Notes: generated from the letters alone by a model not told the origin. A DNA stretch of 14,014 nucleotides from Candidatus Electronema aureum (GCA_004284765.1 NQJD01000049.1:1-14014); one strand, 5' to 3'; positions 1 through 14,014 are shown, counted from the stretch's first letter. Numbers and translations: made by a program.

Positions 1-135
1 CCCCTGATTTAAACCCGATAGAAAAATTTTGGGCTTCCATGAAGGCGAAAATTAAAAAAATAGCTGACGGCATCAAGAGTTTAAGCGTTTGCGTCGAGAC
101 GGTTTTCCAGACGATCTAAAAACTGAAGTACTATA
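1..135 (+). mobile_element. Right end of an IS630/Tc1-mariner-family insertion sequence; the element continues off the left edge
   Basis: The transposase C-terminus is encoded at 3-119. Similarity of the downstream TPR gene to its own internal repeat begins only at about 134 (TAC AGA AAA TCA CTG GCT ATC AA). That point sits at a TA dinucleotide (134-135), the usual IS630-family target. The exact terminal inverted repeat cannot be defined without the other end. Confidence 0.65.
3..119 (+). CDS. IS630-family DDE transposase, C-terminal 38 codons (partial, 5' end outside the window)
   Basis: Frame 3 reads PDLNPIEKFWASMKAKIKKIADGIKSLSVCVETVFQTI with a stop at 117-119. PDLNPIE-x-(F/L)W is the conserved C-terminal block of IS630-family transposases. 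It is too short for the ORF track. Confidence 0.7.
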   Translation, partial: PDLNPIEKFWASMKAKIKKIADGIKSLSVCVETVFQTI

Positions 136-571
136 CAGAAAATCACTGGCTATCAAGGAAAAACAGGATGACGAGCACGGGGTGGCTCTCATTTATCACC
201 AGTTGGGAATAATAGCCCAAGAACAATGCGATTTTGTCGCAGCGGAACAATGGTTCAAAAAATCACTGGCTATCAAAGAAAAACAGGACGACGAACATGG
301 GGCGGCTTCAACATTTAACCAGCTTGGACAGCTGCTCCGCTTACAAGAGGATTACGTAAGTGCCGCAGCATGGTACATGAAGGCCCTGCTAATTTTTTTG
401 CGTTATAAGGATCAATATCGCTTTAACCTTGTACTAGAAAATTTTATAGGGGCACTCAAAGCCGCCGACCCGGAAACGCAAACCCTGCTTCGGCAAAAAT
501 GGCAGCAGGCCGAACTAGAGCAAATCATCCCCCTTGCGCAATTGGAGCAGAAATTCAATGAAGACAACTGA
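134..571 (+). pseudogene. TPR-repeat protein, C-terminal remnant, 5'-truncated by the IS630 insertion
   Basis: There are 40-aa TPR-like units: YRKSLAIKEKQDDEHGVALIYHQLGIIAQEQCDFVAAEQW, then FKKSLAIKEKQDDEHGAASTFNQLGQLLRLQEDYVSAAAWY, followed by a helical tail. The track ORF start (TTG at 89) lies inside IS-derived sequence, so codons 89-133 are read-through, not native N-terminus. Confidence 0.7.
138..310 (+). repeat. Intragenic 120-bp-period tandem repeat encoding the TPR units
   Basis: aaaatcactggctatcaaggaaaaacaggatgacgagcacgggg (138 onward) recurs as aaaatcactggctatcaaagaaaaacaggacgacgaacatgggg (258 onward) with only a few substitutions. Confidence 0.8.
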
Positions 572-727
572 ACAAGACCGTCGCATCCTCCACACCTTGG
601 CCGCCGCTGACCCGGATTTTGCCGCGTTTAAGGCAAAATTCTCCGCAGCAATCCAGCCTTATGGACAATAGATGAATTGCATGTTAAGTAGGAGCGAGAA
701 ATCTTTCGCCCTAACCAGTCTTTTTCC

Positions 728-1489
728 ATGATTATGCCTCAACAAATCGGCATTGTCGGTGTGCCGCCACTGGAAATCATCCGCCAGCTCAACGCGGAGC
801 AGGCGGCAATTATTGATCTCGACGAGCCGCAGCTTGTCCTGCCCATAGACCAGAGCGATCAATACCTGCCGCGAGTGTACTGCGCCATCCTGCGCACCGT
901 GCTGCTCAACGCTCTCAATCTGCGCCTGGAGCGGATTTATGTGGATGTCGGGCCGGGAAAATGCGACTGCGCCCTGCATGTCGCCGCCGTGCTGAAGGAT
1001 ATTCTCAGTATCCCGGTCATCGCCACGCGCAACACCGACACGCAGAGCTTCGGTTTTCCTGTCTGCCAAAGCAGTTTGCCGCTGATCGAGAAAATGCGGC
1101 GGATCACCAAGGGCGTGCAAAGCTGCCAGCCTTGGCCGCAGCTGCCGGCCTGCCCGCCAACCGCTGGTTTCTGGGGCGTGCCGCCGCGCGACTTCTCCAT
1201 CCTTGCGCCCTTCCCGGACAGCACCCACATCTACGGCTGGACGCGCTGCATGGAAAATAAAACTCCGGCGGATTTGGAGCTGGAATCGTATTGCAATCCA
1301 GCGGTGCCGACGGTCTTCTTCGCCCAGTCCTTCTGCGCCAAAACCGCGTTAGCCAAGCATCTTGCTGCCCGGCATCCCAAGGCGCTCTGGGTGGATTGCG
1401 ATGTCAGCGCAGGCTCCAGCGCACGGGCGAAGATTGAGGCGTTTCTGGAATTATCCGGCGTGCTTGGAGACGGTTGTGCTGCTGGCTGA
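728..1489 (+). CDS. Short 2-hydroxyacyl-CoA dehydratase (HGD-D / BcrC-BadD) family-like protein, 253 aa
   Basis: The pattern matches the family when read by eye: N-terminal IGIVGVPPLEIIRQLNA; a Cys-containing helix LPRVYCAILRTVLLNAL; GKCDCALH; FWGVPPRDF...GWTRCMEN; and FFAQSFCAKT...ALWVDCDV. The gene overlaps the downstream activase-like gene. There is no good Shine-Dalgarno (SD, ribosome-binding) sequence, and ATG 734 is an alternative start. Confidence 0.55.
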   Translation: MIMPQQIGIVGVPPLEIIRQLNAEQAAIIDLDEPQLVLPIDQSDQYLPRVYCAILRTVLLNALNLRLERIYVDVGPGKCDCALHVAAVLKDILSIPVIATRNTDTQSFGFPVCQSSLPLIEKMRRITKGVQSCQPWPQLPACPPTAGFWGVPPRDFSILAPFPDSTHIYGWTRCMENKTPADLELESYCNPAVPTVFFAQSFCAKTALAKHLAARHPKALWVDCDVSAGSSARAKIEAFLELSGVLGDGCAAG

Positions 1490-2111
1490 TTTCGGCACCT
1501 CCTACTGCAAGCTGCTCGACACGGCACAGAACGCAGGGCCGCAGATCATTCCTGCCCGCGAGCTGCCCCGCGATTTCCAAGCGGACATCGGCACCGGCCA
1601 CAACGCCAAACGGCGCAGCACAAGCACGGTCAACGAGCTGACCGCGCTGGCGCGGGGCGGCAGGCGAATGATCGCCGAGTCGGATTTCACGTTGCTCGAC
1701 TGCGGCAGCCGGGACATCAAGTTTGTCCGCTTCAAGAACGGCGAGATGGCGGACATGGGCTGGAACGCCGAGTGCGGTGCCTCAATGGGCTTCACCATCG
1801 AACTGCTTGCCCAGTATTACCGCCTTGATTACGCCGCCGTGCCTGTGCCAGAGAGCGGCTTCTCCGTCACCTGCGGCGTGCTCGGCCTGAGCAGCATCTT
1901 TGACGCAGTGGCATCAGGCAGTTCTGAGCTAGAGGCCGCAGCTAAGTTTGTGCGCGGCATAGCCCGCAATGCCTTCCGCTTTGCGGGTTCGCCGGAGAAG
2001 CTCTATCTTTCTGGTGGGCTGTGTGAAAATCCGCTCTTTGTCGCTTGCTTTCCCTGCGAAATCATCCCGCTGGGTCGTTTTGTCCTACTGGAAGGATTGA
2101 AGGTGTATTGA
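1476..2111 (+). CDS. BcrAD/BadFG-family ATPase (acyl-CoA dehydratase activase-like, ASKHA fold), about 211 aa
   Basis: ASKHA motifs are present: phosphate-1 LLADFGTSYCK, phosphate-2 LLDCGSRDIKFV, adenosine LYLSGGLCENPLF. The two positions that ligate the bridging [4Fe-4S] cluster in activases are retained (NAECGASMGF and VTCGVLGLSS). GTG 1476 is preceded by GGAG (1465-1468) and places the phosphate-1 motif at the N-terminus as in family members. It overlaps the upstream gene by 14 nt. Confidence 0.7.
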   Translation: MLLADFGTSYCKLLDTAQNAGPQIIPARELPRDFQADIGTGHNAKRRSTSTVNELTALARGGRRMIAESDFTLLDCGSRDIKFVRFKNGEMADMGWNAECGASMGFTIELLAQYYRLDYAAVPVPESGFSVTCGVLGLSSIFDAVASGSSELEAAAKFVRGIARNAFRFAGSPEKLYLSGGLCENPLFVACFPCEIIPLGRFVLLEGLKVY

Positions 2112-2146
2112 TCCTTGTAAGTCCGATGCGTTCTGCATAAATCCTA

Positions 2147-3082
2147 TTACAATCCTTCTGTTGCTAACTCCCTGACTAACTTCTCCTGCTCGCCGATCAA
2201 CTGTTTTGGTACCTGCACCAGAATTTTCACATAAAGATCGCCCCGCTCACCTATCGGCCCGGAAGGCAATCCCTGCCCTTTAATCCGCAGCTTCGCCTCA
2301 GGTTGTACACCCGCAGGTACCTTGACCTTGAAGCTCTTACTGTCAAGGGTAGTAATTTCCACCGCTGTACCCAAACATGCCTCGCTAAAAGGAATTCTTT
2401 TCTCCGTGATCAAATTGTCGCCGTCACGGGTGAATTGTTCGTGCGGTAATACTGTCACTTTCAAATAAAGATCACCGGGTTGGCCGCCTGTTGCTGATGG
2501 CGCACCTTTGCCGCTCAGACGCAGCCGTTTGCCGTTTTCAATCCCCTTAGGCACTTTGACCGAAACATTTTGTGTCTCTCCGTTCCGGCGCAGGCTAATA
2601 TTCTTGTCCGCACCGTGGAGCACATCGGCTAACGTGACGGACAATTCGTAAGTTTGATCCTCGCCTTTTGTCGGCTGAGGACGGCATCCACCGCTGCTGC
2701 ACCCACCCCCGCCTCCAGCTTGGCTGAAAAAATCAAAAGGACTATTGCCTCCCTGCCCGCCGAACCGAAAACTTGTTCGCCCGCCACCCTGACCGCCAAA
2801 ACCGAACTGACTGAGGATGTCGTTGAGATCAAAATTGCGGAAAATGTCTTCCTGTGAATAACGCTGCTGGAAGCCCGCCGAACCGTACGTGTCGTATTCC
2901 TTCCGTTTTTTCTCATCAGAAAGAACAGCGTAGGCTTCGTTAATTTCTTTGAATTGAGCCTCGGCCTCTTTGTTGCCCGGGTTTTTGTCCGGGTGATATT
3001 TTAAGGCCAGCTTGCGGTAGGATTTTTTGATTTCGTCCGCAGTCGCGCTTTTTTCAACACCAAGTATCTTATAGTATTCCAT
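2147..3082 (-). CDS. cbpA: Class II J-domain co-chaperone (CbpA-like DnaJ homolog without a zinc-finger domain)
   Basis: The J domain reads [56 protein letters not shown], including HPD. It is followed by a G/F-rich linker and two DnaJ C-terminal beta domains (GDLYLKVTV...GDLYVKILV). The CxxCxGxG repeats are absent. Confidence 0.9.
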
Positions 3083-3135
3083 ATTGTTAGATATATTCGA
3101 TTCAGAGAATTCGGCTGCTTTGCTTAACAGATAAC

Positions 3136-3163
3136 ACTATAAGAACGATGCAGAATTTGTCTA
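3136..3163 (-). promoter_or_regulatory. Putative sigma70-type promoter for the cbpA-like gene
   Basis: On the minus strand: TAGACA (3163-3158), a 16-nt spacer, then TATAGT (3141-3136), about 55 nt upstream of the ATG. Pattern match only. Confidence 0.3.
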
Positions 3164-3187
3164 TCTTGCTGCCGCTGTTTTCCCCTC

Positions 3188-3229
3188 TCGAAAACAGCAA
3201 GGGCGGAGGAAAATTCAATCCACCGCCCT
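3188..3229 (-). terminator. Probable intrinsic terminator downstream of ssb
   Basis: On the minus strand: AGGGCGGTGG, loop attgaatttt, CCTCCGCCCT (9 of 10 bp paired, GC-rich), followed by TTGCTGTTTTC. Confidence 0.45.
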
Positions 3230-3258
3230 CGGATGCCGCATCAATAGGGCAAAATGTT

Positions 3259-3720
3259 TCAGAAGGGTACGTCGCTGCCTGTGCCACCACCACCGGAGGA
3301 ATAGGAACCGCCGCCGCCGTCATAGCCACCTGAAGAAGGAGGACCGCCTGCTGCCGGGCCGGGGTCGCTGTTATAATAACCGCTACTGTCTCCCCCTTTA
3401 GGCGTAAGAAACTGTACATCTCGGGCAACCACCTCAGTTGTCCAGCGATCATGGCCATCCTTATCCTGCCATTTTCTCGTTTGGAGCTTGCCTTCGATAT
3501 AAACCTTGGAACCTTTGTGCAGATATTCGCCGCAAGTTTCTGCTAATCGTCTCCAGACAACAACCCGATGCCATTCGGTTTGTTCCTTCATCTGACCGTC
3601 CTGCCCCTTCCAACGCTCGGATGTGGCAACATTAAAGGAAGCCACCGGGGTGCCGTCTTGGATGTATTTAATCTCTGGATCAGCACCAAGATTGCCGATT
3701 AAAATTACCTTGTTGATCAT
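3259..3720 (-). CDS. ssb: Single-stranded DNA-binding protein
   Basis: The OB-fold N-terminus reads [19 protein letters not shown]...TEWHRVVVW...[17 protein letters not shown]. It is followed by a Gly/Ser/Pro-rich tail ending in the acidic tip DVPF. Confidence 0.95.
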
Positions 3721-3842
3721 TTTTCACCTGTTGCTATATTGTTTCAAATGCGCTGCACTTTCTGACTTCATCATAATCCTGAACGCTAAAAAAAGCAGCA
3801 TTCAATTTACGCAAACCAGCACACAGGACAGCGCAACAGTGC

Positions 3843-3871
3843 TTGCGCTCCGCAATTTCTTTCAGTATAAT
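3843..3871 (+). promoter_or_regulatory. Putative sigma70-type promoter for the L,D-transpeptidase gene
   Basis: TTGCGC (3843-3848), a 17-nt spacer, then TATAAT (3866-3871), about 105 nt upstream of ATG 3978. A 7-bp inverted repeat (ccgcttg ... caagcgg, about 3902-3932) lies in the leader. Confidence 0.4.
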
Positions 3872-3977
3872 TAATTGTACTGAGAATCATTTAAATTTCT
3901 TGCCGCTTGGAAAGCCATTCGCTTCAAGCGGAGTCAGCAGCAAGACATCTTTAATCACCTACCGCCATCGGACAACA

Positions 3978-5780
3978 ATGCGTTTTTTCCGTTTATTTCA
4001 GGCTAAGACGACTGCGCAGGCCGGGCATATCATTCTCTGTCTTGCCCTGCATTGCACCGCCGCCTTTTTTTGCAGCCTGACTGGGCAAGCGCAAACCATC
4101 GGTCAGGAACAGTGTCTGCCGCAGTCGCCCCCTGTTCTGCCTGATCTCCCTCCTTCCGGCCTGTCGCCGCTCCAGCAGAGCTTGTATTGGCTGCTCAAGA
4201 GCAAACCCACAGCTCGGTTTGGCTTTACCGGTCTCCAAGATGATCCGGCGCAGATGGACGCGCTACTGACAGAATTGTATATGGATTGCGGCATCATCCC
4301 GCGTTGGGTGACTGAATACGGGCCGGATCAGAAAAGAGTGCATGATTTGCTGGAAGTGCTGGAAAAGGCAGGTGAGGAAGGATTGGTACCTGCCCGTTAC
4401 CGGCCTGCGGACATCGTTGCTCTGCTGCCTGCCAGAGATCGAGAAAGCCTTGCCCGTCTTGATATTCTGCTTACTTTGGCGATGAGCAGCTATATCAACG
4501 ATATGCGAAAGGGAAGAGCAGCCAGTAGTCGCTTTGACCCAAATTTGCTTGCCGCTGTCCGCGACAGCGGAGGCGATGTGCCGCAGATGATCAAGGAAGG
4601 GTTGATTTCCTCTAATTTAAAGCAATTTTTGGCAATGCAGGCCCCGCAGCACCAAGCCTATTTTGCCCTGAAAAAGCTGTTAGCTGAATACCGACGGATA
4701 GAGGCAGCTGGCGGCTGGCCGCAGATTCCAACAGGGAAAAAACTCGAACCGGGTATGGCCGACGAACGACTCGGCTTGCTGGCGCAGCGTCTGCTTATCA
4801 CCGGCGACCTTCCTTCTAGTTCTGCGACGGACATTCAACAAAAAACGTTTGAAATGTATGACGACGAGTTAGTCAAAGCAGTTAAGCATTTTCAAACCCG
4901 CTACAATCTGGAGCATGACGGCATTATCGGCACAACCACCTTGATTGCCCTTAATATTCCGGTGCAGGATCATATCAGCAAAATTATCCTCAATCTCGAA
5001 CGCTGGCGTTGGTTGCCGCATCAGTTAGGTGGTCGCCGTCTATTAGTCAACATAGCTGGTTTCTCGCTGACTGGCATGAATGACGAACAAACAGAATTGT
5101 TCATGCCAGTGATTGTTGGTGAATTTAACCACAAGACCCCGGTATTTAGTGAGGCCATGACCTATATGGAGATCAATCCTTATTGGACAGTGCCGCCCTC
5201 TATTGCCCGCAAAGAAATCGTGGGAAAAATGCAAAAAGACCCACGCTATCTGAGCAAGCAGCGTATCCGCATTTTTACAGGCTGGCATGAAAGTGCGGCA
5301 GAAATTTCACCAGCGGCCATTAATTGGCACACTATCGGCGCAGGCATTACTCGCTATCGGCTGCGCCAAGAACCTGGCAAGGGCAATGCTCTTGGGACGA
5401 TCAAATTTATATTTCCCAACAATAAAAGTATTTACATGCACGACACCCCAGGGCAGGCTCTGTTCAAACAGGTAAAGCGTTCATTCAGCCACGGCTGCAT
5501 TCGTGTTAGTCGCCCCCTTGACTTAGCCACGTATATCCTGCAACACGACGGCCAAGAGATGTCAGAGAAGCAGCTGAAAAAACGAATTGCCTCAGGGAAG
5601 CAGATCGCAATTATCCTCAAGAATCCAATACCAGTGCATATTCTGTATCTGACCGCGCTGGTAGCAGAAGACGGAACTGCACATTTCTACGATGACGTTT
5701 ATGGCAACGATGCTCTATTAGCCGAAGCTCTACGTGTTGATAGCCCAGACAAACCGGGCCAGTATTCCTTCAGCGAATAA
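3978..5780 (+). CDS. L,D-transpeptidase, YcbB/LdtD-like (PG-binding domain plus YkuD catalytic domain), 600 aa
   Basis: From ATG 3978 there is a signal peptide: MRFFRLFQAKTTAQAGHIILCLALHCTAAFFCSLTGQAQT. The peptidoglycan-binding repeat reads VKAVKHFQTRYNLEHDGIIGTTTLIALN. The YkuD active site reads IYMHDTP...SFSHGCIRV. The track's TTG 3843 extension has no signal-peptide logic. Confidence 0.85.
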   Translation: MRFFRLFQAKTTAQAGHIILCLALHCTAAFFCSLTGQAQTIGQEQCLPQSPPVLPDLPPSGLSPLQQSLYWLLKSKPTARFGFTGLQDDPAQMDALLTELYMDCGIIPRWVTEYGPDQKRVHDLLEVLEKAGEEGLVPARYRPADIVALLPARDRESLARLDILLTLAMSSYINDMRKGRAASSRFDPNLLAAVRDSGGDVPQMIKEGLISSNLKQFLAMQAPQHQAYFALKKLLAEYRRIEAAGGWPQIPTGKKLEPGMADERLGLLAQRLLITGDLPSSSATDIQQKTFEMYDDELVKAVKHFQTRYNLEHDGIIGTTTLIALNIPVQDHISKIILNLERWRWLPHQLGGRRLLVNIAGFSLTGMNDEQTELFMPVIVGEFNHKTPVFSEAMTYMEINPYWTVPPSIARKEIVGKMQKDPRYLSKQRIRIFTGWHESAAEISPAAINWHTIGAGITRYRLRQEPGKGNALGTIKFIFPNNKSIYMHDTPGQALFKQVKRSFSHGCIRVSRPLDLATYILQHDGQEMSEKQLKKRIASGKQIAIILKNPIPVHILYLTALVAEDGTAHFYDDVYGNDALLAEALRVDSPDKPGQYSFSE

Positions 5781-5788
5781 AACGGAAA

Positions 5789-7939
5789 TCACGTCTCCGC
5801 CATCGGCAAAGTGATGGTGAAGGCGGCTCCGGTTCTGCCATCATCAACGTTGCGCACGCTGACCTTGCCGCCGTGGTGTTCCATGATAGTGCGGACGATA
5901 TACAGCCCTAAGCCCATGTGCGGGCGGTCATCCTTCAAAGGTCGGTGTGAAATCATGGAGTTGAAAATCTGCTGCTGCATGGTTGGCTCAATCAAAGGCC
6001 CTTGATTGAGCACTTGCAGCGACACGGTGTCCGCCTGTTCCTCTAACTTCAGCTCCACCGGGGTACCAGAAACATGGAAAGAAACCGCATTTTCCACAAG
6101 TTTATCTAATGCCTGATGCAGACGAACTGGGTCTCCCATAACCATGACCTCTTGTTCTGGCGGCTGATAAACAAAATCCGTCCCGCTGAAGGCTAACTGC
6201 CAGCCGTGTTCAAGCCACATGGATACCGCTTTTCCTAAATCTAACAGCTCCATACTGTCTAAGAGTAGCGCGTTTTTCAAGCTGGCGGCTTCGCGAATAG
6301 AGGTCAGCAGCCCCTCTAACCGCTGCACATCCCGTTCAGCCCAGCGGATGTACTCCATGATTTGTTTCGACGGACTTTCCTGTTGCCGGAGTTGTTCTTG
6401 CTTGAGATTTTTCAGCGAGGCTGCAACCCCAGCCAGCGGGGTACGCATCTCATGCTCCAAGTTGTCGGCCATCCTCTCGCGATGCTCAATTTGCTGTCGA
6501 AGTTGCTTCAGCATCGCATCTAACGTCCGCCCCAGATCACCGATCTCGTCTTCAGCCTGATTTATTGTAATGGTACTGTGGATGTGACCGTCTGGAGTGA
6601 TGGCTGAGGCGGCCTGATCGCGCAGCTGCCGAATCCGACCTGATAGCCGATAAGCAAAAAGAAAAAAGATACCGCCGCCGAAAAAAAAGGCCAGCACAGA
6701 CAGCGTGATGGTTTCTTCGATCATCCGGTTGCTTAGAGCAAGAATGGAGTTAGTGGTTTGCTCCACCACCACAGCGGCGATGACCTTGCCGCCCTCATAC
6801 AATGGGGTGATAGCAGTCATCACCTCCGCCTGTCCGTCCTCCATCAGGTAATTGGTAATGGAATGTTTTCCGCCTAATCCTTCTTTAATGCCCTGTAAAT
6901 CCAGCGCAGTGGGTTGTGATATCTGTTCTTGGATTTCAGCAGTGAACGATGTGGTGAAAAAACGATAAAGTGGCTGAAATAACTCGCTGGCTCGGCGCAT
7001 GAGCTTGGCAAACTGATCCGCGTCCGCCGGAAGGCTTTCTGGCTTGCGCAAACTACCCACTTGTGCCCTGATCCGCTGATTCTGATCAACTACCCGAATC
7101 CGGGCGTATGGTCGGTCAAGCGAGCGGAGGATTTCCTCAATCGGCTCAGAGGTGCTGAGTAGCCAGCCCGGCTCTTGATTTTCCGCCAGATTAGCAGTAC
7201 CGATCAGTACCCTGACGCTCCGCTCTTGATCATCATCAACATCAGCCACCGTAAAGGCGAGCTTACTCCCTAGGAGTTCCAGCGGAATGCGTAATTCTAA
7301 AATATAACCGCTCTCGTTCTGCTTCCAAGCACCATGAATACGCTGTTCGCTGACCGGAAATTTGATTGGGTTGTCCGGCATTAAGAAACCGTTGACCCAA
7401 CCTGGTTCATACGGAGCGATCAGATATTTGCGCTGTCCCTGCTGATCTTCAATGACTATCTGAAGATGATCAGAGCGATCAAGGCGGAGCGAATTACGAC
7501 TACGGTAGATCACTTGATCATCTTGTACTTCAAAAAAAGCGTAGAGGTGCTTGTCCTGTTTGCCGACTAAATGACGAAAACTGAGTGTTTGCGGCAAATA
7601 AGATTCTTGTGAACTGAGCAAATGTTCTTTACCGAATTGTTCAGCCTGAGTCAATTCTGGCTGCCAATCCTCAAGACTGCCGTCTAAGCGAATGATATTA
7701 GAAAGCTGAAAAAGATAAAGATCGCGGTTTTGGTTAAGAGCATGAAACTGTTCCCGATTAAAGAGGTCACTGCGGTTAGTCAGAGCAGCGGCGACCGCTT
7801 GAGCAGTAAAATTCAGCGTGTCTTTCTGGCTGATAATCAAGCTGTTTTTCAGCGTGCTATTCAGGCGCATTCCCAACAGGGGAAAAAGCAGCAGCAGCAG
7901 CGAGAGCAAGGCTAACTTGAGGCGAAGGGAAAAGTGCAT
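5789..7939 (-). CDS. Membrane sensor histidine kinase with a large periplasmic sensor domain
   Basis: TM1 is aa 9-24. The periplasmic region spans about aa 25-408. TM2 is ITLSVLAFFFGGGIFFLFAY. A HAMP-like linker precedes the H-box LEHEMRTPLAGV (His about aa 496), the N-box LVENAVSF and the G-box MGLGLYIVRTIMEHHGG. The periplasmic part shows a CBM9/DOMON-like pattern: IRLDGSLEDW, LYAFFEVQDD, DHLQIVIE, GYILELRIPLELLG. Confidence 0.9.
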   Translation of the reverse strand: MHFSLRLKLALLSLLLLLFPLLGMRLNSTLKNSLIISQKDTLNFTAQAVAAALTNRSDLFNREQFHALNQNRDLYLFQLSNIIRLDGSLEDWQPELTQAEQFGKEHLLSSQESYLPQTLSFRHLVGKQDKHLYAFFEVQDDQVIYRSRNSLRLDRSDHLQIVIEDQQGQRKYLIAPYEPGWVNGFLMPDNPIKFPVSEQRIHGAWKQNESGYILELRIPLELLGSKLAFTVADVDDDQERSVRVLIGTANLAENQEPGWLLSTSEPIEEILRSLDRPYARIRVVDQNQRIRAQVGSLRKPESLPADADQFAKLMRRASELFQPLYRFFTTSFTAEIQEQISQPTALDLQGIKEGLGGKHSITNYLMEDGQAEVMTAITPLYEGGKVIAAVVVEQTTNSILALSNRMIEETITLSVLAFFFGGGIFFLFAYRLSGRIRQLRDQAASAITPDGHIHSTITINQAEDEIGDLGRTLDAMLKQLRQQIEHRERMADNLEHEMRTPLAGVAASLKNLKQEQLRQQESPSKQIMEYIRWAERDVQRLEGLLTSIREAASLKNALLLDSMELLDLGKAVSMWLEHGWQLAFSGTDFVYQPPEQEVMVMGDPVRLHQALDKLVENAVSFHVSGTPVELKLEEQADTVSLQVLNQGPLIEPTMQQQIFNSMISHRPLKDDRPHMGLGLYIVRTIMEHHGGKVSVRNVDDGRTGAAFTITLPMAET

Positions 7940-7987
7940 GATTTGTTAAGAGAGAACCGTCGAATTTAAAAAATATCGTCGAGCTGC

Positions 7988-8025
7988 TTGATATATACTG
8001 CGTTGTTGTTAATGTGTAAACACAT
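7988..8025 (+). promoter_or_regulatory. Putative promoter with overlapping palindromic operator upstream of the TerB-TerD-vWA cluster
   Basis: TTGATA (7988-7993), a 16-nt spacer, then TAATGT (8010-8015). The perfect palindrome ATGTGT-aa-ACACAT (8012-8025) overlaps the -10 element. Confidence 0.35.
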
Positions 8026-8122
8026 GGGGCCAAAATCCGTCTGTGACTGCTGCGTCAGCGTAGTGTTGATTGTTTAACCACGGGCAGGATTGATCATTCA
8101 ACAAACCGAGGAGGTATGATTC

Positions 8123-8818
8123 ATGGCTGGAAAAAACTGGAGTCAGACCGGCGAAGGGCTTGTTAATTCGTCTGCTGATTTTATCAGTGGCGTTGGATCA
8201 GCGTTTAAAGGCGTAGGTAACCGTTTTAAGAGAAGTAAATTCACTCCATTTGTTGAGGCACTGTGCGCAGTGGTCGGCGATGTTGCGTCGCAAAATGGTC
8301 GGTTACAAAAAAAGGAACTTGAAGAATTTCGCAAATTTTTATTGCAAAATTGCCGCGACACTCCTATTTTGGAATTGTTCAAATTAGACGAGTTAGTAAA
8401 AAAGGTAGAGAGTTACGCTGTGTCAGCTTTTCTTTGTGATGAGGAAGCCATCCTGATGGCTGTGAGGAAAGTTGACGATCCAGAATTGGCCAAATTAGTT
8501 ATACTCTCCGCCGTGGCAGTTGCTTTTGCAGACGGAGATTGCGACTCCAAAGAGCGATCCTGCATAGAACGCCACGCAGGTACGTTACAAATTAATTTAT
8601 CCTCGATAGTTGGCCAATTTCAGGTAGAATTGGGCAGCCCGCAAACACCACAGGCTATTTCATCGCCCGCACCTCCAGTGCGGCCTGTTATGCCGCCCCC
8701 GCCGACTCCGGTTTTGAATGATCGGCAAGCAGCTTCTCCGGCAGGCGATCCCTGCCCGATGTGCAAAGGTGCGGGCGGAAATTGCGTATTTTGTAAGGGA
8801 ACCGGTAGGAAACGTTGA
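8123..8818 (+). CDS. TerB-fold protein with a Pro-rich linker and a C-terminal DnaJ-type CxxCxGxG zinc finger
   Basis: A strong SD (GAGGAGG) lies 8 nt upstream. The helical TerB-like core has a degenerate first and a clear second ADG-x3-E motif (VASQNGRLQKKELEEF and VAFADGDCDSKERSCIERHAGTLQINL). The linker reads SPAPPVRPVMPPPPTP. The C-terminus is CPMCKGAGGNCVFCKGTGRKR. Confidence 0.7.
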   Translation: MAGKNWSQTGEGLVNSSADFISGVGSAFKGVGNRFKRSKFTPFVEALCAVVGDVASQNGRLQKKELEEFRKFLLQNCRDTPILELFKLDELVKKVESYAVSAFLCDEEAILMAVRKVDDPELAKLVILSAVAVAFADGDCDSKERSCIERHAGTLQINLSSIVGQFQVELGSPQTPQAISSPAPPVRPVMPPPPTPVLNDRQAASPAGDPCPMCKGAGGNCVFCKGTGRKR

Positions 8819-8858
8819 ACAACGCATCGTGAACCAGAACACTTAAAAGGAGAATAAC

Positions 8859-9437
8859 ATGGGTGTATCATTAAGCAAAGGCGGCAATATTTCTTTGAGC
8901 AAAGAAGTCCCTGGCTTGGAAGCCATTAAGATCGGCTGCGGCTGGGATGCGCAGGCGTTGAGCGGTGCCGCGTTTGATCTGGATGCTTCAGTTTTTCTTT
9001 GCGGCGCGGACGGAAAAGTCACCAAAGAAGCGGACTTTGTTTTTTATGGTAATTTACAGGGCGCGGGCGGTGCTGTTGTTCACGCCGGGGATAGTCGGAC
9101 CGGTGAGGGCGGAGGTGATGACGAACTCATCATGGTATCACTCAAGAATATGCCGCCGGAATTAGTCAAAGCCGCAGTTGTTGTCACCATTCATGAGGCA
9201 GTGAGTCGAGGTCAGAATTTCGGCATGGTTGAGAATGCCTATATTCGTATCATTAATGCGGTTAATGACGTGGAGATCGCTCGCTATGATCTGACTGAGG
9301 ACTACTCTGGCGAGACTGCAGTTATTTTCGGCGAGGTTTATCTGAAATCCGGCGAATGGAAGTTCAAGGCTGTAGGGCAAGGATCGACTGAAGGTCTGGC
9401 ACAGATTTGCGCCAAGTTTGGTGTAAGTGCCTCTTGA
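8859..9437 (+). CDS. terD: TerD-family stress protein (Ca2+-binding TerD/TerE/TerZ fold), 192 aa
   Basis: The N-terminus is canonical: MGVSLSKGGNISLSK. Other family blocks are FDLDASVFL, the Ca-binding loop GDSRTGEGGGDDE, and the C-terminal SGEWKFKAVGQG. The SD AAGGAG lies upstream. Confidence 0.92.
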   Translation: MGVSLSKGGNISLSKEVPGLEAIKIGCGWDAQALSGAAFDLDASVFLCGADGKVTKEADFVFYGNLQGAGGAVVHAGDSRTGEGGGDDELIMVSLKNMPPELVKAAVVVTIHEAVSRGQNFGMVENAYIRIINAVNDVEIARYDLTEDYSGETAVIFGEVYLKSGEWKFKAVGQGSTEGLAQICAKFGVSAS

Positions 9438-9457
9438 TCGTTTTTTTATCAATCACA

Positions 9458-9496
9458 GGGGACAGGCTCATGCGGCATGTCCCCTTTTTCTCTTTT
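9458..9496 (+). terminator. Intrinsic terminator or attenuator between terD and the vWA gene
   Basis: GGGGACAgGC, loop tcatgcg, GCaTGTCCCC (9 bp paired with one G/A mismatch), followed directly by TTTTTCTCTTTT. The vWA gene's SD (AGGAGG, 9499-9504) begins right after the T-tract. Confidence 0.6.
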
Positions 9497-9509
9497 GCAG
9501 GAGGAAGTA

Positions 9510-10286
9510 ATGGCTATTAAGTTGAGAAAGCAGGATGAGGTCGCAGCACGAACAATTGATCTTCGGAAAAAAGTCTCCTTGGTAAAACAGCAGGTAGGAT
9601 TGTTGGCGCAGCCTGCGCAGGTTGAGTTTGTGCTGGATATTTCCGGTTCGTTTGCAGGATGTTATCACGACAACATTATTCAGGATATTGTCGAGCGACT
9701 GGCTCCAGTTGCCTTAGAATTTGATGATGACGGAACCATGCCGGTCACGCTTTTTGGGGTGGATGCTCATCAAGCCCCGGAGATCACGCAAGCCAATCTC
9801 TGTGACTATGTCAACCGCGAGGTAGTGAAGAAATATCCCTTTGAAGGCGGAACGCAGTATGCCAAGCCACTGTGGAATATTGTTCAGCGGCATTTTGGTG
9901 CAGCTGTCCAAGAAGTAACCGTTGATGAAGGCAGCTGGTTTAAAAAGAAAAAAACGGAAACCAGAATCATCCAGCAGCCTGTTGCCAACCTGCCTGTTTT
10001 TGTGCAATTCATCACTGATGGCGACAATCAGGATCGCGAAGAAACGGAACATCTCCTGCGCATGATGGAAGTTTTGCCGATTTTTATTCAGTTTGTTGGA
10101 GTGGGCAATGCCTCTTTTGCTTTTCTGCGTAAGTTAGATGAAATGAACAGGGCGTTCATGGACAATGCTGGCTTTTTTCAAGTGATAGATATTGTGAACG
10201 CATCAGATGAGCAGCTTTACAAAGACATGCTGCATGAGTTCCCTGCTTGGCTGAAAAAGGCCAAAGCCAAAGGTTTGATTCGTTAA
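9510..10286 (+). CDS. vWA domain protein of the TerF-C-terminal type, with a complete MIDAS
   Basis: MIDAS residues are present: VLDISGS (DxSxS), GGTQYA (Thr) and ITDGDN (Asp). Blocks typical of the vWA-TerF-like family are FDDDGTMPVTLFG, PIFIQFVGVG, FAFLRKLDEM, DNAGFF and LYKDMLHEFPAWLKKAKAKGLI. ATG 9510 has an ideal SD; the track's ATG 9477 lies inside the terminator stem. Confidence 0.8.
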   Translation: MAIKLRKQDEVAARTIDLRKKVSLVKQQVGLLAQPAQVEFVLDISGSFAGCYHDNIIQDIVERLAPVALEFDDDGTMPVTLFGVDAHQAPEITQANLCDYVNREVVKKYPFEGGTQYAKPLWNIVQRHFGAAVQEVTVDEGSWFKKKKTETRIIQQPVANLPVFVQFITDGDNQDREETEHLLRMMEVLPIFIQFVGVGNASFAFLRKLDEMNRAFMDNAGFFQVIDIVNASDEQLYKDMLHEFPAWLKKAKAKGLIR

Positions 10287-10324
10287 CTTTCCTGCGTAAC
10301 TCATAGTTTTGGTTGAGCGTTTTA

Positions 10325-11140
10325 CTACCTATGATTTACGCAAGATTGCCGCAGCTCTCCGTTTTCCTCTCCTAAATACGCCCGGATCACCGCTGGATTG
10401 CGACGCACTTCCTCCGGTGTACCCTCGGCGATCTTTCTGCCGTAGTCCATGACAAAAATATGATCGGACAGACTCATCACTAATTTCATGTCGTGTTCAA
10501 TCAAGAGAATAGAGATGCCCTCGTCGCGGATAGCGCAGATTAGCTTATCTAACTCATCAGTTTCCTGTGAATTCATGCCTGCCGCAGGCTCATCTAAAAG
10601 CAAAACAAGCGGCTCTGTTGCCAAAGCTCGGGCGATCTCCAATTTGCGTTGGGCACCATAAGGCAGATTCTTGGCCAATTCATTTGCTGAAGCGGTTAAA
10701 CCGATTTTTTCAAGCAGAGCAAAGGAGTAGGCCACAATTTCTTGTTCTTCTCGTAGCGTCTTTTTGTCCCGAAAAATCGCGCCCAGTAGCCCAGCTTTCG
10801 TCCGACAATGCCGCCCAATCATCACGTTTTCCAGCACAGTCATTGCCGCGAAAAGCCGGATGTTCTGAAAAGTACGAGCCAACCCAGCTTGTGTCACCTT
10901 ATGCGGAGCTAATCCGTTTAGCAGAACAGGTTTCCCGTTAGGCTGTGTGAGGCGAAGCACACCGGCACTGGGTTTGTAAATTCCAGTTAGGCAGTTGAAA
11001 AAGGTAGTTTTGCCCGCGCCGTTGGGACCGATCAACGCAGCAATTTCGCCTTGGTGGACACGAAGATCAAGCCCGTCCAAGGCGCGGATGCCGCCGAACT
11101 GCATGGTCAGGCCGCTGATTTCGAGGATGGGTGCTGTCAT
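10325..11140 (-). CDS. livG: LivG-type branched-chain amino acid ABC transporter ATP-binding protein, present without partner genes
   Basis: Motifs from the N-terminus on: MTAPILEISGLTMQFGGIRALDGLDL; Walker A GPNGAGKTT followed by FFNCLTGIYKPSAG; signature LPYGAQRKLEIARAL; Walker B LLLLDEPAAGMN; and the LivG C-terminal motif NPAVIRAYLGE. Starting at ATG 11140 reproduces the N-terminal spacing of E. coli LivG. Confidence 0.85.
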   Translation of the reverse strand: MTAPILEISGLTMQFGGIRALDGLDLRVHQGEIAALIGPNGAGKTTFFNCLTGIYKPSAGVLRLTQPNGKPVLLNGLAPHKVTQAGLARTFQNIRLFAAMTVLENVMIGRHCRTKAGLLGAIFRDKKTLREEQEIVAYSFALLEKIGLTASANELAKNLPYGAQRKLEIARALATEPLVLLLDEPAAGMNSQETDELDKLICAIRDEGISILLIEHDMKLVMSLSDHIFVMDYGRKIAEGTPEEVRRNPAVIRAYLGEENGELRQSCVNHR

Positions 11141-11144
11141 TTTG

Positions 11145-11581
11145 TCATGGTGAAGCAGCGGGTTGTTCAAAAGGGTTAATCAGCTCAATGCCGCACATGA
11201 TAAAATCACGGATGTTCCGGGTTGCCAGAGCCAGACGGTTGACGTGAGCAACAGCAGCAATCTGCCCGTCTGGAAGACTCATAGGACAGCCTTTTTCTTT
11301 GCATATTCCCATGAATTCCGCATAGGCGCGGGCTGCCGCCTCATCAAAATCAAGGATGCGTCCAGAAAAGCCTTGGGCGACAAATGCTTCAAAACGTGTC
11401 TCAAGCTGCCGCCGCCGTTGACCAACCGGCAGAACACGCAGGCCATAACAGATTTCTGCAATGGTGATGCTGGAGATGAAAAGGCTGCCGCTGTTCTGCT
11501 GATTCAGCCAGTGCAAGACGTTTTCGGCTGGCTTTGGGCGCGCATGACCTCCGAAACTACATTGGTGTCCAGAAGAAGCAT
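11145..11581 (-). pseudogene. vapC: PIN-domain toxin (VapC/FitB-like) interrupted by a 1-nt frameshift in a C-run
   Basis: The ATG at 11581 overlaps the antitoxin stop (TAATG) and reads MLLLDTNVVSEVMRAQSQPKTSCTG*. The rest of the PIN domain (PKPAENVLHWLNQQ...ISSITIAEI...LDFDEAAA...PDGQIAAVA...ATRNIRDF...INPF) is in another frame. Adding one C at the CCC run (plus-strand GGG, 11536-11538) restores a 145-aa PIN protein. Confidence 0.7.
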
Positions 11582-11841
11582 TAACCAAGCTCCAGTGGCT
11601 GATGCGGAGTATGCTCCGGCAGTTCCAATTCAACTCCGGCATCAGGGCCAAAGCATTGCAAAGCAAGATCGCCTAAACGCAGCTGCAAGATATGCCCGCT
11701 GTCAGCTTGCTGTTCCGCACTGGCATCATCGCGAAAAATCAGCGCATTGAGCAGATCAAGGACGCGTTTTGTCAGCTGCGCGCTTTTCAGCGTATATTCA
11801 ATGTGAATTTGCTGAGGTATCCGAATAGTAATGTCGCCCAT
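11581..11841 (-). CDS. Putative RHH-type antitoxin (FitA/VapB-like), 86 aa
   Basis: It sits immediately 5' of the PIN gene with an overlapping stop/start. The N-terminal strand-helix pattern (ITIRIPQQIH...LKSAQLTKRVLDLLNALI) resembles FitA-type RHH antitoxins. The C-terminal tail GVELELPEHTPHQPLEL resembles their toxin-binding tails. Confidence 0.55.
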   Translation of the reverse strand: MGDITIRIPQQIHIEYTLKSAQLTKRVLDLLNALIFRDDASAEQQADSGHILQLRLGDLALQCFGPDAGVELELPEHTPHQPLELG

Positions 11842-13868
11842 CAGTTTTCCTTTGGATTGAATTTGGCAGTGTTCTCGGCCAGCTTCTCCTCCAGCCGCTC
11901 AATCGTCCACTCCAACCGTTCTTGAATTGCCCTTTCTTGGCCGGGAATTTGGCAGGGTTTGAGCTTGGCGAGGATGTCTTCCAGCTTGGCCAGATCAGCG
12001 GCTGTGCCGGTGTATTCTAGATTCCACAGAGCAAGGTCAATAGCTTGAAAGGCGGTGTAGGGGAAGGGCGAAGGCAGCTTGTCCGGGTCGAAGTCTTGGT
12101 GGACGTGGATGATTTTGCCAATCAGGTCAGCGTCGGCCTTGCCAGCCAAGGCGCGGACAGCCGCCAAGCGCACATAATGCAGCGGATGGCCGAGCAGCGC
12201 AATCCCGCGCTCTGCCGGGGCGATGCGGGCCAGCGCGTTGCCGAGCAGGTATTCCCAATGCTCTTTGGGCCAAGTTTTGTCCTCCTGCTTCAGCTCGTTC
12301 TGTTCCGTTTTTTGCCGCTCTTCGCGCCACGCCGCCTTTTCCTGCTCCAGCTCCTTCAGCTCGTTTTCCACGTAATTTTTGGCGGCGGGATATTCCATAC
12401 GGCCAAGCCAGTGCAGGCAGCGGTAGCGCAGCGAATCATCCTTCTTTTTGTCCAGCTTGGCCAAAAAATCAAAGAGTTCTTGCCCGTATCTCCCGGCTGC
12501 GCCCAAGGCATCAAGGGCTGCTTGCCGGGCAGCAAAGTCTTTCTGCTCGGCAGAAACCAGCGTGATCAAAGCCGCATGGACTTTCTGCTCAACACCAGGC
12601 AGCTCGGCAGGATTTTTCTCCCCTTGAAACGAAACAAGCTGGCCAAGTGCCTTGATAGCAGCCCGCCGCAGCTGGACATTCGGCTGATTGAGCAAAGCCA
12701 GCAGCGGTTCCGGCTTGATCCATTCAGGATGCAGCTCGGCAAGAAGCCCTGTCTGCCGAACCGCTTCCTCTTTCACTTCACGGTTTGGATCATTGATGAG
12801 CTGAACAAGCATCTTGGCGGACTCTTCGGTGGCAATGGCGCAGAGCAGCTGGGCCGCTTGTGTTCGTTGGAAAGCATTTTGTGCAGCAAATTTCTCCTGC
12901 GCTTTGCTGAACGCCCGCTGCCGCCACGTTTCCAGCTCTGGGGCCGAAAAATTCATCTGGGCCAAGGCGAAAGCCGCTGTTCGCTGACTTTCCATATTGC
13001 CACGTTCAAGCAATTTTAATCGGATGATTTCAGGTGCGGCTTGAGTTATCCGAAGTCGCCCCAATGCGGCAACAGCGGCTGTTCTGACATCACTGTCCTT
13101 CAGCATTCCCATTAAGACAGGCAGAACCGAATTATCGCCCAAGTTACTGAGGGCTTCCGCCGCAGACTCCCGCATGTACGAATTTTGATCCGCGATGATC
13201 TTGACCAACGCAGGCACAGCCGCGCTGTCACCTAAATTGCTGAGGTATGTCCCCGCAGACTGCCGCACATTCATTTCCCTATTTGCAAGGAGTTTAAGCA
13301 GCGCAGGAGCCGCAGTCCTGTCGCCCAGCCTGCCGAGAACTGCGGCCACACTCAATTGCACGTATGGATTTTCATCCGAGAGAAACTTGACTAACTCCGG
13401 CACCGCCGAGGTGTCGCCCAAGTTGCCAAGGGCTTCCGCCGCCGCTCGCCGCACCTCCTTCTCCGCATCTGTAAGGAATTTAACCAGCTCAGGAGCAACC
13501 GATCTGTCGCCAAATCTGCCAAGAGCATCCACCGCAGACTGCCTCGCCTTTGCATTCTCATTCGTGAGGAATTTAACTAGCTCAGGAATAATCGAACTGT
13601 CGCCAAGGGTGCCAACGGTGTACGTCGCAACCCACCGCACATTCGCATTCTTATCTGCGAAGAGCTTGAACAACTCGGATGCAACCAATTTGTCGCCTAT
13701 ATTGCTGAGAGCGGCCGCCGCAGACCGCCGCACATTCGCATCAGTATCTGAGAGTAATTTAACCAGTACCGGCATGGCCGAACCGTCATTGAACTTTCCT
13801 GTAGCATATGCCGCAGACTGCCGTACATCTGCATCCTCATCTGCGAGGAGTTTGATCAGCGTCGGCAT
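11841..13868 (-). CDS. HEAT-repeat (PBS-lyase HEAT-like) protein, 675 aa as called, probably N-terminally truncated
   Basis: Eight exact-length 31-aa units follow the pattern (V/A/M)P-x-L(V/I)K(L/F)L-x-D-x-(D/N)-x-x-VR-x-SAA-x-AL-x-NLGD. A degenerate ninth unit and about 400 aa of further alpha-helical/armadillo-like sequence with a coiled-coil tail follow. The repeat homology continues upstream of the ATG (see findings). Confidence 0.85.
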   Translation of the reverse strand: MPTLIKLLADEDADVRQSAAYATGKFNDGSAMPVLVKLLSDTDANVRRSAAAALSNIGDKLVASELFKLFADKNANVRWVATYTVGTLGDSSIIPELVKFLTNENAKARQSAVDALGRFGDRSVAPELVKFLTDAEKEVRRAAAEALGNLGDTSAVPELVKFLSDENPYVQLSVAAVLGRLGDRTAAPALLKLLANREMNVRQSAGTYLSNLGDSAAVPALVKIIADQNSYMRESAAEALSNLGDNSVLPVLMGMLKDSDVRTAAVAALGRLRITQAAPEIIRLKLLERGNMESQRTAAFALAQMNFSAPELETWRQRAFSKAQEKFAAQNAFQRTQAAQLLCAIATEESAKMLVQLINDPNREVKEEAVRQTGLLAELHPEWIKPEPLLALLNQPNVQLRRAAIKALGQLVSFQGEKNPAELPGVEQKVHAALITLVSAEQKDFAARQAALDALGAAGRYGQELFDFLAKLDKKKDDSLRYRCLHWLGRMEYPAAKNYVENELKELEQEKAAWREERQKTEQNELKQEDKTWPKEHWEYLLGNALARIAPAERGIALLGHPLHYVRLAAVRALAGKADADLIGKIIHVHQDFDPDKLPSPFPYTAFQAIDLALWNLEYTGTAADLAKLEDILAKLKPCQIPGQERAIQERLEWTIERLEEKLAENTAKFNPKEN

Positions 13869-13901
13869 AACCGAACTGTCGCCAAGATTGGTAATAGAGA
13901 T
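13030..13901 (-). repeat. 93-bp-period degenerate tandem repeat array encoding the HEAT units
   Basis: The nucleotide-level periodicity is visible as recurring gtcgcc(c/a)a(a/g)(a/g)ttgc(c/t)(a/g)ag and ccgca(c/t)attc blocks every 93 nt. It also creates the repetitive antisense shadow ORF 13195-13911. Confidence 0.8.
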
Positions 13902-14014
13902 CTGTGAGTGATCAATGAAATAAAATACAATCGTTGTAGTGATTAATAAATCTCCAAACAGATGCAGTTAAGTTTTCAATGCTTCTCGAAAACGACAATG
14001 TCTTCCTGACTAAT

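Follow-up and report, generated by a model that had tools for sequence, protein, structure and literature searches.

A reduced Ter-type module, operating with no TerC encoded beside it and built on an obligate core of TerD and a TerB protein of a distinct subfamily (TerB-ZnK) with a copine-type vWA protein as optional adaptor, is the reading proposed here for three genes of the electricity-conducting cable bacterium Candidatus Electronema aureum, and one on which we judge the balance to be even. The genes were analysed within a stretch of 14,014 nucleotides (the window), whose DNA is 93% identical to that of Ca. Electronema nielsenii F5. To our knowledge, the mechanism of Ter systems (resistance to tellurite, phages and colicins; metal stress) is still unresolved, partly because the classical operons are large, rich in paralogues and built around TerC; a naturally reduced, soluble version of two to three proteins would be a simpler object for the biochemistry and structure of TerB, TerD and vWA. 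As a variant the TerB-ZnK/TerD locus is new, while the protein families TerB, TerD and vWA-TerF-like are already known; a literature search found nothing on Ter genes in cable bacteria or on 'vWA-TerF-like'.

The three open reading frames (ORFs) are co-directional on the plus strand (8123–10286), with intergenic gaps of 40 and 72 nt, and are preceded at 7–8 nt by the Shine-Dalgarno sequences GAGGAGG (TerB), AAGGAG (TerD) and AGGAGG (vWA). An earlier note on this DNA had described this layout and had stated that TerC, TerD paralogues and TerY-type kinases or phosphatases are missing from the window, and both statements were borne out: when the window was translated in all six frames and searched by phmmer with TerC and TerD, neither a TerC nor any additional TerD, TerB or vWA came up, and no TerY-type kinase or phosphatase was found by Pfam in the window ORFs scanned. 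Its description of the flanks fared less well. No IS or transposase remnant and no transposase domain was found in the ORFs scanned, where 'IS debris' had been noted; the toxin-antitoxin pair exists as a PIN/VapC module (11141–11884), yet it is unrelated to the three genes, having been inserted in this strain where the F5 genome has 71 bp instead, and lends no support to a conflict role; and the supposedly 'orphan' kinase, a sensor histidine kinase (HK; 5789–7939, minus strand) with HAMP, HisKA and HATPase_c domains and 538 bits against TIGR03785 (under the cutoff of 612), is kept as the divergent neighbour of TerB in 5 of 9 cable-bacterium loci (four Electronema species plus Electrothrix YB6, but not the other Electrothrix loci). 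We treat the HK as genomic context of the module.

Profile searches upheld the domain calls that had been made for all three proteins (PF05099, PF02342 and PF10138), while an NCBIfam scan of them returned nothing informative. The first gene (8123–8818) encodes a 231-aa protein that belongs to the TerB family (PF05099; aa 46–158; E=1e-8; 35.9 bits against a cut-off of 24.4), and its family profile matches the TerB structure 2jxu in the PDB (E=1e-7). In the AF2 model (mean pLDDT 78) the helical bundle exceeds 90, and the best Foldseek matches of this model include 2ou3, deposited as a tellurite-resistance protein, at weak E values of 0.07–0.5. The bundle domain (8258–8596) carries an acidic motif, ADGDCDxxE, with invariant D137, G138 and E144. 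Among 1.84 billion representatives, 15 clusters (50% identity) have E<1e-30 and the next match comes only at 4e-12; this gap marks TerB-ZnK as a small, sharply separated and discrete subfamily as judged by sequence.

Two extensions flank this bundle. At the N terminus, residues 20–37 (8180–8233; FISGVGSAFKGVGNRFKR) form a predicted cationic amphipathic helix with a hydrophobic moment of 0.59 and a net charge of +4, modelled as a helix by AF2 at a low pLDDT of ~50; the moment ranges from 0.50 to 0.71 across the family, and a cationic peak window is found in all members but one. Hydrophobic-moment analysis being only suggestive, the helix suggests peripheral membrane binding. This qualifies the earlier description of the module as all-cytoplasmic: transmembrane segments are indeed absent from the TerB, TerD and vWA proteins, yet the conserved helix makes a purely cytoplasmic location doubtful. 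On the C-terminal side, a Pro-rich linker (aa 169–206; 8627–8740), predicted to be disordered (pLDDT <50) and variable across the family in both sequence and length, leads to a putative C4 zinc knuckle (8753–8806; pLDDT ~85) made of two CxxCxGxG units, CPMCKGAG-GN-CVFCKGTG. In alignment A1, of cable bacteria, none of its cysteines (C211, C214, C221 and C224) varies; across the wider family C211 is nearly invariant, and 15 of the 18 sequences aligned have the CxxC...CxxC pattern. None of the Pfam matches of the knuckle (DnaJ_CXXCXGXG, Anti-TRAP and DUF5351) reaches the threshold, and zinc binding is postulated from the cysteine pattern. The novel-looking C-terminal extension of the earlier note thus proves to be a conserved one on a genuine TerB-fold protein.

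In combining a TerB fold with a DnaJ-type element, TerB-ZnK is reminiscent of DjlA (a TerB-like N-domain plus a J domain), and the CxxCxGxG repeat is common to its knuckle and the DnaJ cysteine-rich domain. In DnaJ, a zinc centre is built from this repeat. Unlike DjlA and DnaJ, TerB-ZnK has no J domain and has one putative zinc centre instead of two; it also falls outside the DnaJ cysteine-rich family PF00684, with two repeats rather than four and a best score of 15 bits (the tail of the homologue on contig L005) against a cut-off of 32.7. With matches far below the cut-offs (DjlA, E=0.007; DnaJ_CXXCXGXG, E=0.026; Anti-TRAP, E=0.14–0.42), this appears to be resemblance, not membership.

The second gene (8859–9437) encodes a TerD of 192 aa and of TerD/TerE type, which matches PF02342 over its full profile (1–187/187; E=2.8e-74; 249 bits against a cut-off of 25.3) and, in the PDB, 2kxt (E=1.8e-70) and 3ibz (E=2.3e-63). 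In an alignment made here it is 56% identical to the solved Klebsiella pneumoniae TerD (2kxt), and its loop GDSRTGEGGGDDE (aa 77–89; 9087–9125) aligns residue for residue with GDNRTGEGDGDDE of that structure, with the pattern GDN(R/L)TG(E/A)GDGDDE conserved. This loop, which from the published TerD structure we take to bind Ca2+, makes the protein a canonical TerD that is predicted to bind Ca2+, as the earlier note had held. Ca2+ binding may not be universal among its relatives, as neither the TerD domain of the fusion protein P0159 nor the TerD of one Magnetococcales locus (L023) matches the loop pattern used. A 'split TerF', in which the TerD and vWA genes would be the separated halves of a TerF, was rejected as far as TerD is concerned: in matches spanning nearly its full length, it is only 26–36% identical to the TerD domain found in TerF-type fusions.

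The third gene (9510–10286) has two candidate starts, 9477 and 9510, the second of which is preceded by AGGAGG and gives a protein of 258 aa. This is a member of the vWA-TerF-like family (PF10138; E=2.5e-52; 178 bits against a cut-off of 29.4) with a complete MIDAS, as had been claimed: DISGS (aa 43–47; 9636–9650), T115 and D170, of which D43, S45 and S47 are invariant and T115 and D170 nearly so in alignment A2. Its AF2 model (pLDDT 90) has the vWA domains of RGLG1/2 and BON1 as top Foldseek matches (E ~3e-9), and its profile matches BON1 (E=7.5e-6). Copines/BONZAI1 and RGLG E3 ligases, eukaryotic proteins in which a C2 or RING domain accompanies a copine-type vWA, are thus closest to its fold and MIDAS, a likeness at the level of fold and family only (14–17% identity). 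By analogy, the C2-C2-vWA layout of copines may be compared with a Ca2+-binding beta-sandwich (TerD) partnered with a vWA, although TerD is not a C2 domain, the parts at this locus are separate polypeptides and lipid binding is not known for them.

The gene neighbourhood was examined at 13 distinct TerB-ZnK loci, from cable bacteria, Magnetococcales, a phage-like contig and one further taxon, the wider family being sampled by four contig look-ups. TerB-ZnK and TerD are adjacent or fused in all 13. TerD adjoins TerB-ZnK in the window and in L012, L013, L001, L015, L002/L016, L017, L018, L025, L005, L022 and L023, and in two independent proteins (P0159 and P0200) a TerB of the TerB-ZnK type is fused to a TerD domain where the knuckle would be. 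The pair in the window shows the full architecture in alignments A1, A3 and A5 (N-terminal helix, TerB domain, linker and C4 knuckle, beside TerD). By comparison, a vWA gene lies beside TerB-ZnK/TerD in 5 of the 13 loci and is missing from Electrothrix YB6, gigas and aarhusensis, from L018, from both Magnetococcales loci and from the fusion locus. The recurrent unit is therefore a dyad and not the conserved triad proposed before: the TerB-ZnK/TerD pair is the constant core and the vWA an optional add-on, whose role, given its absence from most family contexts, is not essential to the core. Where the vWA is present, the block can be well kept. The order TerB-TerD-vWA is found in four Electronema species and, by consecutive locus tags, in Electrothrix MAN1_4, and all three genes occur together, in the order vWA-TerB-TerD, on the unrelated phage-like contig L005. 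All three genes are intact, and purifying selection on them is strong, with dN/dS (omega) of 0.03–0.08 for each of the three over dS up to saturation, similar to that of the neighbouring HK. No TerC was found in cis at any of the 13 loci, within 7–10 kb or to the end of shorter contigs, nor on the phage-like contig within the 20.6 kb examined.

Ter complexes were reportedly described by Anantharaman, Iyer and Aravind in 2012 (as relayed by PMC7824862 and PMC9240799). For TerB, TerD, TerC and the vWA of TerF, complexes that are linked to the membrane and bind metals or sense ligands have been proposed (PMC7824862, PMC12054061). The classical terZABCDEF operons (IncHI2 R478, pMER610, E. coli O157 and Klebsiella) share with the present locus the TerB, TerD and TerF-type vWA families and the same TerD Ca2+ loop, and the idea of a metal-binding, membrane-proximal complex applies to the locus too. 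In contrast to them, the locus lacks in cis TerC, the TerA/Z/E/F paralogues, TelA and the PRTase/lyase/HAD biosynthetic module; its TerB falls in a subfamily of its own, marked by the helix at the N terminus and the C4 knuckle at the C terminus; and its vWA is stand-alone instead of TerD-fused, beside a TerD of TerD/E type. With no TerC in the cluster and a single TerD in place of multiple paralogues, it is not a classical ter operon. A closer comparison is offered by the Firmicute-type full ter operon (L020, and L010 of Cohnella), whose vWA is ~40% identical and has the insert of the cable-bacterial vWA, and which is headed by vWA-TerB-TerD, the gene order of the phage-like contig. Unlike the present locus, L020 and L010 continue with three to four TerD paralogues, TerC, a C-C bond lyase, a PRTase and StiP, and the L020 TerB, at only 151 aa, is by length too short for both TerB-ZnK extensions.

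Such operons lend weight to an explanation that we regard as possible, if doubtful: that the genes make up the soluble part of a conventional Ter system whose TerC-family membrane protein, and perhaps TelA, is encoded elsewhere in the chromosome, the apparent minimal module being a product of gene dispersal. TerC-family genes are widespread in bacteria, and a chromosomal copy elsewhere could be the partner. Three of the closest non-cable relatives of the vWA (~40% identity) lie in TerC-carrying ter loci, L020 and L010 having in addition the PRTase/lyase biosynthetic module and L019 being arranged TerC-vWA-vWA, and TerC paired with either TerB or TerD has been reported to make up a core unit (PMC7824862, PMC12054061), at the functional centre according to the latter. 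Against a partner in trans, TerB-ZnK loci from at least three lineages are uniformly without TerC in cis, the triad on the phage-like contig included, and the subfamily has gained a putative membrane-binding helix of its own. The question, raised earlier, whether homologues are embedded in full ter loci therefore has a divided answer, yes for these three vWA relatives and no TerC at the TerB-ZnK loci; the view of the module as self-contained and not a fragment of the classical operon is likewise favoured by intact, selected genes at TerC-free loci and weakened by the company of the vWA relatives. Were TerC to act in trans, the finding would come down to an unusual gene arrangement and a new TerB subfamily.

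A distinctly less probable explanation is an anti-phage or inter-element conflict module, that is, a Ter-like abortive or exclusion system that would sense infection by fluxes of Ca2+ or metal and stop it at the membrane. Phages are inhibited by classical ter loci, and resistance to them drops when terC is deleted (PMC12054061); Ter genes in jumbo phages have been proposed to serve superinfection exclusion (PMC7824862); and on L005 the TerB and TerD relatives that come closest outside cable bacteria stand together with a close relative of the vWA. The module neighbours on that contig are ThyX, FEN, Tmk-like and PNK-like genes, for which PHROGs returned only nucleotide-metabolism matches and no structural proteins, so that the label 'phage-like' is provisional; and TerB-ZnK relatives were not found in IMG/VR or GenBank phages, save for a marginal match in a Salmonella phage (E=8e-4). 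PADLOC-DB v2 matched none of the three proteins (E<=0.01), and neighbours in cable bacteria and Magnetococcales are mostly housekeeping genes (DnaJ, SSB, GlyS, DsrC, SurA, SspB, RadA, PurF and NusA). Unlike patchy defence islands, the genes occur in both cable-bacterium genera with synteny partly kept, and the adjacent VapBC is the unrelated insertion described above. The 'conflict' role suggested at the outset is thus unsupported. Least credible of all is that the genes are what is left of a larger ter operon in decay, with no function of their own. Although vWA-TerB-TerD heads the full operon in L020 and vWA and the second TerD have been gained or lost among cable bacteria, the omega values effectively refute this idea, and the intact ORFs, Shine-Dalgarno sites and metal-binding motifs, the conservation of the block in two genera and the absence of TerC within ~10 kb also argue against a decayed terZABCDEF fragment.

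For the reduced TerC-independent module, the best reading of function is a peripherally membrane-associated, Ca2+/metal-responsive TerB-TerD sensor pair; its membrane binding, physical complex, ligand and phenotype are what we infer from the features above. TerB-ZnK would sit at the inner face of the membrane by its amphipathic helix, replacing the anchoring role of TerC in classical systems, and would bind TerD. Binding of Ca2+ or another divalent metal to TerD and to the acidic site of TerB (ADGDxDxxE) would then change the state of the complex, with the tethered knuckle serving as a docking or oligomerisation handle. In Electronema the copine-type vWA may join, its MIDAS serving as a metal-dependent clamp on a partner's acidic residue to give a larger sub-membrane assembly. 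The likely role would be to sense or buffer stress from divalent cations or at the cell envelope, rather than to detoxify tellurite as such. A bolder form of this proposal, which we think rather unlikely, is an autonomous, TerC-independent Ca2+ switch on the inner membrane, a bacterial 'split copine' with TerD as the Ca2+-binding sandwich, the TerB-ZnK helix as the membrane anchor, the knuckle as a portable dock and the vWA as a MIDAS-dependent effector adaptor. If true, no soluble Ter system would be smaller, and what TerB and TerD do, a question asked for decades, could be tested directly in vitro; the switch might also be linked to the strong Ca2+/metal and pH excursions that cable and magnetotactic bacteria meet at redox interfaces. 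Strong selection, a Rosetta-stone TerB-TerD fusion, a putative built-in membrane anchor and a portable putative zinc knuckle support the candidate. It draws attention to a conserved module, a candidate sensor of stress or ions, that has gone unstudied in both cable bacteria and the Magnetococcales.

The portability of the knuckle is seen in E. halotolerans, where a 729-bp duplication took the knuckle together with TerD to the 3′ end of the vWA gene and fused the knuckle to it in frame, the second TerD being a recent duplicate (94% identical); the same vWA-knuckle fusion is present in a second sequence, P0036, from a JGI metagenome.

Two non-coding features accompany the genes. In the gap between TerD and vWA, a GC-rich hairpin followed by a U-run (9457–9496, plus strand) resembles a terminator or attenuator, the folded 77-nt stretch around it having −23.6 kcal mol−1 (z=−2.9). 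As a conserved attenuator it was rejected: only the window and F5 have it and Electronema KV and halotolerans do not, so it is not a conserved part of the module. Upstream of the module no riboswitch was found by Rfam, yybP-ykoY included. The divergent intergenic region between HK and TerB holds a promoter-like block (7985–8024, plus strand), TTGATA-N16-TAATGT followed by TGTAAACAC, which a consensus promoter scan did not pick up. In alignment A6, TTGAT.TATACT and TGTAAA are invariant from Electronema through Electrothrix YB6 while the remaining spacer is unalignable, consistent with a conserved, promoter-like element whose role and direction we infer from its sequence and position.

The compact arrangement of three co-directional genes described in the earlier note was borne out: terB (8123-8818), terD (8859-9437) and a vWA gene (9510-10286) are separated by 40 and 72 nt, with a Shine-Dalgarno sequence 7-8 nt before each start (an in-frame ATG also lies upstream of the vWA start, at 9477; AGGAGG precedes the ATG at 9510). 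All three domain assignments were recovered by Pfam, as TerB (PF05099, E=1e-8, aa 46-158), TerD (PF02342, E=2.8e-74, whole profile covered) and vWA-TerF-like (PF10138, E=2.5e-52). Against 2kxt, the solved TerD of K. pneumoniae, the window TerD gives E=1.8e-70, with its loop GDSRTGEGGGDDE aligned to GDNRTGEGDGDDE of 2kxt, and in an alignment with 12 homologues the vWA MIDAS residues (DISGS, T115 and D170) are invariant or nearly so; the claimed Ca2+ loop and complete MIDAS are thus both present. The AF2 model of the vWA (pLDDT 90) most resembles copine-type vWA domains, those of RGLG1/2 and BON1, and BON1 was also hit in a profile-to-sequence search (E=7.5e-6). No transmembrane segment was predicted in TerB, TerD or vWA, and neither TerC nor additional TerD, TerB or vWA was found in the six-frame translation of the window, as had been noted for TerC and TerD paralogues. 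Since ORFs, domains, motifs and absences of TerC and extra TerD all check out, the observation itself is confirmed.

A TerB profile run against 1.84 billion cluster representatives returned just 15 clusters at E<1e-30, beyond which E leaps to 4e-12 with generic TerB proteins; judged by sequence, the window TerB is a member of a distinct subfamily (TerB-ZnK). Its members share four elements: (i) a conserved N-terminal segment of ~45 residues; (ii) a TerB bundle in which D137, G138 and E144 are invariant; (iii) a variable, Pro-rich linker; (iv) a knuckle of four cysteines at the C-terminus, in most cases CxxCxGxG-x(0-6)-CxxCxGxG. The C-terminal extension previously noticed is real and conserved. 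In the AF2 model (overall pLDDT 78), a long helix (aa 9-56, low-confidence at its start, with block-mean pLDDT ~50 over aa 1-30) is followed by a confident bundle, a disordered linker (169-206) and a compact knuckle (pLDDT ~85). The stretch aa 20-37 is a cationic amphipathic helix (hydrophobic moment 0.59, net charge +4); hydrophobic moments are 0.50-0.71 in eight other family members, with a cationic peak window in seven of them, and the N-terminal helix is a possible peripheral membrane anchor. The knuckle can be likened to a single zinc centre in the cysteine-rich domain of DnaJ, yet every match to Pfam DnaJ_CXXCXGXG, Anti-TRAP and DUF5351 was far under threshold; the likeness is therefore one of resemblance and not of membership.

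The knuckle is also portable. In Ca. Electronema halotolerans (locus L001), a 729-bp segment that runs from the 3′ end of terB, where the knuckle is encoded, through the spacer and the entire terD is directly duplicated (10602-11330 and 12183-12911; 94% identity), and the copy at the 3′ end of the vWA gene yields a second TerD plus an in-frame Pro-rich linker and knuckle on the vWA. The same fusion of vWA and knuckle was found in a JGI metagenome sequence (P0036). Either protein, TerB or vWA, thus tolerates the knuckle, in keeping with a generic handle for docking or targeting.

The TerB homologues are nearly all cable-bacterial, from Ca. Electronema and Ca. Electrothrix. Among the nine cable-bacterium loci compared for synteny, a divergent histidine kinase gene with TerB-TerD-vWA was found in four Electronema species (with an extra TerD in E. 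halotolerans), the kinase with TerB-TerD in Electrothrix YB6, and TerB-TerD alone in E. gigas, E. aarhusensis and one more Electrothrix MAG. Electrothrix MAN1_4 probably also has the triad, because its TerB (D3916_11175) and vWA (D3916_11185) carry nearby tags on one common 2.5-kb contig. Pairwise dN/dS of TerB, TerD and vWA is 0.03-0.08, with the neighbouring kinase in the same range; the genes are therefore under maintaining selection and are not operon debris.

Outside the cable bacteria, four contexts of the TerB subfamily were readable. Two Magnetococcales loci read TerD-TerD-TerB and TerD-TerB, and an 11-kb contig encodes a TerB fused to a TerD domain where the knuckle would be (P0159), a kind of fusion found again in P0200. 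vWA-TerB-TerD is carried by a phage-like 54.7-kb Logan contig (SRR31654895; L005), whose part 1-20609 also encodes ThyX, a 5′-3′ exonuclease, Tmk-like, PNK-like, DUF488 and CobA-like proteins, a run of small LRR proteins, a 1642-aa Kelch protein and many ORFans, with no structural phage gene seen in that part. Its TerD (64% identity) is sister to the cable-bacterial TerDs in a small tree, no non-cable TerB is nearer than its own (46%), and its vWA (41%) ranks among the nearest. Because all three are closest or among the closest to the cable-bacterial genes, they were probably transferred as a single block. Overall, TerD adjoins or is fused to TerB in all 13 distinct loci and TerC occurs in none of them, whereas vWA is present in five; the proposed recurring triad thus holds for the TerD pairing but not for vWA as a constant member.

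Stand-alone vWA-TerF-like proteins are widespread. Besides those of cable bacteria and L005, the nearest vWA relatives lie in vWA-TerB-TerDx4-TerC-lyase-PRTase (L020), vWA-TerDx3-TerC-lyase-PRTase-StiP (Cohnella, L010) and TerC-vWA-vWA (Patescibacteria, L019), while remoter ones are solitary (Competibacteraceae) or accompanied by a second divergent vWA (Desulfobacterales). The residence of vWA relatives in TerC-bearing ter operons suggests that the compact module arose from the first genes of a full operon, and it goes part of the way towards the case, homologues embedded in full ter loci, that the earlier note named as counting against its proposal. A split TerF, with TerD and vWA as its halves, was rejected for the TerD half, as the window TerD is of TerD/E type with merely 26-36% identity to TerD domains of TerF-like fusions. 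In two Desulfobacterales MAGs (L006:7159-8499 and L007:5494-6834), a stand-alone vWA-TerF-like gene follows a second vWA gene, for a highly divergent protein of 195 aa (Pfam VWA E=1e-4), in an island of IS1, TnpB-like, resolvase, Mrr-like and RelB/YafQ genes without Ter partners.

Building on the observed domain identities, conservation, linkage and lack of TerC in cis, we favour, at about even confidence, a TerC-independent Ter variant with a TerB-ZnK/TerD core pair that would be membrane-held and responsive to Ca2+ or divalent metals, with vWA facultative. The TerB helix would probably keep the pair at the membrane, Ca2+ or divalent metals would be sensed via the loop of TerD and the acidic site of TerB, and the copine-type vWA would serve as a facultative MIDAS adaptor; that the proteins form a complex, where they lie, what they bind and what phenotype they give are here extrapolated from the families' known properties. 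These are set out in PMC7824862 (summarising Anantharaman et al. 2012) and in PMC12054061, which deals with TerC-TerB and TerC-TerD as core units, with induction by Zn/Mn and with the phage phenotype. TerC might instead work in trans with TerB, TerD and vWA, which appears possible though rather unlikely. The module would be a useful minimal Ter model if autonomous, and of modest value if TerC works in trans. An anti-phage role, the conflict function suggested earlier, is improbable: solely the phage-like L005 and the classical Ter phenotypes favour it, while a PADLOC scan of TerB, TerD and vWA gave no match, the neighbourhoods are mostly housekeeping and the module is conserved across both cable-bacterium genera. 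That the genes are a decaying ter operon remnant is effectively refuted by the dN/dS values and is very improbable. TerB, TerD and TerF-type vWA are already known as partners; what is new is the TerB-ZnK architecture, the portable knuckle and the finding that TerB-ZnK is strictly paired with TerD, without TerC, in unrelated lineages (fusions included). Literature searches for Ter genes in cable bacteria came up empty.

In the spacer between the kinase gene and terB, a ~40-nt block (~7985-8024) is kept from Electronema to Electrothrix YB6. It reads TTGATA-N16-TAATGT followed by the palindromic ATGTGTAAACACAT (conserved form TTGATA-N16-TAAnnT, TGTAAAcAC), and is a possible operon promoter, perhaps a shared promoter or operator. 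Between terD and vWA, a strong GC-rich hairpin followed by the U-run UUUUUCUCUUUU (9457-9496) has a U-rich tail capable of alternative pairing with the vWA Shine-Dalgarno sequence; it was rejected as a conserved feature, being found solely in the window and the Ca. Electronema nielsenii F5 contig, and might attenuate vWA expression in a species-specific way. An Rfam scan gave no family match.

The flanks had been described as holding IS debris, a toxin-antitoxin pair and an orphan kinase. Domain scans of the ORFs found no transposase remnant. The PIN/VapC gene and the small ORF upstream of it, a putative antitoxin (no Pfam match), are present, but as a 744-bp insertion (11141-11884) between a LivG-like ATPase and a HEAT-repeat gene, where F5, otherwise 93% identical, has 71 bp; the cassette is, by this comparison, a strain-level insertion polymorphism. 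The kinase gene (5789-7939, minus strand), instead of being an orphan, is a conserved divergent neighbour, adjoining terB in five cable-bacterium species. Its product, a sensor histidine kinase, resembles the 'proteobacterial dedicated sortase system' kinase (TIGR03785, 538 bits, under the 612 cutoff), with a weak CBM9-like match at aa 128-242 of its N-terminal region and no adjoining response regulator. The 675-aa HEAT/PBS-lyase-repeat protein (11841-13868, minus strand) matches PADLOC HEAT-ARM_XIII (E=3e-31), probably reflecting repeat similarity only. Overlapping ORFs at 728-1489 and 1362-2111 have no significant Pfam match or merely a weak BcrAD/BadFG-type ATPase match, and the region 700-2100 is high in G+C (0.61-0.63 versus 0.44-0.55 elsewhere) and conserved in F5.
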